Source of the DNA: Malacoraja senta
Taxonomy: Eukaryota
Reading direction: 5' to 3'
NCBI GenBank assembly: GCA_038087875.1
Contig: CM075988.1
Location: 5,766,001-5,830,000, forward strand
DNA length: 64,000 nt
The notes below the pieces were generated by a model. The model made no database searches and had not been told where the DNA came from. It was given only the letters and a program-made list of their open reading frames with translations. Each line of letters starts with the position of its first letter. Position 1 is the stretch's first letter. Of the stretch, positions 1 to 64,000 are shown piece by piece. Position numbers and translations under genes: made by a program.

Positions 1-96
1 GCGTGCTAACCAGTCAGCAGAAAGGCAATACATGATTACAATAGATCCATTGCAGATACATGATAAAGGGAATGACGTTTAGTGCAAGGTTTAGTG

Positions 97-853
97 CAGG
101 GGTGGGGAACCTGTGGCCTTAAAGTGGCACGCGGCCTTCTAGGCCATTAATTGCGGCCTTTTGAATGAATCCACATTTTGTAGAAGAACTCCTTTTATTT
201 TTATTAATATGTTTTTGTTTGTCTTTTTTTAAATGAAAGTATTTTAAAATGAAAGTATTTAAAATACCAAAGAGTAAAAGAAGATTCAACGAAATTAGCA
301 TTTTTTAGCATTCAAATTAGCATTTCAACCTCACCTAGTTGATGTCTCCAAGGCTCCTAAAGAACTATAGATGGAATTGATTGAGCTCTCAGAACACATT
401 TTAAAGTCCTTATTTGACGCTAAGAAAGATCCGATTGAAATATGGAAAAATGTAATCGAATACCCACATCTTCAGCAACATGCACGAAAAATGCTTTTTT
501 GCTTTTCAACCACTTATCTACGTTCTCCTACATAACCCAAATCAAGAAGCCCTTAAGGTCACAAATGACGGACACCCATCTAGAAGATCAGCTGAAACTG
601 CGTACCTCCATGTTGCAACCAAATACTCAAATACTTTCCCACAAAAGGCAGTCACAACAAAGTCATTTAAAGGTTAGTTCACTTTAGAATTAACAGATTT
701 TTTCATTTTCTTGAAGTTAGTACACAGTAGTTAGATTTTTACAAAATAATGTACATTTTGAAGTATATCTAATTGAAGTTTCTTGGATGCGGCCTTGTTA
801 GATTACAGCTAATTTAATGTGGCATTCCAACATGAAAAGGATCGCCACCCCTG
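97..853 (+). mobile_element. Internally deleted hAT (Charlie/SPIN-like) DNA transposon with a transposase C-terminal remnant
   Basis: TIRs CAGGGGTGGGGAACCT...AGGATCGCCACCCCTG; imperfect 8-bp TSD GTTTAGTG/ATTTAGTC. Broken frames encode MELIELS..DPIEIWK..EYPHL..ARKMLF.FSTTY and HLEDQLKL...QSQQSH*, resembling the GTF2IRD2-type hAT dimerisation region. Confidence 0.8.
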
Positions 854-1652
854 ATTTAGTCCAAGGTAAAGTCAGCAAAGTCCAATCAAGGATAGCCTGA
901 GGGTCACCAAAGAGGTAGAAGATTCATTCCTACCTACTGCGGAGGTCCTGTTGTTGGCCTGGTCCTTTCCCGGGGCTGTGCCAGTGTGCAAGGCACGTAG
1001 CTGGATGGAAACTATGGGTTTACTCAGCTGCGTACGTTCTAATCCAGGGCACATGCCACAGTTTAAGTGGCGAGAGCACAGAGAGCCCTGTCAGAAAGGA
1101 GAATGTGTCAGCTCCAACCCATTGCACGGATTCCTTGAACAACCTACGTTGTTTATTGCCTTGGTTAGGATTATACAAAGTGATTAAAAACGGATTAAGA
1201 TAACATAAACACATTGGGAGCAGCCCACCTGAAATGGCCCCCGAACTTGCCCTTCTGCTCTGAGGTAAGACCACCATGTTCCCCATACTCCTGCTGTGTG
1301 CTGACCCCACTCGCCTGGACACTGGTCATGCTCCTGACCCACTGCTTCACACTCAAGGACTGTGTCCCCTTTACCAGCTAACCTTTAAAATAAACACCCG
1401 TCAGATGAATGAATTTCACCAACAAATCCTGCACAAACTCCAGAGGACTTTTCGCGGTGGGATGCCAATATCTCAGAACCAAATCTCCGCGTGTTTTATT
1501 CTGCTAGAGAGTCAACATGTGGGTAATCCTTTCAAATGCCTGTATTGTCAACATTGCTGATGGAGGTGAATTATTCAAAATCCAAAGTTCTGGCAGAGGT
1601 TGTCAGGGAGATTGCTGATGGCCACAGCCAAGGGACATGGCTTTCATTAGAT

Positions 1653-1867
1653 GTGTAGGGAAGAACTGCAGATACTGGTTTAAATCGAAGATCAACACAA
1701 AATGCTGGAGTAACTCAGGCATCATCTCCAGAGAAAAGGAATGGGTGACGTTTCGTGCCGAGACCCTTCTTCAGACTGAAGAAGGGTCTCGCCCCGAAAT
1801 GTCACCCATTCCTTTCCAGTGATGCTGCCTGTCCCGCTGAGTTACTCCAGCATTTTGCGTCTATCTT
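1653..1867. repeat. Palindromic Penelope-terminus-derived repeat carrying hammerhead-like cores (representative of dozens of copies or half-copies)
   Basis: Arms AAATGCTGGAGTAACTCAG...CTGAGTTACTCCAGCATTT centred on TCTTCAGACTGAAGA. The same sequence terminates the Penelope GIY-YIG fragments at about 4205-4275 and 16800-16895. Confidence 0.75.
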
Positions 1868-2469
1868 TGGCTTTCATTGGAAATATTTCTTAAGCCAAAA
1901 TACCCAGCAAAGCTCCCATAGTGAGATGGAATAGGCAGATGCATCGAGGCAGAGATTGGAACGTTATAACAGACCCATAACTATGCCTGGATCTTATGGT
2001 CCCAAAGGAGTGGTCTAACCAATACTTTATACTTACTATCATTGCTTGCTTTTTAGAATAATTGCTTGAAGATTTCAAAAGGCAACAATGATAATGAGAA
2101 AGTATAAAGTATTGGTTAGACGGCTGTTTAAAGATTACTGACATTTGATAAAAACCTCTTACTGTAACAACATTTAAAAGACAATTGGACAGATACATGG
2201 ATAGGACAGGTTTAGATGGAGATGGTATAACGCGGGTAGGTGAGACTTATGTAGATGGGGTATCTTGGTCAACATGGGCAAGTTGGGCTTGTTTTCCATG
2301 CCGTATGACTCTATAACTATGACTCTTCATGGAAGGCTATATTAATTCATGTCTAAGGCCAGTGAAATAATGCCATACATGAGAGAATATAGAAATCAAA
2401 AAAGGATGGATATATTTGTTGGAACAGGAAATATTTAAAGGAGAGTTAGTTTTGATTTAGGGCACACAG

Positions 2470-2770
2470 TGGCACGGTGGCGCAGTGGTAGAGCTACTGC
2501 CTCACAGCGCCAGAGACCCGGGTTCGATCCTGACTTCGGGTGCTGTCTGTACGGAGTTTGTACGTTCTCCCCGTGACCTGCGTGTGTTTTCTGCAAGATC
2601 TTCGGTTTCCTCCCACACTCCAAAGACATACAGGTTAATTGGCTTGGTATCAATGTAAATTGTCCTTAGTTTGTGTGTATGGTGGTGTTAATGTTGCAGG
2701 GATCGCACAGATTCGGTGGGCTGAAGGACCTTTTTTTTTGCGCTGTATCTCTAAACTAACCTAAACTAAA
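2470..2770 (+). mobile_element. tRNA-derived SINE (V-SINE/HE1-like); many further copies, e.g. 2775-3075, 14640-14918(-), 17700-18000, 22295-22530, 27993-28190, 55765-56068
   Basis: A box TGGCGCAGTGG, B box GGTTCGATCC, conserved central domain GTACGGAGTTTGTACGTTCTCCCCGTG, CR1-like 3' end and (CTAAA)n tail. Confidence 0.85.
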
Positions 2771-3729
2771 TAGTAGCACTGCTGGTAGAGCTGCTGTCTC
2801 ATAATGCCAGAGTCCCAGGTTTGATCCTGAGCTCCTGCTGTCTGTGTGGAGGTTGCACGTTATCCCTGTGACCACATGGTTTTCTTCCGGGTGCTCTGGT
2901 TTCCTCCCACATCCCAAAGATGTGCAGGTTTATAGATTAATTGCCGTCTGTGAATTGCCTCTATGTGTAGGGAGTGGATGAGAAAGTGCGATAACATAGA
3001 ATTAGTGTGAATCGGTGATCGATGGTCAGCGTGGACTCAATGGGCCGAAGGGCCTGTTCCCATGCTATATCTTTCATTTCATTTTTTTAATTTATGAACA
3101 GTTTTCACAAGGTAAATAATGAAGGATAATAATTATTTTCACTGAAGGTAGACATAAAAAGCTGGAGTAACACAGCGGGTCCGACAGCATCTCTGGAGAA
3201 AAGTAACAAGTGACATTTCGAGTTGCAACTCTTCTTCAGACTGCGAGTCAGGGGAGAGGGAAATGAGAGATTATAGACAATATAGGGAGATATCGAACAA
3301 AGATATGCAAAAAAGTAACGATGATAAAGGAAACAGGCCATTGTTAGCTGTGGGCTACGATAACATCGGCCATTCTTTCTCTCCAGAGATGCTGCCTGTC
3401 CCGCTAGGCTACTCCAGCATTTTGTGCCCACCAACTATTTTAACTGGCTTGTTATGAAAACTATGTAGGTCCATATTCTCGGAGCTGCAGTATCGCTGTC
3501 ACAGTGGAAACCTAAAGGTAAATTACTTGTTTGAGCAGTTAAATAAGATAAGGAGTGGATCTCAAGGTAAAAGGAAAACCTTATATACATGCAGACAAAA
3601 ATGCTGGAGAAACTCAGCGGGTGAGGCAGCATCTATGGAGCGAAGGAAATAGGCAACGTTTCGGCCCGAAAACGTTGCCTATTTCCTTCGCTCCATAGAT
3701 GCTGGAGCGAATGGAGTCGAGGGGGGAGG

Positions 3730-4275
3730 TGACTCCATTCAAGGACCTAAGCAGTCGTTCCAGGTGCGACAGAGGTTCACCTGCATCTCCTCTAACCTCA
3801 TCTATTGCATCCGCTGCTCTAGATGTCAGCTGATCTACATCGGTGAGACCAAGCGGAGGCTTGGCGATCGTTTCGCCGAACACCTCCGGTCGGTCCGCAA
3901 TAACCAACCTGACCTCCCGGTGGCTCAGCACTTCAACTCCCCCTCCCATTCCGTATCTGACCTCTCTGTCCTGGGTCTCCTCCATGGCCACAGCGAGCAA
4001 CACTGGAAATTGGAGGAAATGCACCTCATATTCCGCTTGGGCAGTCTACATCCTGGGGGCATGAACATAGAATTCTCCCAATTTTGCTAGCCCTTGCTGT
4101 CTCCTCCCCTTCATCAGCCCTCAGGGTGTCTCCTCCCACCCCCCAGCCCTCGGGCTCCTCCTCTGCCTTTTTTCCTTTTTTCCTGTCTTCTCCCCACCCC
4201 CTATCAGTCTGAAGAAGGGTTTTGGCCCGAAACGTTGCCTATTTCCTTCACTCCATAGATGCTGCTGCACCTGCT
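3730..4275 (+). mobile_element. Penelope-like element 3' fragment (GIY-YIG endonuclease plus terminal repeat)
   Basis: ORF 3764-4090 reads NLIYCIRCSRCQLIYIGETKRRLGDRFAEH...E...GMN, the GIY-YIG motif of Penelope elements. Confidence 0.9.
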
Positions 4276-4289
4276 GAATTTCAATTTTA

Positions 4290-6775
4290 CACACATAGAC
4301 TGGGAAACACATTCTGTAAAAGGGCTGGATGGTTTGGAGTTTGTAAAATGTGTGCAAGATAGTTTTTGCAGCAATACATAGAGGTACCTACTAGAGAAGG
4401 GGCAGTGCTGGACCTCCTGTTAGGAAATGAGACAGGGCAGGTGGCGGAGGTATGCGTCGGGGAGCACTTCGGGTCCAGTGATCACAATACCATTAGTTTC
4501 AATATAATTATGGAGAGGGTCAGAACTGGACCTAGGTTTGAGATTTTTGATTGGAGAAAGGCTAACTTTGAGGAGATGCGAAAGGATTTAAAAGGAGTGA
4601 ATTGGGACATGTTGTTTTATGGGAAGGATGTAGAAGAAAAATGGAGGACATTTAAGGGTGAAATTTTAAGAGTACAGAATCTTTATGTCCCTGTTCGGTT
4701 GAAAGGAAATAGTAAAAAAAGGAAAGAGCCATGGTTTTCAAGGGAAATTGGACACTTGGTTCGGAAAAAGAGAGAGATCTACAATAATTATAGGCAGCAT
4801 GGAGTAAATGAGGTGCTTGAGGAGTATAAAGAATGTAAAAAGAATATTAAGAAAGAAATTAGAAAAGCTAAAAGAAGATATGAGGTTGCTTTGGCAAGTA
4901 AGGTGAAAGTAAATCCAAAGGGTTTCTACACCTATATTAATAGCGAAAGGATAACAAGGAATAAAATTGGTCCATTAGAGAGTCAGAGTGGACAGCTATC
5001 TGCAGAGCCAAAAGAGATGGGGGAGATATTGAACAATTTCTTTTCTTCGGTATTCACCAAGGAGAAGGATATGGAATTATGTGAGGTAAGGGAAACAAGT
5101 AGAGTAGCAATGGAAACTGTGAGATTCAAAGAAGAGGAGGTGCGGTCACTTTTGAAAAATATGAAAACGGATACGTCTCCAGGTCCTGACAGGATATTCC
5201 CTAGGACATTGAAGGAAGTTAGTGTAGAGATAGCAGGGGCTATGACAGAAATATTTCAAATGTCATTAGAAACGGGAATAGTGCCGGAGGATTGGCGTAC
5301 TGCGCATGTTGTTCCGTTGTTTAAAAAGGGTTCGAAGAGTAAACCTAGCAATTATAGACCTGTTAGTTTGACGTCAGTGGTGGGCAAATTAATGGAAAGG
5401 ATACTTAAAGATAATATATATAAGCATCTGGATAAGCAGGGTCTGATTAGGAACAGTCAACGTGGATTTGTGCCTGGAAGGTCATGCTTGACTAATCTTC
5501 TTGAATTTTTCGAAGAGGTTACTAGGGAAATTGATGAGGGTAAAGCAGTGGATGTTGTCTATATGGACTTCAGTAAGGCCTTTGACAAGGTTCCTCATGG
5601 AAGGTTGGTTAAGAAGATTCAATTGTTGGGTATTAATGGTGGAGTAGCAAGATGGATTCAACAGTGGCTGAATGGGAGATGCCAGAGAGTAATGGTGGAT
5701 GGCTGTTTGTCAGGTTGGAGGCCGGTGATTAGTGGGGTGCCTCAGGGGTCTGTGTTGGGTCCACTGTTGTTTGTCATGTACATCAATGATCTGGATGATG
5801 GTGTGGAAAATTGGATTAGTAAGTATGCAGATGATACTAAGATAGGTGGTGTTGTGGATAATGAAGTAGATTTTCAAAGTCGACAGAGAGATTTAGGCCA
5901 TTTGGAAGAGTGGGCTGAAAGATGGCAGATGGAGTTTAATGCTGACAAATGTGAGGTGCTACATCTCGGCAGGACAAATCAAAATAGGACCTACATGGTA
6001 AATGGTTGCGAATTGAGGAATGCAGTTGAACAGAGGGATATAGGAATAACTGTGCATAGTTCCCTGAAGGTGGAATCTCATGTAGATAGGGTGGTAAAGA
6101 AAGCTTTTGGTGTGCTGGCCTTTATAAATCAGAGCATTGAATATAGAAGTTGGGATGTAATGTTAAAATTGTACAAGGCATTGGTGAGGCCAATTCTGGA
6201 GTATGGAGTACAATTTTGGTCGCCTAATTATAGGAAGGATGTCAACAAAATAGAGAGTACAGAGGAGATTTACTAGAATGTTGCCTGGGTTTCAGCAACT
6301 AAGTTACAGAGAAAGGTTGAACAAGTTAGGTCTTTATTCTTTGGAGCGCAGAAGGTTAAGAGGGGACTTGATAGAGGTCTTTAAAATTATGAGCGGGTTA
6401 GACAGAGTGGACGTGGATAAGCTTTTCCCATTGAGAGTAGGGAAGATTCAAACAAGGGGACATGACTTGAGAATTAAGGGACAGACGTTTAGGGGGAACT
6501 TCTTTACTCAGAGAGTGGTAGCTGTGTGGAATGAGCTTCCAGTGGAAGTGGTGGAGGCAGGTTCGATGTTATCCTTTAAAAATAGATTGGATGAGTATAT
6601 GGACGGGAAAGGAATGGAGGGTTATGGTCTGAGTGCAGGTAGATGGGACTAGGGGGAAGTATTTATTTATATTTAAAAAATTAAAAAATAAAAAATAAAA
6701 AATAAAATGTTCGGCACGGACTTGAAGGGCCGAGATGGTCTGTTTCCGTGCTGTTATGGTTATATGGTTATAAAC
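4290..6775 (+). mobile_element. 5'-truncated CR1 LINE with a long open ORF2 (end of endonuclease plus reverse transcriptase)
   Basis: 636-aa ORF 4366-6276 with LDLLL, GSSDH, SPGPD, NYRPVSLTS, YMDFSKAFDKV, GVPQGSVLGP and YADD; frameshifted continuation 6278-6652 with LERRRLRGDLIE; CR1-type 3' UTR. Confidence 0.95.
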
Positions 6776-6859
6776 ACCAATCAATATAGAAAAAAAAAGA
6801 AAAAAAAAAAATAAGGAATGTCACATAAAACATTAAACATTAATAATAAAACATTATTG

Positions 6860-7340
6860 ATTAAACATGTGAAATAAAAAAAATACCAGAGCATAAGGAG
6901 GCTACATATTTTTGGCTATTGAGTAGAGCTACTACTCGTGGGAAAAAAGCTGTTTTTATGTCTGGCTGTGGCCTTACAGAGGGAAGTGATTCAAAGGGTT
7001 TGTGGCCATGGTGAGAGGGGACAGAGATGATCTTACCCGCTCGCTTCCTGGCCCTTGCAGTGTACAGTTCGTCAATGGAGGGACGATTGCAGCCAATAAC
7101 CTTCTCAGCTGATCGGACGATTCGGGTGTCATGCCTCCGGGTGTCATGCTTGGTGGCTGAGCCAAACCAGACCATGATGGAGAAGGTGAGGACAGACTCT
7201 ACGATGGCGGTATAGAATTGGTCCACCATTGCCTGTGGCAGATTGTGCTTCCTCAGCTGCCACAGGAAGTACATCCTCTGTTGGGCCTTTTCACTGTGGA
7301 GTCTATGGTAGCCCCCCATTTAAGGTCCTTGGAGATGATG
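6860..7340 (-). mobile_element. Rex1/Babar-like LINE 3' fragment (second near-identical copy at 10646-11005)
   Basis: KAQQRMYFL.QLRK..L....FYTAIVESVLTFSIMVWFG...RIVRSAEKVIG is the typical Rex1-type ORF C-terminus. Confidence 0.75.
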
Positions 7341-8348
7341 GTTCCCAGGAACTTAAAAGCCTCCAAAAATCTATGTATTTAAATGTATTGAATATACAGA
7401 TTGACAGGTTCTTGATTAGTAGGGGCATCAAAGGTTACGTGGAGAAGGCAGGAGAATGGGGTTGAGAGAGCAAAATGGATCAGCGATGGTGGATTGGAGG
7501 AGTAAAATTGAAGGGCTGAACGGGCTAATTCTGCTCTGATGTCATATTGTCTTATTATGTAAAATGGAGCATGGGGAGTGTGGAGTTTGTTGTGCCCTAT
7601 GTTTCAACACTACTATGCACACCCAACACTGGCTAATCTGTGCAGGTTGAATATATGCGCCCTTTGTAAACGCCCTTTATGGACGACTATTTGCATACCT
7701 TGTGTATGCACGCAGAGAATTTCACCGTGACTTGTCACACGTGACAATAAAGTATTCCATTGAATTCACTTGCAGGGCGTGGTGGAGATGCCTCTCAAAC
7801 AAGAGAAGGGATATCACCAAAGGGAAAGCGATATCACCAAAGGGGGCCACATGAGTGGCAAAGGTATGGGGTAAAATTATCAAAACACTACGTAACGACA
7901 CATTGAATGTATGTATGGCCTCCGATAATGTCAGAATAAATTTTTGCACAGTACCTGTTTTGCTTTTTTTTTACACTGATTTTTGATTTTTTTAAAATAT
8001 ATCTTCACTCCAAATCTTTATTAGCCTGTATGCCAACTGTAAGGAGGGCACAGCTGCTGGGCACCGAGCAGATATCTGGGAGCATACCTTGGCATCTGTG
8101 TTAAAACCAGCTGATGAATTGTTTTAACATCACTTGGCTATGAACACTGGAGACACAGGCATTGCTCACTTGTGTAGTCCCTGGAAGCACATTGATACTA
8201 CTCCCTCCCTCACCCCAATTAAGGTCATAAGGTCATAAGTGTTAGGAGCAGAATTAGGCCATTCAGCCCATCAAGTTTATTCCGCCATTCAATCATGGGT
8301 GATCTATCTCTTGCTCCTAACCTCAATCTCCTGCTTTCTCCCCATAAC

Positions 8349-9356
8349 GGCCCGGAAGTGGCGGCACGGCCCTGGCTGCAGCGGCTCATCGGCAGTCCCG
8401 TTTGTTTGTGTTTTTTGTGTTGTTTATTTTGTTTTGGTTAGTCTAGTTTTTGGTTTTTAGTTTGTGTTTTGGGGGGGTGGGGGGTTGAAACGGGGTTTGC
8501 AGTCTCTCCCTGCGGGGGAATGCGACTTTTTTGTCGTATTCCCCTTCTCTGCCTCCGTCTGCGCTGAGGCCTAATGGAGCTGATGACCTCGAGGCTCCGG
8601 AGGCAGAGCCCGTCAGGACTCACTCGCCCTGAGCTAGCTCGCTCCCGTGAGGGTGGTCTGGCTCAGGGCTGGAACAGTGCTCCCGTGAGAGGTTGTGGAC
8701 AGCGCTCTCGTGAGGGCGTGAGGGCGGGCGGCCAGCCCAAGGGTGGAACGAGGCTCCCGTTGGAGCGGCCGAGCTCGAGGAGGTGCGGTGCTCGCAGCCC
8801 GAGGGAGGTTCGGCGCCCTTGTCGGGGCGGCCCGGCCAGGGGAAGAAGCGACGCCCATGTCGGGGCGGCCCGGCCCGGGAAGAAGCGACGCCCATGTCGG
8901 GGCGGCCCGGCCCGGGGAAGGTTCGGCGCCCATGTCGGGGCGGCCCAGCCCGAGGCTGAAGATGGCACAGTACTCACGTGAGGGTGGCTGGGACGGTGTT
9001 CTGGCGGTGGTGGCCTGAGTCCGGGGTTCGGCCGCGGGCCAGCGGCTGCGTCTGCAGGACTGGTGGGCGGCAGCTTCGACCACCCCGGGCCGCGGTGTTT
9101 GAGCCGCGGGACTGATTATAACATCACCCGGGGGTTATCGCCTCAGCGCAGAGGGAGAAGAGGAGGGAAGAGACTGCAGACCTAAGACTTTTGCATCCAT
9201 CACAGTGAGGAGATGCTGGGTGGACTCACTGTGGTGGATGTTAATATGTGTTTATTGTTGTTTTTATTGTATTATATGTATGACTGCTGCAATTTCGTCC
9301 AGACTTCGGTCTGAATGACAATAAAGGCATATCTAATCTAATCTATCTAATCTAAC
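8349..9356 (+). mobile_element. GC-rich non-autonomous retroelement with an internal 37-38 bp minisatellite and (ATCTA)n tail, inserted in a CR1 3' fragment
   Basis: Interrupts the CR1 tail sequence CCCCATAAC|CCCTGACACC; ends with AATAAA plus ATCTA repeats; four tandem units at about 8808-8956. Confidence 0.65.
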
Positions 9357-9850
9357 CCCTGACACCCTATCTCTGCCTTAAGAATATCAATTGACAGCCT
9401 CCACAGCCTTCAGTGGCAAAGAGTTCCATAGATTCACCACCCTCTGACTAAAGAAATTCCTCCTCATCTCCTTCCCAAAAGAACGTTCTTTAATTCTGAG
9501 GCCATGACCTCTGGTCCTAGATTCTGCCGCTGGTGGAAACATCCTCTCCACATCCACTCAATCCAAGCTTTTCACTCTACTGTAAGTTTCAATAAGGTTG
9601 CCTCTCATCCTTCTAAACTCCAGTGAATACAGGCCCAGCACCATCAAATGCTCATAATATGTTAACCCACTCATTCCTGGGATCATTCTTGTAAACCTCC
9701 TCTGGACCCTCTCCAGAGCCAGCACAACCTTCCTCAAATATGAGGCCCAATATTGCTCACAATACTCCAAATGCGGCCTGACCAGTGCTTTAGAGAGCCT
9801 CAGCATTACATCCTTGTTTTTGTATTCTAGTCCTCTTGAAATAATTCTGA
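9357..9850 (-). mobile_element. CR1 LINE 3' fragment
   Basis: ALVRPHLEYC.Q.W...LERVQRRFTRMIPG in ORF 9558-10079; continues on the other side of the insertion at 8225-8348. Confidence 0.85.
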
Positions 9851-11287
9851 CACCTTTATTGATACAATTTACGCTTTCCTCAGTTAATGGCACCTCTCTC
9901 CTCTGCCGCACTCCTCCCTCGCTGTATACAGGCCACCTTCCCTCGTCCCTCTCAGTGCCGATCCAGAGTATTGACCAGGAACCTTGATCATCAATTTGCC
10001 TCCACAAATGCTTCTCGATCCTCTGAGTTCCTCCAGCAGTTTTTATTTTGCTCCAATGCTCATCGCTGCATCTGGTCATTCAGTGTACCTGCATGAGATG
10101 CATGGTACATCAAGCTGCAGTGGCAAGGGCAGCAATGCTTACAAATCCCTGGACTAATGCAGGCACCAAGTGTATCTGCGTCACGAAACTGTCATACTTG
10201 ACAAAGGTCATGACTCATTGTTTATTAATGGTCAATGGTTCAACAGTCGACACAAAATGCTGGAGTAACTCAGCGGATCAGACAGCATCTCGAGAAAAGG
10301 AATAGGTGACGTTTTGGGTCGAGGCCTTTTCTCCAGAGATTCTGACTGATCTGCTGAGTTACTCCAGCACTTTGTGCCCATCTTTAGTATAAACCAGCAT
10401 CTGCAGTTCCTTCTTACACAATGGTTCAATGGATCTTTATTATCACATGTACCAAGGTACAGTGAAATTCTTTGCAAACAGTTCAGTAAATTATTACGGT
10501 ACATAAGCAGAAGCCCAGATTAAGTACAAAGTTTATAGAAATAGCAAACAGACCATATACAAGTGTTTTGCCGTTCTTTTCAAAGTCTAAGCTGCAGCTG
10601 GCCAGAAAGGCCATTAATTGAGTGAATGATACTCTTTATTTTACTGTGGCCATGGTGAGAGGGGACAGAGATGATCTTACCCGCTCGCTTCCTGGCCCTT
10701 GCAGTGTACAGTTCGTCAATGGAGGGAAGATTGCAGCCAATAACCTTCTCAGCTGATCGGACGATTCGTGTGTCATGCCTCCGGGTGTCATGCTTGGTGG
10801 CTGAGCCAAACCGGACCATGATGGAGAAGGTGAGGACAGACTCTACGATGGCGGTATAGAATTGGTCCACCATTGCCTGTGGCAGATTGTGCTTCCTCAG
10901 CTGCCACAGGAAGTACATCCTCTGTTGGGCCTTTTCACTGTGGAGTCGATGGTAGCCCCCCATTTAAGGTCCTTGGAGATGATGGTTCCCAGGAACTTAA
11001 AAGCCTCCAAAAATCTATGTATTTAAATGTATTGAATATACAGATTGACAGGTTCTTGATTAGTAGGGGCATCAAAGGTTACGTGGGGAAGGCAGGAGAA
11101 TGGGGTTGAGAGAGCAAAATGGATCAGCGATGGTGGATTGGTGGAGTAAAATTGAAGGGCTGAACGGGCTAATTCTGCTCTGATGTCATATGGTCTTATT
11201 ATGTAAAATGGAGCATGGGGAGTGTGGAGTTTGTTGTGCCCTATGTTTCAACACTACTATGCACACCCAACACTGGCTAATCTGTGC

Positions 11288-11487
11288 NNNNNNNNNNNNN
11301 NNNNNNNNNNNNNNNNNNNNNNNNNNNNNNNNNNNNNNNNNNNNNNNNNNNNNNNNNNNNNNNNNNNNNNNNNNNNNNNNNNNNNNNNNNNNNNNNNNNN
11401 NNNNNNNNNNNNNNNNNNNNNNNNNNNNNNNNNNNNNNNNNNNNNNNNNNNNNNNNNNNNNNNNNNNNNNNNNNNNNNNNNNNNNNN
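11288..11487. other. Assembly gap (200 N)
   Basis: Run of N. Confidence 1.
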
Positions 11488-12385
11488 CGCAAGGCTCGGT
11501 GCTGGGACCCCATTTATTTACAATATATATTAACGGTTTAGACAAAGGAATTAATTGTGACATCTTCAAGTTTGCAGATGGCACAAAGCTGGGTGGCAGT
11601 GTGAGCTGCGATGAGGATGCTATGAGGCTGCAAGGTGATTTGGATAGGTTGGGTGAGTGGGCAGATGCATGACAGATGCAGTATAATGTGGATAGATGGG
11701 AGGTTATCCACTTTGGTAGCAGATTATTATCTGAATGGTGTCAGATTAGGAAAAGAAGAGGTGCAACGAGACCTGGGTGTGCTTGTAGATCAGTCACTGA
11801 AAGCAAGCTTGCAGGTGCAGCAGGCAGAGAAGAAAGCTGGCCTTTATTGTGAGAAGATTTGAGTTTAGGAGCAAGGAGGTCCTACTGCAGTTGTACAGGG
11901 CCCTGGTGAGACCACACCTGGAGTATTGTGTGCAATTTTGGTCTCCTAATTTGAGGAAGGACATTATTGCTATTGAGGGAGTGCAGTGTAAATTCACCAG
12001 GTTAATTCCTGTGATGGCGGAACTGACATATGATGAAAGAATGGGTCGACTGAGCTTGTAAACACTGGAATTTAGAAGGATGAGGGGGATCTTATAGAAA
12101 CATATAAAATTCTTAAAGGATTGGACAGGCTGGATGCAGGAAAAATGTTCCCAATGTTGGGGGAGTCCAGAACCAGGGGTCACAGTTTAAGAATAAGAGG
12201 GAGGCCATTTAGGACTGAGATGAGGAAAGACCTCTTCATCCAGAGTTGTAAATCTGTGGAATTCACTGCCACTGAAGGCAGTGGAGGCCAATTCACTGGA
12301 TGTTTTCATGAGGAAAAAGCAGGAACAGGCTACTGATTTTAGATGATCAGGCCGAATAGCCTACTCCAACACCTATTTTTCTAAG
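11488..12385 (+). mobile_element. CR1 LINE fragment (RT C-terminal part, degenerate)
   Basis: QGSVLGP.LFTIYIN.L...KFADGTK and LYRALVRPHLEYCVQFWSP. Confidence 0.9.
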
Positions 12386-13232
12386 TTTCTACACCCTCCG
12401 TAACAAATAACGCAACACCCCCTCCTCTTTTACCCTCGCCCCTGTCCCTCCTGAAGCACCTGGAACATTGGGCTGCCAGTCCTGCCCCTCTCGTAACCAG
12501 GTCCCAGGTGTGTTGTCACGGTGCGCCATCTGCAGGCCCTTGAAGTCACTGCAGACATTGATATTTTGCTGCTCAACTCGGGTCGGTTGGATGCGGCACT
12601 GAGTTTGCTGATGTCTCCAGTCGATTGTTGTGGTCACCAGCGGAGTGAGCAGCTGGGAGGTCCCAGCGACGGTGGGAGCGGACAGAAACCGGACAGCTTT
12701 TCCTCAGAGCTAAGGGTGCTCATCGCTCCATCGAGGGTAGTGTCTTCACATCTTGCATTCATAATGAGGAGATCCTTCCCATAGCCCCATCTCCAACCCA
12801 ATACCACCCACATTACCACACCCATTACCCTCACGTTCCCACCCCAGATCCATCACCACCCACGTCCCACACCGGCATCACACAGCACCTGCATTTCTCA
12901 CCACCCACATTCCCCACCCACCTCATTACCCCGACCATGCATGTATATATAAACAATATATTTATGTCTGTAAACAAAACAAATAAACCACCAATAATAG
13001 TGCAAGGACAAAAATAATGCCCCCAAGTCTATGTAGTTCGGAGCCTATTTAGAGGTTGTTATGTTTAATAGCCTGATGGCTGTAGGGAAGAAGCTTTTAC
13101 CTGAACCTGGACAATTTTCCTGTACCTTCTTCCCGATGGCAGGGGTGAGATGAGTGTGTGGCCTCTTTGTAGGTGTAGGTCTCTGATGATGCAGGTCTCT
13201 GATGATGCTGGCTGCCTTTTTGAGGCAGCAAC

Positions 13233-13655
13233 TCTTGTACTCGCTAGAATTTAGAAGATTGAGGGGGGATCTTATAGAAACTTACAAAATTCTTAAGGGG
13301 TTGGACAGGCTAGATGCAGGAAGATTGTTCCCGATGTTGGGGAAGTCCAGAACAAGGGGTCACAGTTTAAGGATAAGGGGGAAGTCTTTTAGGACCGAGA
13401 TGAGAAAAATAAAATTCACACAGAGAGTGGTGAATCTGTGGAATTCTCTGCCACAGAAAGTAGTCGAGGCCAGTTCATTGGCTACATTTAAGAGGGAGTT
13501 AGATGTGGCCCTTGTGGCTAGAGGGATCAGGGGGTATGGAGAGAAGGCAGGTACAGGATACTGAGTTGGATGATCAGCATGATCAAATTGAATGGCAGTG
13601 TAGGCTCGAAGGGCCGAATGGCCTACTCCTGCACCTGTTTTCTATGTTTCTATGT
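13233..13655 (+). mobile_element. CR1 LINE 3' fragment nested in a minus-strand Rex1-like remnant (about 12950-14050)
   Basis: YSLEFRRLRGDLIETYKILKGLD... with (TTTCTATG)n tail; the flanks show Rex1-like WTQHIDAIIKKSHQCLYFL on minus. Confidence 0.8.
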
Positions 13656-16004
13656 AACTCCTGTAAATCCTTTCGACGGTGGGGAGGTCAGTACCCGTGA
13701 TGGACTGGACAGTGTTCCCAACTTTCTGCAGTCTTCTTCGTTCCTGGACGTTCGAGTTGCATAACCAGGCTCCGTTCTAACCAGTCAACATGTTCTCTAC
13801 TGTAAAGCTGCAGAAGTCCAAGAGAGCATTCATTGACGTACCGAATCTCAGCAGGAAGTAGAGACATTGATGGGATTTCTTTATGATTGCATCAATGTGT
13901 TGAGTCCAGGACAGGTCTTGAGAGTTATACGCACACAGGAATTTAAAGCTTTTGACTATCTCCACCACCACCAATGTAGACAGGTTTGTGGATCCTCGTC
14001 CTTCCTCTTCCAAAATCCACTCAGTTCCTTGGTCTTACTGACATTGACATAGTCAGCAGAAAGACAACAAAAGCTTTTCACTGTACTGATAACTCCGACT
14101 GATGTAGCTGCCTTTTGCTCTGACTGTTCCACTTGAAGTGATTTTAATACCAAGTCAAGATTTGTCAAGCCAACATCATTTCTTATCAGGAGAAAAGGAA
14201 TAGGAGACCCTTCTTCTCGACCCAAAACGTCACCTATTCCTTTTCTCCAGAGATGCTGTCTGACCCGCTTGAGTTACTCCAGCTTTTTGTGTACATCTTC
14301 AGTTTAACCACAGTTCCTTCAAACACACCATTTCTTATCACTGCACTGATCTCCTTCCTTATTAATAGCACTATTCCACCACCTTTAACTTGTTATTTAA
14401 AATTTATAAATGTTAGATTCCCATCATTGGTGGCCCAACAGCCATGACGATAATGACATCTTCATCTGGGGAGATGGCCATGAGAGGAGCTCCTTACTGC
14501 CACCTACAGGCGGAATGTGTAGGAAGGAACTGCAGGTTTAGTTTAATTTTAGCCCATGTTAGTTTTGAGTAACTCAGCAGACAGGCAGCATCTTGGAGAG
14601 ATAGAATGGGTGACGTTTCGGGTCGAGAACCTTCTTAGTTTTAGTTTAGTTTAGAGATACAGTGTGGAAACAGGCCCTTCGGCCCACCGAGTCCGCACCG
14701 ACCTGCAATCTCCGCTCATTAGGGACAATTCACATTTATACCAAGCCAATTAACCTACAAACCTGTACGTCTTTGGAGAGTGCGAGGACACCGAAGATCT
14801 CGGAAAAAACCCACGCGGTCCCAGGGAGAAAGTACAAACTCCGTACAGACAGCACCTGTAGTCGGGATTGAACCCGGGTCTATGGCACTGAAAGGCAGCA
14901 ACTCTACCACTGCGCCATTTTGCTGACACCGAATGTAGACATAAAATGCTGGAGTAACTCAACGGGTCAGGCAGCATCTCTGGAGAGATCGAATAGGTGA
15001 CGTTTCGAGTTGGAACCCTTCTTCAGAGTGAGAGTCAGGGGAGAGGGAAACGAGATATAGATGGGAACAGAGAGAGATATAGAACAAATGAATGAAAGAT
15101 GTGCAAAAAGCAACGATGATCAAGGAAAGGTGGAGCCCATAATGGTCCATTGTTGGCTGTGGGCAAGGTGATAACGAGTTATACAGTCAGTGAAACTCCG
15201 CACGATGACAGTGAAACTAGTACGACGACTAGGGTGGGGGACGGAGAGAGAGGGGATGCAAGGCTTACTTGCAGTTAGAGAAAATAATATTCATACTGCT
15301 GGGTTGTGAGCTGCCCTAGCAAAATATGATGTGGTGTTCTGGACAGAGGCAGCTTGCAGCTTGCAGACAAATGGCCTGTAAACCTGACCTGCAGACAGCA
15401 GAGGGCGGTGAAGAGCGTCTCCAGGTTCATGGGAACTGTAGCAATGAGAGATGTCGAGTAGCCTGAGAGACTCTGAGAAGATATTCTGCCCTACAGATGC
15501 AACAGATGTAGACATGGGGGAACCATAGAATGAAGAGACACTGGGAGGAAGGTGTAGGAAGGAACTGCAGAATCTGGTTTAAACTGAAGATAGACATAAA
15601 ATGCTGGAGTAACTCAGTGGGACAGGCACCATCTCTGGAGAGAAGGAATGGGTAATGTTTCAGGTCGAGACCCTTCAGACTGATGTCAGGGGAGAAGGAA
15701 TATCTGCACCTGGTCATTATTAATGTGAGAACACAACTACTCTGCGAACTAAAGATGGACACAAAATGCTGGAGCAACTCAGCGGGTTAAGCAGCATCTG
15801 TGGATGAAAAGAATAGGTGATGTTTCAGGTTGGGGCCTTTCCAGTTCTTCCAGTCTGAAGAAGGGTCCCGACCATGAAACATCACCTATCCATGTGCTCT
15901 GGAGATGTTGCCTGACCTGCCGAGTTACATCGGTGAGACCAAGCGTAGGCTTGGCGATCGCTTCACCCAACATCTCCGCTCAGTTCACCATTTTTAAAAA
16001 AATT

Positions 16005-16535
16005 ATTTCAAAATAGGCTTTATTCAGGTAATATATACAATACATGAACCGTGCAAAAAAAATTAATTCTACATTTTCGGAGGCTATACAAATTATTCAA
16101 TGCAGTCTACATACATTGCTCAAATTTCACAAATTTATCCCCCACCCTTGCCACTCATGTGGCCCACTGGCGTGGAATCCCTTCCCTTATTTTGAGGGGC
16201 GTCTCCACCACACCCTGCCCCCCATGTCCAACAGCGGAAGGAACCTAGACTGTGGTCCTCCCCCACCGAGCCTTGGCGTTGGCTGCACCGAGCTTCAGTG
16301 CGTCCCTCAGCATGTACTCCTGCAGTCTGCAGAGGGCCAGTCGGCAACATTCCCTGATGGACATCTGGGTGGTGAACAACGCTAAGGCAGACCAAAGAGC
16401 GTCTTTCACCGAGTTGATGACCTTCCAGCAGCATTCAATGTCAGTCTCTGAATGCATCCCTGGGAACAGTCCGTAAATCACAGAGTCCTCTGTGATGGAG
16501 CTGTTCGGAATAAACCGTGACAGGGACCCTTGCAG
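16005..16535 (-). mobile_element. Tx1-like LINE 3' fragment (related piece at about 7770-7990)
   Basis: CWKVINSVKDALWSA...QEYMLRDALKLG...KARWGRTTV* followed by a 3' UTR with AATAAA. Confidence 0.7.
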
Positions 16536-16895
16536 CAATAACCAACCTGATCAGCACTTCAACTCCCCCTCCCATTCCGAATCCGACCTTTCTGTCCTGG
16601 GCCTCCTCCATGACCAGAGTGAGGCCCACCGTAAATTGGAGGAGCAGCACCTCATATTTCGCTTGGGCAGTTTACACCCCAGCAGTATGAACATTGACTT
16701 CTCTAATTTCAGGTAGTCCCTGCTTTCTCCTCCCCGTCTCAGCTCTCCCTCAGCCCACTGTCTCCGCCTCTTCCTTTCTTCTCCCCCCCCCCCCTCACAT
16801 CAGTCTGAAGAAGGGTCTCGACCCGAAACATTGCCTATTTCCTTCGCTCCACAGATACTGCCGCACCCGCTGAGTTTCTCCAGCATTTTTGTCTA
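16535..16895 (+). mobile_element. Penelope-like 3' fragment, split from its 5' part (15928-15985) by the Tx1-like insertion
   Basis: HFNSPSHSESDLSVLGLLH..RKLEEQHLIFRLG.L.P..MNIDF; IGETKRRLGDRF at about 15930-15965. Confidence 0.8.
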
Positions 16896-18499
16896 CCTGC
16901 CGAGTTACTCCAGCACTTTGTTTCTCTCTTTGCTTATAAACTCGCATCTGCAGTTCTTTGTTTCTACGTGCCCTGTGAACTATCCCTCCAACCCAGTGAA
17001 CAAGTGGATAAGACATCTGGCAGCTTATGAAAAGGACAGTCTGTTAAATTTCACTGCACAAACCGATTATCTGAAAGTTAAGAAAGAGATGGTTGAGGAA
17101 ATTATGTAACAGAAACAGGAATGTGATGGGGTTAAAGAGACACATACATTTCAGTAGACAAGGACTGGACTTCTAGTTGACTAATTGGCTGCAAGTATAC
17201 AATCAGCCTGAAGAATTCTCTCCACCCAAAAAAATGCCTATCCACGTTCCCCACAAATTCTTCCTGTTCAGCTGAGATACTCCAGCACTTTTTAAGAAAT
17301 GTCTAAAGTGGAAACAAGGAACTTCAGATGCTGGTTAACAAAAATAGTCACGGTGCTGTAGTAAGGCAGTGGGTCAGGCAGCATCAGTGGAGAGCATGGA
17401 TAGATGAAGTTTTGGGTCAGGACTCTTCTTCAGACTGTGGTGTGGGGGGGGAGATAGTTGGAAGAGAACTGAGGCAAGACAAAAGCCTGGCAGGTGATAA
17501 AAATAAACTGCAAATGATGGTTTATACCAACGACAGACAAAGAACGCTGGAATAACTCAGCAGGTCAGTCAGCATTTTGGAGGAAATGGATAGGTGAAGT
17601 TTCTGGTCGCAACTAATGACCAGGTCTCAACCCGAATGTCACCCATCTTCAGAGATGCTGCCTGACCCGCTGAGTTTTTCAAGCATTTTGTCACTACACT
17701 GGTGGCACAGTGGCACAGCAGTAGAGTTGCTGGCTTACTGAACTTACAGCGCCAGAGACATGGGTTCGATGCTGACTACGGGTGCTGTCTGTACGGAGTT
17801 TGTACGTTCTCCCCGTGACCTACGTGAGTTTTCTCCGAGATCTTTGGTTTCCTCCCACATTCCAAAGACGTACAGGTTTGTAGGTTAATTGGCTTGATAT
17901 AAATTGTCCCTGGTGTGTGTTGGATATTAATGTGTAGGGATCGCTGGTCGGTGCGGACTCGGTGGGCCGCAGCCTGTTTCCCTGCTGTGTCTCAAAACTG
18001 AACTGGCAGGTAATAGGTGGATACAGATGAGAGGTTGGGGGTTGATCGGCAGATGGTTGGACACAGATAGAGATGAAAAGATGGAAGTTGTGAGAAAAAA
18101 GAGTGGAAAAGTTGCGAATTGTGAAGCTAGAAGGAATGTGGGTAGAAGGGGGAGAGGGGGCAATTACCTAAAATTGGAGAATTCAATGTTCATACTGTTG
18201 GGTTGTAAGCTACCCAAGCAGTATATGTCCTGGACCTCTGGCAGTAGAGGAGGCCCAGGACAGGAAGCTTAGCATAGGGATGGGAAGTGGAGTTGAAGTG
18301 GATAGCAATCGGGCGATCCAGCAGGCCTTGGCAGGTTGTGCGTGGGTGTTCGGTGAAACGGTTGCCGAGTATACACTTCATCTCACCAAAGTACAGGAGG
18401 CCACACCGGGAACACCGGATGAAGAACCTGCGTCTCACCTGGAAGGACGGCTGAGTCTCTGGATGGAGGTGAGCGAGGAGGTATAGGAACAGGTGTTGC

Positions 18500-19005
18500 A
18501 TCTTACGAGATTGTTCCCTGGGATGGCGGGACTGTCATATGAGGAAAGATTGAAAAGACTAAGTTTGTATTCACTGGAGTTTAGAAGGATGAGGGGGAAT
18601 CTTATAGAAACATATACAATTATAGAAACATTTAAAATTATAATAGGACTGGACAAGCTAGATGCAGGAAAAATGTTCCCAATGTTGGGCGAGTCCAGAA
18701 CCTGGGGCCACAGTCTTAGAATAAAGGGGAGGTCATTTAAGACTGAGGTGAGAAAAAACCTTTTCACCCAGAGAGTTGTGAATTTGTGGAATTCCCTGCC
18801 ACAGAGGGCAGTGGAGGCCAAGTCGCTGGATGGATTTAAGAGAGAGTTAGATGGAGCTCTAGGGGCTAATGGAGTCAAGGGATATGGGGAGAAGGCAGGC
18901 ACGGGTTAGGGGACGATCTGCCATGGTCACAATGAATGGCGGTGCTGGCTCAAAGGGCCGAATGGCCTCCTCCTGCACCTATTTTCTATTTTCTATGTTT
19001 CTATC
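18500..19005 (+). mobile_element. CR1 3' fragment inserted in a minus-strand Penelope remnant (18165-18500)
   Basis: ORF 18493-18909 is the CR1 C-terminus; ORF 18190-18501 carries IRCSRCGLLYFGE. Confidence 0.8.
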
Positions 19006-19648
19006 TCCAACGGTTGCTGGTGTAGGTACCTGGGGAGGAGGTGGTTTGGGTGGGATGGGATGACGGAAGCAGGGAGTTGCAGAGGAGGCAGATGTCTGGA
19101 AATCATGCAGTGAAATGTACAAATCGATGGTGCTGGTTATCTCATGATGCAGTTACTCCAGAGACCATCACTGAGGGAAGACCTCAACACCCCCCCTCCC
19201 CCTCCCCCTCCCCCCCGTGCTGATTTGTACGCTCCCTGTGACTGCGTGGGTTTTCCTTGGGACCTCCAGTTTGTAGGTTAATTAGCTTTGGTATAATTGT
19301 AAATTGTCCCAAGTGTATGTAGGATAATGTTAGTGTGCGGGGATCACTGGTCGGTGCGGACTCAGTGGGCCGAAGAGCCTGTTTCCGTGCTGTATCTCTA
19401 AACTAGCCCCACTGCATGGAGCTCTCTCTGACCTTGCACCTATCTCTTCCCTCTCCATCTATGTTCTGAAACAATTCTCACCTCTTTAATCCTCTAACTA
19501 TACAATTTGCAACTCTCTAATCTTTTTGACTCACACTTTGTGTGTGTTCTTCTCGGGCCTTTGTCCAACCGTCTGCCTATCAATGACCTCCCCTCACCTG
19601 TGTTCACCTATGACCCGCCACGTTTTGTCCAGCCACTCCTCTTCTGGC

Positions 19649-19891
19649 CAAAGATCATAAATCTCTCCCTATAGCTCAGATAGTTGAGTCTGGGCAACGA
19701 CTCGACTATCTGACTTATGCTCCGCTCTATGATCTTTGCTGATTACACTGCGAGAGACATAACGGAAGTCGGGTCGGGTTTCCCAAAATGGTGCAGGTTC
19801 CGCTCCGTTGGAACCTGCACCATTCCATTCTACACGTCAGTCCATTGGAATTTGCAGGAGTGGTCGATCTTGCTCCGCTCTATGATCTTTG
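19649..19891. mobile_element. MITE with CAAAGATC termini and an 8-bp TSD (P- or hAT-superfamily-like)
   Basis: CAAAGATCATA...TATGATCTTTG flanked by CTTCTGGC (19641-19648) and CTTCCGGC (19892-19899); internal copy of the right end at about 19718-19738. Confidence 0.75.
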
Positions 19892-20065
19892 CTTCCGGCT
19901 TTCTATCCTCCCACCCCAGCAATCAGTTAGCGGAAGGGTCTCAACCAGAAACGTCACCTATTCACGACCTCCAGAGAAGCTGACTGACTCACTGAGATAC
20001 TCCAGCATTTTGTGCCTTTCCTGATCCTCATCAAATCCTTGAGTTATTTAAACTAATCACAATTA

Positions 20066-20371
20066 CGTACTTACTTACTGCCTATTATGCCTCCTGGCAT
20101 GTAGGGCAGCAACGAAGGTCCTCCACTCAGTAGTGTTGATTCCTTCGTTGCTGTTTCCATAACATATTTGTTTTATGAGACAGGGTTGTTAGCCCTGTGC
20201 TCAACCTCCAACCTGGAGAACCAGTGGATCGCTCTTCGTCTCGCCTTTAGCCTTTGACCTGTCCAGCATGGGAGACCCTAACAGGAGACGAATCTCCCGC
20301 TGGCATAGCTCTAGGGGTCACTGAGACACACAAGCTCCCCGACCACGACAAGGTTGCAATCCAACGGGGAG
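20066..20371 (-). mobile_element. Short non-autonomous RTE-derived (bipartite 5'/3') retroelement
   Basis: 11-bp TSD AATCACAATTA (20055-20065 / 20372-20382); minus-strand 5' end ACCTTGTCGTGG..GGGGAGCTTG..GAGCTATGCC resembles RTE/BovB 5' UTRs; (GTAA)n tail. Confidence 0.75.
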
Positions 20372-21484
20372 AATCACAATTAGTAAAATATAGTTATTAC
20401 ACAAAGTCATTGTCGATTTTGTTCTATATTTAATTGTCAAGTGAACTTGTGGCTAAAATTAGAGAGAACGACAGCAGCATTATTTCTCCATAAACAGAAG
20501 AAGGTTGTGTCACAAATTATCACCGATACAATCAACCGTCACCGTCACCTAGGTGTGACTGACTGGGGAATTTGCTCCCATCTCCAAGAACATAGAAAAT
20601 CAAAATCTCTGCTTAAACACAACACGGTTGTCCAGTTGCCTTTCCAGATCCCGGGAAAAACGTATCTCCAAAGGTCCAACCACGTGTTTGTATCTGCGCT
20701 CAACACCCACACCAGATCCAGGGCTCAGGTCAAAGATTGTCCCATGTTAATGTTCACTGGTTATCTATAAGCCTGGCAGAGCCCTCGCCAGAACCCGCAC
20801 ACCCGCTCTCTGTGTAAGCATCCGGACTGACACACGAGGGGAATAGGCTGGTCAAAGGACTGTATCATCACACAAGAGTAGGCCATTTGGCCCTTCGAGC
20901 CAATATGATCATGGCTGATCATCCAGAATCACTACCCTGTTCCTGCTTTCTCCCCATATCACTTGATTCCGTTAGCTCTAAGAGCTATATCTATGAACCA
21001 TGGGACATAGGTTTAAGGTGAGAGCGGAAAGATTTAATAGGAACCTGAGAGGCATCTTTTTCACCGATAGAGTGTAAGGGAGGTGCTCCCAGAGGAGGTA
21101 GTTGTGGAAGGTACTATAACATTCAAAATACATTTGGACAGGTAGATGGATAGGAAAGGTTAGAAGGATATGGGCCAAATGCAGGCAGGTGGTAGGCATG
21201 GGGATGTTGGGCCGAAGGGCCTGTTCCCATGCTATATGACTCTATGACATACATACACTGTGCTGCACGTACTAATTATACAGATACAAACGCACTTACA
21301 AAGAGCAGATAAAGCAACAGAGAGGTATCCACCACACACAGTGATTCAGACAGATACTAAATTACATACAACACTACAGAAATGGACAACCACAAGCTTT
21401 CCAGTTTAAATGCTGGGTCTGACTGCTCCACTGTCTGTTCCCAACTTGTCGACGGTGACATTGTGTGCCTTCTCCGTCATGTTC

Positions 21485-21591
21485 TCAGCATGGTCCACTC
21501 GAGTCTGTGGTGTTGCTGGCAGACGCTGCCCGGCTCTCAGTGTCCGTGCGTTGTTGCTCTTCTCCATCCTTCCTGCAGAGCTCCTCAAGAT
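21485..21591 (-). CDS. TIRAP: TIRAP last coding exon (predicted): (Y)LEELCRKDGEEQQRTDTESRAASASNTTDSSGPC*
   Basis: Acceptor tgtttggctgcag|AT. The phase-1 junction with the upstream exon (T|AT) restores the conserved YL after the TIR alphaE helix (human VMRYLQTLS); in-frame TGA. Confidence 0.75.
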
Positions 21592-22934
21592 CTGCAGCCA
21601 AACACACACACACACACCTCAAACTCCACGCTGCATTCCAGGGCGACATAGGCTCCAAGAGTCAAGTGTGTTTTATAAGTTCAAATGTGATAGGAAGCTT
21701 ACTCCGCCATTCAATCACGGCTGATCTATCCGAACCACATTCTCCTGCCTTCTCCCCATAACCCCCGTACTAACCTGTAATTTTATTGTCATATGTCCCA
21801 AAACTGAACAATTAAATTCTTACCTGCCCCAGCCCAACAGACATGCAAACATAATACTCTGTAAAACCCGTAATGAACAAAAAGTTCTGTGCGTGTATGT
21901 ATATTTTTTAACTTATATATATATATATATATATATATAAGTTTAAAAATAAATAAATAAACAATAATAGTGCAGGGAGAGAGGCAGAGATTGAGAGGAA
22001 TAAGTGCAGGACAGATAGAGTACTGCCACTACCACCTCCTACTGGAGCTTGTGTGCATTGACGAGTATTTACATTTGACTGCATTGAGAGCATCATTATT
22101 CAATGTATTTTACACATGTCGAGGGTGTGGTGTGGGAGGGGCAGGAGCTGGGCCTATGTCCCTGCTGCCCACTCCTCTCTGCATGCTCCAGAGGTACTGC
22201 CCTTCATTCACTCAGCTAGTTCCACACACGTCCAGTGTGTTGCTGGCTGTGCTCTGTGGCTCTGTGTTGATGTGCCTCCCTCTCCTTCCTAACAATGGCA
22301 TAGCGGGTTGAGCCGCTGCCTCACAGCACCAGAGACCCGGGTTCGATCCTGACCTCGGGTGCTGTCTGTGTGAAGTTTGAACGATCTTCCTGTGTGCGGG
22401 GGAGTTTGCTCCGGGTGCTCTGGTTTCCTCACACATCCCTGAAACGTGAAGGTTTGTAGGTTAATTGTATCTGTAAATTGGCCCAAGTGTGTAGAGAGTG
22501 GATGGGAAAGCGGGATAACACAGAACTAGTGTGAAAAAAGACATTAGTCTGAAGACCAGAAACGTCACCCCTCCATGTTCTCCAGAGACACCGCCTGACC
22601 TGCTGAATTACTCCAAAACTGTGTCTTTGTTTGTAAACCAGCATCTGCAGTTCCTTGCTTATACACAGGACTGTGTGAATGGGTGATCGATGGTCAGCAC
22701 GGAATCATATTCTCTCCTTATCCAACTCCATTTTGTCTCCTGTTCATCTCTAGCCTGTCACTTACACCACCCAGTTACCCCTCAGCTGTATTCACCTATC
22801 ACTTTCCAGGCTTTGTCACCTCTTTCTTCCAGCATCATCTCTTCTATTCCATTAGTTCGAAGAAGTGTCCCGATCGAAAATATCGTCTATTACCTCCACA
22901 GATACTGCCAGACCCACTGAGTTCCTCCATCTTG

Positions 22935-23385
22935 CTGATGCTGGAAAATCGAAGGTAGACAAAAATGCTGGAGAAACTCGGCGGGCGAGGCAGCATCTAT
23001 GGAGCGAAGGAAATAGGCAACGTTTCGGGCCAAAACCCTTCTTCAGACTGATGTGAGGGTGGGGGGGGAAAGAAGAAAGGAAGCGGTGGAGCCAGTGGGC
23101 TGAGGGAGAGCTGAGAAGGGGAGGAGAAAGTAAGGACTACCAGAAATTAGAGAAGTCAATGTTCATACCGCTGGGGTGCAAACAGCCCAAGCCAAATATG
23201 AGATGCTGCTCCTCGAATTTACGGTGGTCCTCACTCTGGCCATGGAGGAGGCCGAGGACAGAAAGGTCGGATTCGGAGGGGGAGTTGAAGTGCTGAGCCA
23301 CCGGGAGATCAGGTTGCTTATTGCGAACCGAGCGGAGGTATAGAGCAGCTGACATCTAGAGCAGCGGATGCAATAGATGAGGCGT
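22935..23385 (-). mobile_element. Penelope-like 3' fragment with terminal repeat
   Basis: ORF 23137-23355 reads LPVAQHFNSP..DLSVLGLLH...EEQHLIF.LG.L.P.GMNIDF. Confidence 0.8.
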
Positions 23386-24809
23386 TTTGCTGATATTTAA
23401 ATTTGGGTCGGGCATGTTAACTCGCATCTACTCTAGAATTACTAGTGCACTTACGAAGTTGGGTCTCTGAGAATTAACATCTCATAGAAACATAGAAAAT
23501 ATGTAGGCCATATGGCTCTTCGAGCCAGCACCGCCATTCAATCTGATCGTAGCTGATCATCCAAAATCAGTACCCCGTTCCTGCTTTTTCCCCATATCCC
23601 TCGATCTTGCCTCACCCACCACTTTATTCTTCTCCAGGTTTGCAATTACCCGAGGAACGTGCATCTCCCCAACTGGTCTCCAGCCCACTCCACCAGTCCG
23701 TAGTCCCAATGCCACCGGCTGTGCACACACACACACACCTCAACATCAAGCCCTGACACTCCTCCCTAACTTTCACTACTTCCTCTTCAGAGCCATCCAG
23801 CGTGGCCCATCTTGCCCACGCCGACCAACATGGCCCTCTAAACCCATCCTATTCATGTACCTGTCCAAATGTTTCTTAAACGTTGCCATGGTACCTGCTA
23901 AACGCTGCCACAGTACCAGCTTTAATTAAGCTTTTCACTGCCCATCCTGAAGTTCCCTTCTCTAACTTGGTGCCAGAGTTTGTCAACCCAGTGAGGGCCA
24001 GGACGGTACTGTCCGGAGATGAGGAGTGGATATGATTGAGGAGTACACTATTATGAGGGTACAGGCTGCAGGAAAGTGTCTCACATGTCAGTGGTGAATA
24101 AGGTCAGAGGATGTTGATTTAGGGGAAGAGATTTGAAGGGGAACTTGTTCAGTCACAGAGTGGAGAGTAGCTGGAGTATACTGTCAGAGAGAGGCAGGGA
24201 ACCAGGTTTACAAAGGGTCTACATGACCACTTGAATTGCCTGGACATTGAAGTGCTGGGTTATTGGATCAGAGTGGATGGGTGCCCATGGGTCAGCATGG
24301 GTGTGGTGGGCTGAATGGCCTCTTTCTATGCTGTATGACTCCACGAAACACAGTAAAGACAATACAGACAATACAGAAGTTTAAAAAAAGACACAAAGTG
24401 CTAGAGTAACTCAGCGGGTCAGACAGCATCTCTGGAAACAGACCCTTCGACCCACCGAGTCCGCACCGACCAAAGATCCCTGCACATTAACACTACCCTA
24501 CACACACACTAGGGAAAATTTACAATCTTTACCGAAGCCAATTAATCGACAAACCTGTATGCCTTTGGGGTGAGGGAGGAAAACGGAGCACCTGGGGAAA
24601 CCCACGCGGTCAGTGGGAGAACCTACAAACTCCGTACAGACAACAGGATTAAACCTGGGTCTCCGGCGATGGAAGGCAACAACTCTGTCACAGCGCCACT
24701 ATGCCGCCCGCTTACAGTACAGTGTAGCTGTGGAACTCAAAGAACAGTATCGCCACTAACTCCGTGACGACCAGTGATCCCTGTACACTAACAATATATT
24801 TCCTTAACT

Positions 24810-25330
24810 ATGGCTTAATAACGGCAAAAAAACATATAAAAATTCTGGAAAAATGCACCAACACCAACGCTTAAAATGTGGATTTCAAACATGTCTGAAT
24901 TGTTACACCTAGAAGATATGAGATTCGTCCTAGCAGACAAATCAGACCAATTCTTAAAGATTTGGTCTCCATTTATCGAATAATTACAAGCATATGGTGC
25001 AACATAACCCTGGAAATGAACTGTTTCAGCACTGGGTGAGGGGTGCGCAAAGATACGAAGTAGGTATATCCCTTTTATTTTATTTTTATTTTTGTTTATC
25101 TTTTCTGGGTTTTCTTCCTCTCTCTTTTTCTTGTATTCTTCACGAACTATCACTTTCACCACTCTACCTAACCTTTTATTTCTCTCTTTTTGCTTCTATT
25201 ACTTTTTTTATTATTATTATTAAATTTAAAAACAAGTTGTATATGAAATGTATTATATTACATCTGAATTGTGTACACTACTGTATATGACTTATTATAA
25301 AAATATATTTTTAAATAAAAAAATAAAAAC
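24810..25330 (+). mobile_element. L1-like LINE 3' end (ORF2 C-terminus, 3' UTR, AATAAA/A-rich tail) in a TIRAP intron
   Basis: AKK.I.KFWKNAPTPTLKMW...LEDMRF....DQFLKIWSPFI resembles the C-terminus of fish L1 ORF2. Confidence 0.65.
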
Positions 25331-25403
25331 AACAATATACTGCGCACTAGGGACAATTTGCAATCTTTACCAAAGCCACTTAACCCACAAACTTGGTACT
25401 CAC

Positions 25404-25994
25404 AGCACAGTATAGATCGCTTGATCTTCTGGAAGCCGTTCTCCTTTTCCATTCCGACGTCGATTCCGAACACGAAGCGGATCTCCATCGGGTAGTCCTT
25501 GCGCTCCAGCTGCATGCGGACGGGAATGACCCTCCCGTTAGCTTTGGGGGATTCGGACAAGGCCTGCTGCATCTGGTACCCGCACCAGGGGTCCTTAATG
25601 AAGGCTGGCGAGATGACCAGGACCCAGCAGTGGCTCTGCTGGACAGCCTGGCACAGCTCGGTGCAGATGGCGCCCCCTGGCGCCTGGTCCCGGAGCTGCA
25701 GGAAGCAGCGGAGAATGTGCAGCCCTTTCTCCAGGTAAGCCACCAGGTCCTGCACATAGATCACGTCGTCCGCAGCGTGGCAAATGCACACATCGTACTG
25801 CTTGTTCCATCGGGACTTGCAGTCGAACCTCCGGGACGAGGAGGCAGCGGCTGCCACGGTGGTCTGTGGGGAGGGGCTGGTGGAACTCCGGCTCTTACAC
25901 GGACCTGTCACTCTGCTGCTCTGCTGCGGGTTGGAGCTGCCATTTTGGCCCCGGTTCCTGTTCCTCCTGAAGTCTCCGAACCACCTGAAAAATC
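25404..25994 (-). CDS. TIRAP: TIRAP/Mal main coding exon (basic N-terminal motif plus TIR domain)
   Basis: YDVCICH..DD..QDLVAYLE...LRCFLQLRDQAPGGAICTELCQA..SHC.VLVISP.F.KDPWC.YQM.QAL.E.P...YPMEIRF closely follows vertebrate TIRAP. Acceptor ctaac..tttgctctctttgaag|, donor |gtgagt. An alternative acceptor at 25984 would break phase with the upstream exon. Confidence 0.95.
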
Positions 25995-26209
25995 CTTCAA
26001 AGAGAGCAAACGTTAGAGTGATACAGTGTGTAAACAGGCCCTTCACCAACTTGCCCACATCGACCAACATTCCCCATCTACACTAGTCCCACTTGCCTGT
26101 GTTTGGCCCATATCCCTCTAAACCTGTCCTATCCATGTATGTCTAATTGCTTCTTAAACATTGAGATAGTCCCTTCCTCAACGACCTCCTCCGGTATTTC
26201 GTTCCATAC

Positions 26210-26760
26210 ATCAAGGTTTCAAGGTCAGTTTATTGTCACATGTACCAGTTAAGGTACAGTGGAATTTGAGTTACCATACAGCCATATTAAGTTAAAAACA
26301 AGACACACAACCACATAAAAGAACATAAACATCCACCACAGTGGATTCCACATTCCTCACTGTGATGGAAGGCAATAAAGTTCAATCATCTTCCTCTTTG
26401 TTTTCCTGCGGTCGGGGCAGTCAAACCATCACAGTCGGGGCGATCAAAGCCCCCGCAGCCGACGATCGAAGCCCCTGTCGGGGTGATCGAAACTCCCGCG
26501 TCGGGGATGTTGAAACTCCCGAGACGGCCCCTTCTTACCAGAGACCGCGGGCTTCACAGTGTTAAAGTCCACAGGCCCTGCGGTTGCAGCTTCGATCCCC
26601 GGCAAAGGGAACGCAAGCTCCGCGATGTTAAAGTCCACAGGCCCCGCGGCTTGAAGCGCCCATCGGTCTGCAGGAAAGGCCGCCAACTCCACGATGTTAG
26701 GCCGCAGTGGGGACGGAGATACGATACGGAAAAAAATTCGCATCTCCGTCGAGGCAAGAG
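26210..26760 (-). mobile_element. GC-rich non-autonomous retroelement with about 60-bp internal repeats (family related to 8349-9356, 39290-39846, 46583-47150)
   Basis: Shared 3' motif CCATCACAGTGAGGA...CACTGTGGTGGATGTT, ACAATAAA and a short tandem tail; interrupts a CR1 3' fragment. Confidence 0.6.
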
Positions 26761-27645
26761 ATTTACACCACCCTTCATGTAAAATAAGTTACCCGTCAGA
26801 TTCCTGTAAAATCATTCCTTCACCTCAAACCTATGCCTTCTAGTTCTTGATTCCAGCTACTCTGGGCAAGAAACTCTGTGCATCTACCTGATCTATTCCT
26901 CTCGCGATTTTGTACAATATACGATCACCCCTCATCCTTCTGCGCTCCATGGAATAGTCCCAACCTGCTTAACCTCTCCCTTTAGCTCAGACCATCGAGA
27001 CCTGGCAACATCCTCGCAAATCTTCTCTGCACCCTTTGCAACTTGACAACATCTTTCCTATAACATGGTGCCCAGAACTGAACACAATACTCTAAATGCA
27101 GCTTCACCAACGTTTTATATGATTGCAGCATGACATCCCAACTTCTATACTCAATACTCTGACTGATGAAGGCCGATGTGCCAAAAGCCTTCTTGCCGAC
27201 CCTATCTACCTGTGATGCCACCTTCAAAGAGCTATGTACGTACTCTCTGCTGTGGTGTTGTGTTCATAAGATCATTAGTGATAGGAGTAGAATTAGGCCA
27301 CTCAGCCCATCAAGTTTACTCCACCATTCAATCATGGCTGATCTATCTCTTCCTCCTATCCCCATTCTCCTGCCTTCTCCCCATAACCCCTGAAACCATA
27401 CTAATCAAGAATCTATCTATCTCTGCCTTAAATAGACTTGGCCTCCACAGCATTCTGTGGTAAAGAATTCCACAGATTGACCACCCTCTGACTAAAGAAA
27501 TTCCTCCGCATCTCCTTTCTAAAATAACTTCCTTTAATTCTGAGGCTACGACCTCTAGTCCTAGACTCTCCCTGGAGTGGAAACATTCTCTCCTCATCCA
27601 CTCTATCCAAGCCTTTCACTATTCTGTAAGTTTCAATGAGGTCCC
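26760..27645 (-). mobile_element. Two CR1 3' fragments
   Basis: ORFs 26982-27227 and 27428-27619 carry CR1 C-terminal motifs. Confidence 0.8.
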
Positions 27646-28703
27646 CAAAAGTCCAAAGTGTTTTCCAAAGTCAGAAGGGCGGGTGAGGGGGAGGGGGAGG
27701 TGGGGGGGGGGGGTTAGCCGAGTTCAGGGAAAGAGTTTCTACAATTGCATTTTAAGGTCATAAGTCACTCGTTGAGAAGTAACCATTGTCATAGCAACTA
27801 AACCAGGGGAAACAGGAAAATGATCAACATGACTTACAGGAAGGCAGGAAATTGTTGGCCGCTGAGGATGCAATAATGATTCTATTTTCCTGTAAATTAT
27901 AAGCCAGTACAGCACGTGTAATTCAAATTACTATCTTTAAACCAGGTTATAGACAATAGACAATAGAAAATTACTAACCAGAAACAAATGAAAAGTGGCA
28001 CAGTGGCGCAACTGGTAGAGCCACTGCCTCACTGTGCCAAAGACCTGGGATTAATCCTGACCGGGTGCTGTCTGAGTGGAGTTTGCACGTTTTCCCTGTG
28101 ATCGCATGGGCTGCATCCGGGCTCTCCGGTTTCCACCCACATCCCAAAGACGTGCGGGTTTGTGGGTTGACTGGCCTCTGTAAATTGCATCGGAGGAAAC
28201 TGCCAGATGCTAGTTTACACCAGAAGACAGACACAAAATGATGGAGTAACTCAGTGGGTCAGGCAGTATCTCTGGAGAAAAATAGGTGGCGTTTTGGGTC
28301 GGAATCTTTCTTTAGACAGAAAGTAGAGGTGGGGGGAGGGGTTGGGAAAATAAACCGGAGAGAGAAAAGGCAAGAACAAATCAGGAAGTGTGGAGCCCAC
28401 AATGGCCCGTTGTTGGCTGGGGAAAGAGGCGATAACAAGAGGGGTACAAGGATGCGCACAAGGAATCTCTTCTGTAAATTGCCCCTAGTGCGTAGGGAGT
28501 GGATGCAAAAGTGGGATAACATAGAACTAGTGTGAACGGGAGAATGCTGGATGACATGGACTCGGTGGGGTGAAGGGCCTGTTTTCCCTGCTGTCTTTTT
28601 CAACCTACTGAAAAGTGGGTGGCAGGTGGTGGTTCTAACATGTGGAGGTGACTGCACTTCCCTGCAAACACATCTGTAAGTTTCAGTAGCTGGAGAAGCT
28701 TTA

Positions 28704-29017
28704 AGCCCCTGTCCCACTTTCCCGAGTTACTCACGAATTCTCCCGAGTTTTCCTCTTGATTCAAACTCGGAGAATTACGGTAATAGCCAGCCGTAGGTAC
28801 TCGGGGCTATTTTTATTTTTTTACTCGTGGACATTTATCAACATGCTGAAAAAACGTCCCAACCTACCTGATGCCCCGAGTACCCACGGCTGGCATTACG
28901 AGCCGCTACGAGATATCTACGGACGCCTACGGACTCGCTACGGACATTCTCCGAGTTTGAAGCAAGGGGAAAACTCGGGAGAATTCGTGAGTAACTCGGG
29001 AAAGTGGGACAGGCCCT
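28704..29017. mobile_element. PIF/Harbinger-type MITE with about 70-bp TIRs
   Basis: CCTGTCCCACTTTCCCGAGTTACTCACGAATTCTCCCGAGTTTT... mirrored at the right end; TTA on both sides (28701-28703, 29018-29020). Confidence 0.85.
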
Positions 29018-30199
29018 TTAGTAAGTAGCTAGTATCCAAATTAAACTGTAAAATAGGTAAGGTAATGGCATTTGGATTACAGGCTGAAGCAAGTGCAATT
29101 TTACTGAGAGTCAACATGGTCAGAGAACTGAAATGTGCGGCTGGAAAGGGCTGTCGTGAGGGAATTGGGCTTAAATTTATGGACAAGTGTAAACTCACTG
29201 ACCGTTTCGCTGAACACTAATGCTCGGTCCGCCAAGGCCTCCCGGTTGCTAACCATTTGAACTCCCCTTTCCATTCCCACACTGACCTTTCTGTCCTGGG
29301 CCTCCTCCATTGCCATGGCAAGGCCACACGCAAACTGGAGGAACAGCAGCTCATATTCCGCATGGGTAGCTTACAACTGAACAGTATGAAGACTGAATTC
29401 TCTAACTTTAAGTAACTTCTACAAACACTTCCCTACCCCCTCTCTCCCTTTCCTCCACTAAAAGTCAGTTAACCAGTTCCACAGTTCACAATGACGTGTC
29501 CCTCTTTGGATCACACCGTCCCCAGTCAACAATTGGCCTATCAGGGAACCTCCCTGACTGAGGTCACCTGCTGCCGGTCACGTTTTGGCCTGGTCTTTCT
29601 TGTTCCCAGACCATACCCCCCCCCCCCCCCAAAACCCACAATCAGTCTGAAGTAGGGTCATAAGTTCTAGGAGCAGAGTTCGGCCATTCGGCACATCAAG
29701 TCTACTTTGCCATTCAATCATGGCTTATCTATCTCTCCCTCTCAACCCCATTCTCCTGCCTGCTCCCCATAACCCCTGATGCCCTTACTACATTGAACGT
29801 TGAATGTTAAATTCTATCACAATATCATCACTGTTCCTCAAGGGCCCCTAAACCTCCAGATCATCATTAAATCTCTTGCACATCATAACACTCAATCTCA
29901 AATTGACTGTTTCCTTTTCCTAATTCGTAGCAATATTTTTCTTTTTTACTCCATTACCTCATCCTCCATGTTATTACAGGTAATTTGGTTTCACATAGAT
30001 TATGGTATATACATAGATCAATACTCCACATGGTTAATTATCGTTCTTAAGAGTTAGAGACAGAGCATTGAAATAGGCCCTTCGCCCACCGTCCACGCTG
30101 CCCATTGATCATCTGTTCACACTAGTTCTACGTTACGCAACTCGAGGCCACCTCAGCGACAGAGACCATCTCAGCACTAGTGCCATCTCGAGCACATAA

Positions 30200-30613
30200 A
30201 GGGCCCGTCCCACTTTCACGACTTAATACAAAACCTCTGCCGAGTTTAAAGGACCTAAAAAAAAATCAAGATCGTGGTAATCTACAAACTCCTACGACCT
30301 TCCACCACTATGTTCACGAACTCCTACGAGTATGTCTATGAATTCCCACGACTATTTTGATGCCCTCCTTAAGAGTAATTGCAATTTCTTTCATTCCGAC
30401 CATTTTTTTACTCGTAGACATTTTTTATCGGGCTGGAAAAAAAGTCCCGACTAACCTGATGCCACGAGTACCTACGGCTAGCATAACGGGCCGCTACGAT
30501 ATATCTACGAACTCCCACGACCTCCTAGGGACACGTTACGAACATTCTGCGAGTTTGAATCAAGGGGAAAACTCGGGAGAATTCGTGAATTGTCTCGTGA
30601 AAGTGGGACACTC
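30200..30613. mobile_element. PIF/Harbinger-type MITE related to 28704-29017
   Basis: AGGGCCCGTCCCACTTTCACGA...TCGTGAAAGTGGGAC; shares the internal GAGTTTGAA.CAAGGGGAAAACTCGGGAGAATTCGTGA. Confidence 0.75.
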
Positions 30614-30640
30614 CAACACACTCCAACAATATTCACTTAC

Positions 30641-30647
30641 GAGCCAT
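30641..30647 (-). CDS. TIRAP: TIRAP start-codon segment (ATG GCT C) of predicted exon 30641-30785
   Basis: Acceptor ctaactgtttcgttctgcttcgcag| at 30786 and donor |gtaagt at 30640. The phase-1 junction gives MARFFRWF..., matching the MA|xWF pattern of vertebrate TIRAP. Confidence 0.7.
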
Positions 30648-31214
30648 GTGCTGCTGTGAGGACCACACCTATGCACCACACACGACCAAGACAGTAGCCA
30701 ATGGAGCCAATTCCTTCTTCAGCTTGCCGTTCTGGTTAGCAGCAGAAGAACCTTCTCTCCGAACACTACTGCATGGTGGCTTCACCTGCGAAGCAGAACG
30801 AAACAGTTAGCCAAATTCTGCCAGTTGATAATCTACGTCACCAATCCTGTAACCAGGTTAATTCCCAATGGAGAGAAGTCCACACAGCAAACGCGTTCAA
30901 TCACAAGGAGGACCCTGAACGGCTAGCACGGAGATGGAACAACTTCACGAGGATGCAATTGATCACATAAGGGAGGACATAGAGAGATCCTTATACCATA
31001 TCTAACCAATACATTGGCAACTTGGTAGGTCAGTTTCAGCACTAAAATGACTAACAAGTAACAAATTCTCGTTTTGGAGATTTGAATGCTGAAGAACGAA
31101 GGAGACTGCAGAAACTGGTGGACATTGCCTGGTCCATCAATGGTATTGACCTCTACACCAATGAAGAGATCTACAGGAAGTGCTACCTTGTGAAGGCAAG
31201 TCCACAACCCCCTG

Positions 31215-31727
31215 AATGTGGTAACACAAGTAGATAGAGTGGTAAAGAAGGCATATGATATGCTGGCTTTCATAGGTCGGGGCATTGAGTATAAGAGTCA
31301 CATGAAGCTTTATAAGACTTTGGTTAGGCCGCATTTGGAGTATTGTGTGCAGTTCTGCTCACCCCATTACAGGGAGGATGAGAGGCTTTAGAAAGGGTGC
31401 TGTGAAGGTTTACCAGAATGATGCCTGGATTAGGGGATATCAGCTACAGGAAGAGGTTGAACAGACTTGGATTGTTCCTTCTGAAACGCCAGAGGTGCTC
31501 AGAGAACTGATAGAAGTATAGGCAATATGAGTGGCATGGAGAAGATATTCAGTCAGAACCTTTTTACCAAATGGAACTATCAAATACGAGAGCATAGTAT
31601 TATGGTGAGAGGGTCGACATTTACAGGAGATGTGCGGGCATGTTTTTTAAAATAAATACAGCGAGTGCCTGGAATGCATTGACATAGATACAATAGTGAT
31701 ACTTAAAAAACTTTTGGATAGGCCTTC
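31215..31727 (+). mobile_element. Degenerate CR1 3' fragment interrupted by the LTR element; resumes at 34291-34370
   Basis: KLYKTLVRPHLEYCVQF motif; the CR1 3' UTR-like tail continues after the right TSD. Confidence 0.75.
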
Positions 31728-32763
31728 TGTTACAGGGCAACAGGTTGAAGGATCTGACTAGTAGAACAGAAAAAGGCTCACTCGTCTGTTCAATCACAAA
31801 TCAGTTTTATTGGCAAAAGAGAACAAAAACAATACTTGTCTTGGTAGCGCGGGGTCCGTTTTACAGCAGCACACCTCTCTCTCTCTCTCTCCCTCTCCCC
31901 CTCTCCCTCCCTCTACCTCTGTAGCGCTGATCGCGACTCAGCCCATCAGTGAACCCCTCTTGTACACAAACTCACTTCTGGCCAAAGATCCTCTAGCGGA
32001 GCAAGATAGACCGCTCCTTCTAAATGCAATGGGCTGACGTGTAGTACACAACGGAGCGGAACGTGGGCCTTTTTTTCATCCATTTCAGTAACCGACCCGA
32101 CCCGACTCGCAGTGTAATCAAAGTTGCTGGGGGAACAGTTTGTGTTAATAAATTATAATTCTGAAAATGAGAAGAGTTTTACCAAAGAACTTTTATTTTT
32201 ACGAGGATGTTTCCGTAACCGGCTTCCGTCTCCGCACTAGTATCTTTGCTCCGCTATGGGATCTTTGGTGCGGAGACGGAAGCCGGTTACGGAAATGGGG
32301 CCAGAAATTACCCATGAATCTGCCCATGACCGTACTACATCTTTTTCGTCGAGTGATCTATCTTGCTTGCTATAGGATCTTTGCTTCTGGCTTCCTGGCG
32401 CCTGCCTTTATACAGGCAAGTAATCAGCTGTTGAAATAACCACTGATAAGTCCAGGCCAATAACGCTGCTCCCAAATTTAAACTATAACCAATGGCAGGG
32501 GACTGCATCCCAGCCAGCCCCCCTTTGGGAACAAAGTGTTATCAGCTACAGACTTGGTGCGCAAAGCAATATACACACAGAGCTGCTGGTTTTGCGTGCA
32601 AAGGCTTAAACAGAGGGTTGTCAGCTTAACGCGTCAGAATTCAAACAAAGAGCTGTCGACTGAAGCACTCTGGGTTCTAAAAATAGCGCTACCGACCACA
32701 ATGCTATGGGCTTCAAACAGCGCTATGGGCCACAGACTGCTCGGGCAAAATTCTCATATAACA
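31728..32763 (-). repeat. 3' LTR (contains a MITE at 31983-32383)
   Basis: TGT...ACA termini; minus-strand TATAAA at 32407-32412 and AATAAA at 31806-31811; colinear with 33777-34285. Confidence 0.9.
31983..32383. mobile_element. MITE with CAAAGATC termini and perfect 8-bp TSD CTTCTGGC
   Basis: TIRs CAAAGATCCTCTAGCGGAGCAAGATAGA / TCTATCTTGCTTGCTATAGGATCTTTG; TSD 31975-31982 and 32384-32391; the empty site is visible in the other LTR (about 34007-34014). Confidence 0.9.
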
Positions 32764-32774
32764 TTCCACCCCTC
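32764..32774 (-). promoter_or_regulatory. Polypurine tract
   Basis: Minus strand GAGGGGTGGAA immediately precedes the TGT of the 3' LTR. Confidence 0.8.
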
Positions 32775-32829
32775 GAACAGTCTGGTCACCTTCACATCCG
32801 GCCCACAGGCGTTACCTCGTTACATCCGG

Positions 32830-33057
32830 CCCACAGGCTGTAGTAAAGTCCACGCAGTCATGATGCCAATCCACACATACAACACAGTAATATTATGTCC
32901 CAATGGTCAGTCCCCAGTGCACCACTGTTGTCCACCAGCCTCCAAACATCCCGAAAGGCCACCATCCCTCTGAAGGATTGCAGTCATGGCACTATTCTCC
33001 GACCCCTCAAATCTTCTCTACGGCTTCCTGGATGTGGTTAGCGAGGTTGGTGAGGTT
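32830..33057 (-). pseudogene. Retroviral env transmembrane-subunit C-terminal remnant (putative)
   Basis: NLTNLANHIQEAVEKI*GVGE*CHDCNPSEGWWPFGMFGGWWTTVVHWGLTIG / IILLCCMCGLAS: an N-glycosylation sequon plus heptad, a Trp-rich membrane-proximal segment and a hydrophobic anchor with CC, just upstream of the PPT. Confidence 0.6.
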
Positions 33058-33067
33058 TTATTTTACT

Positions 33068-33717
33068 TCACTCAGGATCAAACCAGTCACCGAGTCGGTA
33101 TGACCACGCATGGCACAAATTAACTTGTGTTGTCGGAGGTCCCAAACCTTAATGCCCTCATCAATACCAGAAGAGATAATCTGATCGCTTGTGTCATTAA
33201 ACGTTACTGCCAGTACTTGGTACGTGTTCTAAAACGTATCGATTGCAGCCTTCTTCCGAATGTCCCATAACTTCTCTGTTTCGTCGTCGCTTCTGTGGTC
33301 CCCGTCGGACTACAAGCATGAATTCACAAAGGATGTGTGACCTTTAAGCCTCTTGATTCTTTCACCTGCTTCACTCCCACACTGCTACAGTTTTGTCTGT
33401 TGATGCTAGAAAAAGCATGCTGTCACCCATGTTATAATGCAATTCCATTACTGCTCCACACTGCCTTTCAATGTAGCATAATAATCGCAATCGCCATGTA
33501 TATTCCAAAACATATGAGTCGATTAAATCCTGCAGATGCCAGTGTTGATCCATTCAGGTGAAACTTCTCCCTCGTGACCCGTTAAAAGCATTAGAGGAGC
33601 TTGAAGTCTCAAGGTTCTTGGTCCTGCCTGCAGCATGGCCTGCTGCGGGCTCCCCTGCACCGAGGGCAGCAGCTTGTTGCGGGGGTGCTTGGCCTGCACC
33701 AGCGCCATCTCATTTGC
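33068..33717 (-). pseudogene. SNRNP40: Processed, 3'-truncated SNRNP40 (U5-40K/WDR57) pseudogene
   Basis: Contiguous intron-free translation with frameshifts and stops: LQAPLMLLTGHEGEV, FHLNGSTLASAGFNRLI, GDCDYYATLKG, GAVMELHYN, ASTDKTVAVW, RIKRLKGHTSFVNSC, RRGPQ, KLWDIRKKAAI, NTYQVLAVTFNDTSDQIISSGID, IKVWDLRQ, MRGHTDSVTGL. Confidence 0.95.
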
Positions 33718-33756
33718 TATTTCTTTTTACCAAACATTTTCTATTCTCTTCGTCAG

Positions 33757-33774
33757 ATCCTGCCGACTACGCCA
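33757..33774 (-). promoter_or_regulatory. Primer-binding site complementary to tRNA-Ser
   Basis: Minus TGGCGTAGTCGGCAGGAT, 2 nt after the 5' LTR. The plus strand ATCCTGCCGACTACGCCA equals the 3' end plus CCA of vertebrate tRNA-Ser(AGA/TGA) as I recall it. Confidence 0.88.
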
Positions 33775-33776
33775 AA

Positions 33777-34285
33777 TGTTGCGAGGGAACAGGTTCAAGG
33801 ATCTGACTAGTAGAACAGAAAAAGGCTCACTCGTCTGTTCAGTCACAGATTCGTTTTATTGGCAAAAGAGAACAAAAACAATACTTGTCTTGGCATGCGC
33901 GGGGTCCGTTTTACAGCAGCGCACCTCTCTACCTCTCTCTCTTCCTCCGTCCACGACGCTGATCGCGACTCAGCCTGTCGGTGAAACCCTCTCGTACATA
34001 AACTCACTTCTGGCTTCCTGGCGCCTTCCTTTATACAGGTAAGAAATTAGCTGTTTTTAATAACCGTTGGTAAGTCCTGGCCAACAGCGCTGCTCCCAAA
34101 TTCAAACTATAACTAATGGCAGGGGACTTCACCTGAGCCAGCCAGCCCCCCCCCCCCCACTTTGGGAACGAAGCGCTATCAGCCGCAGACTGGCGCGTAA
34201 AGCACAATGCAATGGGCTTCAAACATAGAGCTAGGGCCACAGCGCTGTGGGTCACAGGCTGTTCAGGAAAAATTTCAGTATAAGA
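33777..34285 (-). repeat. 5' LTR (509 bp)
   Basis: Minus-strand TATAAA at 34030-34035 and AATAAA at 33855-33860; ends ...AACA before the PBS; the outer terminus reads TCT instead of TGT. Confidence 0.9.
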
Positions 34286-34924
34286 CCTTCTAAAGGCAGA
34301 TAAGATTTAGTCAACATCATGTTCAGCACAGACAACATGGGTCTGTTCTTGTACTGTATTATTCTGTTCTTAGTTTAGATCAGAGATAGAATGCGGTTTA
34401 AGTTCAGCCTGCTGAGTCCGCGTTGACCCTTGACCCTTACACCCGTTTTATTTTACATTCTAGAGACAATTTTACAGATGCCAAATAAATCTACAAACCT
34501 GCACGTCTTTAGAATGTGGGAGGAAACCGGAGCACCCGGAGGAAACTCACATAGTCGCATGGAGAATGCACAAACTCCGTGTAGACAATAGTGCTTTATT
34601 TGTCATATGTGCAACTGCACAATGAAATTCCTTTTGCATATAAGCATCGGGGGGCTATGGCGGCCTGAGAAGGCACATCAGTGTTGTCTCAGTAGCCCAG
34701 TCTCCAGCTCATTTGATCCACACCATGTGCTTTCAGAAATGATGGAGAGCGATGGATTCAGCACAGCTGCTGGACAGGACAACTGTCGCACCAAGGATGT
34801 GTAGGAAGGAACTGCAGATGCTGGTTTACACCGAAGACACACACAAATTGCCAGAGTAACTCAGCGGAAAAGGCAGCATTCTGGAGAGAAGGAATGGGTA
34901 ACGTTTCGGGTCGAGACCTTTCTA

Positions 34925-35330
34925 AGGGGGGACTTGATAGAGGTCTTTAAAATGATGAACGGGTTAGACAGAGTTGACGTGGATAAGCTTTTCCCATTGA
35001 GAGTAGGGAAGATTCAAACAAGGGGACATGACTTGAGAATTAAGGGACAGAAGTTTAGGGGTAACATTAGGGGTAACTTCTTTACTCAGAGAGTGGTAGC
35101 TGTGTGGAATGAGCTTCCAGTGGAAGTGGTGGAGGCAGGTTCGATTTTATCCTTTAAAAATAGATTGGATGGGTATATGGACGGGAAAGGAATGGAGGGT
35201 TATGGTCTGAGTGCAGGTAGGGGGACTAGGGGGAAGAAAAAAGGGGGGGAAAAAGGAAACAAAAAAAGTGTTCGGCACGGACTTGAAGGGCCAAGATGAC
35301 CCGTTTCCGTGCTGTGATGGTTATATGGTT
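34925..35330 (+). mobile_element. CR1 3' fragment, same young subfamily as 6360-6775
   Basis: Nearly identical nucleotide sequence and translation (IEVFK.M.GLDRVDVDKLFPLRVGKIQTRGH). Confidence 0.9.
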
Positions 35331-36971
35331 CAGACAGAAGGGCCTCAACTTGAACATGCGCCTACTGCCCAAGCCAGACATAATACCAGATTAAACTAAT
35401 CTCCTCTTCCTGAACATAATCCATACCCCTCCGTTCCTTGCATATCCATGTGCCTATCTAATAGCCTCTAAATGTTCCTATTGTATCTCTCCACCACAAA
35501 CACTGGCAGCGTGCTCCAGGCACCCACCACATCTCATGTTCATTAGGTCTAGGAGCGGACTTAGGCCATTCGGCCCATCAAGTATATTCTGCCATTCAAT
35601 CATGGCTGATCTATCTTTCCCTCTCCCAACCCCATTCCCCTGATATTTCCCCATAATCCCTGGCACCCGTACTAATCAAGAATCTATCAATCTCCACTGT
35701 AAAAATATCCATTGACATGACCTCCACAGCCATCTGTGTAAATGAATTCTACAGATTCACCACACTCCGACTAAAGAAATATTTTATGTGTCATTCCTAA
35801 CTGTCACTGTATGTCATGTTGTCACTTGCGGGTGGAGCACCAAGGCAAGTTCCTTGTATGTGAATATACTTGGCCAATAAACGTATTCATTCATAAACTT
35901 ATTCATTCATTCATTCGCAATTAAATCTTGCTCATCTCACCATAAAGCTATGCCCTCTAGTCTCCATCGTAGTTCCAATCAGTCCAGCCTCTGAACACCA
36001 CAGTGGTAAGTCCTCAGTACAATGTCCTCCACCCAGCCATCTCCTGCTGCCCCACCAATGACTTCCCTTCCATCACAAACGCCTGAAATGAGGATGTTTG
36101 CTGATGTTTGCAACTATGGTCTATTCTGATGCAAGTACTCAGCAAATGAAGCAACCCAACGGGTACAAATAAAACCTTTGGAGTAATTAGTTTGCAACAG
36201 CAAGGCAGAATGGTAAAGCTATCTATCACATACTGTATATGTTATTTGGGGATCATTTCCAGAGTTCAGACGGGGGAAAGGTTCCCCAGGCTTGCTCTAG
36301 TCGGGAACATCACAACTGGTGGGGCAGCTGGGAGAGCTGCTGCCTCACAGCGCCGAAGACCCGGGTTCGATCCTGACCTCGGGTGCTGTCTGTGTGGAGT
36401 TTGCAACCACACAGGTGCTCGGGTTTCTACCCACGTCCCAAAGATGTGGGGGGTTCCATAGGTTATACTGGGCTCTGAAAATTACCCCTAATGTAGACGG
36501 CTGGTAGAGTTTGCGGAAGGGAGGGGGAGGGAGGAGAGGAGGGGGGAGGGGAAGGAGGGGGGAGGGGAAGGAGGGGGGAAGGAGGAGGGGAAGGGAGGAG
36601 GGGAGGGGAAGGGTTGATGAGAATCTGGAATTAATTACTGTAAATGATCGTAGCAGAGTCCGTGGGCCGAAGGGCCTGTTTGGTTTCAGTGTCGAGGAGG
36701 GGGGAAGTGATCATCAAAGAGTGTTGTATTATCAGAAGTCCCAGAGGGAGCAGAAACTTACTTGCAGCGGCACGACAGAATGTGTAACTTAGTACTCTGT
36801 AAACAAGATAATAAACTAGAAAACAAGTTACTCCCCGCAGTTAACATAACTCTTTATAACACAGCACATGCGGACAGGCGGCGGTTTCGGTACAGACAAA
36901 AATACCTATCAGGAAGTGGTAAGAAAGTACTTGCGGCGGTGGAACAAAGTGCTCGCCATTCCCAGTCGGAG

Positions 36972-37098
36972 TGTGGTGTGGTGTAGTGTAGTGTAGTGGT
37001 GAGGAGGTGCGGGTCCCGTCCCGTCCCGTCCCGTCCCGTCCCGTCCCAGTCCCAGTCCCAGCCCCAGCCCCAGTCCCAGCCCCAGCCCCAGCCCCAGC
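36972..37098. repeat. Compound microsatellite (TGTRG)n, (CCCGT)n, (CCCAGY)n; shorter in the duplicate at 43142-43220
   Basis: Directly visible. Confidence 0.9.
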
Positions 37099-39846
37099 CG
37101 AGCCCACACTCCCCTCTCCTGCGCCCGTTCCCTGCAGCGGCGGAAACCACTGTAGCGCAAACAACCCGAGACGAGGCTGAGCCAACCAGCTACTTTGCAA
37201 CCCCCTTGCGGCTGAAAACGACGGAAATGCATTTCAAATATGGTCACACGTGATAGGAGCAGAACCAGGCCATTCGGCCCATCGAGTCTACTCCGCCATT
37301 CAATCATGGCTAGACAAAAGTGCTGGAGAAACTCAGCGGGTGCAGCAGCATCTATGAAGCGATGGAAAGGCAACGTTTCGGCCCGAATCCGAAATAGGCA
37401 ACGTTTTCTATTTCCTTCGCTCCATAGATGCTGCTGCACCTGCTGAGTTTCTCCAGCACTTTTGTCTACCTTCGATTTTCCAGCATCTGCAGTTCCTTCT
37501 TAAACATTCAATCATGGCTATTCTATCTCTCCTAACTCCATTCTCCTGCCTCCTCCCCCATTACCCTTGACAGTCCACACTAATCAAGAATCCTATCATT
37601 AATCGCCAATCTATCTCTGCCTTAAAAATATCCATTGACGCCTCCACAGCCTTCTGTGGCAAAGAATTCCACAGATTCACCACCCTCTGATTAAAGAAGG
37701 CTCTCAACCCAAAACGTCACCCATTCCTTCTCGCCAGAGATGCCGCCTGTCCCGCAGAGTTACTCCAGCTTTTTGTGTCAAAAGAAATTCCTGCTCATCT
37801 CCTTCCTGAAGGAACGCCCTTTTATTCGGAGACTCTCCCACTAGGGGAAACATCCTCTCCACATCCACACCATCCAAAGATTGACATAAAAGATGTAGTA
37901 ACTCAGCGGGACAGGCAGCATCTCTGGAGACAAGGAATTTGTGACGTTTCGCGTCAAGACCCTTCTTCAGACTGGTTAGGGATAAGGGAAACAAGAGATA
38001 TAGATGGTGATGTGGAGAGATAAAGAACAATGCTTCACCTAGTGTGCTGGAGTAACTCAGCGGGTCTGGCAGCATCTCTGGAGAACATGGCTAGGTGATG
38101 TTTTTATATTTAAAACTTAGCAACAGCTAAGATATAGCAACAAAGAACTGCAGATGCTGGTTTACAAAAAAAGACACAAAGTACTGGAGCAACTCAGCAG
38201 GTCAGGCAGCATCTCTGGAGAACATTGATAGGTGAAATTTCGGTTTGGGGACCATATTTATTTAAAATGAAAAAGCTAAGATGTAGCCACATGGAACTGC
38301 AGATGTTGGTTTGCAAAACTATACAAAGTGCTGGAGTAACTTGGCCAGGCAGCATGTCTGGAGAACAGTCTGAAGAAGGGTCCTGATCCGAACCTATCCA
38401 TGTAGAAACTGCAATTACTGGTTTATACCAAAAATGGACATAGGGTTGTGGAGTAACTGTTTCTCCCACCGCTTCTCTCCAGAGATGCTGCCTGACCCGC
38501 TGAATTACTCCAGCTCTTGATGAAACGGCACCTATCCATGTTCTCCAGAGATGCTGCCTGCCCGTTGAATTACTCCAGCACTTGGTGAAAGTGCTGAAAC
38601 TGATTTCTTTGAAAGAACGTGAAAAAGTCAACTGCGTCTTGCTTTAACAATGTTATTAGATGATTGCGTTGCTGGCCATTGGAGGTACTGATTCACTTGA
38701 ATTAAGTGAATTGAAGATACTGCCAGACCCACTGAGTTACTCCAGCACTTGGTGAAGGAGGCGAAAGGTGCTCCAGCACTTTTTGTGTCCTCTTGCTAGT
38801 TTTAACTGAGCTGCAACATTAAATTATAAGAACAGCCTGACTCAATGTAGTTGCACGAATGATCTATATGTGTAAGGAGGGGTGGGGGAAGGGGGCAAGG
38901 TCCAGATGCACAGTGATGATGAAGGACCACCAATCTATCTCCAATAGGGTGATGTAGGAGACACAACGAACTGCAGATCCTGGAATCTTAAGCAAAAAAC
39001 ACAAAGTGCTGGAGTAACTCAGCAGGCCTGGCAGCATTTAAGGAGGGAATGGATAGACGATGTTTAGGGGAGGGATCCTTCTTCAGAATGGGTGATGTAG
39101 GATATGGAAGAGTACCTGCATGTGGTGCTGTTCTCTTGCTCTTCTTGGCAGTATGGTCCGCAAAGCGGTGCAGCTGGTAGAGCTGCTGCCTCACAGCACC
39201 AGAGACCAGGTTTGGATCCTGACCTTGAGCGCTGTTTGTGTGGAGTTTGCACTTTATCTCTGTGACCAAATGGGTTTCCTGCCACATCCGGATCGTATCT
39301 CCGGTCGCTCTCAGGCCTAACATCATGGAGCTGGTGGCCTTGCTCGAGACTGTCTATGAGCCCCACCGCGGGGCCGTGGACATACCATCGGAGCCTGTGA
39401 TCCCTTGCCTGGGATCGACGCTCCAACCGCGGCCTGCGGATTTCACCATCGAGGAGCTCGCAGTTTCGGGTAGAGACTGATGTCGGGAAGTTCCAAAGTC
39501 GAGGGAGAATCAACTAGCCCCGACCCGTGGTCCGATCGGCCGGCGCGGGGGAGCTGAGATCCCCCCTGATGCGGGAGCTAGATCGCCCCAACGCGGAGAG
39601 CCCGACCGCCGGCTATGGGAGCCAAGATCGTTACGTCAACGGAAGGCTCGAGGCCCCCGACCGCGGGAGAACAAAGAACAAAGAGATTGAACTTATTTTT
39701 CGCCTTCCATCACAGTGAGGAATGTGGAGGAGTCACTGTGGTGGATGTTTATGTTAAAATGTATTTTGTGTGTTTTGTTGCTTTTTATTGGTATGACTAT
39801 ATGGCAAATCAAATTCCTCGTGTGTTGCAAAACATACTTGGGTAAT

Positions 39847-42280
39847 TTATTTATTTAGCGAATGCAAAGTCCTTTAGCCAAGCAGTTGCCTCTTGATCTG
39901 CTGTATGAAGGGTGACAAGTCCTCCTTTAAGTCTTTTTTGAGGGCATGCTTCAATGATGTGTTGCATTGTTTGCTGCTCTCCACAAGCACACCGTGGGGT
40001 TGGGCTGCTGCCCCATTTGTGAAGGCTGGCCAAGCAGGGGCCATGTCCAGTCCTGAATCTATTCAGCGTCGTCCACTGCTTCCTTGGGAGATTGGTGCCA
40101 GGGACCGGTAGGGTGGGGTCTGACACCAGATGTTTATTTGGGACGTCCTTGGACTCCCATTCCTTTTTCCAAGCTGTTTGGGTGGTGAAATCAGCTGGTG
40201 GTGGGTTCTTCCAAATTGGTCGTCTAGATGGAAGTCGAGCAGTGGGTGGGTTGAAAATGTCCATGTGAATTGGCAGATGAGGGGAGTTTTTGTTCTTTTG
40301 GAGCATCCTTTGAGTGAGGGCTACTCGCCGGATGTGTGGAGGGGCTATGTTGGATAGGACAGGGAGCCTGGGGAGTGGTGTTGAGCGGATTGTTCCTGTG
40401 ATGATCCTCATTGTTGAGTTCAATTGGGTGTCCACATGGTGTGTGTGGGATGACCTGGACCAAACAGGGGCACAATATTCGGCTGAAGAAAATGCAAGGG
40501 CTAGTGCTGAAATGCGCAGTGTGGGGGCTGCTGCCCCCCCACTTTGAGCCAGCAAGCTTGCTGAGGAGATTGTTTCTGGACTTCACCTTTGCTGCTGTTC
40601 TTTTGAGATGTTCCTTGAAGGATAGGGTCCTGTCAAGGGTCACTCCGAGGTAGGTTGGAGTGGGGGCATACTTCAGTTTGGTCCTGCTCAGATAGATGTT
40701 TGGTTCTCTTGTGGCTTCTGCATTATGGAGGTGGAACACACTGGAGACCGTTTTTTCTGGGCTTGGTTTTAGGCGCCAGGTTTTGCAATACTCGTCTAAT
40801 TTAGCAAGGTCTTCATTGAGCACCTGTTCCAATGTACCAAAATCTGGTGCCGGAAGGCCACACAGATGTCATCTGCATAGATGAATTTGCGGGATTTGGT
40901 GGTGGGTAGGTCATTTGTGTAAAGGTTGAACAAGGTTGGTGCTAAAACTGACCCTTGCGGGAGCCCATTCTTCTGCGTTCTCCATGCACTCTTGTTCTGT
41001 CCAAGGTGAACTCTGAACCTGCGGTTGGAGAGCAGAGATTTGATGGTTTCTGATGCCCAGGCAGGGAGTGCTTTGGTGAGTTTTAGGAGGAGGCCTTTGT
41101 GCCACACAGTGTCATAGGCTGCGGTGAGATCAAGGAACACTTCAGTTTGTTCTCGAAGCCGTTTTCAATGCAGGTGGTTAGGGCCAGAACTTGTTCTCCT
41201 GTACTGCGGTCCTTGCGGAAACCTGCCTGGTCCACACTGAGAATCTCTTCTACTCCTGGAGATATACGTTGTAGTATAAGGCGTTCTAAGATTTTGAGTG
41301 GGACGCAGAGTAGAGAGATTGGGCGGTAGCTTGCTGGTAGTTTTTCGTCTTTGCCAGGTTTTGGTATAGCAATGACTTTTGCTGTCTGCCATATCTTTGG
41401 GATGGAGTTAGTCTGTATGGCCCTAGTGTAGAGTTGGGTCAGCCAGGTTAGAGCTCGGGGGCCCAGGTGTTTCATGAACTCTGGAGAGATGTTATCATAA
41501 CCTGCTGCCTTTCCACATTTCAGGCCCTGCAGGACCTTCTCCAGTTCAGCCACCTCGAAGGGCTCAGGGTTTCTTTCCTTTCCAGGTGTTCGTCAGTGTC
41601 CTTAGCTCTGTTGCGACAGCTCTTCTAGTGGACTTGTCTTGGGATGCTTTTGCAATATTCAGTAGGTGGGATGCAACCTGGTTGGGTGTGACAGGAGGTC
41701 GGCTTTGGGTGGGGGGTTTCTGTGCAGCTCCTAGGCGGCAGATGAGGCTCCAGCATTTTCTGCTAGAGTGGGTGAAGTTTAGCTCTGCTACTGTCTCCTC
41801 CCATTTCCTTTGCCGAGCTGAAGATAGTGATTCAATGAGATGTTCTGCTATCTCAGGGTCCCCTGATGTTTTGTAGGTTTGTAGGAGGGCAGCGCTTTCT
41901 CCATCCAGGCATGGGACGTAGAGGGGACGGTAGCCTCTTGGAATTGTTTTGTGGGCGGCTTTATAGATGGCGCTGCAGAAACGGTTGTATGCTTCATCTA
42001 CAGTGATGGTGTGGAGTGGGATGGTAAAAACACTCTGATCTAGAGTTTCACTGTATTTCTTCCAGTTGGCCTTGCGGAAATTCCAGTGCATCTTTCTTGG
42101 ACTGCTTATGACTGGGAGGTGTAGGCCGATGTGTATGAGTGAGGGGCGGTGTTGACTGTGTGGGAAATCTTCCAGGATGAGGGTCTGTGCAGGGTAATGG
42201 GTTCCATTCAAAGAGCTGACCCAGCACAGGTCAGGAGAGTAGTCCTTGTTCCACCTGGCAGAGTGGAATGTTCCTCTTTG
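39847..42280 (-). mobile_element. 5'-truncated non-LTR retrotransposon (possibly Daphne/L2-related; clade uncertain) with RT and C-terminal CCHC
   Basis: Frameshifted ORFs: PHSQHRP, SYRPISLL, QAGFR, FLDLTAAYDTVW, GLPQGSVLAPTLFNLY, YADD, YLGVTLD, LNRFRTGHG...CACG..QTMQHIIEACP; (TAAA)n tail; 12-bp TSD TACTTGGGTAAT (39835-39846 / 42281-42292). Confidence 0.92.
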
Positions 42281-42655
42281 TACTTGGGTAATAAAGTATG
42301 ATTATGATTATGATCCCAAAGACATGCGGGTTTGTAGGTTAATTGGCTTCGATAAATTGCTCCTAATGTGTAGGAAGTGATTGAGAAAGTGGGATAACAT
42401 AGAGCTAGTATGAATGGATTTAGTTTAGGTTGGAGATAGTGGGAAAATAGATCCTTCGGCCCACCAAGTCCACGCTGACCAGCGATCCAGCACATTAACA
42501 CTACCCTATACACACGAGAGACAGTTATATATTTGCAGCAAGCCAATCAACCTGCAAACCTGTATGTCTTTGGAGTGTGGGAAGGAATGGAAGATCTCAG
42601 AAAAAAACCTACGCAGGTTGATCGCTGGTCGGTTTGGACTCGGTGGGTCGAAGGG

Positions 42656-45600
42656 CAAACTCCGTGTAGACAATAGTGCTTTATTTGTCACATGTGCAAC
42701 TGCACAGTGAAATTCCTTTTGCATATAAGCATCGGGGGGCTATGGCGGCCTGAGAAGGCACATCAGGGAGGAGGGGGAAGGAGGAGATGAGAATCTGGAA
42801 TTAATTACTGTAAATGATCGTAGCAGAGTCCGTGGGCCGAAGGGCCTGTTTGGTTTCAGTGTCGAGGAGGGGGGAAGTGATCATCAAAGAGTGTTGTATT
42901 ATCAGAAGTCCCAGAGGGAGCAGAAACTTACTTGCAGCGGCACGACAGAATGTGTAACTTAGTACTCTGTAAACAAGATAATAAACTAGAAAACAAGTTA
43001 CTCCCCGCAGTTAACATAACTCTTTATAACACAGCACATGCGGACAGGCGGCGGTTTCGGTACAGACAAAAATACCTATCAGGAAGTGGTAAGAAATTAC
43101 TTGCGGCGGTGGAACAAAGTGCTCGCCATTCCCAGTCGGAGTGTGGTGTGGTGTAGTGTAGTGTCGTGGTGAGGAGGTGCGGGTCCCGTCCCGTCCCAGT
43201 CCCAGTCCCAGTGCCAGTGTCCGGGCAGCCGAGCCCACACTCCCCTCTCCTGCGCCCGTTCCCTGCAGCGGCGGAAACCACTGTGGCGCAGACAACCCGA
43301 GACGAGGCTGAGCCAACCAGCCACTTTGCAACCCCCTTGCGGCTGAAAACGACGGAAATGCATTTCCAATATGGTCACAGGTGATAGGAGCAGAACCAGG
43401 CCATTCGGCCCATCGAATCTACTCCGCCATTCAATCATGGCTAGACAAAAGTGCTGGAGAAACTCAGCGATGCAGCAGCATCTATGAAGCGAAGGAAATA
43501 GGGAGGTTTCACGGCAGTCGGGTCACGACCCATGACCCGTACTGTTGCTACTCTACGCCAAATGGATTACACGCGATGAACTGCAGGTAAGCACTTACCA
43601 TTGTTTCCAGCGTAGCGGGCCCGTTAAAACCCGCCGAAATTGTCAATTGTTGCGCTCTAAATAATTATGGAAATCGGGATAAGCGTGAGAGACTACTTCA
43701 GAATTCAAAAAGTGAGGAGAAATGACGGTAGATGGAAGCGAGAGCTGAAGGGACAACAACAGCTTGTCGAACATTGGCCGTTTGCTCACTGCATTTCATT
43801 AACTAAGGCATTATTTGTGTTTTTTTCTTGATTCCTTTGGCATCTAAAAAGTTTCAGAAGGGATAAATCTGGCTGTAAAAATTTTGAGATCGCCCATGGT
43901 TCTCAAGTGGGGTTTTACATACAAAACGAAAACGCCTCTAAAGCAAAATTTACAACCAGATTTATCACTTCTGAGACTTTTTAGATACCAAAGGAATCAG
44001 GAAAAACCCAAGTAACGCCCTACCGTTAATGAAATGCAGTGAGCAAACGCGATAATCACCAATATTTTCAATTCCGATATCTGCACGGCCAATGTTCGCC
44101 AAGCACTTTAGCTGTTGTTGTCCCTTCAGCTCTCGCTTCTCTTTACTTTCATTTCGCTTCACTTTTGGAATTCTGAAGTTGGGTACATGTCTCTTACACT
44201 TACCCCGACTTCCACAATTTTTTACAGCGAAACAATTCAACATTTTGGCGGTTTTTAACAGGTAGGATAGTACGCGTTTCTTGTATTAATAACATATACC
44301 GGAAGTTACGGATGTCCTCCAGATGGATTGAGCGGCTCCGTGCGTCAAGTCCTATGACCCTGTGACCTTACGTGCAACCCCCCTATAGGCAACGCTTCCT
44401 ATTTCCTTCGCTCCATAGATGCTGCTGCACCCGCTGAGTTTCTCCAGCACTTTTGTCTACCTTCGATTTTCCAGCATCTGCAGTTCCTTCTTAAACATTC
44501 AATCATGGCTATTCTATCTCTCCTAACTCCATTCTCCTGCCTCCTCCCCCATTACCCTTGACAGTCCACACTAATCAAGAATCCTATCATTAATCACCAA
44601 TCTATCTCTGCCTTAAAAATATCCATTGACACCTCCACAGCCTTCTGTGGCAAAGAATTCCACAGATTCACCACCCTCTGATTAAAGAAGGCTCTCAACC
44701 CAAAACGTCACCCATTCCTTCTCGCCAGAGATGCTGCCTATCCAGCTTTATGTGTCTAAAGAAATTCCTGCTCATCTCCTTCCTGAAGGAACACCCTTTT
44801 ATTCTGAGACTCTCCCACTAGGGGAAACATCCTCTCCACATCCACACCATCCAAAGATTGACACAAACGATGTAGTAACTCAGCGGGACAGGCAGCATCT
44901 CTGGAGACAAGGAATTTGTGACGTTTCGCGTCAAGACCCTTCTTCAGACTGGTTAGGGATAAGGGAAACAAGAGATTTAGATGGTGATGTGGAGAGATAA
45001 AGAACAATGAATGAAAAATATGCAAAAAAGTAGCCATGATGAAGGAAAGAGGCCATTGTTAGCTGTTTGTTGGGTGAAAACGAGAAGCTGGTGCGATGGG
45101 TGCGGTAGGGATAGAGAGAGAGGGAATGCCGGGGCTATCTGGTGAGAGAAATTAAGCTCCCCTAGCACCAATACGAGCTCCCCTCATGCCCAGCAGCCGT
45201 TGAATACATTGAGTGAGGCTGTTCTTGTAATCTAACGTCGCAGCTCAGTTAAAACGTAGCAAGGTGACACAAAAGCGCAGGAGCACCTTTCGCCTCCTTC
45301 ATCAAGTGTGCTGCAGTAACTCAGCGGGTCTGGCAGCATCTCTGGAGAACATGGCTAGGTGACGTTTTTATATTTAAAACTTAGCAACAGCTAAGATATA
45401 GCAACAAAGAACTGCAGATGCGGGTTTACAAAAAAAGACACAAAGTACTGGAGCAACTCAGCAGGTCAGGCAGCATCTCTGGAGAACATTGATAGGTGAA
45501 ATTTCGGTTTGGGGACCATATTTATTTAAAATGAAAAAGCTAAGATGTAGCCACATGGAACTGCAGATGTTGGTTTGCAAAAATATACAAAGTGCTGGAG

Positions 45601-47506
45601 TAACTTGGCCAGGCAGCATGTCTGGAGAACAGTCTGAAGAAGGGTCCTGATCCGAACCTATCCATGTAGAAACTGCAATTACTGGTTTATACCAAAGATG
45701 GACATAGAGTTGTGGAGTAACTGTTTCTCCCACCGCTTCTCTCCAGAGATGCTGCCTGACCCGCTGAATTACTCCAGCTCTTGGTGAAACGTCACCTATC
45801 CATGTTCTCCAGAGATGCTGCCTGCCCGTTGAATTACTCCAGCACTTGGTGAAACGTCACCTATCCATGTTCTCCAGAGATGCTGCCTGCCCGCTGAATT
45901 ACTCCAGCACGGTGAAAAAGTCAACTGAGTCTTGCTTTAACAATGTTATTAGATGATTGCGTTGCTGGCCATTGGAGGTACTGATTCACTTGAATTAAGT
46001 GAATTGAAGATACTGCCAGACCCACTGAGTTACTCCAGCACTTGGTGAAGGAGGCAAAAGGTGCTCCAGCACTTTTTGTGTCCTCTTGCTAGTTTTAACT
46101 GAGCTGCAACATTAAATTATAAGAACAGCCTGACTCAATGTAGTTGCACGAATGATCTATATGTGTAAGGAGGGGTGGGGGAAGGGGGCAAGGTCCAGAT
46201 GCACAGTGATGATGAAGGACCACCAATCTATCTCCAATAGGGTGATGTAGGAGACACAACGAACTACAGATCCTGGAATCTTAAGCAAAAAACACAAAGT
46301 GCTGGAGTAACTCAGCAGGCCTGGCAGCATCTAAGGAGGGAATGGATAGACGATGTTTAGGGGAGGGTTCGTTGTTCAGAATGGGTGATGTAGGATATGG
46401 AAGAGTACCTGCATGTGGTGCTGTTCTCTTGCTCTTCTTGGCAGTATGGGCCGCAAAGCAGTGCAGCTGGTAGAGTTGCTGCCTCACAGCACCAGAGACC
46501 AGGTTTGGATCCTGACCTTGAGCGCTGTTTGTGTGGAGTTTGCACTTTATCTCTGTGACCAAATGGGTTTCCTGCCACATCCGGATCGTATCTCCGGTCG
46601 CTCTCAGGCCTAACATCATGGAGCTGGTGGCCTTGCTCGAGACTGTCTATGAGCCCCACCGCGGGGCCGTGGACTTACCATCGGAGCCTGTAATCCCTTG
46701 CCTGGGATCGACGCTCCAACTGCGGCCTGCGGATTTCACCATCGAGGAGCTCGCAGTTTCGGGTAGAGACTGATGTCGGGAAGTTCCAAAGTTGCAGGAG
46801 AATCAACTAGCCCCGACCCGTGGTCTGATCGGCCGGCGCGGGGGAGCTGAGATCCCCCCTGATGCGGGAGCTAGATCGCCCCAACGCGGAGAGCCCGACC
46901 GCCGGCTATGGGAGCCAAGATCGTTACGTCAACGGAAGGCTCGAGGCCCCCGACCGCGGGAGAACAAAGAACAAAGAGATTTAACTTATTTTTCGCCTTC
47001 CATCACAGTGAGGAATGTGGAGGAGTCACTGTGGTGGATGTTTATGTTAAAATGTATTTTGTGTGTTTTGTTGCTTTTTATTGGTATGACTATATGGCAA
47101 ATCAAATTCCTCGTATGTTGCAAAACATACTTGGGTAATAAAGTATGATTACGATTATGATCCCAAAGACATGCGGGTTTGTAGGTTAATTGGCTTCGAT
47201 AAATTGCTCCTAATGTGTAGGAAATGATTGAGAAAGTGGGATAACATAGAGCTAGTATGAATGGATTTAGTTTAGGTTGGAGATACAGTGGAAAAATAGA
47301 TCCTTCGGCCCACCAAGTCCACGCTGACCAGCGATCCAGCATATTAACACTACCCTATACACACGAGGGACAGTTATATATTTGCAGCAAGCCAATCAAC
47401 CTGCAAACCTGTATGTCTTCGGAGTGTGGGAGGGAACGGAAGATCTCAGAAAAAAACCTACGCAGGGTGATCGAAGGTCAGTTTGGACTCGGTGAGTCGA
47501 AGGGCA
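42656..47506 (+). repeat. Tandem segmental duplication, copy 2
   Basis: See copy 1; paired ORF-track entries (36762 vs 42932, 38988 vs 46281, 39615 vs 46908) are near-identical. Confidence 0.9.
43500..44384. mobile_element. Non-autonomous THAP-bearing DNA transposon (ISL2EU/Harbinger-related), fold-back structure
   Basis: TIRs AGGGAGGTTTCACG / CGTGCAACCCCCCT; AT duplicated at the target (GGAA AT..AT AGGCAACG). ORF 43965-44243 reads C..V.NC...FRIPK...LANI.RAD...RVCSLHF, a THAP C2CH-like pattern. Confidence 0.8.
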
Positions 47507-49529
47507 TTACACGTCATGGGTTTGCCAGTGTCTGCAATTCATGTTGAAGATGCTGCAGAGCGGTTGACTCAGCCCGGTCCATCACGGGCACAATCCTCCC
47601 CTCCATCTAAAGCATCTACATGAAGCGCCACCTCAGGATGGCAGCATCCATCATTGAGGATCCCCACCTTCCGTGCCCACTTCTCGCTGCCACCATCGGG
47701 CAAGAGGTACAGAAGCCTGAAGTCCCACACGGCAAGGTTCAGGAACAGCTACTTTCCCACAACAATCAGTTCTTGACCCGACCTGCACAACCCTAACCTA
47801 TCTCAATAATGCGACACTGCGGACCACCTCTTGCACCTCCATAGACGTGTTCTATAATAGTGTTGTGCATTAATGTCTTGTTTTATTTGCACTGTTTCTT
47901 TGCACTGCCGTGTAGAATTAGTGTAATTTATGTTTAATTTGCTTTCGCACATTGTCAGAGTTTGTGCACCTGTGATATTGCTGCAGGCAAATGGATAATG
48001 GCTCATGGACAGGGTGTGTAAGGCTCATGTTGACAGGAACATTTCAGAGGTTGTTGCTGAAGGAATTGTTCCAAGCGTGTTTATTTATTTCTGAGGTTTG
48101 TGATCGCCCACCAGTGTTTGTAGAGCCCTAGTCATGGTGCTGTTGAGTGACTCTGGGACAAATACTACCCTGAGGTTATTTGGCATTTGGCTTGTCTGAA
48201 GGGCTCAGATCAGGAAAATCAGATGGAAAATGCATTTAAATACATGGGGATCTGTTCACTACTGACAACCAAAAATCTCCACCTGTCAGTTTCTTTCCCT
48301 TCCTCAACCCTGATTCCTACTTCTCAGATTGTGGAAACAGGCCTTCCGACCCAACCTATCCCCGCCGACCAACATGCCCCATCTACACTAGTACCACCTG
48401 CTTGCATTTATCCCTCTAAACCTATCCTATCCATGTACCTGTCTAAATGTATCTTAAACATTGTTATAGCACTTGCCTCAACTACCTTCTCTGGCAGCTC
48501 GGTTCATCTACCTACCACCCTATGTGTAAAAAAAGTTGGCCCTCAGATTCCTATTAAATCTTAGCCGCCACAGCCAGACATAAAAACAGCTTCTTTCCAC
48601 GAGCAGTAGCTCTACTTAACAGCCAAAAGTCTGTTTTCTCTGGTACTTTATTTTCACATGTTTAAATTATGTTTTATTTTTAATAAACGAGTTCGGTATT
48701 CTGACTGCGCATGCCCAGGTCATAGGTCACTTGCTATAAACATTCTCGGCAACTGTGGTGCTGCGTTGTGTGCAGGCTTGCATTTCGTCCGCGGTCAGGG
48801 TCGGGCCTGGCTCTCCGGCACTGTTGAGTTGTTGCTGGGCCGTCCCCGTCCCCTCCCGGGTGTCCCGTCCCTGGGCTCGCTGGCTCCAGCTTGGCTCTGC
48901 CTGTCCCTCTGGATTGGCCGGCAGCCCTGGACTAGTGTTATCATAGAACGGGTGATTGATGGTCGGTATGGACTCGGTGGGCCGAAGGGCCTGTTTTAAA
49001 TGCTGTATCTTTCAATCGATCAATCAATCAATCTTATTGAAGGTACACAAAAATGCTGGAGAAACTCAGCGGGTGCAGCAGCATCTATGGAGCGAAGGAA
49101 ATAGGTAACGTTTCGGGCCGAAACCCTTCTTCAGACAAAATCAATCTTATTGGTCAACTTCTTTGTCTGAATCCAGACATGATGTTATGTGAGTATTTCA
49201 GTTTCATCAATACATGCTCGTTGATAAAACAGCCGATAATGGTTTGGCTTAGGGCAATGGAATGGAGAACTTTTGCAGACACATTCGTAAAGGATCACAG
49301 ACAAACATTTTAAACAAAATTATGATTTTATTATGTGAATACAAAGTACACTGATTATGTAACATTCCAACACTATTTATAAAAATGGCAATTTCACATT
49401 ACACAGGAGCAGTGTTCAATGTCACCTTGAGAACAACTGTCACAATTTAAAAAATCTTAGCAGTAATTTACAATTATATTTTCCCCGCGGGTTTTAATTA
49501 TTAAATTGATGAAGCAGCAAATTATCCAC

Positions 49530-49546
49530 TGCCACTAGATGGCGTC
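49530..49546 (+). promoter_or_regulatory. Candidate CTCF site between FOXRED1 and TIRAP
   Basis: TGCCACTAGATGGCGTC matches the CTCF core CCASYAGRKGGC, in non-repetitive sequence. Confidence 0.5.
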
Positions 49547-49599
49547 TTGTACAACACTTTCCATCTCCAGGGTATTTTTCTCACTTAATCTACTTTACT

Positions 49600-50735
49600 T
49601 AAGAGTCAGAGTGATACAGTGTGGAAACAGGTTCTTCAGCCCAACTCGCCCACACCAGCCAACAATGTCCCAGCTACCCTAGCCCCACTTGCCTGCGCTT
49701 GGTGCATATCCCTCCAAACCTGTCCTATCCATGACCCTGTCCAACTGTTTCTTAAACGATGGGATAGTCCCAGCCTCAACTACCTGGCAGCTTGTTCCAT
49801 ACACCCACAACCCTCTTTGTGAAAAAGTTACCCCTCTGATTCCTATTAAATCTTTTCCCCTTCACTTTGAACCTCTGTCCTCTGGTCCTGGATTCCTCTA
49901 CACTGGGTAAAAGACTGTGCATTTACTCAATCGATTCCTCTCATGATTTTGTATACTTCTATCAGATTTCCCCTCATCCTCCAACACTGCATAGAGACCC
50001 TGCCCACTCAACCTCTCCTTATAGCTCACACCCTCTAGTTGTGGCAAAATCCTCGTAAATCTTTTCTGAACCCTTTCAAGCTTGACAATATCTTTTCTAT
50101 AACATGGTGCCCAGAACGGAACACAATATTCCAAATGCGGTCTCATCAACGTCTTATACAACTGCAACATTACCTCCCAACTTCTATACTCAATACTCTG
50201 ACTGATGAAGGCCAAAGTGCCAAAAGCCTTTTTGACCACCTTATCTACCTGCAACTCGACCTTCATGGAACCATGCACTTGTACTCCAAGATCCCTCCGC
50301 TCTACAACACTACCCAGAGGCCTATCATTTACTGTGTAGGTCCTGCCCTTGTTCGACATCCCAAAATGCAACACTTCACACTTCTCTGTATTAAATTCCA
50401 TCAACCATCCTCTGCCCACCTGGCCAATCGATCTGCAAAACTACAAACTTTTGTATCATCAGCAAACTTGCTAATTTTGCCCTGTATGTTCTCATCCAAA
50501 TCATTGATGTAGATGACAAACATTAACGGGCCCAGCACCGAACCCTGTCGCACACCACTAGTCACAGGTCTCCATTCTGAGATGCAACCTTCCACCATCA
50601 CCCTCTGCTTCCTTCCATGAAGCCAATTTGCTATCCACTCAGCTATCTCTCCTTGGATCCCATGAGATCTAACCTTCCAAAGCAGCCTACCATGCGGCAC
50701 CTTGTCGAACGCTTTACTAAAGTCCACGTCCACAG
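49600..50735 (-). mobile_element. CR1 LINE fragment (RT C-half plus 3' UTR)
   Basis: DFSKAFDKVPH, GVRQGSVLGP, KFADDTK and RPHLEYC. Confidence 0.92.
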
Positions 50736-53039
50736 GACATAGACCACGAGGGGATAACCAAGCAGTGTGCCCAGAGCACAGATCTCAGCCTGCTTGTTAA
50801 ACTTGTGGCAGTCATGTAGATTTGCAGACAGCTGGCTGGACTGTTCATCGAGGGTCGATTCCCAGTCATTAAGTTAATATCATATTGCAAAAAGTTAAGT
50901 GTCAGTTACGGAAACCATAAACCACCTGGTGTATGATAAAAGTTTGTGTAGGGTGGAACTGTAAATGCTGGTTTAAACCGAAGACACACAAAAGGCTAGA
51001 GTAACTCAGCATGTGAGGCAGCATTTCTGGAGAAAAGGAATAGGTGACATTTCGGGTCGAGACCCATAAAGTCACCTGGTTCACTGTCCCCCATTGGGTC
51101 TAGCCCTTTGTGAAACCCTCAGAACTTTTCAAGGCAAGAAAGCTGATACATCTGTGTCAGCGAGAATAAAAAGAGATATTGAGATGAACACTGCTGCTCT
51201 CGTCTGTAGCCTAGTAGATCACAGAGCATGTGCCCATCTTTTTTTAAAAGGGAATGAGAAATGATTGATTGAATTAAAGATTAAATGTTTAAAAGATACA
51301 GCATGGAAACAGGGCCTTTGGCCCACTGAGCCCGCACTCAACATCAATCAGCGTTCACATTAGTTCCATGTTATCCCACATTTGCATTCACTCTCTCACA
51401 CACTAGGGGCAATTCACATTGCAGGTGATCAAATACAATTTCAATAGTCACTACACGGTTATGCTTCGACTCTCAGGAATGAAGGTAGATTCAATGAAGT
51501 TACACATTTACAATCAGTTTATCTTTCAGATGGAAAATTGCACCTGCATTACATTGTTGAAACAGGCTAATTTCAAATTCACATAAAATGGCACGTGACA
51601 TCTCCTGCTCTCCTGTGACATCTAGTGTACTCACTCTCGTTGGTTAGCAAAAGTGCTGCTAAATAGCTTCTATTTTCACTTCCAAAATGGTTTCCTGAGG
51701 CCCCAGGCATTTAGAACCCTAATTTATTTATTTTCCTATGAATATTATAGACGCAGATAGTTTCCAATGGTCTTACCATAAGCCAGTGTTTGACCAATTC
51801 ACTTCAACCTGAACCTGCTGATTTTGTCTATGGAACTGGTGCACTACAATGCTTAGAAACAAAGAAGGGTCTCCACCTGAAACGTCACCCATTCCTTCTT
51901 TCCAAAGATGCTGCCTGTCTCGCTGAGTTACTCAAGCTTTTTGTGTCTATCTATGCTTAGAACTATATATTTTTTATTTTAGCTTTAGAAATACAGCATG
52001 GAAACGGGGCCTTTGCCTCACCGTATCCATGCCGACCATCGATCAGCCATACAATATTTCTATCCCACACACTAGGGACAATTTACAGAAGCTAATTAAC
52101 CAACAAATCTGCCTGCCTGGGAGGAAACCGGAGCACCCAGAGAAAACCCACGTGATCACAGGAAGAAGATACAAACGCTGTACAGACCGCTGTGCCACCC
52201 CTTAGAGGTACAGCATGGAAAAAGACCCTTTGGCCCACCAAGTCTGTGCTGACCAATGATCAGCCGTAACTCTGCATCTTCCTCTTCGCTCTACCCATTA
52301 TACGCGAGTTTGATTTGGTTGTATTCATGTATAATATTATCTGATCCGATTGGATAGCATGCAAAGCAAAGCTTTTCTCGGTACATGTGACAATAATAAA
52401 CTTAAACCTAGATTCCGACCATTGATTTCCTTGCTTTGTTTTAGCTCCCATAAAACATTGCCTGCAACACTTTAACTCCCCCTCTCATTCCCATACTGAC
52501 CTTTCTGTTCTGGGCCTCCTCCTCTGTCAAGCTTGAGGCCCAGCGCAAATTGCAGGACAACTCCTTATTTCACTTTGGGCAGCTTACGCCCCAGCGGTAT
52601 GAATATTGACTTCTCTAACTTCAAGTAACCATTGCTTTCCTACTCTCTCCATCCCTCCTCCTTCCTACTTCTCAAACCAGCCTGAATGTCCCCGATTAAA
52701 TGTTATCTCTGTATGCTTCGTTGTCATCTTCTCAGCTAACAATGATCCATTCTACATTCTCCTTGAACTTTATCCCCTTTGATATCTCGTTGTCACATCT
52801 TGCACTTCCTTATCTCTGTATCTCAGCTGAAGAATGGTCTCGACCCGAAACGTCACCCCTTCCTTGTATCCAGTGAGAAGGCAGGAGAATGGGATTGAGA
52901 TGGAAAATAGATCAGCCATGACTGAATGGCAGAGTAGACTCGACGGGACGAATAGCCTAATTCTGTTCCTCTGTCTTATAGTTGTCCCCTATTAAAGCAA
53001 TTAGGTTTCTGCATATTTCACGTCCTATATGGGGATGGA

Positions 53040-53045
53040 TTTATT
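53040..53045 (-). promoter_or_regulatory. Candidate FOXRED1 polyadenylation signal
   Basis: AATAAA on minus about 230 nt past the stop codon. Confidence 0.45.
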
Positions 53046-53276
53046 TCTTGAATCATTAGAATAAGCCTGGAGATGGCCCAAGCTTTCTTACTAGTGTTCA
53101 ACTCGTAAAACAATAAACCCTGTGAAATTCATTATAACATCAGTTCCAAAGCGTCAACCATCCATATTTCAAAGGTACATTATCGGCAACATTTATCGAT
53201 TTATGAAGAATTTTCAGCAAGATCATAAAGCACATTTTTCATGAAGTCTCACCACAGCAAACTGAATTTCACAAAA

Positions 53277-53531
53277 TCAGACAATATTTTTTTCCAGTAG
53301 TTTGGTGCCTTTGTAGAATCGAATGAAGTTAAATGCACTGAGGTCAAGGGTTTTGAATCTTCCATCCAGAATGAGCTCAGCCACGGCTCTGCCCACAGCC
53401 GGTGACTGCTGGAGGCCATGGCCACTGAAGCCAGTTGCAAAAAACATGTTGGTGACCAGTTGGTGAATACCAATGACCGCATTCTGATCAAAGGTGTTGT
53501 AATCATAGTAACCCGCCCAGGCACTTTTCAA
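53277..53531 (-). CDS. FOXRED1: FOXRED1 last coding exon
   Basis: [66 protein letters not shown]...E.NIV*; acceptor ccttctcag|. Confidence 0.95.
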
Positions 53532-54910
53532 CTGAGAAGGGAAAGCAGTAGAGTAGAATGACAGAAACCATCTCTGGACCAATGACCATCTGCACATGTA
53601 TACATCCTCACAGAAATGTTGGAAGTGAACAAATGTTTAACCAAAGAGCAAACGTTTTACGGTTCTTTAGGAAGAGAGGACAGAGGAGAAAATATATGCC
53701 CAGTTATCAGTTATACTGTACGCAAACAAGCACTTCAGCACCCCATCTACATTTGGCCCATATCCCAGGAAACCTTTACTATCCATGTATCAGTCCAAGT
53801 GTCTTGTAAATCCTTTTATGGGATGAGTATGAGTACCTGCCTCAATTACCTCCTCTGGCAGACAAAATGTGTAGGAAGGAACTGCAGATGCCGGTTTACA
53901 CTGAAGATAGACACAAAATGCTGGAGTAACTCAGCGGGACAGGCAACATTTCTGGATAGAAGGAATGGGTAACGTTTCGGGTCGAGACGCTTCTTCAGAC
54001 TGGAATGAGTAATGTTTCGGGTCTCATCCTAAAATGTTACACATTCCTTCTATCCAGATGCTGCCTGTCCTGGTGAGTTACTCCAGCATTTTGTGTCTAC
54101 CTCCTCTGGCAATTTGTTTCATATGACCACTACCCTCTGTGTGAAAAATGTTACCCATCTCATAAACCCACGGAACTGGTTTTAATGCCCAGTTGTGTTC
54201 CAGATTACTACTCCCTGACCTCCTGAACATAGGCAGAAGTGGTGTGTGAGGATGCAGCATGATGAGCACAGCTCAGTCCATCATGGGCACAGTCCTCACT
54301 ACCATCGAGAGCGACTACATGAGGCACTGCTACAAAAAGGCAGCATCTATCACCAAGAATCCCTTCTATCCGGGCCATGCCCTCTTCTCACTGCTACTAT
54401 CGGACAAGAGCCTGAAGTCCCACACCATCAGTGCAGGAACAGCTACTTTCCACAACTATCAGTTCTTGAACCAACCTACACAACCCTAATCTTATCTCAT
54501 CAACAAAACACCGTGGACCACATCTTGCATTACCTTACACTTGTTTTCTGAATGTGTTTTGCACAAATGTCTTGTTTTTATTTTGGAGCCTTTCTCTTTT
54601 CACTGTCTTGCAAAGTTACTGTAATTTATGTTTGTGTGCCTGTGATGTGATGCGGCTGCAAACAAGATTTTCATTGTTCCTGTACCTAACCATACTTGTG
54701 CACATGACAATAAACTCGATTTCACATGCGATAATCCTTCTATTAAGTTATTTGCCAAGCATCAGCTGTTCAGTGGGCTTCTCATAATAAATAGTCAGAG
54801 GCGTGAGGTACAGAGGACAGCTTCAGAACCCATCCGAAAACCTCGAATGCTCCTAGAGACAGATGGATGAAGCAGCATCAATGTTCTTAAAAGATGTTAA
54901 GATAACTTAC

Positions 54911-55015
54911 CTTAAGGGACTGGAAGGCAGGCACTCTCTGAGCCAGTTTGGGCCATATCTGCTCATGGAAATATTCATAATTCACTTCCAGATTACTGGA
55001 GTCTGGCTCCTCTTC
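54911..55015 (-). CDS. FOXRED1: FOXRED1 coding exon (105 nt)
   Basis: EEEPDSSNLEVNYEYFHEQIWPKLAQRVPAFQSLK; tag| and |gtaagt. Confidence 0.93.
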
Positions 55016-56361
55016 CTATAAGAGCCAGGAACTGGAGTTACTGAGAGAAAGAGAGATGTATACCTGTTCAGCAAAAGCTGTTTCATTCCATGATAAGACC
55101 ATGTCATAGGAGCTGAATTTGGCCATTCGGCCCATCGAATCTGCTCCGCCATTTGATTATGGCTGAACTATATTTCCATTTTATGGCTGATCTATATTTC
55201 CTTTGTCCTGTAACCTTTTTGATAATAAAAGGCAAATTTAATTTTGTTGCAAAAGTCAGAGACGAGGGACTGAAATGCCAACGCTTCCCACATGCAGATT
55301 TAAACACAGCTCCTAAATGTTAAAGATATTTACAGGTGCGGTCTGTACGGAGTTTGTACGTTCTCCCCGTGACTCCGTGGGTTTTCTCCGAGATCTTCGG
55401 TTTCCACCCACACTCCAAAGACGTACAGGTTAATTGGCTTGGTAAATGTAAAAATTGTCCCTAGTGTGTAGGATAATGTTAATATGCGGGGATCGCTGGT
55501 CGGCGTGGATTCGGTGGGCTGATGAGCCTGTTTCCGCGCTGTATCTCTGAGTAAATCAAATTAATAAATTGCTTGAAAGGGTGATACAAGGTACTGATGG
55601 CCCTTCGTTAATCCCTTCTTGGTCTGTTAGGTAGCAGCTGAGGTTTGCCAAATAGCATGCTGTACCAGATAATTAAGTGAAGGTTGGTGATTGTTCAGCT
55701 GGTGCTTAGCAACTTCAAAAATGCTTGCTAAGCAAAAACCTGCTGGGATCCCCCACAGGATACACGGTGGTGACACGGTAGAGTTGCTGCCTTGCGGCAC
55801 CAGAGACCCGGGTTCGATCCTGACTACGGGTGCTTGTCTGTATGGAGTTTGTACGTTCTCCCCGTGGCCACGTGGGTTTTCTCTGGAATCTCCGGTTTCC
55901 ACCCACACTCCAAAGAGGTACAGGTTTGTAGTTTAATTGGCTTGGTATAATTGTAAATTGTCCCTAGTGTGTATGGGATAGCGTTATTGTGCGGGGATCG
56001 CTGGTCAGCGTGGACTCGGTGGACCAAAGGGCCTGTTTCCGCGCTGTATCGCTAAAACTAAGAACTAAAACCAAATAAGGGCCAGGACAGAGGGACATGC
56101 TCTTTCAAGGGGAATCTGCAGGCCTGTAGGATACAATGGTTTGCTTCTGTGCAGAATGGAGAGCTTGGAGGTAGGTGAGGAAATGCCGAGTTGCATCAAG
56201 TGGAAGATTGTACTCCACCATGGAAACATAGAGGCAGCTGGGAGTAAGGAGGAACCAAAAAAGAAACCCAAGATGGAGAAAAAAGTATTGTTCACATGAC
56301 AGAGTCAGCACATCCATTCTAGTCCACTCAACACACAACTCAAAGACATGGCAGTGCTTAC

Positions 56362-56491
56362 CTCAGCTGGCGACAGTCCTCCCAAATAGTTTCCACCCAA
56401 GCCTTCTCGACGGAAGTACATCCCAGTGTAGTCAATCAACATTGGACAATCCAATCCTGGACCATCTGGACTGTGGAAGACATAAACATAT
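56362..56491 (-). CDS. FOXRED1: FOXRED1 coding exon (130 nt)
   Basis: (R)[43 protein letters not shown]; cag| and |gtaagc. Confidence 0.93.
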
Positions 56492-57650
56492 CTGCAGAAG
56501 GGGGAGGAAATTCAAGAATTTTTGAAATCGGCCTAATAATCTCACAAACAATAAATCACCGCAACAATGACAACATTTACTGAAGATCACAGCATCGCCC
56601 AGAGTCCAAGTTAAATTAACTAATCAACCGCAACAGCAGTATAGTTGTTGCAATTGACTTTTCATTATTGAGCTGTCAAAGGGAGAAATGCCAGAGATCC
56701 TGCTGTCAGCTGTTGAATATCAACTCTTAGGGACAAGGAATTGCAGATGTTGGTTTATAAAAAATAAAAAATACAAAGTGCTGGAGTAACTTGGCAAGTC
56801 GAGTAACATCTCTGGAGAGCCTGGCCATCCATGTTCACCAGTGATGCTACCTGACACGCTGCGTTACTCTTGCATTTTGTGACCAACAACTCTTGCTGGT
56901 CACAAAGGTCAAAACAGAATTGGTCTTCATTACTACACCTTCTTCCGGCATGAGTCCATTGACTACACTAGTGTCGATTGCAGCCTGATGATGGCTTGTT
57001 GGTTTCCCAAGGATTTCTTCTCACTCCTTCATAAATCAGCTTTTCTATGTGCCACATAACTACATCAACAAAACTCAGGGAGGGGTCGACCCCGTTTCCT
57101 TGCCTATTTCCTTGAAGCAAAGATCAGACCATTATAACTAGGGTATTCAATGTGCTTCATGCATGACCTTAAACAGAGTAGTCCACCAGGTTTCACCAAA
57201 TAAACACAAAGTGCTGGAGTAACTCCGCGGGTCAGGCAGCATCTCTGGTGAAAAAGGATAGGTGACGTTTCTTGTCAGGACCCTTCTTCAGACTCAAACT
57301 CAGACTTGACAGAAAGAGGTGCTGATCAGAGGCAAGAGTGAGCAGGAGACCGGGCACTGATGTGCAGACATTTACAATGACACATAGGTGGACACAGGTG
57401 CAATACATCACCCATCCTTTTTCTCCAGAGATGCTGCTGACCTGCTGAGTTATTCCAGCATTTTGAGTCTTATCTTTGGTATAAACCAGCATCTGCAGTT
57501 CCTTGTTTCTACACCAATGAACTTCAGTTATAACCAATGTTGCAATTCCATTTTGTCAAGGAAAATTACCCACTGTTTGCTTCACTACAGATTCTAGGTG
57601 CCTTATGATTCAGTTCTCTATTTTGTCGCGTAGCTGCCACCGTTGCTCAC

Positions 57651-57811
57651 CTTTTTCTCGGTTCGACAGGGAGTTTTGTGCCTTCCAAAGTGCCTTCAGG
57701 TCCATTACCAATCCCGATCATCTCTGCTACTTTGCTTGACCATGCTCCAGCTGCATTGACCAACAATGCACATTTCACTGGCTGGCACTCGGCACTGTTT
57801 GGCATCTGTAC
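57651..57811 (-). CDS. FOXRED1: FOXRED1 coding exon (161 nt)
   Basis: [53 protein letters not shown](R); cag| and |gtgagc. Confidence 0.93.
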
Positions 57812-58679
57812 CTGTCAACCAGAAGGTAAGGCAAAGGTCAACAATTGATGCATTTCATCACTTAAACTGTCAAGCCCGATAGAAGGCCTTCAACCTGAAA
57901 CCTTCATCATTTTCAATTACAAAGCTTTGATCGAAACAGCATGGAAATAGGCCATTCTGCCCACACCGACCATCGATCAGACTAGTTCTATGTTATCCCA
58001 CATTCTCACCCACGCCCTACATGCTGGGAACAATTTACAGAGGCCAATTAATCTACAAACCTGCATGCACATGGAATGCGGGAGGAAACCGGACAACCTG
58101 GAGAAAACAGGGAGAACGTGCAAACTCCACACAGACAGGTCCCGAGATCAGAATCTCTTCTCAGTGAATTCCAGCATCTGCAGATCTTCTTTCCCAGTTA
58201 CCGATGTTCTACTCTCAGCAGAAAGGAGAATTCATTCTCCTTTCCAGAATGGTTTAGGGCAAATTGAATGTAAAGAAAGGTAAAGCCCACCTTCGTGAAT
58301 GTTTGCTGAATCAGCACTTATGACAAGATTGAGATATGAGGAAGAGTGGGTTAGTTCACCCAGCCCAGCTTAAGATCGAGGAAAATTTACGACACAGGAC
58401 GAGGTAAGTTGGTCCATTGTGTCCAGTCCATCTAGCCTATTGCCCCAGCATCAGGCCAATGGCCCAGCAGGTGACTGATGTTCAAGTACATATTAAATAT
58501 GAATGTTTCCACTGCCACCACCCTCTCAGGCAGTAGGTATTATACTCCTGACAGGGTGACTACCCTTATCTGCCCTAAAACTCCTGCATTATGACTTCTG
58601 ATTTGGCTCCTTCTCATTTACTCCATCTAGGGTCAACGAAGGTTAGCTCATCATTATCCTCGCAAGATCAATTAGAGTT

Positions 58680-59945
58680 GGGTAATAAATGCTTGCAGGG
58701 AGTTGCGGAAGGAACGTTCTCTGTGGAAGGCGGAAAGCGGTGGAGATGGGAAAATGTGGCTAGTGGTAGGATCTCGTTGGAGGTGACGGAAATTTCGGAG
58801 GATTATGTGACAGCTGATGGGGTGGAAGGTAAGGACTAGGGGGACTCTGTCCCTGTTGCGACTAGGGGGAGGGTGAGCAAGGGCTGAGCTGCGGGGTACA
58901 GAGGAGACATGAGTGAGGGCCGCATCTATGATGGGAGAACCTCTGTTCCCTAAAGAATAAGGACATCTCGGATGTTCTAGTATGAAACACCTCATCTTGG
59001 GCGCCGATGCGGTGTAAACGGAGAAATTGGTAGGGGATAGAGTCTTCGCATGAAGCAGGGTGGGAAGAAGTGTAGTTGAGATACAGTAGTTGTGGGAGTC
59101 AGTGGGTTTGTAATAGATGTCAGTCAATAGTCTATTTCCTGTGATGGAGACTGTGAGATCAAGAAAGGGGAGGGAGGTGTCTGAGATGGTCCAAGTAAAT
59201 TTGAGTGCAGGAAGAAAATTGGTGGTGATGTCGATGAAGTTCCTGAGTTCTGCATGGGTGCAGGAGGCAGCACCGATGTAGTCATCAATGTAACGGAGAT
59301 AGAGGTCGGGGACAGGGCCAGTGTTAGCCTGGAACAGGGATTGTTCATCGTACCCTACAAAGAGGCAGGCATAGCTGGGGTCCATAGCTACACCTTGGAC
59401 TTGGAGGAAGTGGGAGGAGTCAAATGAGAAGTTGTTGAGGGCGAGGACCAGCTCCACTAGGCGGAGTAGATTGTTAGTAGAGGGAAATTGGATGGTTTTG
59501 CAGTCGAGGAAGAAACGGAGGGCTTTAAGTCCTTCCTGGTGGGGGATGTAGGTGTAGATTGACTGAACGTCCATAGTAAAGATGAGGCAGTGGGGACTCG
59601 GAAAGCGGAAGTCACTAAACAGAAGGGCATGTGAGATATCTTGGACATAGGTCAGGAGAGATTGGACCAGGGGATAGGATGGAGTCGAGGTACGTGGAAA
59701 TCATTTCCATGGGACAGGAGCAGGCAGAAACAATGGGTCTGCCAGGGCAGTTGTGTTTATGGATTTTGGTAAAAAGAGAAGGTAAAAACAGGCTGTGCGG
59801 GGCTGGGAAACAATAAGGTTGGAGGCTGAGGAAGGCAGACAGCCAGAAGTGATGAAATCAGTAATGGTGTTCATACCAATGGGGTGTAAGCTGCCCAAAC
59901 AAAATATGAGGCGCTGTTCCTCCAATTTGCGCTGGGCCTCACTCT
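58680..59945 (-). mobile_element. Penelope-like element fragment (RT domain) in a FOXRED1 intron
   Basis: ORF 58672-59574: MDVQSIYT.IPH.EGL, NNFSF, QVQGVAM, YLRYIDD, LPFLDL, YYKPT, RVPLVLTFHP. Confidence 0.9.
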
Positions 59946-60184
59946 TAACTAATCAACTAACTAGCTAACTAGCTATGGTGTTAGACGAGGAAGACAGAGA
60001 ACATTATTCCCTTTGGTGGGAATAACCAATGGAAGGGGGTAAAATAAGATAGTCAGGAAAGAAAAAACAGGTAGATGCTTCCTTTGAAAAGGGTCAAGAT
60101 CAAGTCAACAGAAAACTTCAAACTAGTATCAATGAATTGTTATTGACCCAACACGTCAATTTTGTTTCTCTTTCTTTGTTTTCT

Positions 60185-60925
60185 AGTCGGTGGCCGATTA
60201 GGAAAAGGGGAGATGCAACGAGACCTGGGTGTCATGGTACACCAGTCATTGAAAGTAGGCATGCAGGTGCAGCAGGCAGTGAAGAAAGCGAATGGTATGT
60301 TAGCATTCATAGCAAAAGGATTTGAGTATAGGAGCAGGAAGGTTCTACTGCAGTTGTACAGGGTCTTGGTGAGACCACACCTGGAGTATTGCGTACAGTT
60401 TTGGTCTCCTAATCTGAGGAAAGACATTCTTGCCATAGAGGGAGTACAGAGAAGGTTCACCAGACTGATTCCTGGGATGGCAGGACTTTCATATGAAGAA
60501 AGACTGGATAGACTCAGCTTGTACTCGCTAGAATTTAGAAGATTGAGGGGGGATCTTATAGAAACTTACAAAATTCTTAAGGGGTTGGACAGGCTAGATG
60601 CAGGAAGATTGTTCCCGATGTTGGGGAAGTCCAGAACAAGGGGTCACAGTTTAAGGATAAGGGGGAAGTCTTTAGGACCGAGATGAGAAAAACATATTTC
60701 ACACAGAGAGTGGTGAATCTCTGGAATTCTCTGCCACAGAAGGTAGTTGAGGCAAGTTCATTGGCTATATTTAAGAGGGAGTTAGATGTGGCCCCTGTGG
60801 CTAAGGGGGTCAGGGGGTATGGAGAGAAGGCAGGTACGGGATATTGAGTTGGATGATCATAGGTGCAGGCTCGAAGGGCCGAATGGCCTACTCCTGCACC
60901 TATTTTCTATGTTTCTATGTTTCCA
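60185..60925 (+). mobile_element. CR1 3' fragment in a FOXRED1 intron
   Basis: ORF 60162-60686 RDLGV...LVRPHLEYCVQFWSP...LRGDLIE; (TTTCTATG)n tail. Confidence 0.92.
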
Positions 60926-61158
60926 AAGACACTCCATGACCTGCTGAATGTTTCAAATATTTATGTATTTATTACTGAAATGTTTTTTGGAGGTAAAGTG
61001 GTGTTAAAACAGTGAACAGCCATGATCTAACATAAAGGTTAAAAGGACTGCTTCAAAGGACAATACAAGTTACTTTAGTTTCTATAAAAAGTACTTCATG
61101 ATAGTAGGAACCAGGTGGAAACAGTGAGAGAAATCAAAGTATGAAATACTTCTCGTAC

Positions 61159-61235
61159 AATGGCGTGGTGAATTCTTTTCAGCGAGACTGTCGTGCCTTC
61201 ATCCGTCTCCATCTCTCTTGTAGAATGTTGAAAAC
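61159..61235 (-). CDS. FOXRED1: FOXRED1 coding exon (77 nt); upstream exons lie beyond the window
   Basis: (G)FQHSTREMETDEGTTVSLKRIHHAI aligns to human ...MLTTDDKAVVLKRIHEVH; tag| and |gtacga; phase joins the next exon. Confidence 0.8.
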
Positions 61236-62105
61236 CTAGCAGCATGTGGAAAATAAAAAAATGTCATTTGTCAGCTTATGGAGCAGCACCTCATTAAAAC
61301 AAGACTCTACAGTCTTCCCACAACAGCTGGAAAGAAAAGCAGTTTCCTAAACACAGAAATGGTTCCCACTGATCCAGTCGATCAGTCATGCTTAAAGCAA
61401 ACTGGTAAAAATACAGCAATTTGCTGCTCTGTGAGGTGTATAGGGAGTGAATTAGAAAGTCAGATAACATAGAACTAATGAGAACAGGTGATCGATGGTC
61501 AGCGTGGACTTGATGGGCCGAAGGGCTTATTTCCATGCTGTATCTCTAAACTAGATGCTAAAGTAAAAAAACAAATATTAACCAGTAAGCAGATTTCATT
61601 TGACTGTAAATGTGTATTACAAATTGCAACACAAAATAGCAAGAGAACGTGAAAAAATGCTTTTCCCCCTCAGAACCATAGATTATCAACGGCCACATTG
61701 AGAACAATTGTATTATATAACCAATGAAATCACAGAGAATTTACAACATAGGTGGCCATTCAGCCTTCTTGCCCATGTCGGCCAAAATTATCCCCCCAGC
61801 TCATCCCATCTCCAGCATCAGGTTTGTGGAAATATAGGCCAGGGTTCTTCACATACACATCCAAGTATTGTGTAAAGTTGAAGAGATTTTCTGCCTCCAC
61901 CACTGTCAACAATGAATACTAAACCTCGGTCACTCCCTCAAGGAAACGATTTTGCCTCTAAATTTTTTTTTTCTCCATTCCTTTAAATCTGAGCCCCTGG
62001 TCTTTGAGCAATGGAGGAAACAGGAAGGAGTTCATTCCCTCAAGGGTAGTAGCATATTTCTATTTACTGCATCTAGGCCCCACGATTTTATTAAGCTCAG
62101 TTTTA

Positions 62106-62747
62106 AGGGCCTGTCCCACTTGGGCCGTCACTTACGCGACAGGCCAGTAATGACGGTCACGTGACGGTCCCGCGAGTGTCGCACACATCATCATGCGTCC
62201 GCACAGCCGTCTGGAGCGCGTGACGTCATTTGAAGATATAGACACAAAATGCAGGAATAATTCAGCGGGACCGGCAGCATCTCTGGAGAGAAGGAATGGA
62301 TGATGTTTCGGGCCGAGACTCTTCTTCAGTCTGAAAGAAGGGTCTTGACCTGAAACGTCACCCATTGCTTCTCTCCAGAGATGCTGCCGGTCCCGCTGAG
62401 TTACTCCTGCATTTTGTGTCTATCTTCAATTTTCTTGGCCCCGCTCTGGGAGTAGGAGTGGGGGCGGATCCGGATCCGCAACAGCCGTGAGCCCCAGGCC
62501 GAGTTCGACGATCGTTTGCCTGCTTCTGCTGCTGTTGGAGGTGAGACGTGGCATCGCGCCAGGGTCTTGGGCCTGTCCCACTTTGGCCGACAGTTATGCG
62601 ACGGTAGCGCGTGAAGATTTTGTGCAGGACGAAGTCCACACTCCTCCACACCACTCCACAGTCCTCCATGCGCCCGTCCCCGCGCTACTCACACGATAGC
62701 AGGTCGCGTAAATGGCGCGCGAAAGACAGCCAAATGGGACAGGCCCT
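62106..62747. mobile_element. PIF/Harbinger-type MITE containing a palindromic Penelope-derived repeat (about 62231-62430)
   Basis: AGGGCCTGTCCCACTTGG...CCAAATGGGACAGGCCCT with TTA on both sides. Confidence 0.8.
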
Positions 62748-64000
62748 TTAGTCTCCCCTTGGCTTCTTTAATCTACTATAAAAGATATACCTAGTATACC
62801 TAATCTTTCCACTTAACTAAATGTTAATCTTGTAAATTCATGTCTCCTTTTCTTGGAATTATTCAAGCAGTGATCAAACTGTTACGGAGTTCTAGCATAA
62901 CTCCTATTCTATGCCTCGGCTAACAAAGGAATGCATTTCTAATGACATTTTAGCTTTGAGGATCTCTGCAGATACACTCCAAAGTCGACTGCATAGCTCC
63001 TGACCTCTCCACAAAATTGTAAAGATAGATGCTTTCTTCAGACGCCTCCCATAAAAACATTACATTTTCTGAGAATTGCCCAGGGTTAGCACTTTTGTTC
63101 AAAACTAGCTTTGTCCCCAACTTTCCCCACCTGCCTCCAAATTGTACTTAACTTACATTCTTACAGGTGCACATAATCAAGTGTCCCCAAGTGTCTTCTG
63201 TAAAATAAAGGTTACTATTTCCTCATAAGCCTTTAATTCTGCTTGAATGCCTTGGATGGTCCTATTCACTTGCTTTAACAAAGTAATGCAACATGTGGTT
63301 ATATAATATCTCTCTGCCGCACGTATTTTGTTAATAGTTAAATGTTGTAAGACAATGATCTGCAAGGGGAATTTGTCTGTCAGAGAAAAATATCTACAAT
63401 TTGCCTTGCACCTTATAACTGGGAGATAGAAGTAACTGAGGACTGAGTAATTGTATATTGAGTTTATTTAAAGTTTATTACATGGGCTTACGTTGCATGT
63501 ATTCTACAGTAGATATAGTAGGACAATTATGAAGCAACTAGGTGTTATTGACAGCTTTTATGGTCATTTCCTTTTGCAAAAAAAAAAAATGGGTAGCAAA
63601 AAGAAAAAAATGAATAGGTGGCAAATTTCCACAGGGAATAGGAGATAGAGTGGGCCATTCAGACGCAGGCCTGCTCCAGCATTAGTCAAGATCACGGCTG
63701 ATCTTCTACCTCAACACTAATGCCCATGACTGCTTGGAGACTGTAGGATTGTGCATAATACAATCAATTATGAGATTAGTAAAGGGAAAGAACATTATGG
63801 GATGTTTAGGGCTAGAAAAGGTTAATAGTACACTATATATCTGCCAAAGCATGATAGGACACTGTATTTAACGACTAGCTCATCTGTACTATATTGAATT
63901 TGCTGGGAAAGTTATGTGTTTATCATCAATCAAGTGCGTTTCACTTTTATGGAGGAGAAATGGAGTAGGGATGCAAAATCTAAAGTGCTTTAGGTACCAA

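Follow-up and report, generated by a model that had tools for sequence, protein, structure and literature searches.

How does a provirus come to hold part of a host spliceosomal gene in place of its own genes, and is such a provirus a solitary fossil or one of many? These questions are raised by a locus on the minus strand of a 64,000-nucleotide stretch of Malacoraja senta DNA (contig CM075988.1, positions 5,766,001–5,830,000; hereafter the window). The initial annotation of this stretch, made from the sequence alone, described an LTR provirus with SNRNP40 sequence in the place of gag and pol and interpreted it as a fossil transducing retrovirus. From the analysis presented here it is highly probable that the locus is an old, decayed copy of a non-autonomous endogenous retrovirus (ERV) family, which originated in a skate-like fish by one capture of SNRNP40 and was then mobilised in trans in a burst. 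Capture and trans-mobilisation, as originally proposed, are upheld, whereas the notion of a lone fossil has to be given up in favour of an amplified family of at least 62 loci.

Organization of the provirus

Direct reading and a repeat finder bore out the anatomy given to the provirus at the outset. The element is delimited by a 5-bp target site duplication (TSD; GAAGG on the minus strand), the upstream (34286–34290) and downstream (31723–31727) copies of which are identical when read directly. Its LTRs are collinear repeats matching in six blocks of 49–126 nt each, with 78–92% identity. The 5′ LTR (33777–34285; 509 nt) begins with TC, where the 3′ LTR has TG, ends with CA and contains a TATAAA (34030–34035) and an AATAAA motif (33855–33860), which we take to be promoter and poly(A) signals, respectively. 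The 3′ LTR (31728–32763; TG...CA) is 1036 nt long, the difference being due to a 401-bp insertion in it and to the lack, in the 5′ LTR, of ∼130 nt of U3 that are present in the 3′ LTR and in other copies. The insertion (31983–32383) is a nested non-autonomous DNA transposon, a hAT-like MITE, with terminal inverted repeats that begin CAAAGATCC (direct reading and inverted repeats reported by the repeat finder); it is bracketed by an 8-bp duplication, GCCAGAAG (32384–32391 and 31975–31982), and its uninterrupted target site is present in the 5′ LTR. The duplication is the basis on which we presume that it belongs to the hAT superfamily. Summed contig depth for this transposon was very high in all four sequencing runs. 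A LINE fragment is located near the element, at 34805–35299.

The dinucleotide TT separates the 5′ LTR from an 18-nt primer-binding site (PBS), TGGCGTAGTCGGCAGGAT (33757–33774), which is the complement of the tRNA-Ser 3′ terminus with CCA added. Its assignment to tRNA-Ser proved correct, as the sequence complementary to the PBS forms the end of the tRNA-Ser(CGA) and tRNA-Ser(AGA) genes found by ARAGORN in the same genome; the site is conserved in 25/25 aligned copies of the family. Around the PBS, a 25-nt inverted repeat (84% complementary) is predicted to form a stem between U5 (arm at 33798–33822) and the leader (arm at 33737–33761, overlapping the end of the PBS). The predicted RNA fold has a z-score of −3.74, none of 200 shuffled sequences was equally stable, and the stem was found again in most family copies. 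The leader (33719–33756) is common to all 25 aligned copies and is retroviral in origin, because the PBS and leader together are 84% identical to those of an env-bearing relative of the family, L075. With only ∼50 nt between the PBS and the captured sequence, space for a packaging signal of the conventional type is scarce.

At its 3′ side the provirus carries the C-terminal tail of an env transmembrane (TM) protein (32775–33060), comprising the membrane-proximal region, a hydrophobic span and the cytoplasmic tail. The suspected relationship to env is substantiated by alignment with the 3′ portion of the env ORF of L075 (71% nucleotide identity). Close to the end of the tail there is a 28-nt tandem repeat (two units, about 32784–32838), and a polypurine tract (PPT), GAGGGGTGGAA (32764–32774; read directly), immediately adjoins the 3′ LTR; its position is kept in the copies reaching INT position 1013. 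No gag or pol was seen in the window copy, as had been noted, and the env tail is its only viral coding remnant. The chimera nevertheless retained all of its cis signals, that is, both LTRs, the tRNA-Ser PBS, the U5-leader stem and the PPT. The assembly itself is supported by short-read contigs of run X1, possibly obtained from the assembly's own sample, which show exact matches over the joint of 5′ LTR and flank as well as over the SNRNP40/env junction.

Origin of the SNRNP40 segment

The cargo is a 641-nt intronless segment of SNRNP40 (33068–33708), close to the initial estimate of about 650 nt. It starts with an ATG at 33708, and its homology to the parental gene ends exactly at 33068, the position near which its end had been placed. 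The parental gene was located on another contig of the same genome (C3857), where it is intron-bearing. In a DNA alignment the cargo is collinear with exons 1–6 of this gene (80–93% identity), lacks 5/5 introns separating them and stops in the middle of exon 6, 57 nt short of the donor site. It therefore represents codons 11–238 of about 348 and is truncated at both ends. The parental protein is identical to thorny-skate SNRNP40 at 247 of 249 positions, in agreement with the cartilaginous fish that had been suspected as the source of the DNA. A 105-residue stretch of the translated cargo (stops read as X) is 76% identical to the thorny-skate protein, and the cargo gives a Pfam match to WD40. 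That the cargo is disabled was also evident: it has six in-frame stops within the tblastn match and, relative to the parental gene, two 14-nt deletions and smaller indels. In the family, the fusion of cargo to env tail is in frame.

Could the segment be a processed SNRNP40 pseudogene, made by a LINE, that landed in a provirus which subsequently lost gag-pol by deletion and was amplified? LINE fragments are common here, including that at 34805–35299 and those nested in family copy L081. However, the window copy and 20 aligned copies alike have no poly(A) tract and no separate TSD around the SNRNP40 segment, a 3′ UTR is missing as well, and the segment begins at codon 11 and ends within an exon. 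Furthermore, both of its ends adjoin viral sequence with no more than 7–10 nt of filler, and among the 116 of 235 candidates scored in the protein search no intronless SNRNP40 match extended past residue ∼251. We consider such an origin most unlikely, in line with the initial annotation, which had argued from the absent poly(A) and TSD and the mid-CDS end against a LINE retrocopy.

A family of chimeric proviruses

Merging of 109 intronless protein-search matches resulted in at least 62 loci with the SNRNP40 fragment, distributed over 18 contigs; at least ∼58 remain once duplications are removed. These counts are lower bounds, given that 116 of the 235 candidates from the protein search and 40 of the 129 from the DNA search with the internal region were scored. 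In the latter search, 19 of the 39 best non-self matches spanned both chimeric junctions (78–84% identity). The LTR, in turn, had 611 candidate matches in the genome, and the 39 non-self matches that were scored are 80–86% identical to it. The order LTR, PBS, leader, cargo, env tail, PPT, LTR recurs at other loci. One of the copies, L081, is split by nested LINEs.

All 25 copies aligned across the 5′ junction are identical at it, as are all 20 aligned across the 3′ junction. The TSDs, on the other hand, are locus-specific: among seven copies examined at both ends, two have perfect 5-bp TSDs and three have duplications matching at 4/5 positions, with sequences differing between loci. Identical junctions combined with different TSDs, the pattern that the initial annotation had proposed to look for, signify one capture followed by trans-mobilisation. 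Four pairs of loci have been generated by segmental duplication, three of them recognised by comparison of their flanks (L032/L033, L043/L044, L046/L047) and the fourth (L063/L064) from identical matches. It is, however, extremely improbable that the family as a whole descends from one chimeric locus via segmental duplication, as the remaining loci have unrelated outer flanks, are spread over 18 contigs and possess their own, differing 5-bp TSDs directly outside the LTR ends.

The copies thus establish that the founder was devoid of gag, pol and most of env, and instead had a spliced SNRNP40 fragment fused, in the same frame, with the final ∼95 TM codons; in one burst, this chimera inserted at least ∼58 times, with a new 5-bp TSD each time. 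The same chimera is present elsewhere: contigs deposited under two other organism labels cross the junctions, and a skate protein model, P0101, has the junction too.

Viral affinity and the search for a helper

The Pfam profile TLV_coat (PF00429; cutoff 22.5 bits) matched L063, a variant copy of the family that carries the TLV_coat core, with 23.1 bits and the relative L075 with 24.1 bits. The match in L075 corresponds to the upstream part of its env ORF; the window copy retains the env tail only, and this tail is homologous to the L075 env. Judged by sequence, the element is a non-autonomous ERV family with a gamma-type, class I-like env.

No pol was found in the family, nor was any recognised by Pfam among the 25 plus-strand ORFs of L075, which also have no gag recognisable by Pfam. 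L075 is the closest env-bearing relative, albeit with an LTR identity of only 71%. The env-bearing relatives that were found are degraded, and have the PBS and leader in common with the family. The initial annotation had called for an autonomous helper with the same LTR. Such a coding-competent element was not encountered among the 29 best non-self LTR matches, none of which has gag-pol beside it: 13 adjoin cargo-type internal sequence and 16 are without PBS and internal sequence. Since gag and pol are absent, amplification of the family would have needed factors supplied in trans.

Junctions and the route of capture

The 5′ switch zone (33709–33718) is ∼10 nt long and ends with GAGATGG, as seen from an alignment of the copies, exon 1 of the parental gene and L075. 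The parental gene reads GGAGATGG here and L075 reads CGAATGG; the zone could derive from either donor; GA(G)ATGG is common to the family and to L075, which is a relative rather than the true viral donor. The 3′ switch zone (33061–33067; 7 nt), delimited by comparison of family copies with parental exon 6 and with the env of L075 and L063, reads GGTAAAA in most copies and is assignable to neither donor.

These junctions are consistent with two template switches during reverse transcription. A particle would have co-packaged viral RNA together with SNRNP40 mRNA. Reverse transcriptase would first have copied the 3′ end of the viral RNA (U3, PPT and env tail), then switched into exon 6 of SNRNP40, copied back as far as codon 11 and, by a second switch, returned onto the viral leader just upstream of the ATG. 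A coding-competent relative acting as helper would subsequently have provided the proteins in trans for transcription, packaging, reverse transcription and integration of the chimera.

Alternatively, a provirus may have resided within SNRNP40 exon 1 or immediately 5′ of it, where a deletion at the DNA level fused its leader to the exon; the read-through RNA would have been spliced and packaged, and only the 3′ junction would have resulted from a template switch, onto helper RNA. Read-through is a textbook mechanism of oncogene capture; reviews are cited by Chong et al. 2014 (PMC4299795). A 5′ junction within exon 1, 30 nt into the coding sequence, followed by spliced exons up to the sixth is what it would produce, but the possible GA.ATGG microsimilarity to the leader of the relative beside this junction suits a switch by reverse transcriptase. 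Although nothing among the present data distinguishes between read-through and double switching, we regard read-through as rather unlikely and favour two template switches.

Age of the burst and fate of the reading frame

The tree of the copies is star-like, with mean lengths of 0.066 for terminal and 0.0067 for internal branches and one of 25 nodes supported. Divergence between the LTRs of one copy (median K2P 0.143; ten copies in which 300 nt or more were aligned) equals that between copies (dN 0.12, dS 0.16), which, together with the shape of the tree, points to one old burst.

Several copies have stop-free frames of 258–335 aa and one skate copy has a protein annotation (P0101), which, given the in-frame fusion, might be taken to mean that SNRNP40-TM is or was functional, whether recruited by the host or in the service of the element, and that its frames have been kept open by selection. 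Yet omega among the copies is no lower in frame (0.75) than in the two wrong frames (0.69 and 0.65), and private substitutions are evenly distributed over the three codon positions (256/246/232). Even on the stem of the supported sub-lineage with open frames there are five synonymous versus 13 non-synonymous changes, where 23% synonymous changes are expected at random, and the open frames of different copies differ by insertions and deletions. In addition, the SNRNP40 fragment makes up fewer than five of the seven WD40 blades, which also counts against a functional fusion. A functional fusion is accordingly very unlikely. The codon tests show neutral decay: the SNRNP40-TM frame is a passenger, and the copies decayed neutrally after insertion. 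The proposed likeness to acutely transforming retroviruses is therefore valid for the replacement of viral genes, but in the absence of a selection signal it does not extend to cargo function. On a bold and improbable reading, the founder would have expressed SNRNP40-TM, a truncated U5 snRNP protein, and profited from it, for example through disturbed splicing of viral RNA; the rapidity of the burst would then have kept selection from showing in the codons.

Significance and comparison with known systems

The family constitutes a natural experiment in which a gene-less retrovirus with a piece of host mRNA still reached dozens of germline sites, and its spread without viral genes sets bounds on the cis sequences that this lineage requires to be mobilised in trans. 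The family is, besides, a source of dated markers in skate and ray genomes and a trap for annotation: its copies are taken for 'SNRNP40-like' proteins (the label of P0101 is LOW QUALITY PROTEIN). A wider generalisation, which we regard as unlikely, is that cartilaginous fish repeatedly turn LTR elements into high-copy germline vectors transducing host genes; here, ∼0.9–1 kb of cis sequence would have sufficed for at least ∼58 cycles of packaging, reverse transcription and integration. The cis set of such a vector may consist of the LTR, the PBS within the U5-leader stem, the ∼50-nt leader, the env tail and the PPT; if true, the packaging requirement would be unusually minimal for a vertebrate retrovirus lineage.

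Non-autonomous ERVs with many germline copies are familiar from mice, where ETn is mobilised by MusD and VL30 by MLV. The skate family resembles them in having LTRs, PBS and PPT around a non-coding or foreign interior and in its presumably helper-driven amplification. To our knowledge, the interiors of ETn and VL30 contain no recognisable spliced host coding sequence. ETn and its helper have LTRs in common, whereas for the skate family no helper with the same LTR was found. Acutely transforming retroviruses are exogenous and somatic, and are spread by the cell growth that their cargo drives. The family has in common with them the exchange of viral genes for a spliced stretch of cellular sequence, in some cases as an env or gag fusion, and the dependence on a helper; it differs from them in that its cargo shows no sign of selection and its spread took place by germline retrotransposition.

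The closest parallels are found among LTR-mediated retrocopies, described by Tan et al. 2016 (PMC5131818) as non-autonomous pseudo-LTR retrotransposons with template-switch junctions. In that system, too, a partial intronless mRNA copy within an LTR element was re-retroposed non-autonomously, and the skate cargo likewise lies between two LTRs, is without introns, is truncated at both ends and occurs at several sites sharing junctions. For maize Bs1, as cited in that paper, 1–5 copies are given, and for flies several insertion sites. Compared with the cases described there, the skate family stands apart by its at least ∼58 independent insertions, its retrovirus-type carrier with an env remnant, the loss of all gag-pol and its cartilaginous fish host. 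The crocodilian ERVs described by Chong et al. 2014 (PMC4299795) captured KIT-ligand (CrocERV29) and nectin3 (CrocERV31), the latter in place of env, with six insertions described. They are similarly a germline ERV lineage with captured host mRNA, several insertions and occurrence in related species. Their cargos, however, are full-length ORFs for which purifying selection is reported, and the elements keep gag-pol, whereas the skate cargo is truncated and neutral, no viral gene is kept and copies are about ten times more numerous. In the animal examples given in these two papers, gene capture with subsequent amplification has mainly involved low copy numbers (Tan et al. 2016, PMC5131818; Chong et al. 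2014, PMC4299795). The skate family hence belongs to a kind that is already known, within which its copy number and complete loss of gag-pol are unusual.

Anatomy of the provirus

The organization of the element was read directly from the minus strand of 31500–34500, supplemented with a repeat finder, and matched to the base the anatomy proposed in the initial annotation. On that strand, the upstream target duplication, GAAGG (34290–34286), is followed by a 5′ LTR of 509 nt (34285–33777), the dinucleotide TT, an 18-nt primer-binding site (PBS; 33774–33757) and a short leader. The ATG at 33708 opens the WD40-like frame of the cargo, which is disabled by stops and frameshifts, as had been proposed. 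An env-like tail extends from the cargo to the purine tract (PPT; 32774–32764), which is succeeded by a 3′ LTR of 1036 nt (32763–31728) and the downstream duplication GAAGG (31727–31723).

The two LTRs match, according to the repeat finder, in six collinear blocks of 49–126 nt each (78–92% identity). They differ in length because the 5′ LTR lacks ∼130 nt of U3 present in the 3′ LTR and in other copies, and because a 401-bp element is nested in the 3′ LTR (31983–32383). The latter element has terminal inverted repeats, with termini starting CAAAGATCC..., and its own 8-bp duplication, GCCAGAAG (31975–31982 and 32384–32391); we take this MITE to be hAT-like. It contains a perfect internal 28-nt inverted repeat, and contig depth over it was enormous in the runs of all four organism labels compared, so that it represents a very high-copy family common to related species. 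A 28-nt tandem repeat located directly upstream of the PPT (∼32784–32838) varies in unit number among family copies, with two units in the window copy, ∼8–9 in L081 (7258–7528) and 3–4 in others (L056, L004, L042).

The surroundings of the provirus are repeat-rich, and no ORF of a host gene can be discerned in the interval 27–39 kb. At 34467–34587 and 31200–31440, summed contig depth was extreme in every run, reaching as much as 4 million; these short stretches probably correspond to SINE-like elements or to repeats of another high-copy type. A LINE 3′ ORF fragment (34805–35299) shares its motif with the LINE sequence inserted in L081. An assembly gap of 200 N occupies 11288–11487. An Rfam search of 29000–37000 produced no match.

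Primer-binding site and leader

A pattern search located the complement of the PBS at five places in the genome. Three of these are genes for tRNA-Ser(CGA) or tRNA-Ser(AGA) according to ARAGORN, which bears out the assignment of the PBS to tRNA-Ser; the fourth serves as PBS in a different LTR element and the fifth yielded no tRNA. The LTR-element site (L076:1500–1521; G000:C2:59731847–59731865) was rejected as a tRNA gene, as neither ARAGORN nor Rfam recognized a tRNA there; its PBS for the same tRNA-Ser is longer, 22 nt.

A 25-nt inverted repeat identified by the repeat finder places the PBS within a U5-leader stem. The RNA of the window copy is predicted to fold with −35.5 kcal/mol (z = −3.74), and none of 200 shuffled sequences was equally stable. 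The two-part stem is also predicted in most of 25 copies, and its outer part is kept in L075, an env-bearing relative of the family. Stems of the U5-leader type promote tRNA-primed initiation in avian and murine retroviruses, and we infer that the stem explains the retention of this much leader.

The captured SNRNP40 segment

A 105-residue stretch of the cargo (stops represented by X) is 76% identical to the SNRNP40 protein of the thorny skate (P0007), and the cargo protein stretch matches SNRNP40 from all vertebrate groups as well as WD40 families in Pfam. When P0007 was searched against the 1.94-Gb genome carrying the window, the intron-bearing parental gene was found on contig C3857 as eight exon-wise matches (74–94% identity). 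After its splice sites had been set by hand, the parental protein was identical to P0007 at 247 of 249 positions over exons 1–6. The host is therefore skate-like, in agreement with the earlier guess of a cartilaginous fish.

The cargo is collinear with parental exons 1–6 (80–93% identity) and all five introns are absent, establishing both the SNRNP40 identity of the segment and its derivation from a spliced form. Homology begins at codon 11 (ATGGCG...) and stops at window base 33068, 57 nt short of the exon-6 splice donor. Direct reading, together with alignment of family copies at the 3′ junction, revealed no poly(A), 3′ UTR or duplication around the cargo; the segment ends within the coding sequence, as had been proposed.

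A family of copies with identical junctions

Searching the genome with the LTR resulted in 611 candidates, the best 39 non-self ones being 80–86% identical, and the internal region (PBS to PPT) produced 129 candidates. Among the best 39 non-self internal matches, 19 span from position ≤6 to ≥966 of 1013 (78–84% identity) and thus include both junctions. A protein search gave 119 matches from the best 116 of 235 candidates, eight of them belonging to the parental gene and two to unrelated WD40 proteins; the remaining 109, none of which extends past residue ∼251, merge into at least 62 loci on 18 contigs. Four locus pairs are segmental duplicates, three judged by shared flanks and the fourth (L063/L064) by identical matches, leaving at least about 58 independent loci.

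For the 5′ junction, 30 loci were considered, from which three duplicates and two that start later were removed; the LTR end, PBS, leader and cargo start were the same in all 25 copies aligned, one of which has lost 10 nt across the ATG. The 3′ join was identical in 20 of 20 copies aligned. Seven further copies had been left out of this alignment owing to partial BLAST matches to the 160-nt probe; in six of them the match nonetheless extends across the position of the junction, and in one it starts beyond that point. Target duplications were sought at both outer LTR ends of seven copies. Two are perfect 5-bp duplications (GAAGG in the window copy and GACCT in L048), three match at 4 of 5 positions, and in two copies the LTR boundaries could not be placed. 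The duplications thus vary from locus to locus, and both the shared junctions and the differing duplications are explained by one capture event with numerous independent integrations thereafter. The initial annotation had envisaged a fossil transducing element; this interpretation is supported, except that the element is not a lone fossil, since the window copy is one member of an amplified family.

Two unusual loci deserve description. L063/L064 (G000:C1:83434161–83435165 and its duplicate) contain ∼45 additional codons from the env TM ectodomain (TLV_coat core) between the SNRNP40 junction and the usual tail, which looks like the product of later recombination with an env-bearing relative. 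L081 (G000:C5:50706300–50714300), with its frame of 624 aa, was considered as a recombinant with pol and rejected; it is a family copy in which the cargo is split by ∼5.3 kb of nested LINE sequence, and the accidental frame leads from codons of SNRNP40 into reverse-transcriptase motifs of the LINE.

Switch points

L075 (contig C2) resembles the family in the PBS and the initial ∼57 nt beyond the LTR (84% identity) and in the env tail (71%), the LTR end being only 71% identical; the leader is therefore viral. The 5′ switch lies within ∼10 nt before the cargo ATG, where the family reads ...CGAGATGG, the parent GGAGATGG and L075 CGAATGG. Comparison of these sequences points to possible microsimilarity with the L075 leader; microsimilarity at switch points has been described for LTR-flanked retrocopies (Tan et al. 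2016, PMC5131818). At the 3′ switch, parental homology stops at ...AGTGG and env homology starts at GAGAACATCACC, with 7 nt (GGTAAAA) between them assignable to neither. The cargo/env join is in frame in most copies (...VTGLTLSG-VKENITNLADHIQEAVEKI...) and beyond it lie a tryptophan-rich region and a hydrophobic span.

The simplest account of both junctions is a double template switch onto co-packaged SNRNP40 mRNA during minus-strand synthesis. The 5′ junction, where viral leader meets the cargo, may instead have originated from read-through or deletion. Template switching at both ends is the reading that we prefer.

Envelope type and search for a coding-competent partner

The extra piece of L063/L064 (...ALQNRMALDFILAEKGGTC...C...) reaches the curated Pfam cutoff for TLV_coat (23.1 versus 22.5 bits), as does the env ORF of L075 (24.1 versus 22.5 bits), to the end of which the env tail of the window copy is homologous. 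A protein search of the genome with the TM piece returned at least 1201 candidates. Among the best 150, many lie in open frames of ∼430 aa at 54–58% identity, indicating that other, younger ERVs with the same env type exist; the best non-self match is L075 (68%). Dozens of gamma-type env TM matches in ∼430-aa frames, and another set in ∼380-aa frames, are near-identical to one another on many contigs, which suggests that the genome contains much younger ERV families with intact env.

Mobilization in trans by an autonomous helper with the same LTR had also been proposed, and no such helper was recovered from the 29 best non-self LTR loci or L075. Gag-pol adjoined none of these 29 loci: 13 border internal sequence of the cargo type, and at the other 16 both the PBS and internal sequence are missing. 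Of the 25 plus-strand ORFs of L075, 24 had no Pfam match, and its internal region has about 6–8 further related loci in the genome (70–77% identity), some ∼850 nt longer than L075. A coding-competent partner was thus not found among the LTR loci, the best 150 of the 1201 TM-piece candidates, or L075 and its ORFs.

Age and decay of the cargo

Within-copy LTR–LTR distances (K2P) have a median of 0.143 and range from 0.112 to 0.188 in the ten copies for which 300 nt or more were aligned. The window copy gives a distance of 0.11 on 237 nt, with about 14% mismatch over all repeat-finder blocks. Copy–copy distances of the cargo are similar in size (dN 0.12, dS 0.16), and the parent-rooted tree is star-like, with terminal branches averaging 0.066, internal branches 0.0067 and only one of 25 nodes supported at ≥0.9. 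These values fit a single burst soon after capture, which would have taken place on the order of 70 million years ago under a neutral rate of ∼1e-9 per site per year that was assumed and not measured.

Some copies have kept stop-free frames of 258–335 aa. Among 27 copies, omega is 0.75 in frame, compared with 0.69 and 0.65 for the same columns in the two wrong frames, and changes present in no more than two copies fall 256/246/232 at codon positions 1/2/3. Differences that separate at least 80% of copies from the parent, 27 in all, are distributed 8/2/17 over these positions, a pattern expected from a parental gene that has been under constraint since capture. In the only supported sub-clade (L049 and L055, both with long frames), the stem carries 5 synonymous and 13 non-synonymous changes, against a random expectation of 23% synonymous. 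The open frames have survived by chance, and decay of the cargo has been neutral.

Occurrence in other genomes and comparison with known elements

A little skate protein model of 270 aa (P0101), annotated 'LOW QUALITY PROTEIN: U5 small nuclear ribonucleoprotein 40 kDa protein-like', reads through the same cargo/env junction; the entry is an annotation artefact of the chimera. It is 60–81% identical to the copies of this genome among the best 142 of 376 candidates, none being closer. A search of a 5.8-billion-protein collection with the junction region gave one candidate and none scored, and did not recover P0101, so it is uninformative on distribution.

Sequencing runs under two other organism labels contain contigs that extend across the 5′ junction (X3, 33561–33820; X4, 33602–33759, 33617–33779 and 33669–33821) and one X4 contig crosses the 3′ junction (33021–33187), all at about 85–92% identity. 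Exact contigs of run X1, which may be the assembly's own sample, cover the joint of 5′ LTR and flank (34175–34513) and the cargo/env junction (32952–33187). Contigs of run X21, probably DNA, match only the MITE. Word shares of 0.17–0.21 in other organisms were considered as the orthologous locus and rejected, since they most likely reflect high-copy repeats (the MITE and 34467–34587). In both X3 and X4, a single contig connects 31638 with 34313 and omits the element. This joint may represent the empty orthologous site in related species but is too weak to use: its shorter side spans only 22 letters, and the distance skipped exceeds the element plus its target duplication by 111 nt.

Taken together, the observation in the initial annotation was confirmed and its overall interpretation supported. 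Our literature search retrieved no report of SNRNP40 (WDR57) in an LTR element or of such families in skates, although a Repbase or Dfam entry may exist. LTR-flanked partial retrocopies with secondary retroposition (Tan et al. 2016, PMC5131818) and ERV lineages with captured KIT-ligand and nectin3 (Chong et al. 2014, PMC4299795) have been described, and the kind of element is already established. What sets the SNRNP40 family apart is that it reached this copy number, lost every viral gene and has its cargo joined cleanly, in frame, to the env tail.
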